This document shows, in pieces, positions 1-64,000 of a stretch of DNA of 64,000 nt. The stretch spans positions 1 through 64,000 of the forward strand of contig JAYZAY010000062.1 in the NCBI GenBank assembly GCA_036339465.1, read 5' to 3'. Under the pieces are notes generated by a model. It worked only from the letters and a program-made list of their open reading frames with translations, did no database searches and was not told the DNA's origin. This DNA comes from Myxococcota bacterium. Lineage in GTDB: Bacteria > Myxococcota > XYA12-FULL-58-9 > JABJBS01. The position numbers and the translations under genes are program-made. Every line of letters begins with the position of its first letter. Within the stretch, counting starts at the first letter, position 1.

Positions 1-297
1 GACGTGACCTTACCCGACCTTTGGATCGAAGATTGCCTGACAGAATTTGAGTATGCAGCCTTTACCGATGCTGAACGTGCTCTCTTGGTTGAAGTGGCCA
101 GAGTTCAGGGAGTGTTGTTGGACCCGGTTTATACAGGAAGAGCTTTTTTAGGTCTCCAACAACTCAGCGAGGCTAAAGAGAACTCGCTGGCAGGTAAACG
201 CGTGTTATTCTGGCATACTGGTGGCACACCCGCTCTTTTTGCGTATGGCCGGTCATTGGCTTCCTATTCCGATACATATTCGGGACCGGATACCTAA
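1..297 (+). CDS. D-cysteine desulfhydrase / ACC deaminase family PLP enzyme, C-terminal part (5'-truncated by window)
   Basis: GVLLDPVYTGRAF and VLFWHTGGTPALF motifs; frame open from position 1. Confidence 0.85.
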   Translation, partial: DVTLPDLWIEDCLTEFEYAAFTDAERALLVEVARVQGVLLDPVYTGRAFLGLQQLSEAKENSLAGKRVLFWHTGGTPALFAYGRSLASYSDTYSGPDT

Positions 298-394
298 GGC
301 ACATTGGCGTTCTAAGATGAGAAAAAGCCGGCTTTCGGGGAAAACTTAGCCCTTTTTTCGTGCACCGAACTTTTTGCATTCAAGATTTGGGAGA

Positions 395-1009
395 CTAAGC
401 ATCTGCCATGGCTCGGCGATATCCCGGTCGAGCCATCATCTCTTCTACATATGCGTCTAGCCGTTTTGAGTCGAGTTGGAACTTGACTACCTGAGCCCAT
501 TGCAGGGTTTGGCCTACGAGGATGTCAGCGGCGCTGAAGCTCTCTCCGAGCATATAGGCGTTGTCACTTAAGTGTTGGTTGAGTATCTTGATGACTCTTT
601 TGAATTCAAACTGACACTGCTCTTTGACCTGAGGTATTCGCCTTGCTTCGGGGTAGATAAATGTATGTTTCGCGTTGAGCCACAGGGGTTGTTCTAATTC
701 GGACATGACGAAGAATGCCCACTGGTAATATAAGCCACGCTCATAGGTTCCGAGGGGCGGCAGTAGTTTCTTATCGGGATATTTATCTCCTAGGTAGGTG
801 ACAATGGCGGCGGATTCAAAGATGATCTGATTGTTGTCGGCGAGCGCGGGGACTTTTCCCATGGGGTTGATGGCGAGAAACTCTTTGGAGCGACCTTCTC
901 CTTTCGTGACGTTGATGGGATTTATTTCGTACTCGGCCTCCAATTCTTCGAGCATCCAGAAAACTCGGAAGGCCCGTGTTCCTTTGGTTCCATAGAGGGT
1001 CAGACCCAT
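395..1009 (-). CDS. Glutathione S-transferase
   Basis: INPMGKVPAL, IFESAAIVTYL, FSAADI motifs; GGAG upstream of ATG. Confidence 0.95.
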   Translation of the reverse strand: MGLTLYGTKGTRAFRVFWMLEELEAEYEINPINVTKGEGRSKEFLAINPMGKVPALADNNQIIFESAAIVTYLGDKYPDKKLLPPLGTYERGLYYQWAFFVMSELEQPLWLNAKHTFIYPEARRIPQVKEQCQFEFKRVIKILNQHLSDNAYMLGESFSAADILVGQTLQWAQVVKFQLDSKRLDAYVEEMMARPGYRRAMADA

Positions 1010-1246
1010 GATTCAATTCTCCTATGTAGATGGGTGGAATATAGAAGAAATCATCCGTGGCTACCAGGGTTAAACGGGTGTGATTGCCGAGGGTAAAGTG
1101 TGTTTGGAGTCTTTGGGCTTACGTCGTTTCAGTGGAGCCGGTTTCGATGTCTGGCAGGTTGATTGCCCAATTGTCAGTGAAGAGAATCCCGGTCTTTCAA
1201 CAATTATCGGCCCTGAGAATGACATGTTGCTAAAAAATTGGCTTTT

Positions 1247-2392
1247 TTAATAATTTAATCGCTTACCGATGATCTCTTTCATGATTTCTTGGGTTCCGCC
1301 CCCGATAGGAAGAAGGCGGGCATCGCGACTCAGCCGCTCTACCCAAGATTCGCGCATATATCCCATACCACCAAAGATCTGGACGGCCTCGCGGGTGACA
1401 TTGAGAGCCACGTCCGAGCAGAAATTCTTGGCCATGGATACCTCGGCGACGACTTCTTGGCCCTCGGCCATGCGCGTTCCCACTTGATACACCATGGTTT
1501 TTGCGGCGGTAACTTGGGTGGCCATGTCCGCGAGTTTGTGGCGGGTTACTTGAAAACCCATGATTTTCTTACCAAAAGCATTTCGCTCGGTGGCGTAACG
1601 TCGAGCTTCTTCGTAGGCGATTTCGGCGGTTGTGGCACCATAGGTGGCGAGGGCCAATCTCTCTGCTTGGAAGTTATGCATGAGTAGGATGAAGCCGCTA
1701 CCTTCACTGCCTATACGGTTTTCTTCCGGCACAAAGATATCATCAAAAGCCAGTTCTGCGGTGTCACTCGACCACCAGCCGGTCTTTTTGAGGCATCGAG
1801 AGACGGTAAGTCCCTTCATTGGTTTCTCCAGTACCAGAAAGGTTAATCCGCCATGGGGATCATCGCTAGTCCGGACCAAAGTGGTGATAAAATCGGCTCT
1901 AGAGCCCGAAGAGATGTAGAGTTTATTTCCGGAGACCCGGTACCCGCCTTCTACTTTGTGTGCCCGGGTTTGCACGCCGGCGACGTCACTACCCGTATTG
2001 GGTTCGGTAATTGCGAGTGCTGCGATGGCGTCGCCGGCCAAAACAGGTTTGACGAATTTATCAATTTGTCCAGAGGTTCCGGCAGCCAGGATGGGAGGCA
2101 GGGCTATGGCGGCGGTTCCCAATCCCACCACTACCCCGGTGGTTCCGCCGCGCATGAGGCCCTCAGTCACCATCACTTGGTGCATGGGATTGGTGCCCGT
2201 GCCACCCACGTGTTCGGAAAACCCCGCCCTTAGGATGCCCGCGTTGCCCGCTTTTTTGTAAAGCTCGATGGGGAAAATACCTTCCTCTTCGTATTCCATG
2301 GCGTTGGGCCAGATTTCCGTTCGCGCAAACTTGGTGGCGGTGTCACGTAGTAGCTCATATTCTTCGCTGATAAAATTGCTGAAAAAGCTCAT
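1247..2392 (-). CDS. Acyl-CoA dehydrogenase
   Basis: AITEPNTGSDV, GNKLYISSG, VQIFGGMGY, IGGGTQEIMKEII; start taken at ATG 2392 (MSFFSNF). Confidence 0.95.
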   Translation of the reverse strand: MSFFSNFISEEYELLRDTATKFARTEIWPNAMEYEEEGIFPIELYKKAGNAGILRAGFSEHVGGTGTNPMHQVMVTEGLMRGGTTGVVVGLGTAAIALPPILAAGTSGQIDKFVKPVLAGDAIAALAITEPNTGSDVAGVQTRAHKVEGGYRVSGNKLYISSGSRADFITTLVRTSDDPHGGLTFLVLEKPMKGLTVSRCLKKTGWWSSDTAELAFDDIFVPEENRIGSEGSGFILLMHNFQAERLALATYGATTAEIAYEEARRYATERNAFGKKIMGFQVTRHKLADMATQVTAAKTMVYQVGTRMAEGQEVVAEVSMAKNFCSDVALNVTREAVQIFGGMGYMRESWVERLSRDARLLPIGGGTQEIMKEIIGKRLNY

Positions 2393-2481
2393 GGGCAAAG
2401 ATCTTGGAGTAGAACGCAAGGAAGGTCAAATCAGCGTCAGAACAATGTTAGATCGGGTGTTGGGTGGGGTTGACCAAGGAT

Positions 2482-3753
2482 TTAATGGGTTTCCACCAAT
2501 TCTAGAAGCTTTTTTGCCGACAGATCGCCGGGAAATGTGCGGAGATGGTGTCCTATAACCTTGGATGCCTCTCTAAGTTGTTGATTTCGTGTAAGGAAAT
2601 GAGCGAGGTGTAGGCTGGCCATGCGTTCGTTTTTGTCTTTATAGACCACCGCTTGTCGGTAGAGAGCTTCGGCTTCGTTGAGGGCGCCATCTTGCTCTGC
2701 CAACCTGCCGGCCCAGATAAAAAGTTGGGTGTCGTTTTCACCCTTGTTGAGCAGCGTTTCGAGGGCCACGCGGGCCCGCTTTCGCTCCCCCTTTTTCAAG
2801 CGGGCCTTGGCTTCTACGAGTATCATGTGCTTGCTGCGTTTCGCGGGGGGAACTTCTGCCAACCATTTGAGGGCCACGGTTTCGGCTTGGGCGGCTTCGG
2901 CCACCTCCAGCATGAGTTCTTGTTGTTTGCGGGTGAAGGAGTGAAAATTGCCCCGTTTCTGTACCCAAGTTTTGGCTACCTCAAGGGCATGTTCATGGTG
3001 GCCGGCCCCGTGTTGAGCATGGATGTGGGCGTAGAGGAGTTTGCGGTCGTTGGGAGATGCCATGTGGGCTGCTTCTAGAGCCGCCAAATAATGTTGATCG
3101 TGTTTCATTTCTTGTTGGGCAAAGGCCAGCTGTTTCCAGATTTGAGGTTGACCTGTGTCAAAACTAAGTAGGCCCAGTGCTGCGGATGATGCCTCGGGGT
3201 AGCGTCCCTGCTCGATTAATAGAGCGACGTCTAGCTTGCGAAAGGTTTGATGATGGGGAAAGCGCAGAAGGCCGATTTCGGTGAGTTTACTTGCGAGTCT
3301 TCTGTCTGCGGCCTTATAAGCGCTGTGGGTATAAAGCTGCAATTCAGTGAGGCTGGATTCATGGGGTTGGATGAGGCGCGAAAATTGGGTGACTGCGTTT
3401 TTCCAGTCTCCTTGTCTGCCCGCAACATGGGCGAGTGCGATTTTTGCTTCGCGGGAATCGGGGTCTATTTTGAGGGCGGCATGGTAGCTTGCTTTGGCAT
3501 TGTCTAGCTCGTTGAGTTCTGTCTGGGCGTGTCCCATGAGCACAAAGAGAGCACTGTGTTTTTCTCCGGTCCAGCTTTTAAGGGTTTGAAGTGCTGGGTG
3601 AGCCTGACCTTTCTGAAGCTTTTTTTGTGCGGTTTTGAGGACGGTGGCCAGTTCGCTGGATACCGCAGTGGTTTCTGCTTGGGCCTCGAGGAGGCCAAAG
3701 CTTAAAACAACGAGTACTATCAATAGGCCTAGAAATCGCCGTCGACATTCCAT
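2482..3753 (-). CDS. Secreted TPR-repeat protein, last gene of the TonB operon
   Basis: N-terminal signal peptide (AQA), repeated TPR-like helical pairs, overlaps tonB. Confidence 0.8.
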   Translation of the reverse strand: MECRRRFLGLLIVLVVLSFGLLEAQAETTAVSSELATVLKTAQKKLQKGQAHPALQTLKSWTGEKHSALFVLMGHAQTELNELDNAKASYHAALKIDPDSREAKIALAHVAGRQGDWKNAVTQFSRLIQPHESSLTELQLYTHSAYKAADRRLASKLTEIGLLRFPHHQTFRKLDVALLIEQGRYPEASSAALGLLSFDTGQPQIWKQLAFAQQEMKHDQHYLAALEAAHMASPNDRKLLYAHIHAQHGAGHHEHALEVAKTWVQKRGNFHSFTRKQQELMLEVAEAAQAETVALKWLAEVPPAKRSKHMILVEAKARLKKGERKRARVALETLLNKGENDTQLFIWAGRLAEQDGALNEAEALYRQAVVYKDKNERMASLHLAHFLTRNQQLREASKVIGHHLRTFPGDLSAKKLLELVETH

Positions 3754-4409
3754 GCTAACTCCAACTCTGTGACGCCCTTGGCGGCTTTTCCCTTACGGGT
3801 TCCAGGCTCATATTTGAGGGTGGTGGCCAGTCTTTTGGCGGCTTGGTCAAAAACGCCCACGGGCACTGATTCTAGAATTCGGATAGCTTCTACATCACCG
3901 CCTTGGCCGACATTGATGCGAAGTATGGTTTTACCTTTGATGCCCCGGCGCTTGGCCATGCGGGGATAGAACCGAGCCATATTGGGCGCAAAGAGGAGGC
4001 GCGGAGGTGTGTCCCACCGGGGGGCGCTATCCAGGGCGGTTCCTTGATTCCATTTTGGGGATGGTAGGGCCAGAGTCCAACTTTCGCCTTCCAAACTACT
4101 TGATGGCAATGTCAGTGCGGATGATGTGTCTGGCTGATGAGAAAGCTCAAGGGAAGGAAGCTCCAGGGCCATAGGGGGTTCGGGATTCTCTTTGGGAGTT
4201 TGTTCTTCTGGGGTGATTTCGGCAGGGGGAGGGGCGGGGATGACCGAAATGGTGGTGATGGGGATGACCGGTGTTTGGGGAGCTGAGGATACCGATGAAG
4301 CGTAGGCGAGTCCGGCGACGATGAGGAGATTAAATCCCAAGCTCAAGACACTGGCCACCAAGAGCTTTTTGATAGGGAGGTCCTTATTTTTTGGCAAGAG
4401 CGGCGACAT
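3729..4409 (-). CDS. tonB: TonB family energy transducer
   Basis: N-terminal TM, Pro-rich linker, C-terminal YPRMAKRRGIKG...GVFDQAA...YEPG; start uncertain (4409 ATG or 4427). Confidence 0.9.
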   Translation of the reverse strand: MSPLLPKNKDLPIKKLLVASVLSLGFNLLIVAGLAYASSVSSAPQTPVIPITTISVIPAPPPAEITPEEQTPKENPEPPMALELPSLELSHQPDTSSALTLPSSSLEGESWTLALPSPKWNQGTALDSAPRWDTPPRLLFAPNMARFYPRMAKRRGIKGKTILRINVGQGGDVEAIRILESVPVGVFDQAAKRLATTLKYEPGTRKGKAAKGVTELELAWNVDGDF

Positions 4410-4794
4410 CAACCTGCTTAGCTCCACTTTGTTTACAACTGTCTAAAACTTTGAGGAGTCGTCCGGTGGGGACTTCACGGTCGGATTGAATCACGATTCT
4501 TTCGGTACCAAAATCCTTGAGGAGACGGGTGATGGTGCCTGGATCGTTTACGGATATTTCGCGACCAGCGGCGTAGACCTTGCCGGTTTTATCGATGGCC
4601 ACAGCGAGGAAGGTGCCGTCTATTTTTTGCGCAAATGCGCTTTGGGGTCTCGAAATATCTACCCCGGACTCTTTAATAAAAGTCGTGGTGACCACAAAGA
4701 AGACCAGGAGAATAAAGACCATATCGATCAGGGGAGCCATCTCGACCTCGGCTTTATTGCGGTTTCCCTTCGCACCTAGGACTCTTCGGCTCAT
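4384..4794 (-). CDS. exbD: ExbD/TolR biopolymer transport protein
   Basis: MAPLIDMVFILLVFFVVTT, IQSDREVPTG. Confidence 0.95.
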   Translation of the reverse strand: MSRRVLGAKGNRNKAEVEMAPLIDMVFILLVFFVVTTTFIKESGVDISRPQSAFAQKIDGTFLAVAIDKTGKVYAAGREISVNDPGTITRLLKDFGTERIVIQSDREVPTGRLLKVLDSCKQSGAKQVDVAALAKK

Positions 4795-5204
4795 GATGGC
4801 GCCATTCCTAATTTGAGAAGAAATTCGCTTCTTCTGGTGAGTATGCGTTCAGCGAGAAGCCCAGGGGCGGCGATGGTGAGTCCATATTGGGTGGTCTTGA
4901 GGGCTTGGCCGATGCCTGCGCTCATGAGCTCACTTTGAGCGCCCAATTCGATGCCTTGAAAGGTGGCAATAATGCCGCTTACGGTGCCGAGTAGCCCAAG
5001 GAGGGGTGCTGCGGCGACCATGGTCCGGATGACGAGGAGTCCTCGTTGAAGTTCAAAGCTGTTGGGCTGGGAGGTGGGGTGGTTTTCGATAAAGAGGGTG
5101 TAGAACCGCTCTGTGATGCGGAAAAAAAGGATAAAACCCACACCGAATAGCGCCAGCATGGTGCTTCCCCCTGCGTTGAACCATGATTGAGTGGTGGCAA
5201 GCAT
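4791..5204 (-). CDS. exbB: MotA/TolQ/ExbB proton channel (short)
   Basis: APLLGLLGTVSGII, GIGQALKTTQYGL. Confidence 0.92.
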   Translation of the reverse strand: MLATTQSWFNAGGSTMLALFGVGFILFFRITERFYTLFIENHPTSQPNSFELQRGLLVIRTMVAAAPLLGLLGTVSGIIATFQGIELGAQSELMSAGIGQALKTTQYGLTIAAPGLLAERILTRRSEFLLKLGMAPS

Positions 5205-6520
5205 TAGGCTCTATGACTCATTTTGGGGAGGGGGTCGATGCTGAGGATGGCGTTACGGCTTTCCTCCAAGAGTGATTGGCGCCGCTCCACGGCTCGAGTG
5301 GCCCAAGCATGTCCAAGGATCAACGGAACGGCAACAATCAGGCCCAACTGGGTGGTGATGAGAGCGACGGATATTCCTCCGGAAAGGAGTTGGGGGTTTC
5401 CGGTACCGAATTCGGTGATGACGTCGAAAGTCGAAATCATACCGGTCACGGTGCCAAGCAATCCCAAGAGGGGGGCGATTCCCGCTGTGGCACTTAGCAG
5501 ACTTAATGAGCGTTCCAACTTGGGTTCCTCAGAAAGCAGGGCGGCTTCCAGGGCGGCTTCCCTATTCTCGCGACTTTCGTAGAGGGTATCGATGCCGGTG
5601 ATGATGATACGCTCTACATCGGCTTTGCCTTTTCTGGCCAGGCCGCGAGCTTCATCGGCTCGCCCCTGCATGAGTAGACGAATGACTTTGGTGCTCAAAA
5701 GTGGGTCTGCTCGGTTCATAAGGATGAACCACAGGCGCTCTGTGAAGAGCAGGAGCCCTAAGAATCCCACAATGACAATAGGCCACACGAAGGGGCCACC
5801 GGCGAGCACCACCTGCCACAGTGACGCTTCTTCCAGCGGCGGGCGAGTGGTGAGGCTGCCGTCTATATCCACGGGGATGCTGGTCGATTGGCCATTTTGG
5901 AGGGCTTTAAGTGCGGTTCGTGCTGCGGGGCTGAACATGGGGCCTCGGATCAAAAGCATGCCGTCTTCTTTTTGCTCTAGGAGTCCGGCGAGATGACTCT
6001 CGTCGCCAACGGCTACTGCCCGTGCGTTTCCAAAATGGATGACGTTCACAGCTTCGCTTTTACCGCGACGATCCACGATGGTTTGGGTCTCGGTGCGAAG
6101 TGCGAAGCCATTGTTGAGTTCGGCGAGTCGGTCTAAGAGTCCTTGGGTTACCCGTGTTTCGAATTCCTCCCAGGGGAGAAGAAGGTTTTCTGGCCCGAGG
6201 TTTGCGGCCAATCTCATTTGTTCTTGGCGCTGTTGTTGCTTTTGCAGCACCCTCTTGGCCGATTGTTCGGCATCCATTTGGGCGCGCTTGGCGGTTTGGA
6301 CCTTTTCTTCCAAAGTGCGAATTTCGTCTTGGAGCACGCTCAGTTGGAGGTAAGAGGTTTGCAATTTCTGGCCGAGTTTTTTCCGTTCCTCGATGATTTT
6401 CTTACGGGCATGTCTGAGCTGGTTTGCTTCGCTTTGATGGCGTGCTTTGGCGTCGTCTAGAAGTTGGGACTGGGGTAAAATAATTCCTAGGGATAGGAGG
6501 GCGCCGAGGAGAAGGCTCAT
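5204..6520 (-). CDS. Long MotA/TolQ/ExbB protein with N-terminal coiled coil (TtpC-like)
   Basis: Signal peptide, coiled coil, C-terminal APLLGLLGTVTGMI and GISVALITTQLGL. Confidence 0.9.
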   Translation of the reverse strand: MSLLLGALLSLGIILPQSQLLDDAKARHQSEANQLRHARKKIIEERKKLGQKLQTSYLQLSVLQDEIRTLEEKVQTAKRAQMDAEQSAKRVLQKQQQRQEQMRLAANLGPENLLLPWEEFETRVTQGLLDRLAELNNGFALRTETQTIVDRRGKSEAVNVIHFGNARAVAVGDESHLAGLLEQKEDGMLLIRGPMFSPAARTALKALQNGQSTSIPVDIDGSLTTRPPLEEASLWQVVLAGGPFVWPIVIVGFLGLLLFTERLWFILMNRADPLLSTKVIRLLMQGRADEARGLARKGKADVERIIITGIDTLYESRENREAALEAALLSEEPKLERSLSLLSATAGIAPLLGLLGTVTGMISTFDVITEFGTGNPQLLSGGISVALITTQLGLIVAVPLILGHAWATRAVERRQSLLEESRNAILSIDPLPKMSHRA

Positions 6521-7263
6521 GGCTTTTTCTCCTCTTGGGGGGGAACAGGTTGAGCTTGGTTTGGCCAGGGAAGGGTCACCAAGACTGGGGCGAGTCTGCC
6601 TTGGGCGATGTGGATGGCTTTTTCTATGGCGCTTTGGTCTTCGGGGGTTACGTTGTCTCTGAGTTGCAAATGCCCGTTTTCCATGGTGGCTGTTCCCTGC
6701 TCTTTGCCATCAAGACTTTGCCACCATCCGGCGACCCCGCCGAGACGCAATAAATGCACCGAGATCCGTTGGCCATGGAGGTGGCCAGAGGTAAGCTCGA
6801 TCCGAACCTCTTCGGAGCGATTCTCTGCTTCGTGGAGGGCCTGGTAAGCGGAGGCGAATGAACCTTGCAGCTGGTCAAGCTTTTGTGGGGGGGCAAGGGC
6901 GCCGGGGAGTGTCGAGTTTTGGAGGGCAAGAAGGTTTTTCTGAATGGCGGTGGCCAATTTTTTTTCGAGGGTATTGAGGGCCTCAACATCGGTGTCGAGG
7001 GCGATATTGTTTTTGGTGGTGATGGTTTTAAGTTTGCCTTGGAGTGCTTTTTTGAGTTTCTCAAGTTGGCCGAGTTGCTTTTGGTTGGTCTCGATTTGGA
7101 GTTTTAACAGCTCTCGGTCACTTTCCCACTGATTGAGCTCTTGGGCACTTTGGGCGCGTAAGTCATTGGTGGCTCTCAGGGTTTCGAGAATCTGGGTGGG
7201 TTGGTCTGCCCCACTACTTAGGGGGATATGGCCGATGATGATAATGAAAATTACTTGCAACAT
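6517..7263 (-). CDS. DUF3450-like periplasmic coiled-coil protein, first gene of the TonB operon
   Basis: Signal peptide, coiled coil, LLRLGGVAGWWQSLDG and IEKAIHIAQGRLAPVLVTLP; usual position before TtpC-like ExbB. Confidence 0.75.
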   Translation of the reverse strand: MLQVIFIIIIGHIPLSSGADQPTQILETLRATNDLRAQSAQELNQWESDRELLKLQIETNQKQLGQLEKLKKALQGKLKTITTKNNIALDTDVEALNTLEKKLATAIQKNLLALQNSTLPGALAPPQKLDQLQGSFASAYQALHEAENRSEEVRIELTSGHLHGQRISVHLLRLGGVAGWWQSLDGKEQGTATMENGHLQLRDNVTPEDQSAIEKAIHIAQGRLAPVLVTLPWPNQAQPVPPQEEKKP

Positions 7264-7436
7264 TGTCGTCTCTTAGCTCCCTCATACACGTGCCATCCCA
7301 TAGGTCGCAAGCGGAAAGGAGACATATTAATGGGCTGAAAGTGTCTATTTTTTCCTGCTGTGTTTTCTCCTTTTAGAGGCGATCGCGTCCATTAGGAGGT
7401 GCTCACCTCAATGTTATCACGGCACAACATGTGATT

Positions 7437-7455
7437 GCAAATGAGAATCATTATC
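7437..7455. promoter_or_regulatory. Fur box in divergent promoter region
   Basis: GCAAATGAGAATCATTATC matches 16/19 of GATAATGATAATCATTATC; lies between the TonB operon and ORF 7508. Confidence 0.85.
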
Positions 7456-7507
7456 AGTAATATGGTATGGATGATTGTCGTTTTTGCGGTGATGGAGGAG
7501 GGAGCTT

Positions 7508-8005
7508 ATGTCTAGATTACCCTTGCAAAGGGAGCCATGTGAACGTGTGGATGCGGCTTATATCCGCGCTTTGGGGATTGTTTTTTCAGTGGCTTTTAAC
7601 CATCAGGAATTAAAGGTGATGATGAGTCAAGCGCTCCAGGAGGTGGGATGCCTCAATATGTGGCCATCCTCGATCTACCGTTTAACCGCGGGTCAGGTGT
7701 ACCGTACACGTCAGCTCTGGGCGCGTATTTTGCCCGTTTTAGATAGGCGCTTGTCGCCTTGGAAAGAACGCTACGAAGGCCTCCCACCCAGCGAATTATG
7801 CCGCGTTTTTATGGAATCAGGCTATGTTATGAGCCCCTTGGAGCGAGCTTCGATTTTGATGATTTTTGTGGTGAACCGAGAGCCCAGTGTTGCCAAACTC
7901 TGTGATCGACTCTGCGGGGAGATGGAGTTCTCCGCCCTTGTTTACATGGGAGAAAATGAGCGAAATTCCGAGCATTCGGACGCGCACGAAGCGTTTTTGA
8001 ATTAG
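7508..8005 (+). CDS. Hypothetical protein, probably Fur-regulated
   Basis: 165-aa ORF with strong RBS (GGAGGAGGGAG) about 50 nt downstream of the Fur box. Confidence 0.7.
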   Translation: MSRLPLQREPCERVDAAYIRALGIVFSVAFNHQELKVMMSQALQEVGCLNMWPSSIYRLTAGQVYRTRQLWARILPVLDRRLSPWKERYEGLPPSELCRVFMESGYVMSPLERASILMIFVVNREPSVAKLCDRLCGEMEFSALVYMGENERNSEHSDAHEAFLN

Positions 8006-8250
8006 GGTGGCGAAGGGGGCATGCTTCATCTAGGGAGCGGCTTATAGAGGCGTGTAACCCAACCAATGTCATGTGTATTTGTCCTGTTCTTATGGACGGT
8101 TGAACCCATTTGGTCTTATGGACAAAATGTAGGCTCTTGGGGACGGTGATTGGAACTGAAACCGGGAATATTTGAAGAAGCTGTCCGAAGAATACTCAGT
8201 TACTAGCATGGGTAGAACTAGCAGTCATCCGCCACCAAGAGCCTGTCATT

Positions 8251-8385
8251 GTGAGCTTAAGAGCTCATTGTTTTGCCGAAGCGATCCTATGGCAGGGCGG
8301 TGAGGCAAAAACCGCCAAGGAGGCTTTTAGGATGTTGCCGACAGCTGATCGTGAGAACTTGATCCAATTTTTGGAGATTCTATGA
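8251..8385 (+). pseudogene. Remnant: C-terminus of a di-heme oxidoreductase (DUF1111-like)
   Basis: Reads RAHCFAEAILWQGGEAKTAKEAFRMLPTADRENLIQFLEIL*, resembling the family C-terminus (RAR..EAILWHGGEA...F..L...DR..L..FL.SL); no upstream body, in-frame stop at 8173-8175. Confidence 0.8.
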
Positions 8386-8961
8386 GCTTTGTGTCTCGTG
8401 GTTTTTTACTTTATGTGCGGACTGGTTTGTCTTTTTCCCATGATGGGATGTGACTTGGAAGCCACGGGCGCTAATGCCGAAGATGAGTATCGACGTCAAT
8501 GGCTTGAGTCGGTCATTACCACGTCCCTATTTACCTGGTATGACGCACTTATCGATGAAACTCTCGGGATGGAAAACTCGGCCGAACAATTTTGTAGAGC
8601 TCCAACGGCTGAGCGGTTGGAAGACCTCAAATCCAAATGGTGGTCGTCTAGGAGCCCCCGGAAGAAAGTTGAAATTTTCAAGTTTGGTCCGTATTCCAAG
8701 AGGCCGAGATATTTGGGAGCGCATATTGATTCTTGGCCGATTCGATTGAGCTCGGTGACGGAGGAGCTTATGAGCTCTGAACCGCTCAAGATTGAACAAA
8801 TGGGGGTTACTCGAAAGGAATTTCCTACCATTGAGTATTTCCTTTATGGGCCAGAGGCATTGGCGGATTTCAGCGATAGTCCCCGGCGTTGTGAGTATTT
8901 GTTCCTCTTAACCGTGGATCTCGCAAGTTCAGTCAAAGAGCTTTCTGATGCTTGGCGGCCG
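8382..8961 (+). pseudogene. Truncated imelysin-family lipoprotein
   Basis: ATG at 8382 overlaps the previous stop (ATGA); apparent frameshift in signal peptide; lipobox MMGC; FKFGP, IDSWP, KEFPTIEYFLY, RRCEYL, AW; similarity ends at AWRP and the frame runs on through the next promoter. Confidence 0.75.
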
Positions 8962-9050
8962 ATAATGGTATGGCCAAAATCGTGGCGCATAAAATTCCTA
9001 CTTGCATCTTGTGCTATTCGCCCTTCCTGCGCAGAATCAGCTGGCCTACT

Positions 9051-9069
9051 GATATTGAGAATAAGTATC
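9051..9069. promoter_or_regulatory. Fur box
   Basis: GATATTGAGAATAAGTATC, 15/19 match to consensus, with outer inverted repeat ACTGATA...TATCAGT. Confidence 0.75.
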
Positions 9070-9192
9070 AGTGTCAATATTAATCCTTGCTTAAGAAATA
9101 TGGATGGTCATATGGAGATAAACAATGCTTTCTAGAGCACTTGGCGTTGACTTTTACTCCATTTCTACGTAATCCGGTTTTCAGCACGATGG

Positions 9193-9207
9193 TGAGAATG
9201 ATTCTCA
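9193..9207. promoter_or_regulatory. Fur box (7-1-7 palindrome) just upstream of the RBS
   Basis: Perfect TGAGAAT-G-ATTCTCA ending 23 nt before ATG 9231. Confidence 0.8.
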
Positions 9208-9230
9208 TCATTAGATGCAGGGAGATACTC

Positions 9231-11006
9231 ATGCTTAGAAGAAAACCCGTTGGCTTCATTGGGGCCGTTGTTATGACTTTGTTAACCATCGTGGGTTGTG
9301 GAGACAGCGATCATGATGATGATACAACCACCAGCATCGCCACTGATACGGCGGCTGATACGACGGCGACTGATGCGACGACTGATACGACGGCGACTGA
9401 TGCGACGACTGATACGACGGCGACTGATACGACGACGACGGATACAACCACCACCGATACAGGCACCGATACCCAAGGCGGTGGGAACTACAGTTCAATG
9501 CTCGGAACTCCTCCTGACACCTACAGGTTTACCATCCCAGAAGCCTTTGTGGATGGTGACGAAACCGGTGAAGAGAGCAACATTAGCTACACCGGCCAGA
9601 TTTATCGCCAGAGCCACATCTCAGCCATCAAAAAGTTGATGGGGGATTGGCAAACGCCCCTTTCTACAAACGACACCGCCAACTTGCCCGCTGAAGTGAG
9701 TGGCAGTATGGAAGGTGCTTACGCTGCGCAACTAGAAGCTTGGTATAACGGTGGAAATACCGACACCATGATCACGGAATCCGCACCTGTGGCGAGCTTG
9801 CCCGATGGCAAAACATTCAAGCAGGCAACTTTGGCCGATTTTGGGAGCAGCAAGAGCCTTTCTGGCAAGATTGTAGGTAAGGATTCTACTGCTTGGGATG
9901 CTGACGCTTTTACATTTGCAGGATGGGACCTGGATATCACCAAGGATTCAAACTGGGCATCTGTGACCAAGGCTGACAAGGCTGACGCACTCGTTAAAGC
10001 ATTCTTCCACCAAACCGACGTTTTGGCCAATCAATTCGCCAATGGTGAGCAGGATCTGGTTGCGGCCGGTTTGACCTCAGGTGACCTCGAACCAACCAAA
10101 TATTTTGTGAACAACAAGGGCCATGACTTCCAGCAGTTGACTCAAAAGTTCCTCTTGGGTGCGGTGACCTTCAGTCAAGGTTGCTCTGATTATCTACGCG
10201 CGGACCTCGATGGCAAAGGTGTGAAGGGTGATGCGAAGGCTGAGAAGTCTGAAGGTGCGAATTACACTGTGGTACAGCATGGTTGGGACGAAGCTTTCGG
10301 ATACTGGGGCGGAAGCCGAGACTTCACGCACCGAGCGGCGGCAGATGGCAAAACCGTGGAAGAAACCCTCAAGGGCGCAGCGGCCCACGACACCGACGGC
10401 AACGGTGAAATCGACCTCGTGAGTGAGCACATCTGGGGAACGGCCATGAACGCGCTCAAGCGTGACGTTGGCTCCAAAGACGTGGTTGATGGCAGCGGCC
10501 ATTCCTTGGCAACAAGCTTTGCCAAAAACATTTTCAATGCTTTCAAAGCCGGCCGTCACTATCTTAAGTTTGGCATCACCTATGACGGTTTTGCTTCCCA
10601 CGTTCTTCCCGTCATTATCGACGAGCGAAAGAAAATCTGTGACAACTGGGAAATGTCTATCGCTGCGACTGTGGTTCACTACATCAACGACACCTTGGGT
10701 GATATGAAACTCGGTACTCAGGTATACGCTGATGCGGATGCCTACATGACCCACGCCAAGCATTGGGGCGAGCTCAAGGGTTTCGCTCTAGGTCTTCAGT
10801 TTCGTTACGATTCAGAGATCCACAAGATACCTGAAGGCGAAGCTAAGAGCCATTTCGCCAAGTTCCACGAGCTTGTGGGTGATAAGCCTGTTCTCGTAAC
10901 GGCGTCTGAGTCAGATAAAGAAGCCTACAAGGCTCAATTGGAACAAGCACGCGGCATCCTCAAAGCAGCCTATGGTTGGGCTGATGAAGTTGTGGCCGTT
11001 TGGTAA
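9231..11006 (+). CDS. DUF4856-like lipoprotein (imelysin-like, iron-regulated)
   Basis: RBS GGGAGA, lipobox IVGC, SYTGQIYRQ, QQLTQKFLLGAV, HGWDEAFGYWG, HWGELKGFALGLQF; start 9231 rather than 9087. Confidence 0.85.
   Translation: MLRRKPVGFIGAVVMTLLTIVGCGDSDHDDDTTTSIATDTAADTTATDATTDTTATDATTDTTATDTTTTDTTTTDTGTDTQGGGNYSSMLGTPPDTYRFTIPEAFVDGDETGEESNISYTGQIYRQSHISAIKKLMGDWQTPLSTNDTANLPAEVSGSMEGAYAAQLEAWYNGGNTDTMITESAPVASLPDGKTFKQATLADFGSSKSLSGKIVGKDSTAWDADAFTFAGWDLDITKDSNWASVTKADKADALVKAFFHQTDVLANQFANGEQDLVAAGLTSGDLEPTKYFVNNKGHDFQQLTQKFLLGAVTFSQGCSDYLRADLDGKGVKGDAKAEKSEGANYTVVQHGWDEAFGYWGGSRDFTHRAAADGKTVEETLKGAAAHDTDGNGEIDLVSEHIWGTAMNALKRDVGSKDVVDGSGHSLATSFAKNIFNAFKAGRHYLKFGITYDGFASHVLPVIIDERKKICDNWEMSIAATVVHYINDTLGDMKLGTQVYADADAYMTHAKHWGELKGFALGLQFRYDSEIHKIPEGEAKSHFAKFHELVGDKPVLVTASESDKEAYKAQLEQARGILKAAYGWADEVVAVW
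9355..9428 (+). repeat. 27-bp coding tandem repeat (~2.7 copies) encoding a Thr/Asp linker
   Basis: CTGATACGACGGCGACTGATGCGACGA twice plus a partial copy; DTTATDATT units. Confidence 0.9.
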
Positions 11007-11053
11007 AAAGGCTTGTGGTTATGAATGAATACGGTTGTAAGTGAAAGGGCAGC

Positions 11054-11083
11054 CCGGCTACAGGGGGAGACTCTTGTGGTCGG
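11054..11083 (+). terminator. Intra-operon RNA hairpin (partial terminator or stabiliser)
   Basis: 13-bp stem CCGGCUACAGGGG/CUCUUGUGGUCGG with 4 G-U pairs and a GAGA tetraloop, followed by a pyrimidine-rich tract. Confidence 0.55.
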
Positions 11084-11126
11084 CTTCTCTTGTTAAACCT
11101 GGCTGAGTCGTGTAGCCCCTCAATCT

Positions 11127-12497
11127 TTGGAGTCATCGGTGTATCTGCGTCACTTTCTACATTCTTTTCGATTTCACCACTTCACCCTCGTTCTTATGGT
11201 GATGGGGTTTGCGGCATGTTCCTTGACTGCCCGGCAAGAGGCCGCAGAAGATAAGAATCAGCGTGAGGTTGTTACCACAGACGTCTCCACTGATACCACG
11301 ACAGACGATTCGGCAACGACTTCCGATGATGGAGCTTTTGCCGATGCTTTTACCAAGACTGCGCTCTTGGAAGGAATCGCTCAGAATGTGGTTTTCCCTG
11401 GCTACGAGTTTGCGCTGATTAAAACAAAGGTGCTCCAGTCTTCTGTGCAAGCTTATGTCACCGCACTCGAGGCTGGGGACGCAGCCACAGAGTTAGTAGC
11501 GGCCCAGGAGGCTTGGAAGGCAGCGGCCTTGGCTTGGCAAGAAACGGAACTCTATCAATTTGGGCCTGCGGCTGATCTCGGTGGCGTGGCCACTGCCATG
11601 GGTGCGAAGGGTTTGCGCAAACAAATATACTCCTGGCCCCTAACCAATCCCTGCCGGGTAGACCAGGAATCTTTGGAAAACGTATTTTCCGCGGCCAACT
11701 ACACGATGAACGAATTAGAAAATGTCTATGGTCTGGATGCCATTGAGTACCTACTTTTTAATCGCGAAACGACCAATGCGTGTAGTTCCGGCCATGTGGT
11801 GAATAACACAGAAAAGGAAGTTCATTGGGCACAACTTTCCGATTCCGATATTCGTGAAAGGAGAGCGCACCATGCCTTGGCTTTAACCAAAGAAGTGAAT
11901 CGCCAAGTTGAAAGCTTGATTTTTGCCTGGAAGCCCGGTGGCGAGAACTACATGGGGTCGTTTACCACGGCGGGCAACGGAAGTTCCTTATTTGGTTCTG
12001 TGCAACTTGCGTTAAACGATGTGACAGACGCCCTCTTTTATTTGGATACTTTGGTGAAGGATAAGAAATTGGCCAAGCCTGCGGGTATTCAAGATTGTAC
12101 CGCGGCAAGCTGTGAGGGTTATGTTGAAAGTCTCTATGCGCGGTACTCCAAAGAAATGTTGCATGCCAATTTGGTAGGTTTTCAGAAAATATTTCTCGGC
12201 GGTAAGGCGGATGTGGATGCCATTGGATTTGATGATTACCTGGTGTCGGTAGGAGCGAAGGATTTAGCCGAGCGTATGACCAAGAATATCCAGATTGCAG
12301 TGGATGAGCTGTCAATGATGGAGGGCAGTCTTTATGGTGCGGCTCAAAGTTTTTCAGGAAACACATGCGATACCGATGAGCCCGAGCTCTGTGCTGTTTA
12401 CCGGAAGGTCAAGGCAGTGACTGACGACTTGAAAACCCAATTTGTAAATATCCTCGATCTGGAACTGCCGCAGTTCGCAGAAGGGGACAACGACTGA
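11127..12497 (+). CDS. Imelysin-family (M75-like) lipoprotein
   Basis: Lipobox FAAC, AQEAWK, YQFGP, IYSWP, GLDAIEYLLF, KDKKLAKPAG, VESLYA, C-terminal EGDND; start uncertain. Confidence 0.9.
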   Translation: MESSVYLRHFLHSFRFHHFTLVLMVMGFAACSLTARQEAAEDKNQREVVTTDVSTDTTTDDSATTSDDGAFADAFTKTALLEGIAQNVVFPGYEFALIKTKVLQSSVQAYVTALEAGDAATELVAAQEAWKAAALAWQETELYQFGPAADLGGVATAMGAKGLRKQIYSWPLTNPCRVDQESLENVFSAANYTMNELENVYGLDAIEYLLFNRETTNACSSGHVVNNTEKEVHWAQLSDSDIRERRAHHALALTKEVNRQVESLIFAWKPGGENYMGSFTTAGNGSSLFGSVQLALNDVTDALFYLDTLVKDKKLAKPAGIQDCTAASCEGYVESLYARYSKEMLHANLVGFQKIFLGGKADVDAIGFDDYLVSVGAKDLAERMTKNIQIAVDELSMMEGSLYGAAQSFSGNTCDTDEPELCAVYRKVKAVTDDLKTQFVNILDLELPQFAEGDND

Positions 12498-12507
12498 GCT
12501 CCTACTT

Positions 12508-13887
12508 ATGTGGACCCAAACTAAAAGCTTATCCCTTGAAGTCGACGGCGCGGGCCCAGCTGTCTTTCGCATTCTTTTTGGGCTACTTGGGTTTTGGAGC
12601 GCGTTACGCTTTATCCTCAATGATTGGATTGAGCGATTTTTTGTGGTGCCCACCTTCTTCTTTAAGTATCAGGGGTTTGAATGGGTGACGGCCTGGTCAC
12701 AAACGGGGATGTATATTCATTTTGGACTCATTGCCTTGAGCGCGCTCTTGGTGACCCTGGGCCTTTTTTATCGGGTTAGCGTTGTCGTTTTCTTTCTTTC
12801 TTTCACCTATGTGGAATTCATCGACGTCACGAATTATCTCAATCACTACTATTTCATCTCGTTGGTGAGCTTTTTGATGATTTTCATGCCTTTGAATCGG
12901 TGTTTTTCCCTCGATGCTTGGTTTAAACCGTCACGCGGATCGGGGCATGTACCTTTATGGGTTTTGAATCTTTTGCGATTTCAGGTGGGCTGTGTGTATC
13001 TCTACGCAGGGGTGGCCAAGATGGGTGCCGATTGGCTCCAATATGCGCAACCCCTAAATATCTGGCTTTCTCCTAAGACCGATATGCCCCTCGTTGGACC
13101 ATGGATGGATTCTTTATGGCTCCATTATGGGATGAGTTGGATGGGCTGCTTTTTTGATACAACCATTGTGTTTTGGCTCCTGTGGAAACGGAGTCGACCC
13201 TTTGCCTATGGGGTTGTCGTGTTTTTTCACCTTTTCACGGGCTACCTTTTCAATATTGGTCTCTTTCCCGTGATTATGATGGCCTCTGCGACGATTTTCT
13301 TTGACCCCTCCTGGCCACGTCGCCTTTTGGGAAGTAGTGTTCCCGGCTTTTCGCTTTCTGCGCCCCTACGTCCAGGTCACTTCTGGGGACTACACGGATT
13401 TGGTAAGGTGTTGATTCTCGGCTACTGCTTGGTGCAGCTGCTTTTGCCCCTTCGTACGTTTACCTATGACGGCAATGTTCTTTGGCATGAAGCGGGTATG
13501 CGCTGGTCTTGGCGAGTGATGGTTCGGCAAAAGACGGCGAGTCTAACCTACAAAGTAACGCTGCCGAAGATAGGTCGCACCACGCTGGTTTCACCCTCGA
13601 AATATCTCACCCGCCATCAAGAGCGTGAAATATCTACCCAGCCCGACTTGATTTTACAGTTGGCCCACCATATCGCCCGAGATTTCGAGGCCAAAGGTCA
13701 CGAAAGTGTGGAGGTTCGAGCGGAGGTAACCGCCTCGCTCAATGGTCGTCGGGCACAGGTTTTGGTGGACCCAACAATAGATCTTGCAAAAGAGGAAGAT
13801 GGTTTTGGTCCCAAGAGTTGGGTGCTACCAGCTCCCACTGACCCTCCTTTACAATTGAATAGGAAAGTAGCCAGACACAGTCTGTGA
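12508..13887 (+). CDS. HTTM-domain protein, vitamin K-dependent gamma-carboxylase-like
   Basis: FRILFGLL, YLNHYYF, YLYAGVAKMGADWL, NIGLFP, RWSWRVM, QPDLILQLAHHIA, SLNGR, VDPTIDL. Confidence 0.92.
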   Translation: MWTQTKSLSLEVDGAGPAVFRILFGLLGFWSALRFILNDWIERFFVVPTFFFKYQGFEWVTAWSQTGMYIHFGLIALSALLVTLGLFYRVSVVVFFLSFTYVEFIDVTNYLNHYYFISLVSFLMIFMPLNRCFSLDAWFKPSRGSGHVPLWVLNLLRFQVGCVYLYAGVAKMGADWLQYAQPLNIWLSPKTDMPLVGPWMDSLWLHYGMSWMGCFFDTTIVFWLLWKRSRPFAYGVVVFFHLFTGYLFNIGLFPVIMMASATIFFDPSWPRRLLGSSVPGFSLSAPLRPGHFWGLHGFGKVLILGYCLVQLLLPLRTFTYDGNVLWHEAGMRWSWRVMVRQKTASLTYKVTLPKIGRTTLVSPSKYLTRHQEREISTQPDLILQLAHHIARDFEAKGHESVEVRAEVTASLNGRRAQVLVDPTIDLAKEEDGFGPKSWVLPAPTDPPLQLNRKVARHSL

Positions 13888-13895
13888 GGCATTGA

Positions 13896-16130
13896 ATGAC
13901 ATTTCTGCGGTATCGGCGACACATTTTTATCGTGCTTTTTGCGACAACTTTTTTTGTTCCAAAACTTATATGGGCTCAGGGATCTTCTGGCGCCAATGAG
14001 AAGAGTGAATCTGTGGGTTACGATAAGGTCGAAATCATTGGAGATGATACAGAGCAGTTACAATCCATTCCCGGTTCTGCTTCGATGATTAATAAGGAAG
14101 AATTAGAGCGTTTTGAATACGATGATATTCACCGGATCCTCAGCTCTGTGGCGGGGGTTTATATCCGGGAGGAAGATGGGTATGGTCTGCGTCCTAATAT
14201 AGGAATGCGCGGAGCTGCTTCTGACCGGAGTAAAAAAATTACGCTGATGGAAGATGGCGTGTTGATTGCGCCTGCTCCTTATTCGGCGCCAGCAGCCTAC
14301 TATTTTCCCTTGATGACGCGGATGTCTGGGGTGGAAGTTTTCAAAGGGCCGGTGTCTATTCAGCATGGACCGCAGACTGTGGGGGGAGCGGTCAATCTTA
14401 TTACTTCGACCATTCCCAGAAAGCTTCGTTTTAAATTTGATGTGGCAGGTGGCATGGACCTTTATTCCAAAGTTCAGGCGACTGCAGGCGGTAGCCATGG
14501 CCAGTGGGGGTGGCTGGCCGAAACTGTTTATCTAAGAAGTGATGGTTTCAAAGAAGTCGATGGTGGTGGTGATACAGGTTTCAAAAAATTGGGAACCATG
14601 TTGAAGGGGCGATGGAGTTCACAGGTGCAGTCTGGTGATTATCACCAATGGGATCTTAAGGTAGGTTATGGCGTAGAGGAATCTAATGAGACCTATTTGG
14701 GGTTAAGCGATGATGATTTTGAAGAGAACCCTTATCGTCGATATCGCGCGACCTATCTGGACCTCATGAAATGGCGCCACGCTCAGATTCAGGTTTCCCA
14801 CACTTTTCTCCGGGGTGAGAGTTTTGAACTTAAGACCACCGCTTACCTAAATCACTTCTGGCGGAGTTGGGGCAAGGTAGCCGAATTTGTGGAACGCGAT
14901 TTTAAGAGTATCCTAGCGGCCCCGGACGTTTCTTCGGAGAACCGTGCTTATTATGATGTACTGACTGGGAACAAGAATTCCGAAGACGAACTCGGTGAAT
15001 TGGCGACCATCCTCTATGGCACCAATGCGAGAAATTTTCTTTCCACTGGTTTACAGTCGGTAGGGGCATTTTATTTCGAAACGGGCGACTTAAAACACGC
15101 GTTGAAGTTCGGCTTTCGCTATCACTTTGATGGCATTGAGCGCGATCAATATGCCCAGGGCATGCTGATGAAGGATCAAGTGTTGGAAAACGATGGCCTC
15201 GGTGAGCGGCCCTACACTCAAAACCGGGCGCAAACCCATGCGGTGGCTCTATACGCCCATGAACATATGACTTTTGGTGATCTCAAGGTGAGTCCCGGTC
15301 TTCGTTTTGAGTGGATCCGATCACAACTTGTGGATGACCTTAAGGGGGTGACTTTGGATCCCCGTGCGTATGGTGTGCTCATTCCGGGGATTGGAGTCTA
15401 TTATGGAATCACACCACAATTAGGGGTTTTAGCGGGGACGTATCGGGGGTTTAGTCCTGTCACTCCGGGCAGTGGCGCTGAAACGAAACCTGAGACGAGT
15501 GTGAATTCTGAAGTTGGTGTGCGTTATTCCGGATCTCAGGCCAATGCCCAGGTGGTTGGGTTTTACAATCTGTATCAGAACCTAACCACAAGCTGCGGCG
15601 CGTCGGCCGGATGTGATATTGAGAAGAGCGGGCTACAATACAATGCAGGATCTGTGGATATCTACGGTGTTGAAGCGGAAGTTGGATACCGTTTTGAGAT
15701 TACGGAGGCAATAACTTTGCCTCTGAGTCTGACCTACACCTTCACGCAAACGGCCTTTAATGAAGATCTGGATTCCGCTGATCCGCTGATTGGTCAGGCC
15801 AACATTGGCGATGAATTGCCCTATGTTCCCGAGCATACCGGTGCCTTAAAACTCGGGCTTGAACACGAAAAAATCTATTTCGAATTGGCGACTCGCTATA
15901 TCAGCCCCATGCGCGACAAAGCGGGAAGTGGACTGTTGAAAGTGGGCGAGTATGCAGAGGCTCTGGTGATGGTCGATGCGGCGATGGGCTGGCACTTCAC
16001 CGAAGGGGCAACTGTGTATGTGATTGCAGATAATATTTTAAATGAACACAAGATTGTGTCTCGGCGCCCCTACGGCGCTAGACCGTCGAAACCATTGGGC
16101 GTGGTCGTTGGTTTAAAATGGTCACTCTAG
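13896..16130 (+). CDS. TonB-dependent receptor (FecA-like)
   Basis: Plug motif EEDGYGLRPNIGMRG...RSKKITLMEDG...APYSAPAAYYFP; C-terminal NILNE...RPYGARP. Confidence 0.95.
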   Translation: MTFLRYRRHIFIVLFATTFFVPKLIWAQGSSGANEKSESVGYDKVEIIGDDTEQLQSIPGSASMINKEELERFEYDDIHRILSSVAGVYIREEDGYGLRPNIGMRGAASDRSKKITLMEDGVLIAPAPYSAPAAYYFPLMTRMSGVEVFKGPVSIQHGPQTVGGAVNLITSTIPRKLRFKFDVAGGMDLYSKVQATAGGSHGQWGWLAETVYLRSDGFKEVDGGGDTGFKKLGTMLKGRWSSQVQSGDYHQWDLKVGYGVEESNETYLGLSDDDFEENPYRRYRATYLDLMKWRHAQIQVSHTFLRGESFELKTTAYLNHFWRSWGKVAEFVERDFKSILAAPDVSSENRAYYDVLTGNKNSEDELGELATILYGTNARNFLSTGLQSVGAFYFETGDLKHALKFGFRYHFDGIERDQYAQGMLMKDQVLENDGLGERPYTQNRAQTHAVALYAHEHMTFGDLKVSPGLRFEWIRSQLVDDLKGVTLDPRAYGVLIPGIGVYYGITPQLGVLAGTYRGFSPVTPGSGAETKPETSVNSEVGVRYSGSQANAQVVGFYNLYQNLTTSCGASAGCDIEKSGLQYNAGSVDIYGVEAEVGYRFEITEAITLPLSLTYTFTQTAFNEDLDSADPLIGQANIGDELPYVPEHTGALKLGLEHEKIYFELATRYISPMRDKAGSGLLKVGEYAEALVMVDAAMGWHFTEGATVYVIADNILNEHKIVSRRPYGARPSKPLGVVVGLKWSL

Positions 16131-16255
16131 TGTGTGAGAATGATGTTCAAAGTCGATGAACCAAACCATTTAATACCAAAGGCCGATGCCAGTCTCGCTT
16201 AGGAATTTTGAGGGTCGGTGGATCACCGAAAGAAAGGTTAGATTAGAAAGAAAGA

Positions 16256-16597
16256 TCAGCAGAGAAGTTTTTCGTAAAGCGCTTCGTTGAATCCTACGAT
16301 CACGGTTTTACCTATCCGCAATGTCGGGGCACGGAGGTTCCCTGTGGTTCCGAGCATGGCATCGAGCGCCTCATCTGAGGTCTGAGCGCCTACCTTGAAT
16401 TCACTTAGCTTTTTACCTTTGGCTACGTACATCTTTGAGGACGCTTCTGCGATTTCGCGCGCATCGTCTCGCTGCAGCTTCCGTGAGGCAGGGACGATTT
16501 CTTTGGGCTCGATACTGTTGGCTTCCAAAAACTTGGATGCTTTGACACAGCTCATTCAGCCCTTGCGGTGGTAATGCCATTGGATTTTTTTTGCCAT
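16256..16597 (-). CDS. ArsC-family (thioredoxin-fold) selenoprotein, UxxC
   Basis: ATG 16597 gives MAKKIQWHYHRKG-UGA(16558-16556)-MSC in frame with ORF 16256..16555; C-terminal LGTTGNLRAPTLRIGKTVIVGFNE. Confidence 0.88.
16511..16551 (-). promoter_or_regulatory. Candidate bacterial SECIS element
   Basis: Upper stem UCCAA/UUGGA with apical loop GUUU beginning 23 nt after the UGA; lower GCUGU/ACAGU pairing. Confidence 0.6.
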
Positions 16598-16744
16598 GGG
16601 CGCAGCCTAACATAGGTTTTATGTTGAATGCTAGGCTGTATTGAATTGGTCGCTCGATGATTTTTATTTAAAGGTGGGTAGCGCGTATCGATGTGGGGAT
16701 CGGGTTTAGGATTGGGCGAAAGAAATAGAATCGGGTCAGTGGCG

Positions 16745-18367
16745 CTAGGATTTCTTGTTCTTTTTACTGACTCTTTTTTTCTTACCTTGACGCTTTTTCT
16801 TTTTCTTTTTCTTTTTCTTGTGGGGTCGGCCTGTCACTTCGAAGTCGTAAACATCATTAAAACCCAAACTTCGGACGCTGTCTTTATATTTGGTGCTATC
16901 GCCCACAATCACAATCACCAAATTATCCGGGTGCAGCATAGATTTTAATTCGGTTTGGACCCTCTCTTGGGTGATACCACTTACGCGCGAATCGTATGAG
17001 CTTAGCCAATCCTTTGGATAACGGTTGGTAAGCACATCGGAGTATTGAGAAAGGATGGCTCCGCCCGTTTCAAATGAGGAAGGATATTTCATACGCAGCC
17101 GATTGACCACGTCGGTATGTTCTCGGGCGGTGACCGGACGACTGGATACGATTTCTTTATACTCCTTAATAAATTCTGCCACAGACCGGGCGGTGGTGTC
17201 AGCCTTGACCGACGCGGTGCCCACATAGTAACCGGCGTGGGCTTTGGAGATGATATAAGACCGAGCTCCGTAGGTATATCCTTTGTCTTCTCGCAGATTC
17301 AGATTGAGTCGACTCGAGAAAGACCCTCCCAATACCATATTGGCGGCGTCACGGACGGCGTGGGCTTCAGGAGAGAATGGAGCGGAGCGGTTGCCTATCA
17401 TAATTACAGACTGGGTGGCGTCGGGTTTGTCGATCCAAATAAGCTTTTGGGCAATGGGCTTTGCGTTTAGCTTTTTCGGAAGTTTGGGCCCCCTTTTGGA
17501 TTTCTTCGCTTTCCAGTTTCCGAAATGCTTATTGAGTTTGTTTTCGAGTGCGTCTTTTGTCATACCCGAAACAATGATTAGTTCGCTATTGGCAGGGGTC
17601 CAGGTGGAGCGATACCAGCGGTGGATATCTTTTCGTGTTATTTTCTTTAGTTGTTTTTGAGTGCCCAGATACCAGCGTCCTAAATAGGAATTTCCATAGA
17701 GTGCAAACCGATAGGCCTTAGTGGCAACGGTATTGAGATTGTCCTTTTCGGTGACAAGGGAATTTTTGAGCTTCAATTTGATTCGAGCAATGTCTGGCTT
17801 TTTGAAGACCGGGTTTTGGGTAATGTCCGCCATGAGCTTTAATGAAGCATCAATATTTTCATCGAGGCTATTTAGGTTGATGGTGGAATATTCTAGGCGG
17901 GTGCTTACACTTAGGTCGGTCGCGAGATTCTTGAGGGTGTCGCTAATCGCGAGTGCGGATTGGGTTTTGGTGCCTTCTTTGAGGAGGTGGTTTGTCAGGG
18001 TTGAGAGGCCTCTTTTCTTGACCGGCTCGTAGCCATAACCCACATGGTTGACCAATTGGATATGGGTAATGGGAACCTTGGAAAAGGGTATGTAGGTCAC
18101 GTGTATTCCATTTTTCAGTTGGAACTGGATGGATTTTGGGACCGTGAAGTTTAGAGGGGTGCCGACGTCTGGCATTTTTGGCCATGGTGGTGGTGCGGGT
18201 GGCTTCGCTTCGGGGGTCTTGGGCGTTTCCGCTTTTTTGGGGATGGATACTGGCGCGGGTTTGGCTATGGGACTTTTAGAGCTACAGCCCCATAGCAATA
18301 AGGACACTGCCACGACGGTGGCGATTCGCGATGGGGAGCAGGCATGATTGGGCGTGTTGGTTTTCAT
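16745..18367 (-). CDS. M16 peptidase non-catalytic subunit, lipoprotein
   Basis: Lipobox LWGC; LKNGIHV, SSRLNLNLREDKGYTYG; no HxxEH; poly-Lys C-terminus. Confidence 0.9.
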   Translation of the reverse strand: MKTNTPNHACSPSRIATVVAVSLLLWGCSSKSPIAKPAPVSIPKKAETPKTPEAKPPAPPPWPKMPDVGTPLNFTVPKSIQFQLKNGIHVTYIPFSKVPITHIQLVNHVGYGYEPVKKRGLSTLTNHLLKEGTKTQSALAISDTLKNLATDLSVSTRLEYSTINLNSLDENIDASLKLMADITQNPVFKKPDIARIKLKLKNSLVTEKDNLNTVATKAYRFALYGNSYLGRWYLGTQKQLKKITRKDIHRWYRSTWTPANSELIIVSGMTKDALENKLNKHFGNWKAKKSKRGPKLPKKLNAKPIAQKLIWIDKPDATQSVIMIGNRSAPFSPEAHAVRDAANMVLGGSFSSRLNLNLREDKGYTYGARSYIISKAHAGYYVGTASVKADTTARSVAEFIKEYKEIVSSRPVTAREHTDVVNRLRMKYPSSFETGGAILSQYSDVLTNRYPKDWLSSYDSRVSGITQERVQTELKSMLHPDNLVIVIVGDSTKYKDSVRSLGFNDVYDFEVTGRPHKKKKKKKKKRQGKKKRVSKKNKKS

Positions 18368-18390
18368 CTCTAGATTTTCTTCCTTATAAT

Positions 18391-19935
18391 TTATTTCTTT
18401 TCCGGACGGATATTAAGTGTGATGCGATGGTCTTTTTGGAGCGTATTTTTGAGCCACTTGTTTAGGGAAGCCAGGGTGACTTTCTCATAACGCTGAAGGT
18501 CCTGACCGATCCAGCTTGGGTCCTGCTTGTGGTGGTTATAGCGTTGAAGCATGGAGGCTTTGCCAGCGACACTTTCAAGTTGATGATAAAAGCTCTTTTT
18601 CCACGCATTTTTGGCGCGGATGAGCTCAATCTCGCTGGGGCCATCTTCAATGATGCGTGCAAGTTCTTCGTCGACTGCCTTTTGAATAGTGGAAAGCTTT
18701 TTGCCCGGGGCTGCAGTGACCACGAGATTGAAGGTCGAACCGAGTTGGCTGCTCCATTGAGCGGCCCGCACGTCTTTGGCAATCCTATCTTCATAAACCA
18801 ACCGTTTATGGAGGCGTGATGTCTTGCCTTGACTGAGAATCAGCGCCAGCACATCGAGCTCTGCGTCGCCTTCTTGCATGAACGCAGGACTTCTCCACGT
18901 ATTGTACATGCGTGGCAGTTGGACTTTATCGGTGGTGTCAATGGTTGTTTCTTTGGGAAGGGGGGCAGAGCTTTGGGTAACTGGCTTTGGTTCAGCCAAT
19001 TTAGGAAGAGGCCCGAAGTAACTTTGAATCCAGCCTTTGACTTCATCTGGGTTAAAATGGCCTGAAACGACAAGGGTGGCATTGTTGGGGGTGTACCAGG
19101 TATTAAAGAAGCGCCGGACGTCTTCAAGATTGGCTGCTTCTAGGTCGATATTTTTTCCGATGGTGAGATTGTGGTAGGGATGGTTTTTGGGCCACATTGT
19201 TTCGGCCAAAAGCTTCCATGCCTTGGCGTAGGGCGCGATCTCATAACGTTGGCGTTTTTCATTTAGGACGACTTCCCGTTGATTGTCGAGTTTGGCTTGG
19301 GTCAAAACGGGAAGTAGAAATCCCATTCTGTCTGCTTCCATCCACAGGGCTCTTTGAAGAACATGGCTCGGGACGGTTTCGAAGTAGTTGGTTCGGTCTG
19401 AGTTGGTGGTGCCATTGATTCGGGCGCCGTAGGCTTGCAGGGGGCCAAAGTATTCTCCATCGGCATGGGCTGAACCGTTGAACATCAAATGCTCGAAGAG
19501 ATGGGCAAAGCCGCTCCGGCCCTTGGGTTCATCTTTGGAGCCTACGTGGTACCAGATCTCCACATGGGCAATGGGGGTGGTGTGATCTTCATGGAGTAAA
19601 ATGCCCAACCCATTGCCGAGGGTGTATTTTTCGAAGGGGATCGAGAGTTGGGTGGTTGTTTGGCTTGTGGCTGTCTCTTTTTTATCGGCAGCTTTCTCGG
19701 TGGCAGTTTCAGAGGTTGGATTGGATTTGTTTTCTGGCCTGTTTTCTGCGTCTGTCTGGGATTGGATTTTTTTGAGGTCTTCTTTTTCTTTTTTCGTTGA
19801 AGATTGAGCCTCTGCTTTGGTGTTGGTGTCGCCTTGAGTGCTGTCAGATGCTGTCGCGTGGGGAGATGTATTTGGTGTTGTTGGTTCTGGTTGAAAGCCC
19901 GCGACCAACATGATGGTTAAGAATATTGTTTTCAT
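18391..19935 (-). CDS. M16 zinc peptidase, catalytic subunit
   Basis: SGFAHLFEHLMFNGS (HxxEH), NGTTNSDRTNYFE, VVLNEKRQRYE. Confidence 0.95.
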   Translation of the reverse strand: MKTIFLTIMLVAGFQPEPTTPNTSPHATASDSTQGDTNTKAEAQSSTKKEKEDLKKIQSQTDAENRPENKSNPTSETATEKAADKKETATSQTTTQLSIPFEKYTLGNGLGILLHEDHTTPIAHVEIWYHVGSKDEPKGRSGFAHLFEHLMFNGSAHADGEYFGPLQAYGARINGTTNSDRTNYFETVPSHVLQRALWMEADRMGFLLPVLTQAKLDNQREVVLNEKRQRYEIAPYAKAWKLLAETMWPKNHPYHNLTIGKNIDLEAANLEDVRRFFNTWYTPNNATLVVSGHFNPDEVKGWIQSYFGPLPKLAEPKPVTQSSAPLPKETTIDTTDKVQLPRMYNTWRSPAFMQEGDAELDVLALILSQGKTSRLHKRLVYEDRIAKDVRAAQWSSQLGSTFNLVVTAAPGKKLSTIQKAVDEELARIIEDGPSEIELIRAKNAWKKSFYHQLESVAGKASMLQRYNHHKQDPSWIGQDLQRYEKVTLASLNKWLKNTLQKDHRITLNIRPEKK

Positions 19936-20266
19936 TGAGTTTCCTTAATTCCCCGAAGTTTTCTGGTGCCTAACTATGGAATTTCCGGTGGAGGTTCAAT
20001 CCTTCAGGGTCGGAATAGAGCTCGAATTGGGGCGATCGCGTTCCAATGGGTTTCCATGGGTTGGGTGAGCTGAAAAGAGCTTGAAAAGAAGTACAACAAT
20101 CCTCCCCGGTCTATAACCCAATGGCCTTAGGATGCTACCCATGCTTTTTGCTCTACAACTCCCCGGCTTTTCCCTTCCTTTTCTCCCAAATCCATTGCCC
20201 TACTGGCCCCGACCGTGGCACTAAGAGCCTCGAGAAAGCTTCAAGAATTAAGGAGAGAGCGACCCC

Positions 20267-20860
20267 ATGGCACAAACACAACTGGGATTTTTCGGACGAC
20301 TTTGGTTGGCTTTAATCCTGCCACTTAGGGTGATTTTCAACGCTTCCCTAGGCACCAATATTCAGGGTCTGCTCAGGGGTACAAGCCCAGCCCCTGAAAC
20401 CAACGAAACCCCTGAAAATCAAAGCACCCCCGCTTCGGTCATCGAATCGGAGCCGGTGGAACAACCCCCAAAACCCGAGGCCCAAGATAACACCGGGCTG
20501 CAGGTTTTGGCTATTCTCCAGCGGGAAGGACGGTTCATTGATTTTCTCCAGGAAGACGTCACTTCTTTTTCCGATCAAGAAGTGGGCGCCGCGGCGCGCG
20601 TGGTGCACGAAGGCTGCAAGCGAGGCCTGAAAAACCACGTGGTTCTCGAACCCGTGCGCACCGAGCAAGAGGGCGCCCCCATTGAATTGGCCGAGGGCTT
20701 CGATGCCCATCGCCTTCGCCTTACGGGCAATGTGGTCGGCAAGCCCCCCTTCAAAGGCCGATTGGCCCACCACGGCTGGCAGGTAAAGGAGCTTCAGCTG
20801 CCCACCCTTTCTGCCGAACACGACCCCCGGGTTCTAGCACCCGCCGAAATCGAACTCTGA
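20267..20860 (+). CDS. DUF2760 domain protein
   Basis: LQVLAILQREGRFIDFLQED, VGAAARVVHEGC, LTGNVVGKPPFKGRLAHHGW, APAEIEL; RBS AAGGAG. Confidence 0.88.
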   Translation: MAQTQLGFFGRLWLALILPLRVIFNASLGTNIQGLLRGTSPAPETNETPENQSTPASVIESEPVEQPPKPEAQDNTGLQVLAILQREGRFIDFLQEDVTSFSDQEVGAAARVVHEGCKRGLKNHVVLEPVRTEQEGAPIELAEGFDAHRLRLTGNVVGKPPFKGRLAHHGWQVKELQLPTLSAEHDPRVLAPAEIEL

Positions 20861-20874
20861 GAGGAGGTCCATTT

Positions 20875-22644
20875 ATGACCGACGCAACCTTTGCCCTGGG
20901 CATCGACCTAGGCACCACCAACAGCGCCTTGGCAAGCGTCCTTATGGGCGACAAGACCTGCGCCCCCACCCCCCTGGCTGTGCCTCAAACCGTGGCTCCT
21001 GGGGAAACCATGGCCCATGAGCTTTTGCCGTCGTTTCTCTACATGACCGCCCAAGCCGAACGCTCTCCCGGCGCCTTCTCCCTGCCGTGGCAAGCGTCCA
21101 CGGAGCAAGTGGTGGGCACCTATGCCCGCAAGCAGGGCGCGGCCACGCCGGGGCGATTGATTTCCTCGGCCAAAAGCTGGCTCTCCTACAGCGGCATCGA
21201 CCGCCGTGGCCAAGTGCTACCCTGGGAAGCCCCCGAAGGCGTTCCGAAGATTTCTCCCCTCGAAGCCTCGGCTCAATACCTGGCCCATCTCCGGGCTGCT
21301 TGGGATGTGGCCCATCCCGAAGCGCCTTTGGGTGAACAAGACGTGGTGCTCACCGTGCCCGCCTCCTTTGATGCCGCGGCCCGAGAGCTCACGGTGGAAG
21401 CGGCGTCTCAAATTGGGCTTAAAGACAACCTTCGGCTTTTGGAAGAACCCCAAGCCGCCCTCTACGCTTGGCTGGCCGATAAGGGCGACGGTTGGCGCGA
21501 CGAACTAAACGTGGGCGACAGCATCCTAGTTTGCGACATCGGCGGTGGTACCACCGACTTCTCTCTCATCTCTGTGCAGGAGCAAGAGGGGGTGCTCGAG
21601 CTCAAGCGGGTGGCGGTGGGGGACCACATCCTTTTGGGCGGGGACAACATGGATTTGGCTCTGGCCTATGGTGTGTCGGCTAAGCTAGAGCAAAATGGGA
21701 AACGTTTGGACGATTGGCAAATGCGCGGCTTGGTACATGGTTGCCGCGTGGCCAAGGAAAGCCTTTTGGCCGATGAAAGTCGTGACACCTATCCCCTGGC
21801 CATCGCCAGTCGAGGCAGCCGACTTTTAGGCGGCACTATCCGCACCGAACTCACCCGGGCGGATTTGGAAACCACGCTTTTGGAGGGCTTCTTTCCTGAG
21901 GTGGCCGCCACCGCCAAGCCCCAAGTTCCCCGCCGGGTGGGGCTCACCACCTTGGGTTTGCCCTACGCAAGCGACGCCGCGGTCACCAGGCATCTCGCAG
22001 CATTTCTGGCTCGGTCTCAAAGTGCCAAGGGTATGACCTATCCCACCGTCATTCTCTTCAATGGTGGGGTGACCCGTTCCCCCATCGTGCGCGATCGCAT
22101 CCTCAAGGTGCTTGGGTCCTGGGCCCAAGAGGCAGGAGTTGCCGGACCCAAAGTCTTAGACGGTGGGGATCCCGATTTGGCCGTGAGTCGGGGGGCGGCC
22201 TTCTACGCCCAAGCCCGTCAGCTGGGTGGTCTGCGGATTAAAGGTGGCACGGCGCGGTCCTACTATATTGGGGTGGAGCAAAACCAAATGGCGGTGCCCG
22301 GAATTCCCCCCAAACTCGATGCCCTCTGCATTGCTCCTTTTGGTATGGAAGAAGGCACCGAAGTTCACCTCAGCGAACCCTTCGGCCTTTACGTGGGTGA
22401 GCCGGTGTCTTTCCGCTTCTTCGGCTCGTCTAAACGTCAAGAGGATGAAGTGGGCACGGTGGTTGACCCAGGCGATTTGGCCGAAGTAGCCCCCATCGAA
22501 ACCACCCTAGACGGCGACGAGGGCACGGTGGTGCATGTTCGACTCCACGCCCGGGTCAGCGAAGTGGGCACCCTAGAGCTCTCGGCGGTGGAGGTTGATT
22601 CCGACCGTCGCTGGAAGTTAAGTTTCGACGTTCGCATGAATTAA
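20875..22644 (+). CDS. Atypical Hsp70-family protein
   Basis: GIDLGTTNS, TVPASFD, EEPQAA, DIGGGTTDF, VGDHILLGGDNMD. Confidence 0.92.
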   Translation: MTDATFALGIDLGTTNSALASVLMGDKTCAPTPLAVPQTVAPGETMAHELLPSFLYMTAQAERSPGAFSLPWQASTEQVVGTYARKQGAATPGRLISSAKSWLSYSGIDRRGQVLPWEAPEGVPKISPLEASAQYLAHLRAAWDVAHPEAPLGEQDVVLTVPASFDAAARELTVEAASQIGLKDNLRLLEEPQAALYAWLADKGDGWRDELNVGDSILVCDIGGGTTDFSLISVQEQEGVLELKRVAVGDHILLGGDNMDLALAYGVSAKLEQNGKRLDDWQMRGLVHGCRVAKESLLADESRDTYPLAIASRGSRLLGGTIRTELTRADLETTLLEGFFPEVAATAKPQVPRRVGLTTLGLPYASDAAVTRHLAAFLARSQSAKGMTYPTVILFNGGVTRSPIVRDRILKVLGSWAQEAGVAGPKVLDGGDPDLAVSRGAAFYAQARQLGGLRIKGGTARSYYIGVEQNQMAVPGIPPKLDALCIAPFGMEEGTEVHLSEPFGLYVGEPVSFRFFGSSKRQEDEVGTVVDPGDLAEVAPIETTLDGDEGTVVHVRLHARVSEVGTLELSAVEVDSDRRWKLSFDVRMN

Positions 22645-22687
22645 AAGCTGCGGCTTTTCGAGTCGCGCCTCTTTTTGGGATCATCAC

Positions 22688-25453
22688 ATGACCGAACCTC
22701 AATTTATCGTGGGCATCGATTTAGGTACCACCCACTGCGCCCTAGCGGCGAGTCCCGCCAATCGCGCCGCCGTGAAACTCTACGAGCTTCCCCAATTGAT
22801 TTCTCCAGGGGAGGTGTCCTCCCTGCCCCTTTTGCCTTCGCTCCTCTACTTGCCTACGGAAGGGGAGTTGACTGAAGGGGCGACGGAGTTGCCCTGGGGC
22901 AAGACGCCCCATGTGGTGGGGGAGTTGGCCGGTCGCCTCGGCGCCAAGGTGCCCCATCGTTTGGTGGCCTCGGCCAAGAGTTGGATTTGCCATGGCGGCA
23001 TCAATCAACGAGCACCGGTGTTGCCCTGGAACGCGCCGGAAAACGAACCACAAATTTCCCCTTACGGCGCTTCGGTACAGTATTTGGCCCACCTCAAATC
23101 AATTTGGGATGCCTCCCATGGTGATGCGCCCTTGGCTCAGCAAGATGTCACCATCACCGTGCCGGCTTCCTTTGATGAAGCGGCCCGAGAACTTACCTTG
23201 GAAGCGGCCAAGGAAGCGGGTTATGGCATTGATGTGCGTCTCATCGAAGAGCCCCAAGCGGCTTTTTACGATTTCCTTGGCTTCCAGGGCGACGACATCC
23301 GCGACCGCCTGGCGGGGGCCAAGTTGGTGCTGGTGGTGGACGTGGGTGGTGGCACCACCGATTTAACCCTATTGAAAGTACTCGAAGGTGAAGACGGGAC
23401 TCCCAATCTGGAACGAATTGCGGTGGGCGGTCATCTTCTTTTGGGCGGGGACAACATGGATGCGGCCTTGGCCCACCACGTGCTGGGGAAAGCCAATCGC
23501 ACAAGTCTTGATCCCAGTGAGTGGTCTGGCTTGGTGCAGTCGGTGCGTTTGGCCAAGGAAAAGCTTTTGGGCCCCGGTGCGCCCGAAGAAACAGTGGTTT
23601 CTCTTCAGAAGCGCGGCTCCCGACTCATCGGTTCCACCCAGAGTATTGTCCTCACCCGCGCGGAAGTGAACGAAGTTTTGGTGGACGGTTTTATTCCCAA
23701 AACCGGAGCATCTGATGTGCCCGAGAAAAACAAGCGGGCCGGTCTTACCACCCTGGGGCTGCCCTACGCCACAGATCCTGGCATTCCCCGCCACGTGTGT
23801 GCCTTTTTGCGGCGACATATCGAAGGCGCTAAGGAAGTGGGGGCTGCGATCCAAGATGGCTTGCCTCGCCCTGATTTGGTGCTCCTAAACGGCGGGGTTT
23901 TTCATGCCCAAGCCTTGGTAGAACGCTTGGCTCAAGTGTTTACCCATTGGTTTGGAGGCCAAACAATTCCCTTTTTGGAACACACCTCTCTTTCCACTGC
24001 GGTGGCCTGTGGTGCGGTGCGCTATGGTTTGGCGCGACGTGGCCAAGGGCAGGTTATTGGTGGTGGCACGCCCCGGGCTTATTATCTGGGGGTTCAAGGC
24101 CAGGACGAACGACTCCAGGCCTTTTGCGTGGCTCCGCGGGGCATGGAAGAAAACACCACCGTGGAAGTCACCAACCAAGTATTGAATCTGGTGCTTAACC
24201 GCGAGGTGAGCTTCCCCCTTTATGTCTACACCGGGGATAGGACAGACATCGCGGGGACGGTGGTGGATGTGGACGACGAACTCGAACCCACAGCCCCCAT
24301 CCAAACCGTGCTTCGGGATAAGGTAGGTTCTCTGAAGGAAAACGAGGACGGCACCATTCCCGTCACCCTAGGCGCGGAACTCGATGAAAGTGGCGCCTTG
24401 AAACTCAATCTGCGAACCATGGAACTTCCCCCCCGCCGGTGGCGTCTTCAATTTGCCCTTCGTGTTGACGGCGAGGAAGGCAAGCAGGAGGATGGCAAGG
24501 GGCAGGAAAGCGCAGCTTCCAAGGGTGGCTCGAAGTCTGTGCTGCCCGACAACTTTTCCCGGGCCCGCCGGCGTATTACCGATATGTTTGGTAAGGAACA
24601 GGAAGTGGCCAAGGTGAAGGGGATCCGAAAGGATCTGGAAGAGATCCTCGGGCCTCGGGGCGAATGGTCGGCCCACACTTGCCGGGCTATTTTCGATGCT
24701 TGTATGAAGCAACAAGCGGTGCGGGGCCAAAGCGCCTTTCACGAGGTGCAATGGCTTCGTTTGATTGGCTTTGGACTGCGCCCGGGCCTGGGTATTTTGG
24801 GCGATGCGGACCGGGTTCAGGATCTCTGGGAGCTCTATGGTCGGGGGTTGAAATTCCCCTCTAAGGCAAACTTTGGCGAGTGGTGGATCCTGTGGCGCCG
24901 TGTGGCTCCGGGCTTGGACATGGCTAAAACCCACAGGCTCTATGAGGATACCCATCTCTGGCTTTTACCCGAAACAAGTCCTAAAATAGGACCGCGTCTC
25001 ACCGGGCAGGCCGAGATGATGCAGATGTTGGCCTCCTTGGAGAAACTCTCTGCGGCCCAAAAAATTTCCATTGGGCAAGCCTACCTCAAGAATCCCAAGA
25101 AGTTCAGCACTTGGTTGCCCTTGGGTCGGTTGGGCAGTCGTGCTCCTCTTTATGGGGGAGCGAGCACGGTGGTGGGAAGAGATGTGGCCAACGAGTGGTT
25201 AAAAATCCTTCTCGAATTGGATTGGAAAAAATCCGAAGGGGCGCCTTTCGCGGCGACGCTGATTGCACGAATGACTGGCGATGAAGTTGTTGATCTGGAT
25301 GCGGGATTAAGGGGAGATTTGGCACAACGCTTGAAAGAAGCCAAAACTGCGGCGAGTTGGCGCGAGATGGTGCTTCATCCCACCAACCTTTCTCACAAAG
25401 ATGCTTCGCGCATATTGGGTGAGGCTTTGCCCGTGGGACTTCGTTTGGATTGA
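22688..25453 (+). CDS. Atypical Hsp70 with C-terminal DUF3731-like helical domain
   Basis: GIDLGTTH, DVGGGTTDL, LGGDNMD; C-terminal WLRLIGFGLRPGLG, EWWILWRRVAPGL, GRLGSRAPLYG, ILGEALPVGLRL. Confidence 0.9.
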   Translation: MTEPQFIVGIDLGTTHCALAASPANRAAVKLYELPQLISPGEVSSLPLLPSLLYLPTEGELTEGATELPWGKTPHVVGELAGRLGAKVPHRLVASAKSWICHGGINQRAPVLPWNAPENEPQISPYGASVQYLAHLKSIWDASHGDAPLAQQDVTITVPASFDEAARELTLEAAKEAGYGIDVRLIEEPQAAFYDFLGFQGDDIRDRLAGAKLVLVVDVGGGTTDLTLLKVLEGEDGTPNLERIAVGGHLLLGGDNMDAALAHHVLGKANRTSLDPSEWSGLVQSVRLAKEKLLGPGAPEETVVSLQKRGSRLIGSTQSIVLTRAEVNEVLVDGFIPKTGASDVPEKNKRAGLTTLGLPYATDPGIPRHVCAFLRRHIEGAKEVGAAIQDGLPRPDLVLLNGGVFHAQALVERLAQVFTHWFGGQTIPFLEHTSLSTAVACGAVRYGLARRGQGQVIGGGTPRAYYLGVQGQDERLQAFCVAPRGMEENTTVEVTNQVLNLVLNREVSFPLYVYTGDRTDIAGTVVDVDDELEPTAPIQTVLRDKVGSLKENEDGTIPVTLGAELDESGALKLNLRTMELPPRRWRLQFALRVDGEEGKQEDGKGQESAASKGGSKSVLPDNFSRARRRITDMFGKEQEVAKVKGIRKDLEEILGPRGEWSAHTCRAIFDACMKQQAVRGQSAFHEVQWLRLIGFGLRPGLGILGDADRVQDLWELYGRGLKFPSKANFGEWWILWRRVAPGLDMAKTHRLYEDTHLWLLPETSPKIGPRLTGQAEMMQMLASLEKLSAAQKISIGQAYLKNPKKFSTWLPLGRLGSRAPLYGGASTVVGRDVANEWLKILLELDWKKSEGAPFAATLIARMTGDEVVDLDAGLRGDLAQRLKEAKTAASWREMVLHPTNLSHKDASRILGEALPVGLRLD

Positions 25454-25510
25454 GGGGGGGGTAGGTATGAGAACATTTTCTCATGTGGGTTTAGGGTGTG
25501 GCTAGAGGCC

Positions 25511-27529
25511 CTATTTCTGAAACATCCCTTCCTCATAGGCGCTAATGACGCCTTTGAAGGCCGATGCGGCGACTGTGAGGGGCGAGGCGAGATAGAGTTT
25601 GCCGGGGCCACTTCTCCCTTGAAAATTACGGTTGATGGCCGATACGCTCACTTGCTCGGCGGTTTCGCTCACGCCTGGGCCGCAGCCGATGCACGCTCCA
25701 CAACCGGGATTGATAAGTTTAACGCCGGCCTGCTCAAAGAGCTCAGTCCAGCCCTGCTCTTTGGCGTAGATGGCCACGTCTTTGCTGCCATATTGAATGT
25801 AGAAGGCGACGTGGTTGGCGACTTTGAGTCCGGCCTCCACGGCTTCTTTGGCGACCTGTGCGTAAAACGCAAAATCATCCACCTTGCCGGCGGTGCAAGA
25901 ACCTCCGTAGGCGATGTCGATGTGGACCGAGTCCAAATTTGCGACCATCTCTCCATTGGTGGGATCGCTTGGGATCCCTTGGTCGGGGTTGCCGGGGTGT
26001 GCCACCATGGGAGCGATGGTGGTTAAGTCGATGGTATGGACGCCGCCGTCGTAGTGGGCGTTTGTATCGGGTTTAACGAAAGAGGCTAGGATTTCTTCGG
26101 CCGAGAGGTGGGGTCGCCTTGCCTGAAGCCACGTGAGGGTTTTGTCATCGGCCTCGGCGATACCTGTTTTGGCGGTGCATTCTGTGGCCATATTACAGAG
26201 GGTGGCGCGTTCATCCATGCTTAAGGCAGCAAGGCCAGGCCCCCCGAATTCCATGGAGCGATCGAGGGTTTCTTCGTTCTTGGCGAAGGTTGAGAGGATA
26301 TAGAGGATGATATCCTTGGCGGTGGTGCCGGGTTTTAGCGCACCGGCTAATTCAAATCGAATGGATTGAGGAACCTTCACAAAGCTGTAGCCGCTGTAGA
26401 TGGAGGCTGCATATTCTGTGGCGCCGACGCCGTAGGAGAGGGCGTTATTTCCCCCGCCCATACAGGTGTGGCTATCGGTGGCTTGAATAAAATCGCCGGG
26501 GTCTACAAAGTGCTCGCGGGCTACTTGGTGGCAGATCCCGGGGGAAATACCATCCTTGGCGGAGTAATCCCTAACGCCGGTGTGGGCCTGAAATTCGTTT
26601 TGGAGGGTCCGCAGGGTTTGAATCTTCGATACAAAGGGTTGAAACCTTTTAACCCCATCGGCGTAGAGCAGGTGGTCTTCGAATACAGCGAGTTTTTGAG
26701 GATTTTTGACCTCATATCCTTCGCCGAATTCCCTTTTAAGAAAGGTGTGCACTTGGGCACTGGTGAATTCGTGGCTGTAGCCCCCATCGGTTCTGGCCAG
26801 AACGGGGTCTCCAGGCTTGACGAAAATGGTTTTCTCCTGGGGAGCACCCACCACTTTAGAGGCGACCATTTTTTCCACCATGGTCATGGGTCGCGTTTGG
26901 GTGGAGGGAAGTGGAACTTCAATTTCTCCGGTATCGAGTTTTTGGCAAAATGCGAAAAGCCCCCCCGCTTCGAGAATTTTTTGGGTCACGGGATCGTATT
27001 TGCCGATGAATTCCCCCAGTGGGATCTCTTCACCTAGCTGGAGACGTTCCAATAGGTCGTAGCCACCCATGAGTTGACCCAGGTTGATGTTGTTGCGTTC
27101 GTGAATGGGGGCGAAGGAGTGCGCAATCACGATTCGGATCCCACTGTATCTTTCGCACTGGGCGGCAGTTTCCCGTGAGGAGCCGGTGCCTTTGCGTTGG
27201 CCGCTTACGATGACCTCGAAATTGCCCTCCTTGAGGGCATTGGCTTTGAAAACCCTTTCACCCCGGTGGAGCAGACCGGCATAAGCGTTTTCGGCAATGG
27301 CTTCGGGTTCATGGTCAAAACATACCCAGGCTGGGGTCATGACGTCGGTGTTGATATCGTCGAGGAGGTCTTTGGGATCCACCTCACTCATTTTGAGATC
27401 TAGCCCTTCATAGAGCTGCTGACCGATGAGATCGAGATCTTTGGTGAGGAATAGAATGCGTTTTCCGGAAGTTAAGCGAAGGGTGGTTTGATTGCTTGTC
27501 ATGGGCTGTCTCTCCGGTTGGGTTGACAT
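25511..27529 (-). CDS. Aconitase-family hydratase/isomerase, swivel (LeuD-like) domain fused N-terminal to the large (LeuC-like) domain
   Basis: DDINTD and GTGSSRE; GICHQV, DSHTC, GGSCTAG, PGCGACIG, INRNFQGRSG. Confidence 0.9.
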   Translation of the reverse strand: MSTQPERQPMTSNQTTLRLTSGKRILFLTKDLDLIGQQLYEGLDLKMSEVDPKDLLDDINTDVMTPAWVCFDHEPEAIAENAYAGLLHRGERVFKANALKEGNFEVIVSGQRKGTGSSRETAAQCERYSGIRIVIAHSFAPIHERNNINLGQLMGGYDLLERLQLGEEIPLGEFIGKYDPVTQKILEAGGLFAFCQKLDTGEIEVPLPSTQTRPMTMVEKMVASKVVGAPQEKTIFVKPGDPVLARTDGGYSHEFTSAQVHTFLKREFGEGYEVKNPQKLAVFEDHLLYADGVKRFQPFVSKIQTLRTLQNEFQAHTGVRDYSAKDGISPGICHQVAREHFVDPGDFIQATDSHTCMGGGNNALSYGVGATEYAASIYSGYSFVKVPQSIRFELAGALKPGTTAKDIILYILSTFAKNEETLDRSMEFGGPGLAALSMDERATLCNMATECTAKTGIAEADDKTLTWLQARRPHLSAEEILASFVKPDTNAHYDGGVHTIDLTTIAPMVAHPGNPDQGIPSDPTNGEMVANLDSVHIDIAYGGSCTAGKVDDFAFYAQVAKEAVEAGLKVANHVAFYIQYGSKDVAIYAKEQGWTELFEQAGVKLINPGCGACIGCGPGVSETAEQVSVSAINRNFQGRSGPGKLYLASPLTVAASAFKGVISAYEEGMFQK

Positions 27530-27610
27530 TTTAGGGGTGTTTTAGCGTGTCTTGGGCTTGTTGCATTGGGGGCATCGCGTTTTTTGTGCCGGGGCAAAGT
27601 CTAAGCCAGT

Positions 27611-28780
27611 TTAAGTCACCTTGGAGACCACCCAAGTCAATCCTATCCACGCACCCATGGATGAACCGACGTTTGCCAAAGCCGCCACAAGCAGCACGCG
27701 GGTAAAGGGGTTGGCGTAGAATCCGCGGAAAGTTTGGATGTCGTGGTGGAGATTCTCGCAGTCGGCCACGGTGGGTTTACGGAGCCAGGCTTCAACCAAT
27801 CCCACGAGCATCCCCGCGCCGATGAGGGGATTGAGTGAGGTGATGGGTGAGCCAATGGCAGCGGCTAAGATTGAAAGTGGTTTGCCACCGGCCACAATGG
27901 TGAGTGCCGCGGCGGCCACCGCATTGGGAAGAATCCAGGCCAAGACGAGCTCTTGGAAATTTCGGCCTTCGTTTGCTTGAAAGCCGTAGGCAAAAGCTCC
28001 TAGGATGATTGCAGGAATCACCCATTTGAGGGCCCCGACCCAAGCAGCGGCCTTGGGGATCACGTCGAGACTGGGGCGATCGATGGCTTCTTCAAATCGG
28101 CTGACCATGCCGCTTAGGTGTCCTTTGCCAACCACGCCCACAATTTTCTTGCCTTCGATGTCTTGGAGTTTAGACACCATGTAAGCGTCTCTTTCGTCGA
28201 TGAGGGGCTTTTTCACCTCGGGCATGGCTTGGGCAAATTGGCCCATGAGATCGTCGAGTTTCTCAGTGCTTTTAAGAGCCTCGATATCTTCTTCTTGGAG
28301 CTCTTGGGAATCGAAAACGCTGGTAATAGCTCCGAAAACATTCTTGATTTTTTGCCAGAAAGAAAAGCTGGCCCAGGTTCGTCGCAACGTGGTTTGGATG
28401 TCGCGATCGATCAATTCGATTCGAGCGCCGGAAGATTTTCCACTTTGGATGGCGGCCATGAGTTCGGCACCGGGTTCCACCCCGACTTTGGCTCCCATGC
28501 GGCGCTGATAGGAGGCCATGGCCAAATTGGCCAGGAGCATCAGGAATTTTCGCTCTTTGATGACTGTGAAAATGTCTAAGTTTTTCCACCTGTTAGAGTC
28601 GGTCAATGCTTTGTGGCGGGTGTCGCACAACTCCACCGCGACCACATCGGGTTCCACCGCGGTGATGAGGCCTTTCACCTCGTCGACGCTGTGCTCTGAA
28701 ATGTGGGCTGTGCCCAGGAGATAAAAGTTTCGCCCGTTGGATTCTAAATGAACGGCATTTGGGAAGTTTTCAAGATCCAT
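27611..28780 (-). CDS. TraB/PrgY family protein
   Basis: LLGTAHIS, VAVELC, PGAELM, IDRDIQTTLRR, LIDERDAYM, VVGKGHL, C-terminal TMs. Confidence 0.92.
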   Translation of the reverse strand: MDLENFPNAVHLESNGRNFYLLGTAHISEHSVDEVKGLITAVEPDVVAVELCDTRHKALTDSNRWKNLDIFTVIKERKFLMLLANLAMASYQRRMGAKVGVEPGAELMAAIQSGKSSGARIELIDRDIQTTLRRTWASFSFWQKIKNVFGAITSVFDSQELQEEDIEALKSTEKLDDLMGQFAQAMPEVKKPLIDERDAYMVSKLQDIEGKKIVGVVGKGHLSGMVSRFEEAIDRPSLDVIPKAAAWVGALKWVIPAIILGAFAYGFQANEGRNFQELVLAWILPNAVAAAALTIVAGGKPLSILAAAIGSPITSLNPLIGAGMLVGLVEAWLRKPTVADCENLHHDIQTFRGFYANPFTRVLLVAALANVGSSMGAWIGLTWVVSKVT

Positions 28781-28896
28781 GGCAGCACGCCTTATCACCG
28801 GTTGGTTGTCTCGGAAAGGGGCGCTTGGCAAAGTCGTGCGCATTTATTATAGGGCGGCGTCATCTTTAGGTGGACTTAAACTTTTGTGGGAAGTGA

Positions 28897-30819
28897 ATGA
28901 AACAATTACTGGATTCGACTTTTGTTGTATTTTGCATGCTGGTTCTCGTGGTTATGGGGGGGATCAATACCTTCCAGATTAATAATTTAGAGAAAAGTAT
29001 GATTGCCAATCACGAGGCCATTGAGGGCTTGAGGGATGGGGGTGTTTCCGTGGCTCGGGTCGGGGCCTCCGCGACAAAAGCGCAGTCATCGGTGGATGCC
29101 TATCGTCAAATTGAGAAAGAAGCCTTGGCTGATGCCAATAACCTTTTGGTGGGAAATCCAAAAGGGGTGGCTCAAGGGCGCGATATTGTTCGAAACGGTA
29201 CCCTAAGAATGCAATTTGGGTCCGATCCTCGAGGGATGAACCCCTACATTGCCAACGGGGCCGATGTTTCAGAATTGGAACGCTACATGTCCAATCAATT
29301 GGCGACTCCCCAATTGGACGATCCAGGTGTCTATTCACCGGAATTGGCGGTTAAAATTACATCCCCCGATGACGGTCTTACCTATGAAATTGAACTTCGT
29401 AAGGATGTGTATTGGCATCGGCCCAAGGTGGATTGGAAGTCGGGACGGTACGATTGGCTCAAGGGCGATCATAAGCTTACCAGCGACGACTTTAAATTTA
29501 TTTTTGATATGCTTGCAAATCCACAGGTGGCGGGTCGTATCTCTTCTCTACGCACCTATTTTGAGGCCTTGGATAGAGTTGAAGTCATCGATGACCACCA
29601 CTTCAAGATCATTTTCAAAGAACGTCTCTACATGAACTTCGTGAGTGTTGCGACCATCACGCCGTTGCCCCGTTGGCTCTACATGTACGATGAAGATGGA
29701 AACAAGTTTGATGATGCCACCTGGGGTAAGAAACTTAACGAACACTGGTACAATCAGAAGATGATTGGCACTGGTCCCTACCAATTTTCAGCTTGGGACC
29801 CCGGGGTTCGAATCGAAATGGAGCGTAACGAACGTTATTGGGGTGAGCCAGCTTCTTTCGAAGGCATTCAAATTTTCATTACGAAGGATCAGAATGCTTG
29901 GCCCCGTAAGTTAAAGACCGGTGAGTTTGATTTTACGCATTTGCAGCCGGAGCAGTATCGAACTGAGATCATGGAAAAGAAAGGACCGGTATTTGGCAAG
30001 CAGGACTTGCGAAAAACCGAACATCCAGAGTTGGGCTATTTCTACGTAGGTTGGAATCACGACAGTCCTTATTTTAACGATAAGAAAGTACGGCAGGCCA
30101 TGACCATGGCTTTGAACCGGCGGGACGTGATCGACAATGTGTTTGTGGGGCTTGGCGTGCCAACGTCGGGACCTTTCCCCACCGACAACCCTTGCTATGA
30201 CAAATCCATTGAGCCGTGGCCCTTTGATTTGAAATTGGCTGCCGCCAAGCTGGAGGAGGCGGGTTGGAAAGATACCGACGGGGACGGTATCCGCGATAAG
30301 GAAATCGATGGGGAGAAGGTTGCTTTTGAATTCTCCATGATGGTTTATGGGAGTTCATCTGAATATCAGACCTTGGCCAATATCTTCCGTGAGGACCTCC
30401 TGCAAATCGGGGTGAAGCTCAATCCACGGGCGTTGGAATGGTCTACCATGTTGAAGAAAATGGATGAGCGAGACTTTGATGCCTATACCGGGGGTTGGGC
30501 TTTGGGTTGGGAAACAGATCTGATGCAGATTTGGCATTCCAAAGAAGCGGATAAGGCAAAGTCCTCCAACCGAATTGGTTTTCGAAATAAGGAAGCCGAC
30601 CGTATTGCGGAAACTCTTCGAACCAAATTTAAAGAGGAGGAGCGGGTTAAACTCTGCCATGAGTTCCATAACCTGGTCCATGAAGAACAGCCTTATTCAT
30701 TCATCTATCAACGCCGACGTTCCGTGGTTTTCTGGGAACACTTGAATGAGCTGGTCTTTTCGAAGATTTATCCTCAGCGTGATCTTCGCCATTTTTCATT
30801 CAACCAACTGCGACCTTAA
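28897..30819 (+). CDS. Peptide ABC transporter substrate-binding protein (family 5)
   Basis: IGTGPY, RNERYWG, KKVRQAMTMALNR, LEEAGWKDTDGDGIRDK. Confidence 0.93.
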   Translation: MKQLLDSTFVVFCMLVLVVMGGINTFQINNLEKSMIANHEAIEGLRDGGVSVARVGASATKAQSSVDAYRQIEKEALADANNLLVGNPKGVAQGRDIVRNGTLRMQFGSDPRGMNPYIANGADVSELERYMSNQLATPQLDDPGVYSPELAVKITSPDDGLTYEIELRKDVYWHRPKVDWKSGRYDWLKGDHKLTSDDFKFIFDMLANPQVAGRISSLRTYFEALDRVEVIDDHHFKIIFKERLYMNFVSVATITPLPRWLYMYDEDGNKFDDATWGKKLNEHWYNQKMIGTGPYQFSAWDPGVRIEMERNERYWGEPASFEGIQIFITKDQNAWPRKLKTGEFDFTHLQPEQYRTEIMEKKGPVFGKQDLRKTEHPELGYFYVGWNHDSPYFNDKKVRQAMTMALNRRDVIDNVFVGLGVPTSGPFPTDNPCYDKSIEPWPFDLKLAAAKLEEAGWKDTDGDGIRDKEIDGEKVAFEFSMMVYGSSSEYQTLANIFREDLLQIGVKLNPRALEWSTMLKKMDERDFDAYTGGWALGWETDLMQIWHSKEADKAKSSNRIGFRNKEADRIAETLRTKFKEEERVKLCHEFHNLVHEEQPYSFIYQRRRSVVFWEHLNELVFSKIYPQRDLRHFSFNQLRP

Positions 30820-30841
30820 GATTTAGGGGAGTTTGGAAGTC

Positions 30842-32284
30842 ATGCTCCAGTATACGATTAAACGTTTGCTGCTGATCCCACCGACCTTCTTTTTTGTTTC
30901 GTTGGTTATTTTTCTCGTGCTCAATATCGCACCGGGCCGACCGGGTGAAACGGATATCGCTGCCCAAGCGGGAGAGAAGAGTGACTCGGCAAATCAGCAG
31001 GAGAGTTTTCGGATCTTCAAAGAACAATTCAATTTAGATAAGCCGATCCTCTTAAATTGGCGCTTTACCCTGAGCCAAGAAGATGTCCGGACATTGGTGG
31101 TGGATGCCAACAATCTTTTCAATGAGACTGAGTCCCAGGATCGCTTGAGCGCTCAGGAGGATTTGGATGATTATGGTAATTACTTGGTTCGCCATTTGAT
31201 CTCGATCTTGAAGGGCGACAAGGATCCGGAAGTTCGGCGGCTGGCAGCGATCTACTTGGTTCGCGCATCCCAAAGACGATTCCTGTCTGAGCGTAGGGCC
31301 GATGATATTGAAGCGGTAAGAGGTATCAATACAAGAATCTCAAAGGAGAATGAAGCGGTTAAGGGGTGGAAATGGTCGCGCAATGCTTCGAGCGATGAAA
31401 TTAAAAGTGCCACGGGTCACTGGTTGTCTTGGTGGGAGAAGAAAAGCTCCTTTTATGAATACGACTTTTCAGAGAAGCTTGAGCGATTCTTTTTCGATAC
31501 GCGATTCGCTAAATATTGGGGCAATCTCATTGCGTTGGATTTGGGGGTATCAACGGTTGACCGCCGCCCAGTTTTGAGCACCATTGTTTCAAAATTGAAA
31601 TACAGCCTAAGCTTAACCCTGGTGTCAGTTCTTCTGGCTTATCTCATTGCCGTACCCATTGGGATTTATAGTGCGGTTCGTCAGAACACCTTCAGTGATA
31701 CCTCCATTACAGTGATGCTCTTTATTCTCTACAGTTTGCCAACGTTTTTTACGGGCACGGTTTTACTGCGGTTGTTTTCTGAGGGAGATCCCATTGGATG
31801 GTTTCCCACGGGCGGTTTTGAATCCGTGGACAAAATAGCGCGAACAACCCTTGAGAGTTTCGGCGATGTGATGTGGCACCTGGTATTGCCTTTAGCAACC
31901 TATACTTCCGTGAGTTTGGCGGCCCTTTCGCGATATGCGAGAGCAGGGGTGATTGAGGTGATCAGAGCCGATTATATCCGTACGGCTCGGGCCAAAGGCC
32001 TGCATGAGTTTGTGGTGATTATGAAGCACGCGGTTCGAAATGGAATGATCCCTATCTTGACCCTTTTGGGGAGTCTGTTGCCGGTTTTGGTTTCTGGTTC
32101 GGTGGTGATTGAGGTTGTTTTCGGGATCCCCGGTATGGGACTTTATCTTTTCGATGCGATTAACTTACGCGATTACAATGCGGTGATGGCGGTCCTTATT
32201 ATGGCCAGTGTCCTGACCTTATTTGGAATCTTGGTTTCTGATCTGAGCTACGCAGCTGTTGACCCGAGGATTAGCTTTGACTGA
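30842..32284 (+). CDS. Peptide ABC transporter permease (OppB/DppB-like) with large insertion
   Basis: YTIKRLLLIPPT, HLVLP, DYIRTARAKGL, KHAVRNG, DPRISFD. Confidence 0.92.
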   Translation: MLQYTIKRLLLIPPTFFFVSLVIFLVLNIAPGRPGETDIAAQAGEKSDSANQQESFRIFKEQFNLDKPILLNWRFTLSQEDVRTLVVDANNLFNETESQDRLSAQEDLDDYGNYLVRHLISILKGDKDPEVRRLAAIYLVRASQRRFLSERRADDIEAVRGINTRISKENEAVKGWKWSRNASSDEIKSATGHWLSWWEKKSSFYEYDFSEKLERFFFDTRFAKYWGNLIALDLGVSTVDRRPVLSTIVSKLKYSLSLTLVSVLLAYLIAVPIGIYSAVRQNTFSDTSITVMLFILYSLPTFFTGTVLLRLFSEGDPIGWFPTGGFESVDKIARTTLESFGDVMWHLVLPLATYTSVSLAALSRYARAGVIEVIRADYIRTARAKGLHEFVVIMKHAVRNGMIPILTLLGSLLPVLVSGSVVIEVVFGIPGMGLYLFDAINLRDYNAVMAVLIMASVLTLFGILVSDLSYAAVDPRISFD

Positions 32285-33497
32285 TACACGACCCCAAGAA
32301 GATCCAACCTATATGGAAATTGTGTGGGGGCAGTTCAAAAAACGGCCACTCCCCCTCACATCGTTTTATGGTATTATCGCTCTCTTTTTAGTGGCGGTTT
32401 ATGTGCCTGTCTTCATCAGCAATAAGCCTTTCTATTGGAAGGTGGGGGATGAGCCTTGGACAAGTCCTTGGTTTCAAAGTCTCTTTGATCGAAACTTTTT
32501 CGAGAGTAGTTTGGATATCGCTTTCAACACTTTTCTCTTCCCGGGAACCTTTTTCTTAATCCCTGTCTTTATTGTTTTTGCCATGACCAAGAATATGGGG
32601 CGACGTGAGCGGGAGCCTAAAAGACAATGGGCGATTGTGGCAGCGGTTTTGGCTTGGTTGTTTTCATTTGTGCTCATTCTTTCCAATTCCACAGGTCAAG
32701 CCAAGGTTGTTTATCCTAAATTGGAACAGGAATTGGTCTTAGAAGGAAAATCTGTGGCTTCCATTTATCCAGTGATCGCACATTCTTACCGAGACATCGA
32801 TCTCAAGAAAGTGAGAACTGCGGTGAGTTTAGAGCATCCTTTAGGCACCGATAATGCGGGTCGTGATGTTTTTAGCCGCTTGATTTATGGCACGCGGATC
32901 TCATTGACCATTGGGGTTTTTGCGGTGGCGATTTACGTCATGATTGGTATCTTCATTGGCGCCATTGCTGGCTATTATGGTGGCCGGACGGATATCTTGA
33001 TTCAACGTTTGATTGAGGTGGTGATTTCCATTCCATCACTTTTCTTGATTCTGACGGTGGCGGCTTTCATTGAAGAACGCTCTATTTTTCACATCATGGG
33101 GATCATTGCTGCGGTGAGTTGGACGACCCCGGCCAGATTGGTTCGTGGCGAATTTCTACGGCTGAAAAATCAAGATTTTGTGTCGTCGGCTCGGGCGGCG
33201 GGGTTTAAGGAATCAACCATCATTTTTCGGCAGATCTTGCCCAATGCTTTGGGCCCAGTTTTGGTGACGGCGACCTTTGGCGTGGCATCGGCGATCCTTG
33301 TGGAATCGACCATGAGCTTTCTTGGGCTTGGGGATATCACAGTTCCAAGTTGGGGCCAGATTTTAAGCACGGGCCGAAACACCGGCAGCTGGGTTCTTAT
33401 TTTGGCTCCAGGTTTTGCGATATTTCTGACGGTTAGTTTTTTGAATCTTTTTGGTGAGGGTTTGCGGGACGCGCTGGATCCTAAATTGCGGAAATAG
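32277..33497 (+). CDS. Peptide ABC transporter permease (OppC/DppC-like)
   Basis: HPLGTDNAGRDVFSRLIYGTRISL, ILPNAL, GEGLRDALDPK; TTG start after GAGGA assumed. Confidence 0.92.
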   Translation: MTDTRPQEDPTYMEIVWGQFKKRPLPLTSFYGIIALFLVAVYVPVFISNKPFYWKVGDEPWTSPWFQSLFDRNFFESSLDIAFNTFLFPGTFFLIPVFIVFAMTKNMGRREREPKRQWAIVAAVLAWLFSFVLILSNSTGQAKVVYPKLEQELVLEGKSVASIYPVIAHSYRDIDLKKVRTAVSLEHPLGTDNAGRDVFSRLIYGTRISLTIGVFAVAIYVMIGIFIGAIAGYYGGRTDILIQRLIEVVISIPSLFLILTVAAFIEERSIFHIMGIIAAVSWTTPARLVRGEFLRLKNQDFVSSARAAGFKESTIIFRQILPNALGPVLVTATFGVASAILVESTMSFLGLGDITVPSWGQILSTGRNTGSWVLILAPGFAIFLTVSFLNLFGEGLRDALDPKLRK

Positions 33498-33521
33498 TCA
33501 GCGGATCGGCTGAAAATCGAT

Positions 33522-33569
33522 GACCGATATTCTAAGACCGATATTCTAAGACCGATATTCTAAGACCGA
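33522..33569. repeat. 14-bp intergenic tandem repeat x3.4
   Basis: (GACCGATATTCTAA)3 GACCGA between convergent genes. Confidence 0.95.
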
Positions 33570-33600
33570 AAAACCGGACTTTCCCTTTAGTGGATTGAAC

Positions 33601-35502
33601 TTAGCCTGGGTTAGCAGCCATGCGTTGAGATAGGGCTTCTTTCCTTTGGAGCTGGCGCATATCGATTTGGTCTAGGGTGTCTCGAGGGATCGCGTCGATA
33701 AGTCGTTGGGTGTAGGCATTTTTGGGATCGGCATAAATTGCTTCGGAGGGACCAAATTCAATAATTTTGCCTGCGTTCATCACCGCAATCATATCGGACA
33801 TAAATTTTACCACGCTCAAATCGTGACTGATGAAAATGTAGGTGAGTTTTCGTTTGAGTTGGAGTTGTTTGAGCAGGTTAAGAACTTGAGCTTGAACCGA
33901 GACGTCCAAGGCAGAAACCGATTCATCACATATGATGAGTTCCGGCTCGACCGCGAGGGACCGAGCAATACAAATACGCTGTCGCTGGCCACCGGAGAAT
34001 TCGTGTGGATAGCGGGTCAGAAGATGCGCTCCGGGTAATCCTACTTCTGCCAAGAGGGCAATGGCCATTGCCCTTCGGTCGTCTTGGTCTTTACCAATGT
34101 CGTGAATTTTCATGGGCTCGGTTAGGGTGGCTTCAACGGTTTTTCGAGGATTGAGGGAGCCATAGGGATCTTGAAAAATAATTTGAACTCTCTTGCGCAC
34201 TTGTCTTAGGGCTTCTCCATGAAGCGCGCCTATGTCCTGCCCGTCAAAAGTCACTGTGCCTTCGGTGGGTTCAATGAGGCGCAAGATGGCACGTCCCGCC
34301 GTGGTTTTTCCACAGCCAGATTCCCCAACCAATCCCAAGGTTTGGCCACGGAATACGTCGAAGCTAATACCATCCACCGCGCGTACGTGATCATGAATGC
34401 GGCTGAAAACACCTTTACGAATTGGGAAGTGCACCTTTAAGCCGTGCACGCCCAATAGGGGTTTTGTGTTTTCTTCCACCAAACAGGTATCGGCGGCGTG
34501 CAGGTCTGGGTCGAAGGGGTGGCCGATGGATTTTAGCGTGGAAGCGGGATGAAGTAATCGACCCCGCCCGTCTTTCATGAGGAGGTCGAGTTTTGCTTCG
34601 TTGATGGTCTTTTCGGTGAGGGTGTAGTTACCATCGTCATGGAAAGTGGTTTCCATATAATCCGCAACTGTGGGTAGGCGCTTGATTAGGCTTTCGAGGC
34701 GAGGTCGGCAGTTCAGCAGACCTTTGGTGTAGGGATGTTTCGGTGCTTCGAAAATACTGCGGATATCTCCAAATTCCACAAGTTTGCCGCGATACATCAC
34801 TGCGACTTCATCCGCGATTTCCGCGATGACTCCGAGGTCGTGGGTAATAAATAGGATGGCCATTCCACGCTCGTCTCGTAGTTTCCGCAACAAGTCGAGA
34901 ATTTGCGCCTGAATTGTCACATCCAAGGCGGTGGTTGGTTCGTCGGCGATGAGTAATTTAGGATTACAGGAGAGGGCCATGGCAATCATGACCCGTTGTT
35001 TTTGCCCACCAGACATCTCGTGGGGATAGCTGTCGATTCTGCGCTGTGGTTGGGGGATGCCCACTTCTTTGTAGAGGGCAATGGCACGTTCTCTCGCTTC
35101 CTGGTGGGAGACCTTTTGATGAAGCATGATGGCTTCCATCACCTGTGAGCCCGTGGTGTAGACGGGGTTTAAGGAAGTCATGGGCTCTTGGAAAATCATC
35201 GAGATTTCTTTGCCACGAATTTTTCGCATTTCTGGTTCAGGCAAATTCAGGAGCTCTTGTCCTAGAAAAGAGATGGATGAGCCCTCTTCGATGGAGGCCA
35301 CGATGCCGGGGAGTAGTTTCATGATGGATAGGGATGTGACAGATTTTCCGCTACCCGATTCGCCGACGATGCCTAGGGTGTGTCCTGGTTTAAGGGTGAT
35401 GTTAAGGTCTTGAACGGCTTTGACCGTCCCTGCATCTGTATGGAAGTAGGTTCTAAGGTTCTTAATTTCCAATAGATTTTCTGTTTTACGCATTGGTTGC
35501 AA
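33601..35502 (-). CDS. Fused dual-domain peptide ABC ATPase (OppD-OppF)
   Basis: GESGSGKS and GESGCGKT Walker [13 protein letters not shown] and [12 protein letters not shown]. Confidence 0.95.
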
Positions 35503-35820
35503 TCCCGCTATCTAAGAGGGGTAGAAATCCCCATCCTATGGCCCGGTAAATAGAAGGCGAGGGCCACAAGGTCAAACACTTCCGCCCATATTTCGCGCCC
35601 CAAAGGTGATAACATTCGCCAACGACTTTAGGCTGTTACTTATAAAAGGGTTGCAGATGACTTTGTCGGGATACTTTTCCACTACTTGGGCCCACATGCT
35701 ACAATGAAACGATACTTCCAAAGTGGTAACTTTCGAGGAGTAGGGCTTGGAATTTGAAATTAAGCAGGGTGAGAGTAGAATCACCCTCTGACCTTCTGAC
35801 CGAAAAAAGGAAAGAGAGAC

Positions 35821-36834
35821 ATGCGCATTGGATTGATGGGATTTGGGCGTATTGGGCGCAATATCTTCAGAATTTTGGATGAAATGGAGGATGGTGCCGA
35901 GGTGGTGGCGATCAGTGATATCGCCAACCATGAAAGTTTGGAATATTTGCTTCAGTACGACACGATTATGGGCCGTTTGAACCACCGGGTCCGTTTAAAA
36001 GAGGGGTATCTCTATAGCCGAGGTCGCCAAATCAAGATGCTCTCGGGTAGGGATGCCGGAGATGTTACCTGGGGGCATTGGGACGTGGATGTGGTCATTG
36101 AAGCCAGGGGTTTGGCGCCAACGAGATTGGAGGCGCAAGTCCATCTAAAATCTGGTGCGAAGCGGATTATTTCATGTGTGCCCACCCTAGGTGGTGGAGA
36201 TTATCAGGTGGTGATGGGGCTCAATGATGAGGGACTGACATCAGAGCATAAAATCATCGACAGTGCACCGGTTCAGACTCAGTGTTCGGCGCTGAGCTTG
36301 GATATCTTGGACAAGGCATTTGGTATTGAGCATGTTTTTCTAAGTACCGTTCATGCTTATACCAATGATCAGAGTTTGGCGGATGTTCCTTCCAAGGATT
36401 TGCGGCGCTCCCGGGCGGCTCGGGAAAATATCATTCCCCTTGATCTGAAGTTAAGCAAGAATTTGGAGCTGCTCTTTCCGCATTTGGAGGGAAAAATAAA
36501 GGATTTGGCTTTGAAGGTGCCGGTGCCCAATGGTTCTATGGTGGATTTGGTGGTTTCGACGAAGCGAGAGGTCTCTGTTACTGCGGTGAATGAAGTGATG
36601 CGTTCGGCCATCGAAGCGAAGTACCCGAATTATATGGAATTCATTGATGAGCCGATTGTTTCCAGTGATGTTCAGCTAAGTACGTTTTCCAACAGCTTTG
36701 ATTCGTTGGCGACCATGTGTTTGGGAGACCGCCTGGTGAAAACGGTTTCTTGGTTTGATGATGGAACCGGGACGGCACACCGGGTGGTTAATCTATTGGA
36801 TAAATTGGGCGAGAGTGAAGGAGGTCTGCTATGA
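35821..36834 (+). CDS. GAPDH-like protein lacking the catalytic cysteine
   Basis: GFGRIGR, YLLQYDTIMG, HAYTNDQ retained; NASCTTNC replaced by SAPVQTQC. Confidence 0.88.
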   Translation: MRIGLMGFGRIGRNIFRILDEMEDGAEVVAISDIANHESLEYLLQYDTIMGRLNHRVRLKEGYLYSRGRQIKMLSGRDAGDVTWGHWDVDVVIEARGLAPTRLEAQVHLKSGAKRIISCVPTLGGGDYQVVMGLNDEGLTSEHKIIDSAPVQTQCSALSLDILDKAFGIEHVFLSTVHAYTNDQSLADVPSKDLRRSRAARENIIPLDLKLSKNLELLFPHLEGKIKDLALKVPVPNGSMVDLVVSTKREVSVTAVNEVMRSAIEAKYPNYMEFIDEPIVSSDVQLSTFSNSFDSLATMCLGDRLVKTVSWFDDGTGTAHRVVNLLDKLGESEGGLL

Positions 36835-37832
36835 CGGTTCGAATCGCGATTAATGGTTTTGGCCGGATTGGGCGGAGTGTTTTTCGAGTGCTGGCAAAGC
36901 GCGATGACATCGATGTGGTCGCTATCAACGATATCTTCCAAAATGAGGAACTCGCCTATCTTCTCAAGTACGATACGGTGATGGGTATTTTGGATGAGAC
37001 TGTCTCTTTTACGGATTCATCTCTGATTGTGGGGGATTCTGAAATTAGGATGACCAAACAACGGGATCCGGCGGAGCTTCCGTGGAAAGAATTGGGTGTG
37101 GATGTTGTTTTGGAATCAACGGGGAAATTTCGGTTCCGTGAACAATTTGAACGTCACCTTGAAGCGGGAGCACGCAAGGTTTTGTTGAGTGTTCCTCCTA
37201 AAGACGCCGTCGATGCCATGATTGTGATGGGGGTCAATGATGAAGATTTAACACCCGATTCTAGATTGATTTCCAATGCTTCATGTACCACCAATTGTCT
37301 GGCACCGGTGGCCAAGGTTTTGGATGATGCTTTCGGAATCGAACGCGGGTTCATGACTACGATTCATGCCTATACCAACGATCAACGCTTGGCCGATGTG
37401 CCTCACGAGGATTTTCGACGGAGTCGCGCGGCAGCAGAGAATATCATTCCGACCACGACGGGTGCGGCTCGAGCAGTGGCCAAAGTATTGCCTCAACTTG
37501 ATGGAAAACTTGATGGGATGGCGGTCCGGGTGCCCGTTCCCGACGGTTCTGTGGTTGACTTGACGGTTCAGTTTCGGGGTACGCCCAATCGAGATGAGGT
37601 GAATGCGGCGATGAAAGCTGCTGCGGAAGGCCCCATGAAAGGGGTGCTGGAGTATTCAGAAGCTCACTTGGTTTCAAGCGATGTTATCGGCAACCCCCAC
37701 AGTTCTATCTTCGATGCCCTGACCACTCAGGCGACCGGGGACGGTTATGCCCGTGTTCTAAGTTGGTACGATAATGAATGGGGTTATTCCAATCGGTGTG
37801 TTGATCTCATTGAACGAATGGCGAAAGGCTAG
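36831..37832 (+). CDS. gap: Type I glyceraldehyde-3-phosphate dehydrogenase
   Basis: INGFGRIGR, ISNASCTTNCLAP, IIPTTTGAA, WYDNEWGYS. Confidence 0.97.
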   Translation: MTVRIAINGFGRIGRSVFRVLAKRDDIDVVAINDIFQNEELAYLLKYDTVMGILDETVSFTDSSLIVGDSEIRMTKQRDPAELPWKELGVDVVLESTGKFRFREQFERHLEAGARKVLLSVPPKDAVDAMIVMGVNDEDLTPDSRLISNASCTTNCLAPVAKVLDDAFGIERGFMTTIHAYTNDQRLADVPHEDFRRSRAAAENIIPTTTGAARAVAKVLPQLDGKLDGMAVRVPVPDGSVVDLTVQFRGTPNRDEVNAAMKAAAEGPMKGVLEYSEAHLVSSDVIGNPHSSIFDALTTQATGDGYARVLSWYDNEWGYSNRCVDLIERMAKG

Positions 37833-37868
37833 TTTCTGTTTCGGGCTGGGTGTCTTCGGTTTTCGGTT

Positions 37869-38484
37869 TTATCCGCATTTTTTCATGGGTGTATTGTTCA
37901 TCAATTTTGTCGTTGGTTTTGCCCCTTTTAGGAGCGCGTTTAGAGGGGCAATTTCTATGGTCAGTCTTATGATGATAGGGCTCGTATCAATGTCGTAGCG
38001 TTGCCCAAAGAGGGTGAAGTCGAGAATGAAATTGCGGCCCGTAATTTCAATGAGTGCCGAGTCTTGGGTGAGAACACCGCGGGAACTACCGTCCAACTCG
38101 GTCTGACCAACCAATGCACAATCCCCGTCGATGAGGAGCGGCAATTTATGGGGCCAATGCTTTTCAAGCTCACTTTCCAGAATTTCCTAGGAGAAAAGGC
38201 TTCAATTGAAGGGGGGGGGAAGTTTAGTAAAGGAGAAAAGGGTCACATCACCACCTCGGGCCTCTACTTCTTTAAGCGGGCCTTCTCATTCCAGTGATTC
38301 TCGGTGCCAAAGTGATACGACGATTGTTTTTTTTAGGCCGTGCGAAAAGATTGTGGGCGCGCCCGATTACCGACTGATATTCGTACTCAGTTGCAGGTTG
38401 TTTGCGAATCAAGGCCAGATGCACCTTTGCCTGATTGGCGGTAAAGCCTAGGCTTTTCATGGCCTCTATCACTTTTTCTTCCAT
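37869..38484 (-). pseudogene. TrmB-family transcriptional regulator pseudogene
   Basis: GGAGG RBS plus MEEKVIEAMKSLGFTANQAKVHLALIRKQPATEYE; apparent internal deletion; frameshift near the A-run ~38330; IVVSLWHRE, EARGGDVTLFSF; three in-frame stops including 38204-38202 and 38189-38187; continues into ORF 37869..38144. Confidence 0.8.
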
Positions 38485-38969
38485 ACCGAACCAACCTCCA
38501 CCGGCGCCTATAAAATATTGCGCAACGAAACTCATAAGGCGGCTTTTCCACTGACGCAAGGAGATAGCGCAGAACGTCACTTTGTAGGAGGTTTCGGTGT
38601 GGGTATGGAGTCCACTTGGCATTGAATGGGAACTGAACGGCAGGAAAAAAGGATTCGAGAAACCGGTAACAATTGCGCCTCGACTGTCCCTTCTGATTTT
38701 AGACTGGTTTTAGACCAGAGGGTGTGGGTGTTTGTAGGCATATCACCTCTTTGTCGTTGTGTTCTGTTTTTGGGATTTTGAGCACAGATACTCACTTGTT
38801 TTGGCACTTGCTTTGGCTTTTGGATTGGTGGTTGTCTATTGCGATGGTGCTTACTCTTGAACGAGGGTGGCATTAAGGGCTGAATGTAGGCATTTAAAGC
38901 GTGATATGGTATCCTGAGTGCATAGAAGCTGGGTCTGTTTGGAAATCAGTTTGGGCTGAGGTTGTACTG

Positions 38970-40388
38970 ATGAATAGAACAAAAATAGTTGCTACGGTTG
39001 GGCCAGCATCGGTAGCCCGGGAAACCCTTCGAGGGATGATGCATGCTGGAATGAACGTTGCGCGCATTAATATGTCGCATATTGATATCGAAGGTGCTCG
39101 GGAAATTATTAAGCGGATCCGGTCATTAAACGATGAATTGGATTTGAATACAGCGGTGTTGGTGGATTTCCAGGGACCGAAGCTTAGACTTTCGACGGTG
39201 GCGCCTGGAACCGTACTTGTCACTGGTGAAACCATAGAACTTACCACAGAAAACGTCGAGGGCAATGCTCACAAAGTGCAGGTTTGTTATGATGCCTTTG
39301 CCCGCGATGTGGCTGTGGGTGAGAGAATCCTTCTGGATGATGGCAAGCTTGAACTTGAAGTACTGGCGACGAATTTTAAGGATCTGGTCACTGCAAAGGT
39401 CATTATGGGTGGGGCTCTGAGTTCTCGAAAAGGTGTCAATGTGCCCGATACTTCCATTTCCATGGCCTCACTTACAGAGAAGGACCACAAGGATTTAGAA
39501 GGCGTTTTGGACTGTGAACCAGAATGGGTAGGACTGTCTTTTGTCCGTCGTGCCGAGGACATTCGCGATCTAAAAGGATTGGTGACGCAGTCGGGGCGGC
39601 TTTCAAAGATTGTGGCGAAAATTGAGAAACCGGAAGCTTTGGCAGTGTTGGACGAGGTGATTGAAGTATCGGATGCGGTGATGATTGCTCGCGGGGACTT
39701 GGGGGTCGAGATCCCCATGGAACAGGTACCCATTGTTCAGAAAGAAATTGCCAGGAAGGCACGAATGGCTTCGAAGCCGGTGATTATTGCGACCCAAATG
39801 ATGGAGAGTATGATCGAGTGCAGTCGTCCCACGCGGGCAGAGGCCAATGATGTTGCGAATTCAGTATTGGATGGTGCGGATGCCCTGATGTTGAGTGGGG
39901 AGACTTCCCTTGGGATGCATCCTATTCAAACGGTGGCAGCCATGTCGAAGATCATCGCGGCGACGGAAAGTTCGGCGGTGGGTTATCTGTCTTCGCCACC
40001 ACAAAAAGGTCGAACCCAAGACCGTTTTATCGCCGATGGCATTTGCTACCACGCTTGTGAGATGGCGGAGAAAATGCAAGCCAAAGCAGTTTTATGCATG
40101 ACGTACAGTGGTTACGCCGGGATTAAAATTTCCAGTTATCGCCCAGATGCCAATATTTTTGTTTTTACACCCAATCGCTCGATCCTTAATATGCTGAGTC
40201 TGGTTTGGGGGATCCAGGCATTCTACTACGATGGATTCGAGAGTACGGACCGCACTGTTGGGGATGTTCAACAAATCTTGAAACGGAAAGGCTTGGTTGA
40301 GTCTGGAGATGTGGTGGTCAACACAGCCAGCATGCCTATCACGAAGAAAGGCCGGACCAACGTTTTGAAAATTGCTCGGGTCGAATAG
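38970..40388 (+). CDS. pyk: Pyruvate kinase
   Basis: RTKIVATVGPAS, DFQGPKLR, AKIEK, MIARGDLGVE, ATQMMESM, MLSGETS; start at ATG 38970. Confidence 0.97.
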   Translation: MNRTKIVATVGPASVARETLRGMMHAGMNVARINMSHIDIEGAREIIKRIRSLNDELDLNTAVLVDFQGPKLRLSTVAPGTVLVTGETIELTTENVEGNAHKVQVCYDAFARDVAVGERILLDDGKLELEVLATNFKDLVTAKVIMGGALSSRKGVNVPDTSISMASLTEKDHKDLEGVLDCEPEWVGLSFVRRAEDIRDLKGLVTQSGRLSKIVAKIEKPEALAVLDEVIEVSDAVMIARGDLGVEIPMEQVPIVQKEIARKARMASKPVIIATQMMESMIECSRPTRAEANDVANSVLDGADALMLSGETSLGMHPIQTVAAMSKIIAATESSAVGYLSSPPQKGRTQDRFIADGICYHACEMAEKMQAKAVLCMTYSGYAGIKISSYRPDANIFVFTPNRSILNMLSLVWGIQAFYYDGFESTDRTVGDVQQILKRKGLVESGDVVVNTASMPITKKGRTNVLKIARVE

Positions 40389-40441
40389 AACATGCCAATT
40401 TTAGATTGGTTTTGTTTCGGGGATCTGGAATACCTTCGGTT

Positions 40442-41203
40442 ATGGACGTGCCTCTTAAGTTGAACAATCCTTGGCTCTATATTCCTAACGTGCGGCCAAA
40501 TGCGAGAATCCGATTGTATTGTTTTCCGTATGCAGGGGGAAGTGGTTCGACTTATCGCAGTTGGGGGGATGCTTTTTCCGAGGAAATTGAAGTTCGCTCG
40601 GTGCAGTATCCAGGCCGTGCATTTCGGTTGGACGAGCGTCCGAAATCGACCATGGATGAATTGATCGACTCCATGGGTGAAGCTCTATATCAAGACCTGA
40701 CAACCGATGACACCTATGTTTTTTTTGGTCATAGTATGGGAGCGTTGGTCGCCTTTGAATTGACTCGCTGGTTAAATCTGCGTGGGTATTCGCAACCCGA
40801 GGCACTTTACCTTTCGGGGGGTGGGGCGCCTCGTCACTCGGTGGAGCGATTTGGTGTGGCTGAAATGACTGACCCGGAATTGATTGCGCTGATTGAGAAG
40901 TTTGGTGGTACGCCCGACGAGGTGCTTCAAAACGAGCGTCTGATGCGATTGGTGTTGCCGATGGTTCGGGCAGATTTTACCCTCTTGGACGGTTATGAGT
41001 TTCGTTGCTCCACCCCAGTAGAAGTACCCATTTTTGCTTTAGGCGGTCTCGAAGACAAGGTGGTTGGTGCTGAGGATCTGCTCAAGTGGAGCGAGCTAAC
41101 AAAGGGTAAAGTTGAAGTTCAGCTGATGAGTGGTGGGCATTTTTATGTGCATTCACCCGAAGAAGAACTGTGGCCTTATCTTCGGATGAAACTCGAGTCC
41201 TAG
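40442..41203 (+). CDS. Type II thioesterase
   Basis: RLYCFPYAGGS, VQYPGR, FFGHSMGA, GGHFY. Confidence 0.93.
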   Translation: MDVPLKLNNPWLYIPNVRPNARIRLYCFPYAGGSGSTYRSWGDAFSEEIEVRSVQYPGRAFRLDERPKSTMDELIDSMGEALYQDLTTDDTYVFFGHSMGALVAFELTRWLNLRGYSQPEALYLSGGGAPRHSVERFGVAEMTDPELIALIEKFGGTPDEVLQNERLMRLVLPMVRADFTLLDGYEFRCSTPVEVPIFALGGLEDKVVGAEDLLKWSELTKGKVEVQLMSGGHFYVHSPEEELWPYLRMKLES

Positions 41204-41205
41204 GT

Positions 41206-43155
41206 CTATTCTCTCTCAAGCTTTGTTTCCAGTTTCTCCCACTCTTCCATGAAGTGCTCCAAACGCCCACTGAGCATTTGTTGTCTCCCATGGAGTTCGA
41301 AGAGTTCGCCCTGATTTTCAGGGGCGTACATGGATGGGTTATTGAGAGTGGCTTCAAGTTCTTCGAGTTCTTTCTCTATTTTTGCAATTTTCTGGGTGGT
41401 TTCTTCGAGTTTCCTTTCTCGTTTTTTGCGCTCTTTTGATGCTTGACGCAGGGCTTCACGGTTTTGTTGCTGATTTGGTTTTGACTTTGACTCTGGCTTT
41501 GAATTTGAATCGGGTTTCGTTTTTGTGATTTTCTTGGGCTCTGGCTTGGCGAAGTTAAGGTGGTCTTCGCCTTGTTGCTCTAAAAAATCATCGTAGTTAC
41601 CGGGGAAAACCAATGCTTGGCCAGGCTTAATTTCGATGATTTTGGTGGCGACTCTAGAGACGAGCCACCGGTTGTGTGACACAAATACAACCGTGCCTTC
41701 GAAGTCACACAAGGCTTGATTAAGGACTTGAATCGATTCTAGGTCTAGGTGGTTGGTTGGCTCATCTAGAATCAAGGTGTTGGGTTTCTGAAGCATAATG
41801 TCGGCGAAGAGAAGTCGCGCCGATTCCCCGCCCGAGAGATGGGAGGTTTTTTTGTGTGCATCATCTTGCTCAAAGAGACAGCGGCCCATCACCGAGCGTA
41901 TTTCGCCGATGGTTAATCCTGGATATTTATGGCTTAGGTATTCGAAAACCGTTCCATCGAAGTGTGCCAATGTTTCATGGGGATCCTGCGCGAAATAGCC
42001 GATATCCACAGACTGCCCCCATTCATAATGACCTCTGTCGATGCTCAATTGAGACATGATGCATTTGAGTAGGGTTGATTTGCCCACACCATTGGGGCCG
42101 ATGAGCCCGACCCGTTCGCCTTTTTGAACCGTAAAATTGACGTTCTCCAGTACGTGGTTTTCGTCAAAGCTTTTATCTAGATTTGCGATTCGAAGTACAT
42201 CTTTTCCAGTCTGCTCTTGGAGCTTGAATTGCAAGTTGGGATATCGTCTGGAGCTACCTTGAATGGGTTCTAAAACGATGCGGTCGAGCATTTTCTTTTT
42301 GCTTTGGGCTTGTCGGGCTTTGGAAGCTTGGGCCTTAAATCTTTGAATAAAGGCTTGTTGTTTTTCGATTTCTTTTTGGCGTTTGTTCATTTCCTTTTCT
42401 TTGAGCGCCAAGACGGATTGCTTTTGGGAAATGAAGTGGTCGTAATTTCCAGGGTAAACCTGAATGGTGTTGTAGTCAAAGTCCAAAATATGGGTGCATA
42501 TTTGGTTTAGGAACCGTTGGTCGTGGGAGACGGTAATCACGATTCCCTTAAAATTGATCAGGAATTGTTCTAGCCAAGCGATCGATACGATATCTAAGTG
42601 GTTATTGGGTTCGTCGAGAAGGAGAATGTTGGGGTTGCCTATGAGGGATTGTGCCAAAAGAACCCGCATCTTAAATCCGCCCGAGAGAGTGCTCAGAGGC
42701 TGCTCATGGAGTTCGGTGGCGATTCCCAATCCCGCAAGGATTTCGGCCGAGCGCGCAGGGATGCTATAGCCATCGGACTGCAGGAGGACTCCATCTATTT
42801 CACTGAGCCGGGCGGAGTCGAAGTCGCCGCTCTCGGCATCGACGAGGATTTTTTCTCGTTCGCTCCACAGGGGAAAGACAATTTCATCCCCCATCATGGC
42901 AACTTCAATGATGGGTTGGTGATCCGACTGAAAGTGGTCTTGCTGGATGAATCCGAGCCGAATACCTGGATTGACGCGGTATGAGCCTTTGGTGGGTTCT
43001 TCGGTGCCGGTGAGAATGCTTAAGAGTGTCGATTTTCCTGAGCCATTGGCGCCCACAATTCCGTAGCGATGCCCTGGTTGGAATTGATAAGAAACATCCT
43101 TGAAAAGAGTTCTTCCCCCAAAGGATTTTTCGAGATTTGAAACAACGATGCTCAT
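41206..43155 (-). CDS. ABC-F family ATPase
   Basis: Two ABC domains (GANGSGKST, GPNGVGKST), LDEPNNHLD and LDEPTNHLD, no TM, C-terminal coiled coil. Confidence 0.95.
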   Translation of the reverse strand: MSIVVSNLEKSFGGRTLFKDVSYQFQPGHRYGIVGANGSGKSTLLSILTGTEEPTKGSYRVNPGIRLGFIQQDHFQSDHQPIIEVAMMGDEIVFPLWSEREKILVDAESGDFDSARLSEIDGVLLQSDGYSIPARSAEILAGLGIATELHEQPLSTLSGGFKMRVLLAQSLIGNPNILLLDEPNNHLDIVSIAWLEQFLINFKGIVITVSHDQRFLNQICTHILDFDYNTIQVYPGNYDHFISQKQSVLALKEKEMNKRQKEIEKQQAFIQRFKAQASKARQAQSKKKMLDRIVLEPIQGSSRRYPNLQFKLQEQTGKDVLRIANLDKSFDENHVLENVNFTVQKGERVGLIGPNGVGKSTLLKCIMSQLSIDRGHYEWGQSVDIGYFAQDPHETLAHFDGTVFEYLSHKYPGLTIGEIRSVMGRCLFEQDDAHKKTSHLSGGESARLLFADIMLQKPNTLILDEPTNHLDLESIQVLNQALCDFEGTVVFVSHNRWLVSRVATKIIEIKPGQALVFPGNYDDFLEQQGEDHLNFAKPEPKKITKTKPDSNSKPESKSKPNQQQNREALRQASKERKKRERKLEETTQKIAKIEKELEELEATLNNPSMYAPENQGELFELHGRQQMLSGRLEHFMEEWEKLETKLERE

Positions 43156-43399
43156 GCTTACTTAGTCTCTGTTGGTCTTGTTGAAGATCGACGAACGACC
43201 TATTAATATGGACCGGTTCCATGGCCTAAACCACGAAAAGGTGCAAGACTCTGGGCGGGAACGACGAAGTGTTTTTGGGCGATTGAATTTGTTTTGAACG
43301 TTGCATGATTTGTTGGAACCCCGTAGAGGCATCTTTCAAATCGGTTTATGTGTCTCAGGGGTTACCGTATGGTGATTATTTCGCGGATCGGAGGTTAGG

Positions 43400-44038
43400 G
43401 TGGGTATTTTTCAGACCGATTCCTATGATACTGCCGCCCGGGATTTGATTGAAATCGGCCGTTTCTTTCACGGTTTTGGCTGGGCTGCGGCAACGAGTGG
43501 CAACTATTCAATTCGCATTGCCGATGACCAGGTGGTGATGACCGTTTCCGGTTGCCACAAAGGCGAATTAACGCCAAAAGATTTTTTGGTTGTAGATCTC
43601 GATGGAAGGCCCTTGGCGGTTTGGCGTGATGAGGACACAAGTTCTGCAGAGGCGCGACTCCATTTGCAGGTGTATCAAAACAAGCCCCAGGTCTGCTCGG
43701 TCCTCCATTGTCACACGGTCGCAAGTACGGCGATTTCACGACTCCATGATCATAGTCTGGAATTGGCTGATTACGAGGTCTTTAAGGCTTTCCCACAATT
43801 CAAAACCCATGAGCACGATATTTCGATTCCCATTGTGGGCAATAGCCAGGATATGGATATTTTGTCTCAGGTCGTGAGTGAGCGTTGGAAAGAAATCGAT
43901 GCGGTAAGTTCCTATTTGATCCGAGGTCACGGGTTATATACGTGGGGAGATTCTCCAATGGGTGCACGCAATCAGGTTGAAGCGCTAGATTTTCTATTTC
44001 AGAGTTGGTTATTGGAAAAACGGAGCAGAAGGAAATGA
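43400..44038 (+). CDS. mtnB: Methylthioribulose-1-phosphate dehydratase
   Basis: GWAAATSGNYS, SAEARLH, VLHCH, YLIRGHGLYTWG; adjacent mtnD and mtnC. Confidence 0.93.
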   Translation: MGIFQTDSYDTAARDLIEIGRFFHGFGWAAATSGNYSIRIADDQVVMTVSGCHKGELTPKDFLVVDLDGRPLAVWRDEDTSSAEARLHLQVYQNKPQVCSVLHCHTVASTAISRLHDHSLELADYEVFKAFPQFKTHEHDISIPIVGNSQDMDILSQVVSERWKEIDAVSSYLIRGHGLYTWGDSPMGARNQVEALDFLFQSWLLEKRSRRK

Positions 44039-44577
44039 CGTGTTTAAAGGTTTGGGAGCATCCTAGTGTTAGGTTGAAAGAGGAAACCACCGACTCCGAA
44101 GAAATTCAAAAAATACTGAGTGGTTATGGTGTCCGGTTTGAGCGGTGGGAAGCCTCCGCCTCTCTTGCCGATGATGCGACCCAAGATGATATATTGGCGG
44201 CCTACGCTCAGAGCGTGAAACGTCTGAAATCTGAGTCGGGTTTTCAATCGGCCGATGTGGTGAGCTTGACACCCGACCACCCAGACAAAGTTGCATTCCG
44301 GGAGAAATTTCTGAGTGAACATATTCATTCCGATGATGAGATTAGGTTTTTTGTGGATGGTAAGGGACTATTTTGTATGCACTTTGACAATCAAGTTGTC
44401 ACAGTATTGTGTGAAGGTGGCGATTTGATCAGTGTGCCTGCGAATATCAAGCATTGGTTTGACATGGGACCGGAACCGTTTTTTAAGTGCATTCGATTGT
44501 TTACAACTCCTGAAGGTTGGGTCGCTGATTTTACCGGTGATTCAATTGCAGATTCTTACCCAAAGCTTGGATCATGA
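44035..44577 (+). CDS. mtnD: Acireductone dioxygenase
   Basis: GVRFERW, FLSEHIHSDDEIRFFVDG, GDLISVPANIKHWFDMG. Confidence 0.95.
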   Translation: MTCLKVWEHPSVRLKEETTDSEEIQKILSGYGVRFERWEASASLADDATQDDILAAYAQSVKRLKSESGFQSADVVSLTPDHPDKVAFREKFLSEHIHSDDEIRFFVDGKGLFCMHFDNQVVTVLCEGGDLISVPANIKHWFDMGPEPFFKCIRLFTTPEGWVADFTGDSIADSYPKLGS

Positions 44578-45251
44578 ACGTTTCTGGCATTGTGACAGAT
44601 ATTGAGGGAACGACGACCTCCATTTCCTTTGTTTACGACATCCTTTTTCCTTATGCACGTAGGCACCTGTCGGATTTTGTAATGGCCCACCATGGGCGTG
44701 AAGCGGTGGCAAAGGTATTGGAGGAGATTCAAGAAATTTCAGGTGCTTCGGAGCCGAAAGCCGCAGTCGATGTTTTACTCGGGTGGATGGATGCCGATCA
44801 AAAGGTGACCCCATTAAAGTCTCTCCAAGGTATGATTTGGCGAGATGCTTATGAGTCGGGCCAAATCAAGGGGCATGTTTATGAGGATGCTTATAAGGAG
44901 CTTAGGTCGTGGCGCGATGGCGGTAAGTTTCTCGCGGTCTATTCTTCAGGTTCTGTTGCGGCCCAGAAACTTCTTTTTGGCTACAGTGACTTTGGAGATA
45001 TGAGACCTCTTTTTCGTGATTATTTTGACACGACCACAGGTCCCAAGAGAGAAGCTCAATCCTATGGAAAAATTGCTACCGCTTTGGGGGAGGATGCGGG
45101 TTCGTTACTCTTTCTTTCCGACGTTGAGGCAGAGCTTGATGCTGCATTTGAGGCAGGATTTCAGGTGGTCCAATTGATTCGTGAAACCTCAATGACCCCA
45201 AGTGCAAAGTACCGTTGGGTGCGTTCTTTTTCCGAGATTGAATTACCCTAA
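44574..45251 (+). CDS. mtnC: Enolase-phosphatase E1 (acireductone synthase)
   Basis: TDIEGTTTSISFV, LKSLQGMIW, YSSGSVAAQKLLF, LFLSD. Confidence 0.95.
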   Translation: MNVSGIVTDIEGTTTSISFVYDILFPYARRHLSDFVMAHHGREAVAKVLEEIQEISGASEPKAAVDVLLGWMDADQKVTPLKSLQGMIWRDAYESGQIKGHVYEDAYKELRSWRDGGKFLAVYSSGSVAAQKLLFGYSDFGDMRPLFRDYFDTTTGPKREAQSYGKIATALGEDAGSLLFLSDVEAELDAAFEAGFQVVQLIRETSMTPSAKYRWVRSFSEIELP

Positions 45252-45263
45252 CAAGGGATGTGC

Positions 45264-46022
45264 TTAAGGAATGAGTTGACTGAAAGCGCTCGCAATTTCT
45301 TGAGTGGTTGGATGGAATTTAATGCTCAAAGCCAGGCATATCTGAGAACCAAAATAGAGGGGAGATCCCCATAGCTTGTTTCCAAAGCCAGCGTTGGCGA
45401 AACGGTTTCGAGCCACAGAAATATCGGATAAAAGAAAACCAACCGTGCCGACACCGATCAGCACATTGCGGCTCGAAACACTGGTGCCGATTCCCAGGCT
45501 TACCATGAGACAAATCGCAACCAAATAGGCCATCACGGGGATCTTTAGGTTTTTGTCAATTTGGGACCACAGGCCGCTAACGATATGGTAGCCAAGGCTA
45601 AGGAGGGCCACGAAGCAGAGAAGGCTGGCCAATACATTGGGCTTTCGGTAAAAGAATGCATAGCTATAGACGACATGTGCAAAGAGGAACGCAAAGATCC
45701 CCAGAAAGAAGGCGAATTTATTTTTGGGGATTAAGAGCACATCTCCGAGCCAAGATAAAATAAGTCCGATAATGATCCATGTCCCATAAAACGAATGGAC
45801 GTTGGTGCATAGAAACCCCAGTGCTACAAATCCGGTGGCTGCAAGGGGTTTAAACAGCCATTTTCTGGATTGGTTGTTGTCGTATTCAGCCTTAAGGAGC
45901 AGGGCCACAGAGAGCATGGTGGTTATGACGAGGAAGAGAATCCAACCGTTTTCCTGGCCTATATTTTCAAGCGACACTTTGCTTCCTTTGGGTAAATGTT
46001 CGGCGGTGCTCTTCAATGGCAA
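45264..46022 (-). CDS. YhhN/lysoplasmalogenase family membrane protein
   Basis: FKPLA, SWLGDVLL, FLFAHVVY, FLLSDISVA, LYFGSQ; start uncertain. Confidence 0.88.
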   Translation of the reverse strand: MPLKSTAEHLPKGSKVSLENIGQENGWILFLVITTMLSVALLLKAEYDNNQSRKWLFKPLAATGFVALGFLCTNVHSFYGTWIIIGLILSWLGDVLLIPKNKFAFFLGIFAFLFAHVVYSYAFFYRKPNVLASLLCFVALLSLGYHIVSGLWSQIDKNLKIPVMAYLVAICLMVSLGIGTSVSSRNVLIGVGTVGFLLSDISVARNRFANAGFGNKLWGSPLYFGSQICLALSIKFHPTTQEIASAFSQLIP

Positions 46023-46917
46023 CTTGGATGGTGGTTTTATGGATTTCTACGATATCGTCAATGGATTTGGCATAACCTCCCGACATGGTCAGTGCAAGGG
46101 GCAGTTGTCGGGCGAAACACCAGTTAAAAACTTTTTCATCTCGTTTGCGCAAACCATTTTTGGACAGTTTGAGGTGTCCAAATTGGTCGTATTCATACGG
46201 GTCAGCTCCGGCGAGGTAAAAGACGAAATCCATCTGGAATCTGCTTTCAATGATGGCCAAGCTTTCTTCCAGAGCTTGGAGATAGGGTTCGTCTGTGGTG
46301 TTGGAGGGGAGGGGAAAGTCTAAATCGCTCTCTTCTTTATGATAAGGGAAGTTATCGTTGCCGTGGATCGAGAATGAAAAGATGGAGTCATCCCCCTGAG
46401 TGAGTTCCGCGGTTCCATTGCCTTGATGGACATCAAGATCGATGATGAGAATGTTCTTGATTGCGAATTTTGCTTGAATCACTTTCGCCGCAACCATCAC
46501 ATCGTTGAACACACAAAAACCTTCTCCGCGATCCGCAAAGGCATGATGCGTTCCCCCAGCGAGGTTTATACTGAGTCCGTCTTCAATGGCTGTGGTAGCA
46601 GCTTCAATGGTTGCTCCCACAGACCGCCGAGAACGTTCGACCATTTCAGGAGACCAAGGGAATCCGATGCGCCGCATTTCTCGAGGCGTTAGTGTTCCGT
46701 GAATCACACGTTGAACGTAGTCATGGGTATGAACTTTTTGTAGGTCTTCATCGCTCGCTGCTTGGGGGATAAAGAATTGGTGGTCGGGTAGAATTCTTTG
46801 GGCTAGAAGTGCTTGCCTGAGCCGGAGGTATTTTTCCATTGGGAACTTATGTTCTTTGGGTAGGGGTAGAACAAAGTTGTCGGTGTAATAAGCTTTGACC
46901 AAAGGTTTCTCTATCAT
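45967..46917 (-). CDS. Zn-dependent histone deacetylase family protein (HDAC11/class IV-like)
   Basis: HKFPMEKY, NLAGGTHHA, GFCVFND, DLDVHQGNGT, GADP...D, GGY. Confidence 0.95.
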   Translation of the reverse strand: MIEKPLVKAYYTDNFVLPLPKEHKFPMEKYLRLRQALLAQRILPDHQFFIPQAASDEDLQKVHTHDYVQRVIHGTLTPREMRRIGFPWSPEMVERSRRSVGATIEAATTAIEDGLSINLAGGTHHAFADRGEGFCVFNDVMVAAKVIQAKFAIKNILIIDLDVHQGNGTAELTQGDDSIFSFSIHGNDNFPYHKEESDLDFPLPSNTTDEPYLQALEESLAIIESRFQMDFVFYLAGADPYEYDQFGHLKLSKNGLRKRDEKVFNWCFARQLPLALTMSGGYAKSIDDIVEIHKTTIQVAIEEHRRTFTQRKQSVA

Positions 46918-47121
46918 GGTTTGCTCTTCTAATTATTTTGCATGGGGATTAGCCCGAAATAGGGACTATGGTCTACTATATGAGGGTTTAGTTTGAAAAT
47001 AGGGTTTAATTCAAGGTGGAAACGATTGCTCCTCATGGCAAGATCTGAGAAAAGAAATCAATTGAATCAGCAGGATGAAGGAAACGGAAGACACAAGCGA
47101 CTAAGTTGCGCAAGCTAGGAG

Positions 47122-48060
47122 ATGCAAATGGCTTTGGATGAGGGCACTCGCCAAGAGATTATCAATACTATCGGTACCGATAATGTGGTTTTGTTTATGA
47201 AGGGGTCGAAAGGGATGCCTCAATGTGGATTTTCTGCCACGGTGGTACAGATCCTCAATGAATTGGTCGAGGACTACGCCACGGTGGATGTCCTTTCGGA
47301 TCCGGCTCTTCGCGAGGGGATCAAGGCCTATTCAAATTGGCCGACCATTCCACAACTCTATATTAAAGGTGAGTTCATTGGTGGTTGTGACATCGTTAAA
47401 CAGATGTATGAGTCTGGAGACCTAGAAGGAAAACTCGATGTTGTATTGGAGCCGGTTGAGCCACCCTCAATCACGGTGACGGATGCTGGTGCGAAAGCCT
47501 TGAATGACGCCATAGAGGCAAACCCCGACGGGCCTTCCTCTTTTCATTTGGTCGTAAACGAACATTTTGAACCGGGTTTACAGTTTGGTCCTGAATCGGC
47601 ACGAAAGCTCAAAGTGGAAGCAAATGGGGTGACGTTCTTCATTGATCGATCCAGTGCGCCAAGAGCAGAGGGTATTACGATTGATTTTATGGAGGGTGCC
47701 GACGGTAGTGGCTTTAAGATAGAGAACCCTAATGCCCCGAAGCCTGTTGAACAGCTGAGTGTTGGGGAAATCAAGGCGAAACTCGATGCAAAAGAGTCTT
47801 TTGTTTTTATTGATGTTAGAGGGGAAGATGAACGATTGACTGCTACCATTTCGGGAACCCAACTCTTAGACGATGGGTTTCGAGAAGAGCTCACCAAGAT
47901 GGACCGTGATACCTATCTCGTTTTTCATTGCCACCATGGTGGTCGTAGTCAACAAGCGGCTGACCATTATCGCAACGAGGGTTTTTCACGTGTTGCCAAC
48001 ATGGTGGGGGGAATTGACGCATGGTCTCTAGAGATAGATTCGGATATTCCACGCTACTAA
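47122..48060 (+). CDS. grxD: Monothiol glutaredoxin (CGFS) fused to HesB/IscA-like and rhodanese domains
   Basis: PQCGFS, WPTIPQLY, GGCDI; middle ITVTD...IDFMEG..GSGFKIENPNAP; C-terminal DVR, HCHHGGRS, GGIDAWS. Confidence 0.9.
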   Translation: MQMALDEGTRQEIINTIGTDNVVLFMKGSKGMPQCGFSATVVQILNELVEDYATVDVLSDPALREGIKAYSNWPTIPQLYIKGEFIGGCDIVKQMYESGDLEGKLDVVLEPVEPPSITVTDAGAKALNDAIEANPDGPSSFHLVVNEHFEPGLQFGPESARKLKVEANGVTFFIDRSSAPRAEGITIDFMEGADGSGFKIENPNAPKPVEQLSVGEIKAKLDAKESFVFIDVRGEDERLTATISGTQLLDDGFREELTKMDRDTYLVFHCHHGGRSQQAADHYRNEGFSRVANMVGGIDAWSLEIDSDIPRY

Positions 48061-49152
48061 TACGTGCTCCATAGACATTGACACTTACTTCGCTTCCTAG
48101 CTTCTTTACTCCGGCCTTTACCTTTGTGCTGGTTGAGCTCCAAGCTCAAGCTACTTGCCTGCTCGTTTCCGTTAGGTCTGAGGTCTTCGGCGCGACCTAT
48201 GCCGCCATCCCCCCCCCCCTGAATGGGAGACCGTATTCAATGACTCTCGTGGTTGGTTTGGTCGGGCGAATCAGAACGCCATGGACCTGAGGGTGTAGAG
48301 GTTTACCAATTGTATGAAGAATTTTCTCAGTGCTCTCCTCTGGCTGAAGCACGGGGCATTTAGAATGGTGCTCTTTCGTGCGTTGCTTACTCTTGTCATA
48401 CTTTTGAGGGAACTTGGTTTCTACACCCTCCCACACTGATGCCACCTATCCTTATTTTGGCGTCGGATTTACCTTCTTTAGCCCACAATCGTTTTGCGTA
48501 CGGTAATGGGAAAAACCATTGTGGAATATGCACCGCATCTTTCGGGCTTCCGAGGGTCTGGCATGGTGGCAGAGAAGCATTGTCGACCAATATTGTATAA
48601 CCCCGTTGTTGGCGGTACTCCGGTTGCGTTGATATGCGCATTGCAGGGCACAGGTGTTTTGCATGGCAAGGGTATTGACGTAAATCGAGCGATGAGAACC
48701 TCGCTCTTCACTTTGGGGATATTCAAGATACTCTCTAGCATCTGGGTGGCAAAAGACCTCTTCGGATTTTTTCATTGGGATCTGCACAACTGCTTTGTTG
48801 ATGTCGACCGATGGATTGGCAATGGGAACTGTTTGTGTTTTTTTAGTGGGCGTCGGCAAGTTGCTCTTTCGGTATTCAAAGTGCAACAGCAGGAATACAC
48901 GTCAGATTTGGCCAAAAACGAACTTTTTATTGATAAAACATAGAAAAATGACCCTTCAATGTCAGTTGAAGTCCATTCTCTTCTTTCCTCTGAATTGTCT
49001 CATGGTTTAAAAGGGCTTGATTATGTGGATAGCGTATTTCTGTGGTGTCTGCGTTGCGAAGCAATAATGCGTCGTACGTTGATGGCATGTTGAGTGGAAT
49101 CGTTATTTGCTCACCCATTACAACGTGACGATGATTAACTCGGAGGAAGAAA

Positions 49153-49437
49153 ATGGCCGCAAAGAAAGCAGCATCTAAGAAAGCAGCACCTAAGAAAGCA
49201 GCACCTAAGAAAGCAGCGCCTAAGAAAAAGCCAGCAGCTAAGAAAAAACCAGCAGTTCAGGACATGGTTCTTGTTGTAAGTAAGACCAAGGACGCACTTA
49301 AGGCGAGTGGCTGTAATGTTGCGGGCGATGCTCTTGATGGGTTGAATGCGCTCGTGCACCAGCACATTGCACAAGCGGCCAAGCGAGCTGAAGCCAATGG
49401 TCGTAAGACCATTCGTGCTCACGATTTCGTTGCCTAA
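49153..49437 (+). CDS. Bacterial histone-fold protein with Lys/Ala/Pro-rich N-terminal tail
   Basis: GGAGG RBS; core VLVVSKTKDALK...GDALDGLN...AAKRAEANGRKTIRAHDF (RxTxxxxD); own terminator. Confidence 0.92.
   Translation: MAAKKAASKKAAPKKAAPKKAAPKKKPAAKKKPAVQDMVLVVSKTKDALKASGCNVAGDALDGLNALVHQHIAQAAKRAEANGRKTIRAHDFVA
49162..49227 (+). repeat. 15-bp coding repeat (KKAA[S/P])x4 in the histone tail
   Basis: AAGAAAGCAGCA(T/C)CT-type units, one with GCG. Confidence 0.9.
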
Positions 49438-49462
49438 TAGGTTTCGAAATAGTGTTATCGGT

Positions 49463-49491
49463 GAAAAGGGCGACTTCGGTCGCCCTTTTTC
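49463..49491 (+). terminator. Rho-independent terminator
   Basis: AAAAGGGCGAC-TTCG-GTCGCCCTTTTT: perfect stem, UUCG loop, U-tract. Confidence 0.93.
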
Positions 49492-49533
49492 GTTTGTTCC
49501 ATGGGCAGAACGTGATTGTATACGGTCTTAGAT

Positions 49534-50556
49534 ATGCTTCTAAGGGATTTAACAAAATTAAGTGGGTGGTTTATTGCATCTCACGCCGCAAGAATTTCTG
49601 AAGAGCCGCTTTCTCTCTTGATAGCGGGGCAGCAACTCGCTTTTTACCGAATGAAAGGTAAGGTGGTTGCGGTTGAAGACCGCTGCCCTCATCGAAATGT
49701 TCCCATTTCACGGGGAAAAAATCACGGTGAGACGATTCAGTGTGGGTATCATGGATGGGAATTTGATTCTAAGGGCCATTGCGTGAGGATACCGGGCATG
49801 GTGGGGGAAATTCCCGAACCAAGACCTCATCTCAAGAATTTTCCTGTATTTGAGAAAGACAACTTTGTGTGGGTGTATGTGGGAGCTGATGCGCCTGAGG
49901 GTCAGCCTTATGCTTGGCGACATTTGGGCGAAGATGGTTATGTGAATTTCTTTTACGATTACCGCTTTAAAGGGGATCTTGTTTCTACGGCAGAAAATAT
50001 TCTCGATGTGCCCCATACTGCTTTTCTGCATAAAGGGCTTTTTCGTAGTGGGGCTTCCAACCGAATTGAAGTTGAAGTCCGACGTGGGTCTGGCATGGTT
50101 GAGGCGGAATATATGGGTGAACCGAGGCCAGAAGGGATTATGGGGCGGTTGTTGGCTCCTGGTGGTGGCGACGTCGTCCATGTCGACCGCTTTGTTTCTC
50201 CTTGTGTGGCCGAGGTGGAATACAGACTTGGGGAACACCGGCATATCTTGGTGGCCAGCGCCCTTACACCCATATCGACCGAAGAGACTCATATGTATGC
50301 AATGGCAGCCTTTCGGGTACCGAAAGTGCTGGCACCGATACTGCAACTTTTTAAGCCCATTGCCTTAAAGGTTGTGGCGCAAGATGCTGAGATGTTGGCT
50401 CTCCAAAAAGAGAATTTGGAGAGATTTGGCAAGCCGCAACTACGCTCAACCTATCTTGATGTTTTGGGGACTGAAATTTCCCGCCTAGTCCATGGTGAGA
50501 ATAGAGACCAAGAGGGTGAAATACAGGTGTTACGGCGGGTTGAAATGGAAATATAG
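49534..50556 (+). CDS. Rieske non-heme iron oxygenase alpha subunit (VanA-like)
   Basis: DRCPHR...QCGYHGWEF; ENILDVPHTAFLH; QD motif. Confidence 0.93.
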   Translation: MLLRDLTKLSGWFIASHAARISEEPLSLLIAGQQLAFYRMKGKVVAVEDRCPHRNVPISRGKNHGETIQCGYHGWEFDSKGHCVRIPGMVGEIPEPRPHLKNFPVFEKDNFVWVYVGADAPEGQPYAWRHLGEDGYVNFFYDYRFKGDLVSTAENILDVPHTAFLHKGLFRSGASNRIEVEVRRGSGMVEAEYMGEPRPEGIMGRLLAPGGGDVVHVDRFVSPCVAEVEYRLGEHRHILVASALTPISTEETHMYAMAAFRVPKVLAPILQLFKPIALKVVAQDAEMLALQKENLERFGKPQLRSTYLDVLGTEISRLVHGENRDQEGEIQVLRRVEMEI

Positions 50557-50611
50557 AAGGTCTCAACTTCGAAACTCTTGCAAATTTAAGGTGTTGCTAT
50601 AAGGCCCTTTT

Positions 50612-51478
50612 ATGTCTTTGAATGGCAAATATCCGTCGGTTGCGGTGATTATTCCCACTTTTAATAGGGCGACGCTATTGGAGCGAGCGGTTCGTTCAGT
50701 GATCGCGCAAACGGTTTTACCGGCCGAAATTTGGGTCATCGATGATGGTTCGACCGATGAGACCGAGGGTATGCTCCGGGCCAATTTTCCAGGGGTTCAT
50801 TATCGATATCAGGAGAATAGGGGCGTTAGTGCAGCGCGTAACATGGGCATTGAGGAAGCTGAATCAGACTGGATCGCACTTTTGGATTCCGATGATGCGT
50901 GGCAGCCGGAAAAATTGGAAAGACAGTTGAGGGCGCTTTCCAATAACCCTGAGGTCCTCTTTCTCCATACGGATGAAATATGGATGAGGCGTGGTAAACG
51001 GGTTAATCCGATGAACAAACATGCCAAACCCAATGGGCGTGTATTTAAAGCTTCTTTAGCTTTATGTGCGATGTCTCCCTCAAGTGCTTTGATTCACAGG
51101 CGTGTATTTGATGATGTTGGGCTATTCGATGAGTCACTGCCTGCTTGTGAAGACTACGATTTGTGGTTACGGATTTCTTCGAAGTACGATGTGCTTTTGG
51201 TTCCCGAGCCTTTGGTGGTGAAATATGGAGGGCATGAGGATCAGCTTTCGAGGAAACATTGGGGCATGGACCGGTTTAGGGTGAAAGCCCTTGAAAAAAT
51301 ACTGAAGGTGGGGGCGTGGTCTTTGACGCTCGATGAGAGAACTTTGGCTTTAAAGATTCTCCGGGAAAAACTAACGATTTTACGTAATGGTGCAGCCAAA
51401 CGAGGCAATGATGAACAAAGCTGTTTCTATGAGACGAAATTAGCTGCGTGGAATCTAAAGGCCACTGAGTCAAGGTAA
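50612..51478 (+). CDS. Glycosyltransferase family 2
   Basis: VIIPTFNR, IDDGSTD, GVSAARNMG, LDSDD, CEDYDLWLR. Confidence 0.95.
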   Translation: MSLNGKYPSVAVIIPTFNRATLLERAVRSVIAQTVLPAEIWVIDDGSTDETEGMLRANFPGVHYRYQENRGVSAARNMGIEEAESDWIALLDSDDAWQPEKLERQLRALSNNPEVLFLHTDEIWMRRGKRVNPMNKHAKPNGRVFKASLALCAMSPSSALIHRRVFDDVGLFDESLPACEDYDLWLRISSKYDVLLVPEPLVVKYGGHEDQLSRKHWGMDRFRVKALEKILKVGAWSLTLDERTLALKILREKLTILRNGAAKRGNDEQSCFYETKLAAWNLKATESR

Positions 51479-51486
51479 TACACACG

Positions 51487-52332
51487 ATGGCTGAATGCGG
51501 AGCAATATATTGGGTCGTCGCGTTGTCTGCGGAAGCAAAATGCATTGTAAAATATTTTGGTTTAAAGCGGACTCAAGGGCGACTGCCGTTTCCTCTTTAT
51601 CAAGATTCGGATGGAAGCAATCAATTGGTTGTTTCAGGGGCAGGGCGGATGGCCGCTGCTGCTGCCACGGCCTACCTGGCGGGTCGCAACACCGACAGCG
51701 ATACCGCAGGCTGGATTAATTTGGGAATTGCAGGTCACAAAGATTTTGAACTTGGTCATTTGGTAAGAGCAAATCGGGTTTCTGCTACCAATGAAAAACG
51801 TAGCTGGTATCCTGTTCTCCCTTTCAAGTCGTCAATTCAAGGGTATTCGGCACTCACGGTTGATTTACCCACAAAAGGATATCCCACCGAAGCGGTGGTC
51901 GAAATGGAGGCGTATGGTTTCTTAGGGGTGACCACATTGGTTGCTGGAGTGGAGCTTGGCCATTGTCTGAAGGTGATTTCAGACAATGAATCTCATCATT
52001 GGGAGGAGTTGGATCGTTTCAAGATTGAAGAACTCATGGCGAAATCCTGGGATGAGGTGGTGAGTTTTTCGGAGAAAATCCGGGAGATCTCCAGAGAAGA
52101 AAAATCATTGGTGGTAGAAAACCCGCGTTTGAAGGAAATGAGTTCTCGCTTTCGTTTGAGTGTTACCCAAAAAAACCGGCTTCGGCATGTCTTAACTCGG
52201 GTGGATGTTCTGGTTTTGGAGGGATTGTCTTTTCCGGAGAGCCTATTAGATGAAGCTTCAAACGGTAAAGATTTACTACGAAAACTTGAGGCTTGGGCCG
52301 ACGAGGCTTTTTCTATGAGTGACATGCTATGA
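51487..52332 (+). CDS. Nucleoside phosphorylase/MTA-SAH nucleosidase-fold protein
   Basis: VALSAEA, SGAG, INLGIAG, VEMEAYG, KVISD. Confidence 0.8.
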   Translation: MAECGAIYWVVALSAEAKCIVKYFGLKRTQGRLPFPLYQDSDGSNQLVVSGAGRMAAAAATAYLAGRNTDSDTAGWINLGIAGHKDFELGHLVRANRVSATNEKRSWYPVLPFKSSIQGYSALTVDLPTKGYPTEAVVEMEAYGFLGVTTLVAGVELGHCLKVISDNESHHWEELDRFKIEELMAKSWDEVVSFSEKIREISREEKSLVVENPRLKEMSSRFRLSVTQKNRLRHVLTRVDVLVLEGLSFPESLLDEASNGKDLLRKLEAWADEAFSMSDML

Positions 52333-53339
52333 TCGACACGATCTATATTGAAGATGAGGTTCGGAATCATCCACGAACAAGGTCAATTCTAGAGCGCTAT
52401 AAAGGGGCTGACATAGTTTCTTGTGAGCGTTACACTGAAATTTTCAATCGTCGTTCTCAGAACTTCAGGATTCAAAAAAAGAATCCAGCACTTATTATTG
52501 CGCGTAAACATGGTGCTAAAGTTCTTCCTACACCGGAGGGCTATGGGGTAGGTGGAAAAAACAACTTCTATTTTTCTCATATGCTCAACTGTCTCTATGA
52601 TTGTCGCTATTGTTTTCTACAAGGCATGTATCGATCTGCGAACTATGTTTGGTTTGTGAATTACGAGGATTTTGGTGACGAAATCCTCAAGGCAGTGAAG
52701 CAGAATCAAGGTTCAGGGGAGGATTCGTATTTCTTTTCAGGCTATGACTGCGACTCTTTAGCCATGGAGGATCTCACCGGATTTGTTGATTGGGCGATTC
52801 CCTTCTTTTCCCAAGTTCAAGGCGCTTATCTTGAATTGCGCACCAAAAGCGTCAACTTAAAAGCACTCAAAAAGCACGCTCCTATGGAGCATTGTATTGT
52901 GGCTTTTAGTTTAACTCCCGATGCGGTTGCCAAAAAAGTTGAGCATGGTGCGCCGAAAGTTGAAAGTCGAATTAAAGCGATGTCTCAGCTCATAGAACTT
53001 GGTTGGAAAGTGGGAATTCGGTTTGACCCTTTAATTCAGCACCCCAATTTTGAGGCAAGTTACGAGGGCTTGTTTCGTGATGTTTTCGGAGCCCTGCCGG
53101 CGGATCGTATCCATTCGGTTAGCTTTGGTCCCATGCGTTTTCCCAAGACCATGTACGACCGAATTTTAAAGCTATATCCCAAGGAAAAAATGTTGCATGC
53201 GCCTATGGAAAACTATGATGGGATGATCTCCTATGGGCGGGAAAAGGAAGTGGCCATCATCAATCATTGCCAGAAGGCCCTTGGGGAGCATATTGATACC
53301 ACGAAGTTTTTTCGATGTATGCCGGGAGAAATGCCGTGA
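52329..53339 (+). CDS. Spore photoproduct lyase-like radical SAM protein
   Basis: NCLYDCRYCFLQG (CxxxCxxC), SGYDCDSLA, LELRTKS, AFSLTP, GIRFDP. Confidence 0.9.
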   Translation: MIDTIYIEDEVRNHPRTRSILERYKGADIVSCERYTEIFNRRSQNFRIQKKNPALIIARKHGAKVLPTPEGYGVGGKNNFYFSHMLNCLYDCRYCFLQGMYRSANYVWFVNYEDFGDEILKAVKQNQGSGEDSYFFSGYDCDSLAMEDLTGFVDWAIPFFSQVQGAYLELRTKSVNLKALKKHAPMEHCIVAFSLTPDAVAKKVEHGAPKVESRIKAMSQLIELGWKVGIRFDPLIQHPNFEASYEGLFRDVFGALPADRIHSVSFGPMRFPKTMYDRILKLYPKEKMLHAPMENYDGMISYGREKEVAIINHCQKALGEHIDTTKFFRCMPGEMP

Positions 53340-54046
53340 GACTTGAAGGTAAAGCTTATTTGGTCACCGGGAGTTCTACGGGTATTGGTAAAGCGACTAC
53401 CCAAAATCTTTTAAGGGAAGGGGCCCGAGTGGTTGGGGTTGCTCGCAGAGAAGTTGAGGTCACCAAAGACGAGAATTACGTTCACATAAGATTTGATTTG
53501 AGTCATGTCGAAAAAATTCCGGAATTGATTGAGAAGGTGTGGAATCTAGAACCGGATATCTGTGGCGTGATTGATTGCGCAGGGGCGGGCGTTTTTGGTT
53601 CCATTGAAGAATTTTCTTTGGTGCAAATTCAGCGTTATCTCGAATTCAATTTGATTTATCACGCGATTTTGGCCCGTTATATCTTACCGCGTTTTAAGAA
53701 AGCAGGGTGCGGGGATTGGCTATGGGTTGGTTCTGAATCTGCCTTAAGGGCGGGGAAATTTGGTAGTCTCTATAGTGCGGCTAAATTTGGAGTTCGGGGA
53801 ATGCTCCAATCCTTAAGAGCTGAATGTGCAGGCAGTGGAATTAGAATCATGATGGTTCATCCGGGGATGGTTCGTACCCCTTTTTTTGACGATTTGCGAT
53901 TTGAACCAGGTCCCTCGGAAGAACACGCTCTAGAGGCGGACGATGTTGCTGATTCGTTGTTAACAATGTTGACACAGAATTCTCGGGTTTGGACAGACGA
54001 ACTGATGTTGAATGCTCGCCACCATGTGGTTAAGAAAAGTAAGTAA
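53336..54046 (+). CDS. Short-chain dehydrogenase/reductase
   Basis: VTGSSTGIG, YSAAKFG (YxxxK), HPGMVRT; GTGA overlap with the upstream gene. Confidence 0.93.
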   Translation: MRLEGKAYLVTGSSTGIGKATTQNLLREGARVVGVARREVEVTKDENYVHIRFDLSHVEKIPELIEKVWNLEPDICGVIDCAGAGVFGSIEEFSLVQIQRYLEFNLIYHAILARYILPRFKKAGCGDWLWVGSESALRAGKFGSLYSAAKFGVRGMLQSLRAECAGSGIRIMMVHPGMVRTPFFDDLRFEPGPSEEHALEADDVADSLLTMLTQNSRVWTDELMLNARHHVVKKSK

Positions 54047-54064
54047 ATCTTAGGAGATTGCAAT

Positions 54065-55321
54065 ATGCATATGTGGATGCTCATTGTCGTAGGAACCATC
54101 TGTGTGGAGTTCCTGCTCAATAATTTGGCCAGGATCCTAAATCTTAGGGCCATGATGGAAACAGTGCCCGGGGAGTTTAAAGAATTTTATGACCAGGAGA
54201 GATATACGCGCTCCCAAGAATACACGAAAGACCGGATGAAGTTTGGCGCGATTTCCGCGACTTTTTCCGTTGTGGTGACACTTACTTTCATCTTGGCGGG
54301 TGGCTTTCCCTGGCTGGACCTTCTCGTCCGCGGCTGGTCTTCGGCGCCAGTGATTCAAGGTCTTCTCTTTTTTGCAGTGCTGGGTTTGGGAAGTGATCTC
54401 CTTTCTCTTCCGTTCTCGCTCTACAGCACCTTTAGCATAGAAGAGCGGTATGGATTCAATAAAATGACAATGGGAACTTTCGTTGGGGACCATCTTAAAG
54501 GGTATTTGATTGCGGTATTAATTGGAGGGCCTGTTTTGGGTGGCCTTTTGTGGTTTTTTGGCACTTACAGAGATTTCGGGTGGCTCTATGCTTGGGGATT
54601 GATGGCTCTCTTTACGGTGATCGCGCCGGTTATTTTTACGTCCTTTATTGCGCCAATCTTCAACAAATTTGAGCCGTTGGAAGAAGGGAATTTGATGGAT
54701 GCGATTCGCGGTTTGGCTCGAAAGACACAATTTTCGGTACAGCGAATCTATGTGATGGATGGTTCAAAAAGGTCAGGGCATTCCAATGCATACTTTAGTG
54801 GCTTTGGAAAATTCAAACGAATTGCCTTATTTGATACCTTGATCGAGCAGCACCCCGAAAATGAATTGGTGGCAATATTGGCCCATGAAATTGGACATTA
54901 CAAATTGAAGCACATTTTATGGGGAACGGTGATTTCCATTGGCCATTTGTTTTTTCTCTTTTGGATACTTTCCTGGTTTTTAGGAGAAGCAAGTCTATTT
55001 ACTGCGTTTGATGTGGCTGAATCCTCTGTGTATATGGGATTGGCACTCTTCTCATTGGTTTTTTCCCCGATTAGTTTAGTGCTGGGTATCGTGATGAACT
55101 ATTGGTCGCGGCAGAATGAATATGCAGCGGACAGATATTCCGCCGAAACCATTGGTGAATCCGATTCGATGATCACGGGCCTGAAACGCCTCTCTGCGGA
55201 AAATTTATCGAATCTCACGCCACATGGGCTTTCGGTGATGCTCCATGCCAGCCATCCCACGGCACTAGAGCGTGTGGCCGCTTTGAGAAGCCTCAACTTA
55301 TCGCTTACGAAGGTCTCATGA
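54065..55321 (+). CDS. M48 (Ste24/CAAX-like) membrane metallopeptidase
   Basis: DGSKRSGHSNAYFSG, LAHEIGH, NEYAAD, SHPT. Confidence 0.95.
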   Translation: MHMWMLIVVGTICVEFLLNNLARILNLRAMMETVPGEFKEFYDQERYTRSQEYTKDRMKFGAISATFSVVVTLTFILAGGFPWLDLLVRGWSSAPVIQGLLFFAVLGLGSDLLSLPFSLYSTFSIEERYGFNKMTMGTFVGDHLKGYLIAVLIGGPVLGGLLWFFGTYRDFGWLYAWGLMALFTVIAPVIFTSFIAPIFNKFEPLEEGNLMDAIRGLARKTQFSVQRIYVMDGSKRSGHSNAYFSGFGKFKRIALFDTLIEQHPENELVAILAHEIGHYKLKHILWGTVISIGHLFFLFWILSWFLGEASLFTAFDVAESSVYMGLALFSLVFSPISLVLGIVMNYWSRQNEYAADRYSAETIGESDSMITGLKRLSAENLSNLTPHGLSVMLHASHPTALERVAALRSLNLSLTKVS

Positions 55322-56094
55322 ATTTCATCCAAGTATCCGACCTTCACTTAAATTCTGGACCGGGCTCTGATTTTAAAGGGGTGGATTCGAAAAAGAGACT
55401 CATGGATATCTTGAATCACGCGGAGGCCAACGTTGAAGACCTTTCTCTCATTTTGTTGACCGGAGATTTGGCCCATGATGAAAAATTAGAAACCTATGTG
55501 TGGCTGCGTAATGCTCTCTTAGCGTGCGGGAAACCGTTTTTATTGGTTCCGGGAAACCACGACCATTTGGGGAATTTCACCAGTGTGTTTGGTGAGGTGA
55601 TAGAGACAGAGGACTCTTGGATATTCAATCATGTGACTGATGGACTCCATTTTATCGGTCTAAACTCCAAAATGAAGGGAGAGGTCTCTGGGCTCTTGTC
55701 GGCGGTCAGTCTTGAGGCTTTGTCTAGATTACTGGATGCGCAAAGAGATAAAATGAGAATCATATGTTTGCATCATCCACCTATTCTCACAGGAGACAAG
55801 GTTTCCGATGAGATCGGTTTAAGGAATCGAGATGCCTTTTGGGGAGCTCTCGGAGAGGATTTTTCCGGGACGGTAATTTTTGGCCATTTACACAGGGAAA
55901 TAGAGACAACCTTCAACAAGACTCGCGTCTATGGATGTCCGTCAACAGCTTTGGGATATGAGGGTGATGAGATGGGCTTAAAAATTGATCTGGATGCGTG
56001 GGGCTACCGACGTTTTTCGTGGGATGCGCAAAAAGGTTTGGAATCCATGGTGGTATGGATGGGAAGCTCTAGATTGGTCAGCCCGTTGCGGTAG
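55318..56094 (+). CDS. Metallophosphoesterase (CpdA-like)
   Basis: SDLH, TGDL, PGNHD, HHPP, GHLH. Confidence 0.92.
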   Translation: MNFIQVSDLHLNSGPGSDFKGVDSKKRLMDILNHAEANVEDLSLILLTGDLAHDEKLETYVWLRNALLACGKPFLLVPGNHDHLGNFTSVFGEVIETEDSWIFNHVTDGLHFIGLNSKMKGEVSGLLSAVSLEALSRLLDAQRDKMRIICLHHPPILTGDKVSDEIGLRNRDAFWGALGEDFSGTVIFGHLHREIETTFNKTRVYGCPSTALGYEGDEMGLKIDLDAWGYRRFSWDAQKGLESMVVWMGSSRLVSPLR

Positions 56095-57010
56095 CTTTTT
56101 GGGATAATCCGGTTTTTGGCTTTGTGGTAATGGATGCCAGATAAATGGCACTTAGGGTCAACATTGTTCCTCCAAATTCAAATTTACCGAAGGGCTCATC
56201 GAAGAAAAGAACCCCCCATATCATTGTGAGCACAGGCTGGAGTAGAATAAGGAGCGCGCTTCTTGCTACGGATAATCTGGTGATCCCAAGCGAGATGAAA
56301 ACCCAACCACCGATGTGAACGATAATCGCTAAACATGCGAACACAGAGAAGTCTTGCCAATGTGGTATGGTTGTTTCTTCACCGGTTAAGATAGCCAAGG
56401 TGAAGAGAACCAAACTCGTAATCGTACTAACGAACCCCAAGTTGATTGTTAGAGGGAGTGGATACTTTGTGGTCTGACTTTCTCGTAGGGTTAAAATGTA
56501 GGTGGCATAGCAAAGCCCTGTTGCCAAGCCTGCGAGCGTACCCACTGTAGACAATGAGTCAGTGGCGATACCCGGCACGGTTAAGAGGGCTACTCCCCCC
56601 AACGCACCGAAAGTCGCGAATGCAAATAAGGGGGAAAGCGCTTCTTTAAAAAAGATGCTTGCAAATAATGCGACCCAAAAAACTTGGGTGTTTGTCAAAA
56701 GGGTTGCCAATCCCGCTCCCGTAAGAACGATGGCGTGATGGAAGGCGAAGAGGTCGATACCGAAAATGAATCCAGCGATAATGGCGAGCCACATGGCTTT
56801 ATGTGACTGTGCAGTCCGCGAAAATTTTCCGGGCCCGAAGATACCGAAAGCAAAGAGGAGCAGAGCCGCAAAGGCGGTTCGGTAGAATCCAGTGGTTGAG
56901 GGTCCTGTGGAGGCTGCTTTTACAAGGGGGCCCGCGCCACTGATACATGTGGCCCCAAGGGCAACCCATACGCTCGGAGATACTCTATACTGGATATTTT
57001 CAAGGGCCAT
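56078..57010 (-). CDS. DMT/EamA family transporter
   Basis: About 10 TM helices, two EamA repeats, LLQPV. Confidence 0.92.
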   Translation of the reverse strand: MALENIQYRVSPSVWVALGATCISGAGPLVKAASTGPSTTGFYRTAFAALLLFAFGIFGPGKFSRTAQSHKAMWLAIIAGFIFGIDLFAFHHAIVLTGAGLATLLTNTQVFWVALFASIFFKEALSPLFAFATFGALGGVALLTVPGIATDSLSTVGTLAGLATGLCYATYILTLRESQTTKYPLPLTINLGFVSTITSLVLFTLAILTGEETTIPHWQDFSVFACLAIIVHIGGWVFISLGITRLSVARSALLILLQPVLTMIWGVLFFDEPFGKFEFGGTMLTLSAIYLASITTKPKTGLSQKATATG

Positions 57011-58118
57011 GAATAATTTGATAACAGGTGATGATGCTCAGGGGAATCCAAAATCCTCCTTCAGCCATTTCTCGGGTCGAAAATTTGTGTTGACCGATGA
57101 CAGGTCTATGCCCACGTTTAGTGTTTACTGGTTAGAAGGTGTCCTAAACCCAGTGGGTCTCCCACCCACAGGATTGGTTTTCCTATGATGCTATCCCGGA
57201 CTTTTTTCAGAGGATGTTTTCCTCCGCTGGGTATCTGTCCCATATTTTCGTAGGGTGAGCGCGGTGAAGCGGTGGAGCGGTTTTAATGATGGGGAAGATA
57301 GGGTGGCTTTTGAGACCATGGGCCATAGACGGTCGATGAAGATACGTAGGGGCAATGGTCAGCGGGTTACGACGAGATTCGCCAAATGCTCCCCACTCAA
57401 TACCATGGCCGTCTCTTTTGGGGGAGCAATTCCATGCCGATGTTTGTGGGTATTGGTGCAGAGCAGTCTTTTCGGTGACGTGGCCGTTTTTTACATTTAA
57501 AATAGCGTCTCGATCCGAAGGGGATTTTTGAGAACAGTTCTTCGCCATTGATGGCTGAATACATAGAAATCTGCGCTTACCCCGGGTGTGGCTTTTCGCG
57601 GGATTGTGTTTCCGCGGCTGATTTGGATGAGGGTAGGTGATTTTGGCCGTTACCGTGGAGGCATATTTTTCCAACTCGCTTGTGTTTGTCGAAAGGAATG
57701 GGGAACGAAGGGCATGAGAATGCTGTCTTTAACGGCCTTAAATTTTTAATGGGACCTCATCCTTTGTCTCCCTTGACCTGTCTTTTATTTGAACCCCTGC
57801 TTCTTACGTACCTTTTAACGCTATGGGGGTGGATGACCAACCCCTCAGGTATGGTGGTGTCGGTATCCATGGATTCCACCTATGGGTCATTTGAGTGGGG
57901 TTGTTCATCTTGAATTTTGGCCCACATTGGTAGAGAGTAACATTTGGGTAGCTTTTCTGTGGTGCGTCTATGACTTGACCACGAATTTTATATTCCGGTT
58001 GGTCATACAACCTCGAGAAGTTAACGTTTTGGTCTTGTAGTAGGTGCTCGAAAACCTTGCAGGGGGCCACACCAAAAACTATTGTGCAGTGTTCAATTTT
58101 TGGAGGACGATTAATTCT

Positions 58119-59942
58119 ATGAGTGTAACCAAACATTACCGAGCCAATCTTCGAGACATTTACTTCAACCTCTTTGAATTCTACCGAATTCAGGATTCTA
58201 CCTTGGGAAAGGGCCCATATACGGATCTCGATGAGGATACGATTCGTGAGATACTGGGGACATTTGCGACCTTTTGTGAAGAAGAGATGGCGTTGAGTTT
58301 TGCTTCCTCGGATAGAACAGGACTTATTCGAGATGAGGATGGAACGGTGACGCTTCCGGATTGTCTGAAAAAATCGCTGGATTCCTATTATGAGGGAGGA
58401 TGGCATAAGGTTGAGCACTCCGTGGAAATGGGTGGGTATGGTATCCCGCGTTCGGTTTTTTGGACTTCATTCGAGCTGCTGGCCGGCGCCAACGCTGCGA
58501 TGACTTTTTACCTTCTGGGGAGTTTTGCAGCCAAGATTGTTGAGGATTACGGCACCGACGAGCAGAAAAAAGCGTTCTTGGATGGTTTAGTCAATAGGCG
58601 GTGGGGCTCCACCATGGTTCTCACGGAACCCGATGCGGGCAGTGATGTTGGTGCTGGTCGCACGAAAGCGAAACATATCGAAGGCGATATTTGGTCCATT
58701 GAAGGGGTGAAACGATTCATTACCAATGGAGATTTTGATGCGACCGAAAATATCATGCATATGGTTCTTGCCCGTCCTGAGGGGGCTGCTTCAGGCACGA
58801 AAGGGCTTTCTCTCTTTTTGGTACCGAAGTTTTGGGTGAAAGAGGATGGCTCTTTGGGTGAGCGAAATGATGCTTACTGTAGTAATTTGGAAACGAAAAT
58901 GGGACTCAAAGCGTCTGCTACGTGCGAGATGACCTTTGGGGACCGTGGCCTATGTCGTGGTTACCTTTTGGGTGGTGTTCACGATGGTATTCGACAGATG
59001 TTTAATGTGATTGAATATGCCCGCATGGGTGTTGGCATGAAGTCGATGTCTACTCTGTCGACGGCGTATCTAAATTCCTTAGAGTACGTTAAGGAGCGTG
59101 TCCAAGGTCCAGACCTGGTCCATTCGATGGATAAGGATGCACCGCGCGTAACGATTATTCACCATCCAGATGTTCGTCGTCTCTTAATGAAGCAGAAATC
59201 CTATGCTGAAGGTCTTCGTGGGTTGGGGATGTTGGCCTCAACACTTCAAGACGAGATCGTGATTGCAGGCGCAGAAGGAGACAAGGAGAAGGTGAGTAAG
59301 CTTCATTTGCGCAATGACCTTTTGCTTCCTCTTGTTAAGGGGTTTGGTTCTGAAAGGGTCTATGAGATTCTAGCAGACTCTCTGCAATGTTTGGGAGGCT
59401 CTGGTTATTGCAAGGATTATCCCCACGAACAATATATCCGTGACCAAAAGATAGATACGCTCTATGAGGGGACGACGGCCATTCAAGGTTTGGATCTCAT
59501 TTTTAGAAAGATTATGAAGGATGGCGGTAACACGCTTCGACATTTTTTGGGGCGCATCCATAAAGATATTGAGGCCGAGATTGGTGGCGCGAGTTTCGAA
59601 ACAGAACGGAATATCTTGTCGAAGGCATTTGCTGATTTTTCCAAGATTTTGGAGATGATGGTTCCGCGAGTGGGTGAGTCGCTTTATCATGCGGGCTTGC
59701 ATAGTACTCGAATTCTCTTTTCCCTAAGTGAGCTTCTTTTAGGGTGGCTTCTTCTTAAGCAAGCAGGGGTTGCACTCAAGGCCCTAGAGACCGCTGAAGG
59801 CGCGGACAAGTCTTTTTATGAGGGCAAGTGTGCCAGTGCGCGTTATTTCTGTCGTGAAGAGTTACCACGGGTATCGATGTCTAAGAAGGTCATTGAGCAT
59901 AGTGACCTTTCGTTGATGGAGTTGAGCGAAGAGGCGTTCTAG
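58119..59942 (+). CDS. Acyl-CoA dehydrogenase (long form)
   Basis: MVLTEPDAGSDVG, GTKGLSLFLVPK, IIHHPDVRR, LYEGTTAIQGLD; start at ATG 58119. Confidence 0.95.
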   Translation: MSVTKHYRANLRDIYFNLFEFYRIQDSTLGKGPYTDLDEDTIREILGTFATFCEEEMALSFASSDRTGLIRDEDGTVTLPDCLKKSLDSYYEGGWHKVEHSVEMGGYGIPRSVFWTSFELLAGANAAMTFYLLGSFAAKIVEDYGTDEQKKAFLDGLVNRRWGSTMVLTEPDAGSDVGAGRTKAKHIEGDIWSIEGVKRFITNGDFDATENIMHMVLARPEGAASGTKGLSLFLVPKFWVKEDGSLGERNDAYCSNLETKMGLKASATCEMTFGDRGLCRGYLLGGVHDGIRQMFNVIEYARMGVGMKSMSTLSTAYLNSLEYVKERVQGPDLVHSMDKDAPRVTIIHHPDVRRLLMKQKSYAEGLRGLGMLASTLQDEIVIAGAEGDKEKVSKLHLRNDLLLPLVKGFGSERVYEILADSLQCLGGSGYCKDYPHEQYIRDQKIDTLYEGTTAIQGLDLIFRKIMKDGGNTLRHFLGRIHKDIEAEIGGASFETERNILSKAFADFSKILEMMVPRVGESLYHAGLHSTRILFSLSELLLGWLLLKQAGVALKALETAEGADKSFYEGKCASARYFCREELPRVSMSKKVIEHSDLSLMELSEEAF

Positions 59943-60368
59943 GCGACGATTTCTTCAAATCTCCAGCGTTCAGTCTCAAGCATGTAATGTTTTCGATTGA
60001 GACCTTTGTTATGGCGCGACTGAATCTTTTTACGAGGAACTGATTGCAGGAGCTGGCTGTGGCTTTAATTTGGTCGGTCGCAATGCTGAAGGGCAAAGAG
60101 GTGGTTTCAAGGGGGATGCTAAAGGTGTCATCAATGAAATTCCCGAAGGTCAGATTCAGGTAGGTGGGCGGGCGACGGAAACTTGGGCATGGTGCGGTTC
60201 TTAATCTATTGTTCGTCGATTGGGGAATTGGAGACTTTACCTGAGGCAAGAACATTTTGTCATACAATTTCGGATAGATGTTTCCTCCGGGTAGCTTGGA
60301 AGCTTTTCAAGGGAGTTTTCTGCGTTACGTTGGAGTCCGACTCGGATTATCGTAGACTCAATGTCAAT

Positions 60369-60899
60369 ATGTTGTGGGTTTTTGGATATGGGTCGTTGGT
60401 ATGGAGGCCGGATTTCCCTTATGTGAAGTCACGGCGCGGTTATGTTCAGCACTACAAAAGAGGTTTTTGGCAGGGCTCTCCAGACCACCGTGGTACACCG
60501 ACTAATCCTGGCCGCGTGGTGACACTCCTGGAGTGTCATGGAGCCAATTGTTGGGGGGTGGCCTATGGTGTGCGGTCGCAGGATGAGAGGCTCGTGTATG
60601 ATATTCTCGATGCTCGGGAGAGCGGTGGCTATGAGCGAGCGGAAGTTGAAGTGCATTTCCGAGACCATGGTGTGATTCCTGCTTTAACCTATATTGCTTC
60701 ACCGTCAAACCCCAATTTCCTAGGTGAGGCGTCGTGGGACGAACTTCTTTTGCAGGTGCGCCATGCGAAAGGTGAGAGTGGCAACAATTGGGAATATGTT
60801 TGTCGCCTGGCACAAGCGCTCGATGATTTGGGAATCGATGATGCCCATGTTCAGGATCTAGCGAAGGCATTGGTGGCAGGGGAGGAGATGAAAAAATGA
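60369..60899 (+). CDS. chaC: ChaC-like gamma-glutamylcyclotransferase
   Basis: WVFGYGSLVW, DHRGTP..PGRVVTL, LDARE, GESGNNWEY; start at ATG 60369. Confidence 0.9.
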   Translation: MLWVFGYGSLVWRPDFPYVKSRRGYVQHYKRGFWQGSPDHRGTPTNPGRVVTLLECHGANCWGVAYGVRSQDERLVYDILDARESGGYERAEVEVHFRDHGVIPALTYIASPSNPNFLGEASWDELLLQVRHAKGESGNNWEYVCRLAQALDDLGIDDAHVQDLAKALVAGEEMKK

Positions 60900-61342
60900 T
60901 AAGATGGGTGGCAATAAACTGTTGACCGTGGTTGTTGTTGGCTCGCCTAGGTCTCCACAGAGACTGATATCTCTTATTGGTAATGATCTTCAACCCAGGT
61001 GTCGGATTTTTCTTCGTTGGTGTTTTCGAAGGCACTTTTCCAAAGGGTATGAATAGGCGAACAATGTTGTGTGCTCACTGGGCGAGTATGCTGCCCTGTG
61101 GTCTTAGGCTTTTCTTGGCTTGAGTATATCGGTGTGTTTTGAAAGGGGGACTATCATTACGGATAGTGAAAGTCCCCGTCTGAGAAATGCTAGAATTTCG
61201 TGATTAAAACGGTGATTGGCGACGTCAATTTGGTGTGTGTGAAGGTGGTCTTTTGGGGGTTGAATTCTCCGTTTTTATTTCCGTGCAGGTGGTTTCGATT
61301 GAAGTATTGGGATTTTCCAGGCTCTCGTGCTTAACTCTAGGT

Positions 61343-61999
61343 ATGAATCGTTGGCTCTGTTTTTTCGTTGTAGGTTTGATTGTCATGCCTCAATGGGTTT
61401 TGGCCGGCTCAAGCAACAACAATTGCGTCACGACGTTGAGGTTCGAAACCAACGACTCCTTGGAACGGACGACTTTTGTTTGGAAGCATTTGCGTTTGGT
61501 TAGTAAAGAGTTTTGTAGGGCTCAGGTCAAAGATTCACGAGATTGGCAATCTCTTGAGGTTATTGCTGCCCACAGAAGCCCAATCACCGAAGCCAGGTAT
61601 ATTCTCAGCTGTCTTCGGTCTGAAAATAAGAAATACAAACAATGTAAGCACTATGAAAATCAAAAGGCAATATTAGTGCTTCGGAATATACTAGAAGATA
61701 ACCCCAAGGCCAACGATAAAACCATGATTAAACTGTTAGGTAATAAGATAGCGAGCCAGGTGAGGTCTGGATGTGTCGTTTCGAAACATCTCATTGGTCA
61801 TGCCGTTAATCTCAATATGAGTGATGGTTCGCCCGAGGAGGTGGCGCGTTTGAAAAACATTATTCTCAATTACCGCTACAAAGTGGGAAACAAGAGGAAC
61901 AAAATAATGTTAAAGGAAAAAGGAAAAGGGAGTTCCCGCTATTTTCATTTGAATTTTCCACCCTACGGTTACAATCTTTGGGTTTGTCCGGGGGGGTAG
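61343..61999 (+). CDS. Secreted hypothetical protein with degenerate M15/DD-peptidase-like motifs
   Basis: Signal peptide MNRW...VLA; HRSP, SKHLIGHAVN, YFHL. Confidence 0.6.
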   Translation: MNRWLCFFVVGLIVMPQWVLAGSSNNNCVTTLRFETNDSLERTTFVWKHLRLVSKEFCRAQVKDSRDWQSLEVIAAHRSPITEARYILSCLRSENKKYKQCKHYENQKAILVLRNILEDNPKANDKTMIKLLGNKIASQVRSGCVVSKHLIGHAVNLNMSDGSPEEVARLKNIILNYRYKVGNKRNKIMLKEKGKGSSRYFHLNFPPYGYNLWVCPGG

Positions 62000-62084
62000 C
62001 CTACCTAAGCTCTAATCTTTCTGAGCAGACATGAAGGTGGTGTTACGCGGTGCAGCTGAAGGGTAAAGCGGCTTTGAAATCGCC

Positions 62085-62525
62085 GTGGATATCTGCAGTT
62101 TGATATTTGGTTTTGGCTTTGCCACGGCTTTCGCGATTTCAACTTTTTCATCGATGAGGTAGGAGACCCGGACAATGCCGTCAAATTCTCGCCCATAAAA
62201 CTCTTGAGTTCCTATGCATCAAAGTTCTTCATGGTATTGATGGAAGGGGCACAACGCATGGTGAAGGGGGTGTCGTATTTCTCCACAAAAATCTTTTGCC
62301 ACCGGGGCGTATCTGCGCCCATGCCTGCCACGCCAATACCCTTGCCCATGAATTTCCCATGATGGTTGAAAACACCATCTCCTTCCTTGCTCTAGTCGGT
62401 CATGTTTGTTTTTGGGAAAATCACAAGAGGAATTGCCAAGCAGGAAAGTTGCCGATAGCCATGCTTTGGCCTTCGGCATCAGAAAGCTCAAAGCCAGGGG
62501 CGGGAGTGGCTGCTTTTAATCTATC
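62085..62525 (-). pseudogene. bcp: Bcp/PrxQ peroxiredoxin pseudogene
   Basis: Across two frameshifts: LKAATPAPGFELSDAEG / FPKTNMTD*SKE...GMGADT..WQKIFVEKYDTPF...A*ELKSFMG / EFDGIVRVSYLIDEK. Confidence 0.8.
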
Positions 62526-62638
62526 TCGCCTTTCAACAACCCCTGATTTAAGTGGGCTTAACAAAACTTTTTTGGGTCTCGTAGAGAGGATTTTGCCCAA
62601 GACATTCCTTTTTTTGAGCTCACGTCATATGGGGGCCC

Positions 62639-64000
62639 ATGGCATCTCTCCTTCAGTTACAAGAAGTGTTCCTCCGCTATGGTGAGCACCCTCTGCTCGA
62701 CCATATTTCGGTGGGGGTGAACGAGGGTGACAGAATTGCTCTTTTGGGCCGCAATGGTGAGGGCAAGTCCTCGTTGATGAAAATTATGAAGGGTGCGGTG
62801 AAGCCCGATGAGGGCGCTGTTCAGCACCATCCGGAGGTGGAAATCGACTGGCTCGGCCAGGAATTTGAGATCGTGAGCGAGGGCCAGACCGCCTTTGAGG
62901 TGGTGATAGGTCGCGCGGGCCGGATGGCCACGGGTCTCGCGCGGTACCAAGCGGTGATGGCGAAACTGGCCGCAGGTGGCGGTGTTGATGACGCGCTGCA
63001 TGACGAATTGGCGAGTCTTCAAGCACACCTGGACAATGCAGGTGCATGGACTTTGCCCGAACGCTGCAAGCAACTTTTGGTGGATTTGGATATTGAGCCC
63101 GATGGCCAGGTCCAAAATTTTTCGGGTGGGCAGAGGCGCCGGGTCGCACTGGCCGCGGCCATGGCCGGTGAGCCTGAGGTCCTCCTTTTAGATGAGCCGA
63201 CCAACCATCTAGACATCGATACAATTGAATGGTTGGAGCTCAGATTGAGTCGGTGGCGAGGCGCTGTTGTGCTGGTGACCCACGACCGAGCTTTCATGCG
63301 GAGGGTTTCTAGTGCAATTTGGGATTTAGATAGGGGGCGGCTAACGGCGTGGCCTGGGGACTATGATCGTTACCTCGAAGGGAAACAAAAATATCTTGAT
63401 GAGGAGGCTGAGAAGTGGGGCAAGGAGGATGACCGTCTGGCCAGGGAAGAACAGTGGCTGCGCAAGGGGGTTACTGCACGTCGCAGACGGAATCAAGGTC
63501 GACTTCGAGCATTGAAAGGGCTTCGTCAGGAGCGGACGGATCGCCGCAAGCGTTTGGGACAAGCTGATGTGGGTGTTCAGGGAGCACGACGATCGGGGCA
63601 TATTATTTTCGAATTGGAGAATGTCTCATTTGCCTACGAACAAGAACCCATCGTTACCAACTTATCTCTCTTGGTGGGAAGGGGTGAACGTTACGGAGTG
63701 GTGGGTCCCAATGGTGCAGGGAAAACCACCCTCTTAAAGTTAATGCTGGGCCAGCTAAAGCCACAAGATGGAGTGGTTGATGTGGGAACTCAATTGGATG
63801 TGGCCTACTTTGACCAGCTTCGGGACAAACTCTCACCCAACTTAACGCCGCGTCAATGGATTGCCGATGGTGGCGATTTTATGAGTATTGGCGAAGATCG
63901 AATGCACGTACTGGGGTATTTGGAGCAGTACTTATTTTCTCCACAACGCGCTCAAACGCCCATTCGGGTGCTGTCAGGCGGTGAGCGGAATAGGTTGTTG
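62639..64000 (+). CDS. uup: Uup-type ABC-F ATPase (3'-truncated by window; absent from ORF track)
   Basis: MASLLQLQEVFLRYG, GRNGEGKSS, LDEPTNHLD, EEQWLRKGVTARRRRNQGR, GPNGAGKTT, LSGGERNRLL. Confidence 0.92.
   Translation, partial: MASLLQLQEVFLRYGEHPLLDHISVGVNEGDRIALLGRNGEGKSSLMKIMKGAVKPDEGAVQHHPEVEIDWLGQEFEIVSEGQTAFEVVIGRAGRMATGLARYQAVMAKLAAGGGVDDALHDELASLQAHLDNAGAWTLPERCKQLLVDLDIEPDGQVQNFSGGQRRRVALAAAMAGEPEVLLLDEPTNHLDIDTIEWLELRLSRWRGAVVLVTHDRAFMRRVSSAIWDLDRGRLTAWPGDYDRYLEGKQKYLDEEAEKWGKEDDRLAREEQWLRKGVTARRRRNQGRLRALKGLRQERTDRRKRLGQADVGVQGARRSGHIIFELENVSFAYEQEPIVTNLSLLVGRGERYGVVGPNGAGKTTLLKLMLGQLKPQDGVVDVGTQLDVAYFDQLRDKLSPNLTPRQWIADGGDFMSIGEDRMHVLGYLEQYLFSPQRAQTPIRVLSGGERNRLL

What the first reader, a model, noticed from the sequence alone, without database searches (positions are those of the whole stretch)
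9051..16130. Iron-uptake operon containing a vitamin K-dependent carboxylase homologue
Seen: two Fur-like boxes precede DUF4856-like lipoprotein, imelysin, HTTM protein and TonB-dependent receptor; the last three are 8-10 nt apart. The HTTM protein keeps YLNHYY and YAGVAKMGADW, which from memory match the human GGCX segments carrying His160 and catalytic Lys218. Knowledge: similar gene clusters exist in other bacteria but the role of bacterial GGCX homologues is unresolved. No siderophore synthesis genes are in the window. Inference: the enzyme may use a quinone to carboxylate Glu in the acidic co-encoded lipoproteins (Gla metal sites), or act as a quinone-linked redox step in iron release.
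Basis: partly seen in the sequence, partly recalled or inferred. Interest (0 to 1): 0.7.

Follow-up and report, generated by a model that had tools for sequence, protein, structure and literature searches.

The report
Vitamin-K enzyme paired with iron-protein tail
A widespread bacterial iron-uptake gene set carries a relative of the human blood-clotting carboxylase next to a lipoprotein ending in Asp-x-Asp, and because two unrelated enzyme families take its place next to that same tail in other bacteria, it likely modifies the tail into a built-in iron grip, which one mass-spectrometry experiment could test.

The parts
7442..7456 (.). Fur-type 7-1-7 box upstream of the divergent ExbB/ExbD/TonB cluster
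   Evidence: perfect site, one of two in the genome
8218..8385 (+). remnant: C-terminal ~55 codons of a di-haem DHOR (DUF1111) gene
8389..9135 (+). truncated second imelysin (homology ends near 8961; no D-x-D tail)
9056..9070 (.). Fur-type box, one mismatch
9193..9207 (.). Fur-type box, perfect 7-1-7, 23 nt before the DUF4856 start
9231..11006 (+). DUF4856 lipoprotein; Thr/Asp linker; invariant or near-invariant H350, D353, E354, E474, H508, E514 in predicted helices (possible metal ligands, inferred)
11139..12497 (+). imelysin-like lipoprotein of the GxxxxE (IPPA) type (start GTG 11139 or TTG 11127)
12486..12494 (+). codons of the C-terminal D-N-D tail, proposed substrate
12508..13887 (+). 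HTTM / vitamin K-dependent carboxylase homologue (459 aa; N112, H113, K171, W176, D217, H241, F253 match human N159, H160, K218, W223, D263, H287, F299)
13896..16130 (+). TonB-dependent receptor, no curated family reached (best: siderophore receptor and FecA models, far below cut-off)
2482..7263 (-). divergent DUF3450-ExbB-ExbB-ExbD-TonB-TPR cluster (energiser, probably co-regulated)

Best explanation
The locus is a TonB-dependent uptake operon, likely repressed by Fur under iron, whose HTTM enzyme has the GGCX fold and catalytic lysine and likely matures the neighbouring imelysin lipoprotein by modifying its C-terminal Asp-x-Asp tail. Shown: gene order, fold, conserved quinol/CO2-site residues, the invariant tail and its co-occurrence with HTTM or a substitute enzyme. 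Inferred: at the periplasmic face HTTM would deprotonate menaquinol with Lys171, let O2 form the strong base, remove a proton from a tail Asp (as MloH does on an Asp substrate) and add CO2, giving a malonate-type group (about 0.27), or add oxygen, giving hydroxy-Asp (about 0.18). Family-invariant Arg34, Arg332 and Lys342 would hold the acidic tail. The modified tail would act as a protein-tethered siderophore that captures Fe(III) for the receptor and DUF4856. In other bacteria a di-iron FAH enzyme or DUF1513 would make an equivalent group on the same tail.
Against: No activity or contact is shown. Lys217 is Ala in 111 of 111; a preprint states that Leptospira homologues without Lys217 epoxidise without substrate activation (10.1101/2025.02.09.637231), which fits an uncoupled quinol oxidase. 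Asn290 is Thr, Ser300 Pro, and Glu82 and Arg436 are not kept. Tail-less imelysins are mostly one clade (14 of 17) and the 11 tailed DUF4856 proteins may be one clade, so tail loss and tail transfer rest on about three events. An unmodified D-x-D could itself be the metal ligand or a docking motif. Three different chemistries need not give one product, and DUF1513 has no shown activity. FAH active sites face the cytoplasm (PMC13486548). Stand-alone HTTMs exist (17 of 83 and 16 of 60 without an adjacent imelysin), though most sampled differ at the active site (Asn at 244 in 8 of 10).
Confidence: 0.45

Rival explanations
1. HTTM is a quinol-linked redox partner: the unmodified tail docks an iron-loaded imelysin on the membrane enzyme, which would reduce or oxidise the iron (or make peroxide for it) with menaquinol, without changing the protein.
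For: Lys217 to Ala in 111 of 111, the change tied to uncoupled epoxidation in Leptospira; imelysins are usually paired with redox enzymes (PMC3143127); the operon has no permease or ferric reductase of its own; a docking motif would also track its receptor.
Against: The substitutes face different compartments (FAH cytoplasmic side; DUF1513 exported), which suits a substrate that travels but not a fixed redox step. The substrate and CO2 pocket (N159, H160, F299, M402) and the lumenal domain are kept in full, whereas the viral epoxidase-only forms lose them. Bulk turnover would burn menaquinone to epoxide (inference). DHOR is present together with HTTM in 9 of 80 loci.
Confidence: 0.24
2. HTTM (or FAH) makes or modifies a small molecule or membrane lipid that serves as the chelator bound by imelysin; the tail is simply part of the ligand site.
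For: The only characterised bacterial carboxylating homologue, MloH, acts on a small-molecule Asp intermediate; FAH-family enzymes act on lipids; giant viruses fuse HTTM to a sterol desaturase (PMC13486548).
Against: No synthetase or acyltransferase travels with the operon in the neighbourhoods inspected; HTTM and FAH exclude each other here instead of co-occurring; it does not explain why the tail moves to DUF4856.
Confidence: 0.15
3. One reading: GGCX-like gamma-carboxylation of several Glu residues in both acidic lipoproteins, giving Gla metal sites.
For: Fold and core catalytic residues kept; periplasmic topology fits exported substrates; three Glu are invariant in DUF4856 and one in imelysin.
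Against: Tyr395 hydroxyl absent in 60 of 111, clamp B/propeptide site absent (match ends at human residue 508 to 523); the invariant Glu lie in predicted helices; DUF4856 is dispensable in family f16; the invariant tail residues are Asp.
Confidence: 0.07

Closest known systems
Human gamma-glutamyl carboxylase GGCX (PDB 9bum, 9wfn and others)
   Same: Fold over human residues ~47-523; N159, H160, A214, K218, W223, D263, H287, F299, W399, M402 kept.
   Different: No clamp B / propeptide site or C-terminal domain; K217A, N290T, S300P, Y395 variable, E82 and R436 not kept; no Gla-domain substrate.
Riemerella anatipestifer RAYM_09779-09794 (PMC5609570, Table 4)
   Same: Same four annotations in the same order (hypothetical, imelysin, vitamin K-dependent gamma-carboxylase, TonB receptor); all four up 2.1-3.1 in low iron and listed as Fur-regulated.
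   Different: A table entry only, no function studied; still iron-responsive in the fur mutant (2.7-3.1) and only 1.4-1.9 up in the mutant with iron; orthology taken from names and order, not sequence.
MloH (malonomycin biosynthesis)
   Same: Bacterial HTTM enzyme that carboxylates an Asp residue (seen only as passages citing it).
   Different: Acts on a PKS-NRPS intermediate, not on a protein; sequence not compared here.
Leptospira carboxylase orthologue
   Same: Lacks Lys217 (passage).
   Different: Reported as uncoupled epoxidase; the primary paper was not held; its lack of Glu carboxylase activity is recalled, not read.
MbnH-MbnP (methanobactin operons)
   Same: Works like it: an oxidative enzyme converts a residue of the neighbouring protein into part of a metal-binding site (PMC11951088 passages).
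   Different: Di-haem enzyme, Trp to kynurenine, copper; unrelated folds.
IcmP/IrpA-DHOR-IPPA-DUF1513 clusters (PA4370-4373, VC1264-1266; PMC3143127)
   Same: Fur-regulated, same IPPA-type imelysin with a D-G-D end.
   Different: DUF1513 instead of HTTM, and ICMP-type imelysin + DHOR instead of DUF4856; the paper proposes no tail modification in the parts read.
Giant-virus VKE/VKED (PMC13486548)
   Same: HTTM core with K218, linked to a sterol desaturase.
   Different: Truncated, lacks the 374-418 substrate region that is present here; fused to or beside the desaturase instead of alternating with it.

Membership tests
HTTM / VKGC structural family | HTTM domain plus VKGC lumenal domain above Pfam cut-off | tested here: met
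   269 and 161 bits against cut-off 27.7
HTTM / VKGC structural family | GGCX fold | tested here: met
HTTM / VKGC structural family | catalytic Lys218 and quinol-site W223, D263, H287 | tested here: met
   K171, W176, D217, H241; by sequence alignment, no residue-level structural superposition was available
GGCX-type protein Glu carboxylase | Glu-anchoring triad N159, H160, Y395 | tested here: not met
   N112 and H113 kept, Y395 position is Met331 here and non-Tyr in 60 of 111
GGCX-type protein Glu carboxylase | coupling residue Lys217 | tested here: not met
   Ala in 111 of 111
GGCX-type protein Glu carboxylase | propeptide-binding clamp B domain | tested here: not met
   protein ends at the equivalent of human ~508-523
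GGCX-type protein Glu carboxylase | quinol-, O2- and CO2-dependent carboxylase/epoxidase activity | not testable with these tools
   needs assay
IPPA/PA4372 family of imelysin-like proteins | imelysin domain with GxxxxE instead of GxHxxE, lipoprotein signal | tested here: met
   PF09375; GLDAIE in the translation; profile match to 3pf0 through the last position
Fur regulon | Fur-type palindrome in the promoter and a fur gene | tested here: met
   (pattern partly post hoc)
Fur regulon | derepression in low iron in this organism | not testable with these tools
   shown only for the Riemerella gene set
MbnH/MbnP-like metal-site maturation pair | enzyme-dependent covalent modification of the neighbouring protein | not testable with these tools
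   co-occurrence only
DUF4856 as an imelysin-fold protein | profile or fold match to imelysins | tested here: inconclusive

The most novel reading that the evidence does not exclude
Imelysin lipoproteins are protein-tethered siderophores: their C-terminal Asp-x-Asp is converted into an Fe(III) chelator by any of three unrelated enzymes, and the HTTM version is bacterial vitamin K (menaquinone)-dependent protein carboxylation, a likely ancestral job of the blood-clotting carboxylase.
Probability: 0.3. Interest if true: 0.92.

Novelty: new variant of a known kind. Interest (0 to 1): 0.72.

Why it matters
Bacterial GGCX homologues have no known protein substrate, and imelysins have been tied to iron uptake for decades without a ligand. 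The comparative pattern names one substrate (three C-terminal residues), one readout (+44 or +16 Da) and two further enzyme families (an FAH clade and DUF1513) that would gain a function at once. If true it gives a siderophore-free iron capture route in many Bacteroidota, myxobacteria and Pseudomonadota, explains why recombinant imelysins bound no metal, and offers a simple bacterial model of vitamin K-dependent carboxylation.

Full report
Observation. The four genes, their order, the 10- and 8-nt gaps and the two motifs are as described. DUF4856 most likely starts at 9231, just after a perfect Fur-type palindrome at 9193; this and a site at 7442 are the only perfect sites in the genome (0.07 expected), and the 9056 site has one mismatch (the pattern was partly fitted after seeing the sites). 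The five closest related operons have such a site at their start, seven other loci scanned had none at the operon start. The genome holds one Fur, MenB and a VKOR-thioredoxin gene. Upstream lie the ruins of an older cluster, a DHOR C-terminus and a truncated imelysin, and a divergent ExbBD/TonB cluster. In Riemerella anatipestifer four genes with the same annotations and order rise 2.1-3.1 in low iron and are listed as Fur-regulated, though they still respond to iron in the fur mutant (PMC5609570 Table 4). The closest HTTM relatives come from Myxococcota and Bacteroidota records.

The partner. Of 80 HTTM loci, 77 hold an imelysin, 66 DUF4856, 65 a receptor, 9 a DHOR. In an even sample of 201 genomes of the window's phylum, DUF4856 is in 2 of 64 genomes of the largest family while imelysin-HTTM stays adjacent; 66 of 83 HTTM hits there and 44 of 60 in a 231-genome Bacteroidota sample have an imelysin within 1.5 kb. 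The imelysins are about 25% identical but two Asp at the extreme C-terminus are invariant (52 of 52). The same residues are disordered in the IPPA crystal, and recombinant imelysins bound no iron, haem or zinc (PMC3143127).

Exchange of enzymes. Five of six DUF4856-imelysin-receptor operons without HTTM that I fetched carry a fatty-acid-hydroxylase/sterol-desaturase gene (PF04116, FAH) directly after the imelysin or after the receptor. None of 80 FAH-anchored metagenome loci holds HTTM (36 hold an imelysin, 40 DUF4856; many contigs are short), and none of 80 HTTM loci holds the close FAH clade (one distant FAH 7 kb away). On an imelysin tree made without the tail, the HTTM/FAH label changes 14 times among 145 leaves (parsimony; several nodes are weakly supported), and the window's imelysin is sister to two FAH-linked ones. 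In 121 Pseudomonadota genomes, 26 have imelysins, 24 of these DUF1513, 1 HTTM (the seed genome); two genomes carry one locus with DUF1513 and another with HTTM or FAH. DUF1513 has a twin-arginine signal and five invariant His, as a metal-binding propeller would (function inferred).

The tail tracks the enzyme. Read directly, 107 of 107 HTTM-adjacent, 34 of 34 FAH-near and 21 of 21 DUF1513-adjacent imelysins (one has two extra residues) end in D-x-D; of 23 with neither HTTM nor FAH near, 17 lack it and 6 have it (tail-less loci were fetched on purpose). In the even samples, with the tail judged by how far the profile match reaches and two contig-cut hits left out: own phylum 72 tailed (61 HTTM, 7 FAH, 4 neither) against 25 tail-less (none with either); Bacteroidota 44 tailed (43 HTTM) against 7 tail-less (none with HTTM within 1.5 kb; no close FAH in that sample). 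The five tailed exceptions have HTTM or FAH elsewhere in the genome. One row of these counts is the unpublished genome G180; no claim depends on it. Tail loss happened about twice (a 14-member clade beside DHOR and a barrel protein; duplicate copies in three HTTM operons). Most telling, in 11 of 11 loci with DUF4856 and FAH but no imelysin, DUF4856 itself ends in E-x-D, against 0 of 104 where an imelysin is adjacent (these 11 may be one lineage).

Mechanism. Three unrelated proteins that face different compartments (FAH cytoplasmic side per PMC13486548, HTTM periplasmic side by analogy to GGCX, DUF1513 exported) alternate beside one short, unstructured, acidic C-terminus of an exported protein. 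A substrate that passes through all these compartments explains this more simply than a fixed redox step (inference). I therefore favour maturation of the tail: menaquinol and O2 give the base, a tail Asp is carboxylated (precedent MloH on Asp) or hydroxylated, and the product chelates Fe(III) as hydroxy-Asp does in peptide siderophores (established knowledge, recalled). It works like MbnH/MbnP but is not a member of that family, and it fails three defining features of GGCX-type Glu carboxylases. All chemical steps are inferred; no complex model could be run. Rivals: redox partner with the tail as docking motif (0.24), small-molecule or lipid substrate (0.15), Glu-to-Gla as first proposed (0.07).

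Verdict. The operon is common and its iron control is already in a published table, but my searches found no account of its mechanism. The tail-enzyme link turns an open question into one direct experiment. New variant of a known kind; interest 0.72.

Noticed in passing
L120:7310-10591, L121:3806-7123 (also L139, L141, L145, L147, L149, L168, L184, L214): FAH lies in one open frame with the TonB-dependent receptor (about 1100 aa): an inner-membrane enzyme fused to an outer-membrane barrel, which would need internal cleavage.
   Followed up: partly
L161:6965-8974 (similar lengths in L148, L156, L157, L188, L212): FAH fused to an ABC-type solute-binding protein (Pfam on L161), downstream of the tailed DUF4856.
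   Followed up: partly
window 8218-9135: Decayed DHOR-imelysin cluster directly upstream, with its own Fur-type box at 7442: the DUF4856 operon seems to have replaced it.
   Followed up: partly
L127, L128, L129: Stand-alone HTTM paralogues (His at the Y395 position, Asn290 kept, WHMK motif) sit next to what look like the RNA polymerase beta/beta' genes in small-genome family f15, which has no imelysin; probably another substrate.
   Followed up: partly
L217-L228, L125, L126: A tail-less imelysin subfamily in a conserved barrel protein-imelysin-DHOR operon, sometimes with a Rieske protein.
   Followed up: partly
L003:13337-14479 and other DUF1513 loci: DUF1513 has five invariant His spaced about one per propeller blade and a twin-Arg signal; candidate periplasmic metallo-oxygenase.
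   Followed up: partly
P0044, P0112: HTTM homologues fused to TPR repeats, a possible substitute for the GGCX clamp.
   Followed up: no
window 16135-16149: A two-mismatch Fur-like site directly after the receptor stop codon.
   Followed up: no
window 9330-9470 and 11270-11330: Thr/Asp-rich repeat linkers after the lipobox of both lipoproteins; they account for much of the acidity and are not conserved.
   Followed up: partly

Follow-up and report, generated by a model that had tools for sequence, protein, structure and literature searches.

A degenerate GAPDH paralogue paired with an intact gap gene in several bacterial phyla, and its proposed role as a non-catalytic subunit

What purpose is served by a GAPDH homologue that has lost key residues of its active site, yet is kept directly ahead of an intact copy of the gene? 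The question is raised by two adjacent genes in the window, the whole 64,000-nucleotide stretch of DNA that was analyzed. Their products, P0001 and P0002, are both full-length GAPDH homologues and are 42% identical (Table 1). A tblastn search of the assembly, which is 92.8% complete, recovered these two as the only gap homologues, and P0002 is the only intact gap found; pgk is present in the same assembly. The preliminary description of the locus had reported two full-length homologues overlapping by ATGA, replacement of the nucleophile Cys by Val at 36271-36273, the altered motifs IIPLDLKLS and WFDDGTGT, the motifs GFGRIGR and HAYTNDQ, the nucleophile motif IDSAPVQTQCSAL, the S-loop sequence DLRRSRAARENIIP and an intact frame, and all of these readings proved correct.

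Table 1. Positions in the window of the gene pair and of the sites discussed in the text.
Feature	Position	Strand	Basis or detail
Promoter-like TTGAAA-16-TAGAAT ahead of pair, weak	35754..35781	+	Scan: 2 such sites vs 4.0 expected by chance
Degenerate GAPDH paralogue P0001, 337 aa, proposed non-catalytic subunit	35821..36834	+	Pfam domains, predicted fold
Kept glycine-rich NAD loop GFGRIGR	35839..35859	+	Alignment
Dead nucleophile motif, Ser-Cys-Thr to Pro-Val-Gln	36268..36276	+	Alignment; same in runs X1 and X2
Kept His and S-loop (subunit-contact loop), HAYTNDQ...RRSRAAREN	36352..36429	+	9/10 invariant S-loop residues
Lost phosphate loop, Thr-Gly to Leu-Lys	36445..36450	+	IIPTTTGAA to IIPLDLKLS; Gly in 5/114 members
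Substrate-phosphate Arg to Lys (most of subfamily: Asn)	36514..36516	+	Arg in 3/114 members
Nicotinamide-side motif NEWGY to DGTGT (subfamily: NGWGY)	36760..36774	+	Glu in 0/114 members
AGGAGG ribosome-binding site of P0002, within last codons of P0001	36819..36824	+	6 bases 5' of P0002 start
ATGA stop/start overlap P0001/P0002	36831..36834	+	
Intact type I GAPDH P0002, 333 aa	36831..37832	+	TIGR01534 441 bits; catalytic TGT codon 37284-37286

The arrangement of the two genes is not an assembly error. Contigs of two public runs from separate studies of marine metagenomes, X1 (which may be the source sample) and X2, cover the Val codon, GTT, with zero differing letters, and the overlap is covered by contigs of runs X1, X2 and X7. 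When neutral evolution was simulated, 1 of 1000 histories at 20% divergence, and none of 1000 at 30%, preserved an open frame as long as that of P0001; because neutral histories so rarely keep such a frame open, the open frame of P0001 is not due to chance. Its codon use is ordinary. Five runs of RNA data contain only small shares of the sequence words of the locus. A scan for promoters and terminators near the pair detected nothing above chance, and the promoter-like site in Table 1 is not evidence alone, since chance would supply more such sites than were found; the TAGAAT box also occurs upstream of the pair at two other loci (L006 and L007). A perfect 7-8-7 inverted repeat, AGGGTGA...TCACCCT, lies over the promoter-like -10 box at 35766-35787. 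It was rejected as a candidate operator, being single in the assembly and absent ahead of 11 related genes.

Several other features of the window were recorded. Some 1 kb beyond the pair, in the same orientation, is a pyruvate kinase gene (38901-40388); seven acidobacterial loci likewise have a pyruvate kinase-like gene after the pair, though it is not a constant neighbour. Three overlapping genes at 43400-45251 encode Aldolase_II, ARD and HAD hydrolase domains, probably a methionine salvage unit, and are presumably mtnB-mtnD-mtnC. Between 9087 and 16130 are found, in a row, a DUF4856 protein with an Asp/Thr repeat, an imelysin, an HTTM/vitamin K-dependent carboxylase-like protein and a TonB-dependent receptor, which likely form an iron-uptake cluster. 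Two tandem Hsp70-like genes (20875-25453), the second with DUF3731, have a GC content of 0.57-0.59 against about 0.49. The aconitase-family protein at 25511-27529 (672 aa) has its swivel domain (Aconitase_C) ahead of the catalytic domain, an order permuted relative to AcnA. A perfect 14-base tandem repeat of 3.4 copies (GACCGATATTCTAA) at 33522-33569, between two convergent ABC transporter genes, is perhaps a slippage locus or a set of binding sites.

P0001 belongs to the GAPDH structural superfamily by its domains and fold, but not to the active type I enzymes. Both Pfam domains, Gp_dh_N and Gp_dh_C, score above cut-off. The type I model TIGR01534 (cut-off 367.2 bits) gives 270.6 bits for P0001 and 441 for P0002, in which the catalytic and phosphate residues are all intact, as in active type I GAPDHs; two of eight other degenerate subfamily members narrowly pass the cut-off. 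An AlphaFold2 model of P0001 built with 83 sequences has the full GAPDH fold (pLDDT 86.9; TM 0.88 to 1gd1/1hdg), with residues 181-196, the S-loop, below pLDDT 50 in the monomer. Other identities were tried and set aside. Erythrose-4-phosphate dehydrogenase does not fit, as P0001 scores 241.5 with TIGR01532 against a cut-off of 530.55 and the marker residues Met179 and Cys311 occur in none of the 114 subfamily members compared below. An ArsJ-associated GAPDH (NF033735, cut-off 450) does not fit either; the pair scores 225.7 and 357.8 and has no conserved third neighbour. Among the matches in the PDB there was no solved structure of the degenerate subfamily, the best being ordinary GAPDHs and their mutants.

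Residue sites were defined from the accessible text of PMC5119734 and PMC12041015 and transferred to P0002 numbering by motif offsets; "invariant" denotes residues that are invariant in active GAPDHs. P0001 keeps three of nine substrate and catalytic invariants, the losses being Ser151 (to Pro), Cys152, Thr153 (to Gln), Thr210, Gly211 and Arg233 (to Lys); His192 is replaced by Ser. The catalytic cysteine (Cys149) is absent, with Val151 of P0001 aligned to the catalytic Cys152 of P0002, and the catalytic histidine (His176) is present as His178. Neither phosphate site is intact: at the Ps site (Thr179, residue 181 and Arg231, as defined in the accessible part of PMC12041015) Thr and Asp are kept and Arg has become Lys, and the Pi site (Ser, Thr, Thr, Gly in the accessible part of PMC5119734) reads Pro, Gln, Leu, Lys. 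Judged by these residues, P0001 is incapable of GAPDH chemistry. The earlier view that the cofactor motifs are retained holds for the glycine loop and Asp34 but not for the nicotinamide side of the NAD site, which is damaged. Nine of 13 NAD-site invariants remain; Asn8 is lost, as are Thr97 (to Arg), Asn315 (to Asp) and Tyr319 (to Thr). At the subunit contacts, P0001 has all 5 invariants of the Q range, 9 of 10 of the S-loop (R interface) and 10 of 15 of the P range; the remainder of the protein retains 31 of 52. It retains 54 of 61 sites conserved in its subfamily, compared with 32 of 119 variable ones, and its losses are clustered in the pocket. The loss of 7 of the 61 conserved sites places it toward the degenerate end of the subfamily; six members have lost more.

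P0001 represents a subfamily. Apart from the window's own record, its best 120 homologues are 50-59% identical to it and share a common signature; one (55%) is labelled Myxococcales. The nucleophile position in 120 aligned rows (P0001 and 119 matches) is occupied by Ile in 65, Val in 25, Cys in 23 and Asn in 3. The preliminary description had proposed a search for tandem gap pairs lacking the Cys, and such pairs proved to be numerous. We scanned a species-level genome collection with the signature W[YF]DNGWGY, choosing loci regardless of their neighbours, and obtained at least 120 loci (about 490 estimated). An intact gap lies directly downstream at 117 of the 120, and there are no contrary cases; the three unscorable loci are one frameshifted assembly that has both genes and two short fragments. 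Stop-to-start spacing at the 117 loci ranges from -8 to +88 bases and is -4 in 58, -1 in 27 and between -1 and -8 in 90. AGGAG or GGAGG precedes 56 of 83 partner gap starts. The loci carry labels of 11 phyla, of which single ones may be binning errors, with Acidobacteriota (53), Actinomycetota (25) and Thermodesulfobacteriota (8) the most frequent and 14 loci unlabelled. Existing labels of the proteins themselves are GAPDH, NAD-binding domain protein or aldehyde dehydrogenase, and the subfamily thus flags an annotation error. Closer to the window's own genome, the tandem pair occurs in 11 of 41 genomes, including all five others of its family. Only 9 of 201 sampled genomes of the phylum match at a strict threshold, none beyond those already seen, so the pair is patchy in the phylum. 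No third gene is conserved beside the pair; neighbour clusters follow lineages, and the largest accounts for 15 of 86 loci.

To describe variation among the paralogues, 86 from genomes (11 from relatives and 75 of 80 flanked signature loci, two frameshifted and three duplicate loci having been dropped) and 28 from metagenomes were combined into a set of 114, which was compared with 113 partners and 45 lone enzymes. Cys is kept in 48 members, His179 in 106, Arg233 in 3, Gly211 in 5 and Glu316 in none. Cys, His and Arg occur together in 3 of the 114, and no member combines these with Gly. In the partners, Cys, His, Thr182, Thr210 and Arg233 are kept in 113 of 113. New states have become fixed in the subfamily, among them Arg233>Asn and Glu316>Gly. 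Counts for Asn315, Glu316, Tyr319 and Trp312 in the genome set are biased by the search motif; the 28 metagenome paralogues, which were found through a partner motif and are free of that bias, have Cys in 10, Arg233 in 1, Glu316 in none and Asn315 in 21. Much of the pocket and NAD site is retained (Ser151 in 113, Thr153 in 108, Thr210 in 95, Asp34 in 107, Arg15 in 111). Residues in the contact ranges (taken from the accessible text of PMC5119734) include seven present in all 114 members, Arg196, Arg199, Asn204, Asp243, Asp284, Asp295 and Trp312, with Asp189 in 113. At the level of the subfamily, 18 of 30 invariants are kept in the three contact ranges against 25 of 52 elsewhere, a comparison of raw counts in which the ranges are whole strands placed by motif offsets; the P range accounts for 8 of 15. 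The tail beyond Trp312 is 21-35 residues long in the paralogues, with a median of 27 against 23, and includes no redox or regulatory extension. Five loci of the Ca. Multivorans group (L050, L052, L061, L085 and L090) combine Cys>Phe with His>Arg, yet have dN/dS values of 0.11-0.19. At a planctomycete pair (L058:4090-5112) the downstream enzyme has an odd SCTANG and IIPTTTAAP and the upstream one keeps its Cys; both may be altered.

The association was also approached from the intact partner. A metagenome scan with the partner motif LTVP gave 79 flanked loci that were scored (42 more without a flank were left out), of which 35 are paired, 33 are lone, 10 are too short upstream and one is a match inside a paralogue. 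Since 33 of the 79 are lone GAPDHs, LTVP was rejected as a marker specific to paired enzymes, and the paired clade was defined by a tree instead. When 166 full-length enzymes were placed in a tree, the paired ones fell into a single clade (SH-aLRT 97) with 113 paired members, one lone member and two unscorable rows; among its metagenome members a degenerate gene lies upstream in 30 of the 31 that could be scored. The lone member, L213:1604-2681, has unrelated genes upstream and is likely a case of secondary loss of the paralogue. Dependence of the partner on the paralogue is therefore not absolute, and L213 offers a natural control for it.

The paralogues likewise form one clade (SH-aLRT 99). 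Pairwise distances among paralogues follow those among partners (r 0.83, 106 pairs); both genes have the same nearest neighbour in 88 of 106 cases, and paralogues are not nearer to their own partners than to other partners (difference 0.005). The matched distances and the lack of closeness to the own partner point to a single ancient duplication, after which the two genes would have passed on together by descent or by transfer. The degenerate subfamily is under purifying selection. By the Nei-Gojobori method, 28 disjoint pairs (identity of 70% or more, dS 0.1-1.5) give a median dN/dS of 0.18 for paralogues (0.05-0.61, all below 1) and 0.15 for partners; split by nucleophile, the values are 0.20 without Cys (11 pairs) and 0.13 with Cys (16 pairs). 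On the paralogue tree, a quick one, the Cys state has switched eight times or more, and well-supported branches force six of these changes. The own branch of P0001 is long (0.79 against a median of 0.15), and its dS is saturated against all nine nearest loci, which leaves its dN/dS unmeasurable. The paralogue is present in genomes of Ca. Actinomarina (L048, L057, L084 and L099), which are streamlined. A subfamily that spans several phyla, is under purifying selection and is tied to an intact gap upholds the preliminary reading of P0001 as a maintained pseudoenzyme, and the case named against it, orthologues that keep the Cys with dN/dS near 1, was not found: the Cys is absent in all but one of ten relatives' P0001-type copies.

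The paralogue is dead but folded and always comes first; it overlaps its partner, carries a ribosome-binding site for the partner within its own end, shares the partner's history, keeps contact residues and has no third gene beside it. The most fitting role for such a protein is that of a subunit in the tetramer of its partner. On balance we consider it likely, though far from sure, that P0001 joins P0002 in a mixed GAPDH tetramer, predicted to be 2+2, as a non-catalytic chain with a mainly structural role; a heterotetramer subunit was among the suggestions of the preliminary description. A single old tandem duplication of gap would have given rise to paralogue and partner. Translational coupling would supply roughly equal amounts of the two chains, which would assemble through the kept S-loop and strand contacts, leaving turnover at only two of the four sites. 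The first lesions, at Arg233, Gly211 and Glu316, may have abolished activity, after which the Cys would have lingered and then been lost many times; the partner may have come to depend on the dead subunit, or to be tuned by it. Assembly would be the core role because the pocket can decay (in P0001, and with loss of His elsewhere) while the S-loop stays, which suggests that contact surfaces rather than ligand binding are the kept function in the P0001 lineage. Several observations weigh against the mixed tetramer. The kept contact residues would suit an assembly of four paralogue chains just as well, and retention in the contact ranges is little above that elsewhere and covers only 8 of 15 invariants in the P range. 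L213 lacks a paralogue, 48 members keep Cys and three keep Cys, His and Arg, and the mostly retained Ser151, Thr153, Thr210 and NAD loop suggest a ligand pocket. The branch of P0001 is long and its dS saturated. Two further sources did not decide the matter. Inter-protein covariation (106 pairs, about 73 effective) was uninformative, the top pairs being scattered and apparently driven by descent. Fusions were rejected as evidence of binding: among 7995 candidates there were six longer proteins, and the two that hold both genes, P0123 and P0124, are read as frameshift artefacts, as each is a single record in which the frame is lost past about residue 250 of the paralogue.

The retention of pocket residues makes a ligand-sensing regulatory subunit the main rival. 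The tetramer would be the same, but the remodelled dead pocket would bind NAD(H) or a phosphorylated metabolite and signal across the P interface, the route by which NAD cooperativity runs in Bacillus GAPDH according to the accessible text of PMC5119734. The high counts for Ser151, Thr153, His179, Thr210, Asp34 and Arg15 and the fixation of Arg233>Asn and Glu316>Gly favor such a role. We nevertheless regard it as unlikely, for P0001 has lost Ser151, Thr153, Thr210, Thr97, Asn315 and Tyr319 yet is kept, His179 or NGWGY is lost in other lineages, and there is neither a redox tail nor, in the 92.8% complete assembly, a CP12. The NAD(H) sensor proposed in the preliminary description fares in the same way: it is weakened for P0001 because 4 of 13 invariant NAD-site residues are gone, and it gains from the rest of the subfamily, most of which keeps them. 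Distinctly improbable, in our view, is a separate non-catalytic protein (a homo-oligomer of its own, an assembly helper or an occasional inhibitor) whose only tie to gap would be shared regulation. Self-assembly could make use of the contact residues too, the subfamily fails to retain 7 of 15 invariants in the P range, and L213 is a partner-type enzyme without the paralogue; but at none of 120 loci was the paralogue found away from a gap gene, the gene histories match, and the 90 of 117 loci with spacings from -1 to -8 point to a fixed stoichiometry.

Two explanations would make the subfamily something other than a pseudoenzyme in service, and both appear remote. An enzyme with another substrate, for example one resembling erythrose-4-phosphate dehydrogenase in vitamin B6 synthesis and active in the Cys-keeping members, would account for the Cys in 48 members, the His in most, the lower dN/dS of Cys-bearing pairs and an assembly in which pdxJ is present and no separate epd was found. 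It is nonetheless very improbable, as the nucleophile is absent from P0001 and its whole subclade, the Cys state has changed repeatedly with gene and linkage kept, and the scores of 208-304 with the erythrose-4-phosphate dehydrogenase model (cut-off 530) agree with the absence of its marker residues. A decaying duplicate, whether throughout the subfamily or on the branch of P0001 only, would suit that long end branch with its unmeasurable dN/dS, and the loss of 13 subfamily-conserved residues. Recent pseudogenization is already largely refuted and hardly credible given a full-length open frame with ordinary codon use, conserved sites retained far better than variable ones, losses that cluster in the pocket, a subfamily dN/dS of 0.18 and the persistence of the gene in Ca. 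Actinomarina.

GAPDH is one of the most intensively studied enzymes, and in bacteria it is regarded as a homotetramer. If the mixed tetramer is real, a selected and widespread non-catalytic partner would be a new architecture for it, and perhaps also a new point at which soil-dwelling and marine bacteria control the flow of central carbon metabolism. A more far-reaching version, which we offer tentatively and doubt more than we believe, is that bacteria under at least 11 phylum labels run glycolysis or gluconeogenesis on an obligate alpha2beta2 GAPDH, two of whose four subunits are dead, so that half-of-the-sites behaviour would be fixed in the genes, the dead subunit being needed for assembly and, in most lineages, acting as an allosteric sensor of NAD or a phosphate metabolite. 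As part of the same speculative scheme, the subfamily might preserve living stages of loss, from members bearing Cys, His and Arg to the fully gutted P0001. Such proteins would offer natural material for the long-standing question of how the sites of GAPDH cooperate, and their gradation would allow the transition from a homomer to a heteromer of enzyme and pseudoenzyme to be followed.

Chloroplast GapB, a GAPDH chain that carries a redox C-terminal extension, is itself catalytic. The chloroplast A2B2 enzyme of GapA and GapB is a mixed tetramer of two paralogues (PMC11025378, accessible text); here, in contrast, one chain is dead, a redox tail is lacking, CP12 was not found in the assembly and the mixed tetramer is a proposal. 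In the standard GAPDH of bacteria, a homotetramer, a single gene supplies all four subunits (PMC5119734, accessible text). With that type I phosphorylating enzyme (EC 1.2.1.12; TIGR01534; Geobacillus stearothermophilus 1GD1, Thermotoga 1HDG) P0001 shares the fold, both Pfam domains, the glycine loop, the His and the S-loop, but not the Cys, the substrate Arg or the phosphate loop, whereas P0002 is a full member. Epd/GapB (TIGR01532, cd23937), according to the accessible text of PMC12041015, is also a GAPDH paralogue with altered phosphate sites, but it needs Cys and His and is marked by Met179 and Cys311, which the mostly Cys-less subfamily lacks throughout. Full-text literature searches, whose coverage excludes subscription papers, returned no description of a degenerate GAPDH subfamily, and the paired subfamily is apparently undescribed so far. 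Outside the family, vertebrate ALDH16 is an aldehyde dehydrogenase pseudoenzyme without catalytic residues and a proposed regulator by protein contact (PMC12041015, accessible text); it resembles P0001 in its missing residues, but has another fold superfamily and no coupled active partner gene. The nearest case in terms of how it works is petunia benzaldehyde synthase, an alpha2beta2 enzyme of the SDR family in which a non-catalytic homologous subunit is needed for assembly (PMC13418739, accessible text). Both would be Rossmann-fold heterotetramers, the petunia enzyme being of a different superfamily, from a plant, and with its complex proven, whereas ours is predicted. A heteromer of enzyme and pseudoenzyme is thus already known as a kind; what would be new here is its occurrence in the textbook enzyme GAPDH.

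Follow-up and report, generated by a model that had tools for sequence, protein, structure and literature searches.

The window, by which we mean the whole stretch of DNA that was analysed (64,000 nt), contains a short gene whose product very probably joins a lysine-rich N-terminal tail to a predicted bacterial histone-fold core. The features at this locus and upstream of it are the following (AF2, AlphaFold2):

45967-46917, minus strand: gene of the Hist_deacetyl family (PF00850, E 7.4e-57), 2.2 kb upstream of the histone gene
47122-48060, plus strand: fusion of glutaredoxin, Fe-S-biosynthesis (HesB/IscA-like) and rhodanese domains, 312 aa, from domain matches
49142..49146, plus strand: Shine-Dalgarno (SD) sequence GGAGG, separated from ATG 49153 by a 6-nt spacer, read directly
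49153..49437, plus strand: histone gene, 94 codons and a stop, from the ORF list; ATG start, 94 aa
49153..49257, plus strand: Lys/Ala/Pro-rich N-terminal tail, residues 1-35, from composition, AF2 and the tails of orthologues
49162..49245, plus strand: in-frame 15-nt tandem repeat AAGAAAGCAGCACCT encoding KKAAP units, from Tandem Repeats Finder
49264..49434, plus strand: histone-fold core, residues 38-94, from AF2, Foldseek, phmmer and profile matches
49463..49490, plus strand: intrinsic-terminator-like hairpin with a UUCG loop and a T run, from a consensus scan and RNA folding

An ATG-initiated frame of 94 codons with a strong ribosome-binding site, a UUCG terminator of its own and a repetitive tail holding 14 Lys within residues 1-33 had been described in a sequence-only reading of this DNA, and each of these elements was recovered. 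The peptide can be written as M-AA-KKAAS-(KKAAP)x3-KKKPAA-KKKPA-VQD, followed by a 57-aa core with the C-terminus RAEANGRKTIRAHDFVA. The hairpin begins 26 nt past the stop codon; its GC-rich stem GGGCGAC-UUCG-GUCGCCC reaches 12 pairs when extended and folds with −19.7 kcal/mol (z −2.6; 5 of 200 shuffles were equal or better). As the consensus scan found two terminator-like sites in the 1-kb region with 1.0 expected, it is the position of the hairpin and not the count that supports its reading as a terminator. An Rfam scan of 44000-54000 gave a chance-level match to PhrS (E 0.84), placed on this same hairpin, as its sole match, and no tRNA genes were found in the same surroundings. No sigma-70 promoter was obtained by consensus scan on the plus strand of 48700-49152, and a looser scan upstream of the histone gene returned weak candidates only. 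Among the 23 sequencing runs listed as carrying the locus, none is an RNA run. The gene is present as a single copy in the 4.17-Mb, 92.8%-complete assembly. An antisense ORF of 95 aa (49135..49422) mirrors the Lys-codon repeats of the histone tail.

The histone gene is preceded by YhhN (−), the Hist_deacetyl gene (−), the glutaredoxin/Fe-S/rhodanese fusion (+) and a spacer of 1.1 kb, and it is followed by genes for a Rieske oxygenase and a GT2 glycosyltransferase, an unknown gene and a spore-photoproduct-lyase-like gene. The fusion protein shows 59% identity to its sister-genus counterpart. The spacer (48061-49152) is unique in the genome, while the same two genes lie about 280 bp apart in the sister genus; it contains no convincing ORF (the two longest are without a Pfam match), no Rfam match and no tRNA, and none of the five other genomes of the family matched its DNA. 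The 11-mer TGGTTTAAAAG is located at 49003-49013, 150 nt before the histone ATG, and occurs once in the window (0.08 expected). The sister-genus orthologues L002 and L003 have it as well, about 158 nt ahead of their ATG and in spacers that are otherwise dissimilar; it may mark a site bound by a regulator or the −10 region of a promoter, with a long leader. The genome holds three HU/IHF-family genes, so the histone, which may be abundant, is not necessarily its chief nucleoid protein.

Structure prediction with AlphaFold2 and an alignment of 38 relatives gave a mean pLDDT of 81 for the whole protein and 93-95 for the core, in which α1 spans residues 42-51, α2 58-81 and a short α3 89-93. In a Foldseek comparison with the PDB, the first match was HLp of Leptospira perolatii (TMt 0.95-0.96, rmsd 0.7 Å, 44-45% identity, 45% when counted over 56 columns), further matches were the archaeal histone HTkC (TMt 0.87-0.89) and HBb, also known as Bd0055, of Bdellovibrio bacteriovorus (TMt 0.84-0.88, rmsd 1.4-1.5 Å), and nucleosomal archaeal histones were far lower (HMfA, 0.58). 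The predicted helices and the Foldseek ranking thus identify the core as an α3-truncated histone fold, which we regard as established at the level of a structural model. The sequence searches agree in their order. With the single sequence, four PDB chains were matched, namely HLp (9qt0, E 3.2e-9, query residues 34-92), HBb (8cmp, 1.2e-4, and 8fvx, 1.3e-4) and HTkC (9f2c, 3.9e-3). With the profile of 38 relatives the values became 1.8e-18 for HLp, 9.5e-12 for HBb and 9.1e-10 for HTkC, followed by HmvA, a Methanopyrus histone, Asgard histones, NF-YB and HMfA (0.15). The signature RxTxxxxD, which had been pointed out earlier, is present as R84-K-T86-I-R-A-H-D91 and includes the RD clamp R84/D91; R84, K85, T86 and D91 are invariant in the 38 relatives. 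The likeness to Leptospira-type histones and to Bd0055, named in that reading, is borne out with HLp in first place and HBb in second place by both sequence and fold. Domain libraries were of little help in this assignment. No significant match to the protein was found in Pfam or NCBIfam, and neither DUF1931 (PF09123) nor CBFD_NFYB_HMF (PF00808) is listed for it even at E≤10. Among the 38 relatives, PF00808 was touched by one (E 0.0012) and PF09123 by none. In the PDB, HLp and HBb were deposited under names that use the labels DUF1931 and CBFD_NFYB_HMF.

Residues of the subfamily signature were compared through the single-sequence PDB alignment, in which HLp residue n corresponds to residue n+29 of the present protein. 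Excerpts of Hu et al. (2025, PMC12701072) describe contacts of R49, S52 and N53 against F63, T61 and R55 in the tetramer of HLp, a bacterial face-to-face (FtF) α3 histone (PDB 9QT0/9QT1/9QT2), and they give R49, N53 and R55 as conserved in tetrameric bacterial FtF histones. By the above relation these three map to R78, N82 and R84; the alignment of 38 relatives shows no variation at N82 and R84 and almost none at R78. In place of S52 and T61 of the HLp interface the protein has A81 and H90, and V93 and A94 follow the Phe equivalent to the C-terminal interface Phe of HLp; with these two exchanges and the two-residue C-terminal extension, the tetramer interface may differ in detail. Nine DNA-contact residues are named from HLp-DNA crystals in the same excerpts, and six of them are identical here (S43, K44, K46, K50, G58 and T86), while T56 is changed to K85. 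Judged from its sequence the protein resembles the FtF references more than it does histones of the dimer or nucleosomal type, and the ranking of the predicted fold agrees.

HLp and the present protein share, besides the fold, the RD clamp and the tetramer-signature residues. They differ in the N-terminus, as the studied form of HLp (63 aa) has ~7 disordered N-terminal residues and the tail here is of 35 aa with a charge of +14. Moreover, Leptospira is without HU, unlike this genome, and the neighbourhood here is devoid of SMC and MAP genes. HBb (PDB 8CMP, 8FVX, 9EZZ) shares the α3-truncated fold, the RKT loop and the α1 lysines; it is dimeric and, in agreement with the sequence-only reading, which had described both references as lacking a long basic tail, it has no long tail. 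In the excerpts concerned with them, both HLp and HBb bind DNA, HLp wraps about 60 bp and HBb is a DNA-bending dimer. The HTkC preprint, in the part concerned, names HLp as the only other characterised FtF histone.

The tail (residues 1-35) contains 14 Lys, 13 Ala, 5 Pro and no acidic residue, corresponding to a net charge of +14 and a pI of 11.1. Its blocks have a pLDDT of 55-65 and no secondary structure in the AF2 model, and it is predicted to be disordered. Tandem Repeats Finder reported 5.4 copies of AAGAAAGCAGCACCT with 87% matches. Arrays with 15- or 18-nt periods, or with multiples of them, were observed in the tail-coding part of 10 of the 13 long-tailed genes examined; in the remaining three (L006, L051 and L088) no tandem repeats were detected in the tail-coding DNA. 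The repeat unit varies by lineage, being KKAAP here and KKKAPA in the sister genus. The new observation is that in-frame tandem repeats specific to the lineage make up these tails, upon a MAKK...E-core scaffold that is itself conserved; this points to a tail length that is labile in evolution. A tentative and rather doubtful extension is that the tail is a self-contained module of the linker-histone kind. Slippage in its in-frame 15/18-nt repeats would set its length, and lineages, possibly also strains, would tune nucleoid compaction by lengthening or shortening it; the differing units KKAAP and KKKAPA would then be the trace of repeated independent expansions. Metagenome contigs from four DNA runs of four studies, all marine or seawater, were inspected for the array. 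Pieces identical to the flank and to the core were present in all four, and all the contigs end at the array. The repeat array itself appeared in these metagenomes as a pile of short contigs, probably from other organisms.

The tail had also been called H1/AlgP-like. The likeness in composition holds, but a family relationship does not, since no significant family model for the tail (H1-like, AlgP or Hc2) was found in Pfam or NCBIfam. The best NCBIfam match to the protein, 'histone H1-like' NF038053, scores 7.5 bits (E 4.3) where 80 are required, and Pfam HC2 did not match this protein and was touched by 2 of the 38 relatives. The C-terminal domain of eukaryotic H1 is a comparable Lys/Ala/Pro basic tail for which polyanion binding is expected, and chlamydial Hc2 is similar in its Lys/Ala/Pro repeat composition. 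The C-terminal region of MDP1/HupB and the PAKKA repeats of M. smegmatis Ku, as portrayed in excerpts of the work on them, resemble the tail in Lys/Ala/Pro composition, disorder and expected binding of polyanions. Nevertheless, there is no homology to the tails of MDP1/HupB, Ku, H1 or Hc2, and in contrast to them the tail here is N-terminal and joined to a histone fold.

Relatives are numerous. A word-indexed protein search returned 172 proteins at E≤1e-3, and an exhaustive search of cluster representatives returned 270 matches, 48 of them at E≤1e-10; on the evidence of these homologues, the ORF is no chance feature. Among 270 listed proteins the RxTxxxxD motif occurs once in 220, twice (doublets) in 27 and, by the search pattern used, not at all in 23. 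The tail statistics cover 120 listed of the 172 proteins and 150 listed of the 270 representatives, the tail being defined as everything before the position aligned to Met38, at a fixed offset of 46 residues from the motif and with database starts as given. A single core was recognisable in 110 of the 120 listed proteins, with a median tail of 18 aa. Among these 110, the tail is net basic in 95 and net acidic in 11, it has at least 20 aa with a net charge of at least +8 in 43, and it is ≤3 aa in 2 and ≥37 aa in 6, including the present protein. In the representatives, 89 of the 150 listed were recognisable (64 basic tails, 22 of the long and strongly basic kind, 16 acidic, 13 of ≤3 aa). By this count over the sequences most relatives carry basic tails, from 6 to about 60 aa, and the tail here, about 35-37 aa, is at the long end of their range. 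A pattern search with RAxANGRKT[VI] in one genome per species gave at least 600 stretches; tblastn confirmed 568 of these, and 80 were retained. The kept loci bear the labels Bdellovibrionales/Bdellovibrionota, Acidobacteriota, Myxococcota, Krumholzibacteriota, Elusimicrobiota, Planctomycetota and Verrucomicrobiales. By a rough, heuristic start-site script with some spurious rows, the shortest of their tails is MAKKME (6 aa) and the longest has about 38 aa, and nearly all open with MAKK or MAAKK. The record labels of the nearest named loci disagree (L031, Bdellovibrionales; L056, Myxococcota). A homologue of 86 aa (P0109) with the source name Bacteriovorax sp. BSW11_IV is a relative from a cultured lineage.

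Two other architectures were met among the relatives. Natural doublets (P0012, P0024, P0052 and P0060; 115-132 aa) consist of two FtF-like folds joined in a single chain, without basic tails; doublets are among the best-scoring relatives, and one of them is the sole relative with a precomputed DUF1931 label. At three loci in genomes of the same phylum (L023, L025 and L030) the histone fold comes after a Cys-rich N-terminal region of 85-104 aa with CxxC motifs, and on sequence grounds these may belong to the ZZ-type histone class of Schwab et al.

Basic tails are described as frequent in bacterial FtF histones and termed H3-like in the excerpts of Schwab et al. (2024, PMC11390915), and the present protein, like most of its relatives, matches that description and shows no difference in kind. 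Most bacterial singlets are without long tails (Hocher et al. 2023). A full-text literature search found no experimental study of any bacterial histone tail.

Several other readings of the locus have to be weighed, and one of them concerns the start site. Only the 57-aa core may be made, from Met38 (49264), the Lys-rich stretch then being an untranslated leader or at most appearing in a minor isoform. Met is common at position 38 across the family, public gene calls give the tail-less 57-aa form for this gene (P0002) and for its nearest relative (P0026, the core of L002), and HLp provides a precedent, as its authors, in the excerpts of Hu et al. (2025, PMC12701072), took the shorter, 63-aa form of two annotated ones on SD grounds. 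However, the strong SD sequence precedes ATG 49153, while the sole SD-like word before Met38, AGGA, ends 1 nt from its ATG, the poor spacing that had been remarked on before. All eight orthologues compared (L001-L008) have an SD-like word 3-8 nt ahead of the start codon of the tail, and none of the four with an ATG at the core boundary has one before that ATG. In L004, L005, L007 and L008 the boundary is without ATG, GTG or TTG, the codon there being AAT, AAC, GTA or GTC, so that an internal start is impossible in these. Moreover, indels have left the frame open and rich in Lys in every orthologue, those that separate the tails of two sister-genus species preserve it, and the periods of the tandem repeats observed in tail-coding DNA are all divisible by 3. 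Tail length was also followed across the family, as had been proposed. Orthologues are present in four of its five other genomes (no match in G002, 94% complete); all begin with MAAKKK and continue in an open frame with basic tails of 32-36 aa, and the sequence upstream of that Met is not conserved among the four. An exclusive start at Met38 appears quite improbable, and the additional tail-less isoform considered in the sequence-only reading is unlikely. Start codons and SD placement indicate that the tail is very probably translated from ATG 49153, and the 57-aa records P0002 and P0026 are read as gene-caller truncations. Neither of the two outcomes said to overturn the sequence-only reading, a core that does not model as a histone fold or a start at Met38 alone, was seen. 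A different reading of the core is that the protein acts as an HBb-like dimer, which bends or coats DNA and forms no wrapping tetramer. In sequence as well as in fold, HBb ranks directly after HLp, and the exchanges at A81 and H90 together with the C-terminal extension affect the very interface in question. Against this, bacterial dimer histones are marked in the excerpts of Schwab et al. (2024, PMC11390915) by the loss of the conserved R48 and N52 of the FtF dimer-dimer contact; HBb has S and D at the positions aligned to R78 and N82, whereas both residues are present and conserved here. Mutating the equivalent Arg in HTkC gives a dimer-like phenotype, according to the HTkC preprint in the part concerned, and the predicted fold is nearer to HLp than to HBb by half the rmsd or less. 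We regard a purely dimeric mode of action as unlikely.

The remaining alternatives concern the function. The tail might serve mainly as a regulatory platform, with lysines that are acetylated and then deacetylated by the upstream Hist_deacetyl enzyme to tune compaction. The PF00850 gene is indeed close by, and the order of YhhN, deacetylase, glutaredoxin-rhodanese, histone and GT2 genes recurs in the sister genus, and only there (L002 = L031, one contig). Nevertheless, the deacetylase was found within the flanks of only 2 of 109 loci, both on that same contig. The family's other genus (L056, flanks of 5 kb) lacks it near the histone gene, as do the other named loci. A deacetylase-histone linkage as a general feature was therefore rejected, and its limitation to the sister genus gives no support for a functional pairing. 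In addition, the deacetylase gene is read from the opposite strand and separated from the histone gene by a further gene, and no acetyltransferase genes occur near the histone gene. Enzymes of the Hist_deacetyl family act on many non-histone substrates, as is generally known. Acetylation as the principal role of the tail thus seems improbable to us. Finally, the product may not be a chromatin protein at all, the tail and the small helical core instead binding RNA, ribosomes or polyphosphate. Lys/Ala/Pro-type tails rich in Lys and Ala do bind any polyanion, but six of the nine DNA contacts of HLp are kept, the RKT loop and the RD clamp are invariant, and the nearest solved relatives are DNA-binding proteins in the excerpts mentioned above; this possibility is very remote.

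Taken together, the probable reading is that of a nucleoid-associated FtF histone which is tetrameric, wraps DNA and carries a translated, disordered polycation tail. In this mechanism the 57-residue core would pair into a handshake dimer, and two dimers would join as a ring-like tetramer, as we infer from the conserved interface residues. DNA would then wrap the tetramer without sequence specificity, as for HLp. The 35-residue tail, starting from the upstream ATG, would be a disordered polycation contributing +14 per chain and +56 per tetramer. From its composition and by analogy with other basic tails, it should aid DNA affinity and condensation and may bridge; it would raise the non-specific affinity for DNA, neutralise the charge of DNA that is wrapped or acts as linker, and promote bridging or compaction, a role likened to that of H1 C-terminal domains and of the PAKKA-type tails of mycobacterial HupB/MDP1. 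Being built from in-frame 15-nt repeats, the tail would probably also change its length through them.

Bacterial histones have been recognised only recently, and the two characterised ones, HBb and HLp, are both essentially tail-less. The gene is a good long-tailed example of a class already in print, and as a discovery the advance is incremental. Its practical point is that, with Pfam and NCBIfam missing the family and gene callers sometimes dropping the tail, such tails are probably under-counted in protein databases. The tail here is long, its start site is well supported and relatives exist in cultured lineages, so that the gene could be used as a clean case for testing whether a prokaryotic histone tail has an influence on the wrapping of DNA, on compaction or on regulation.
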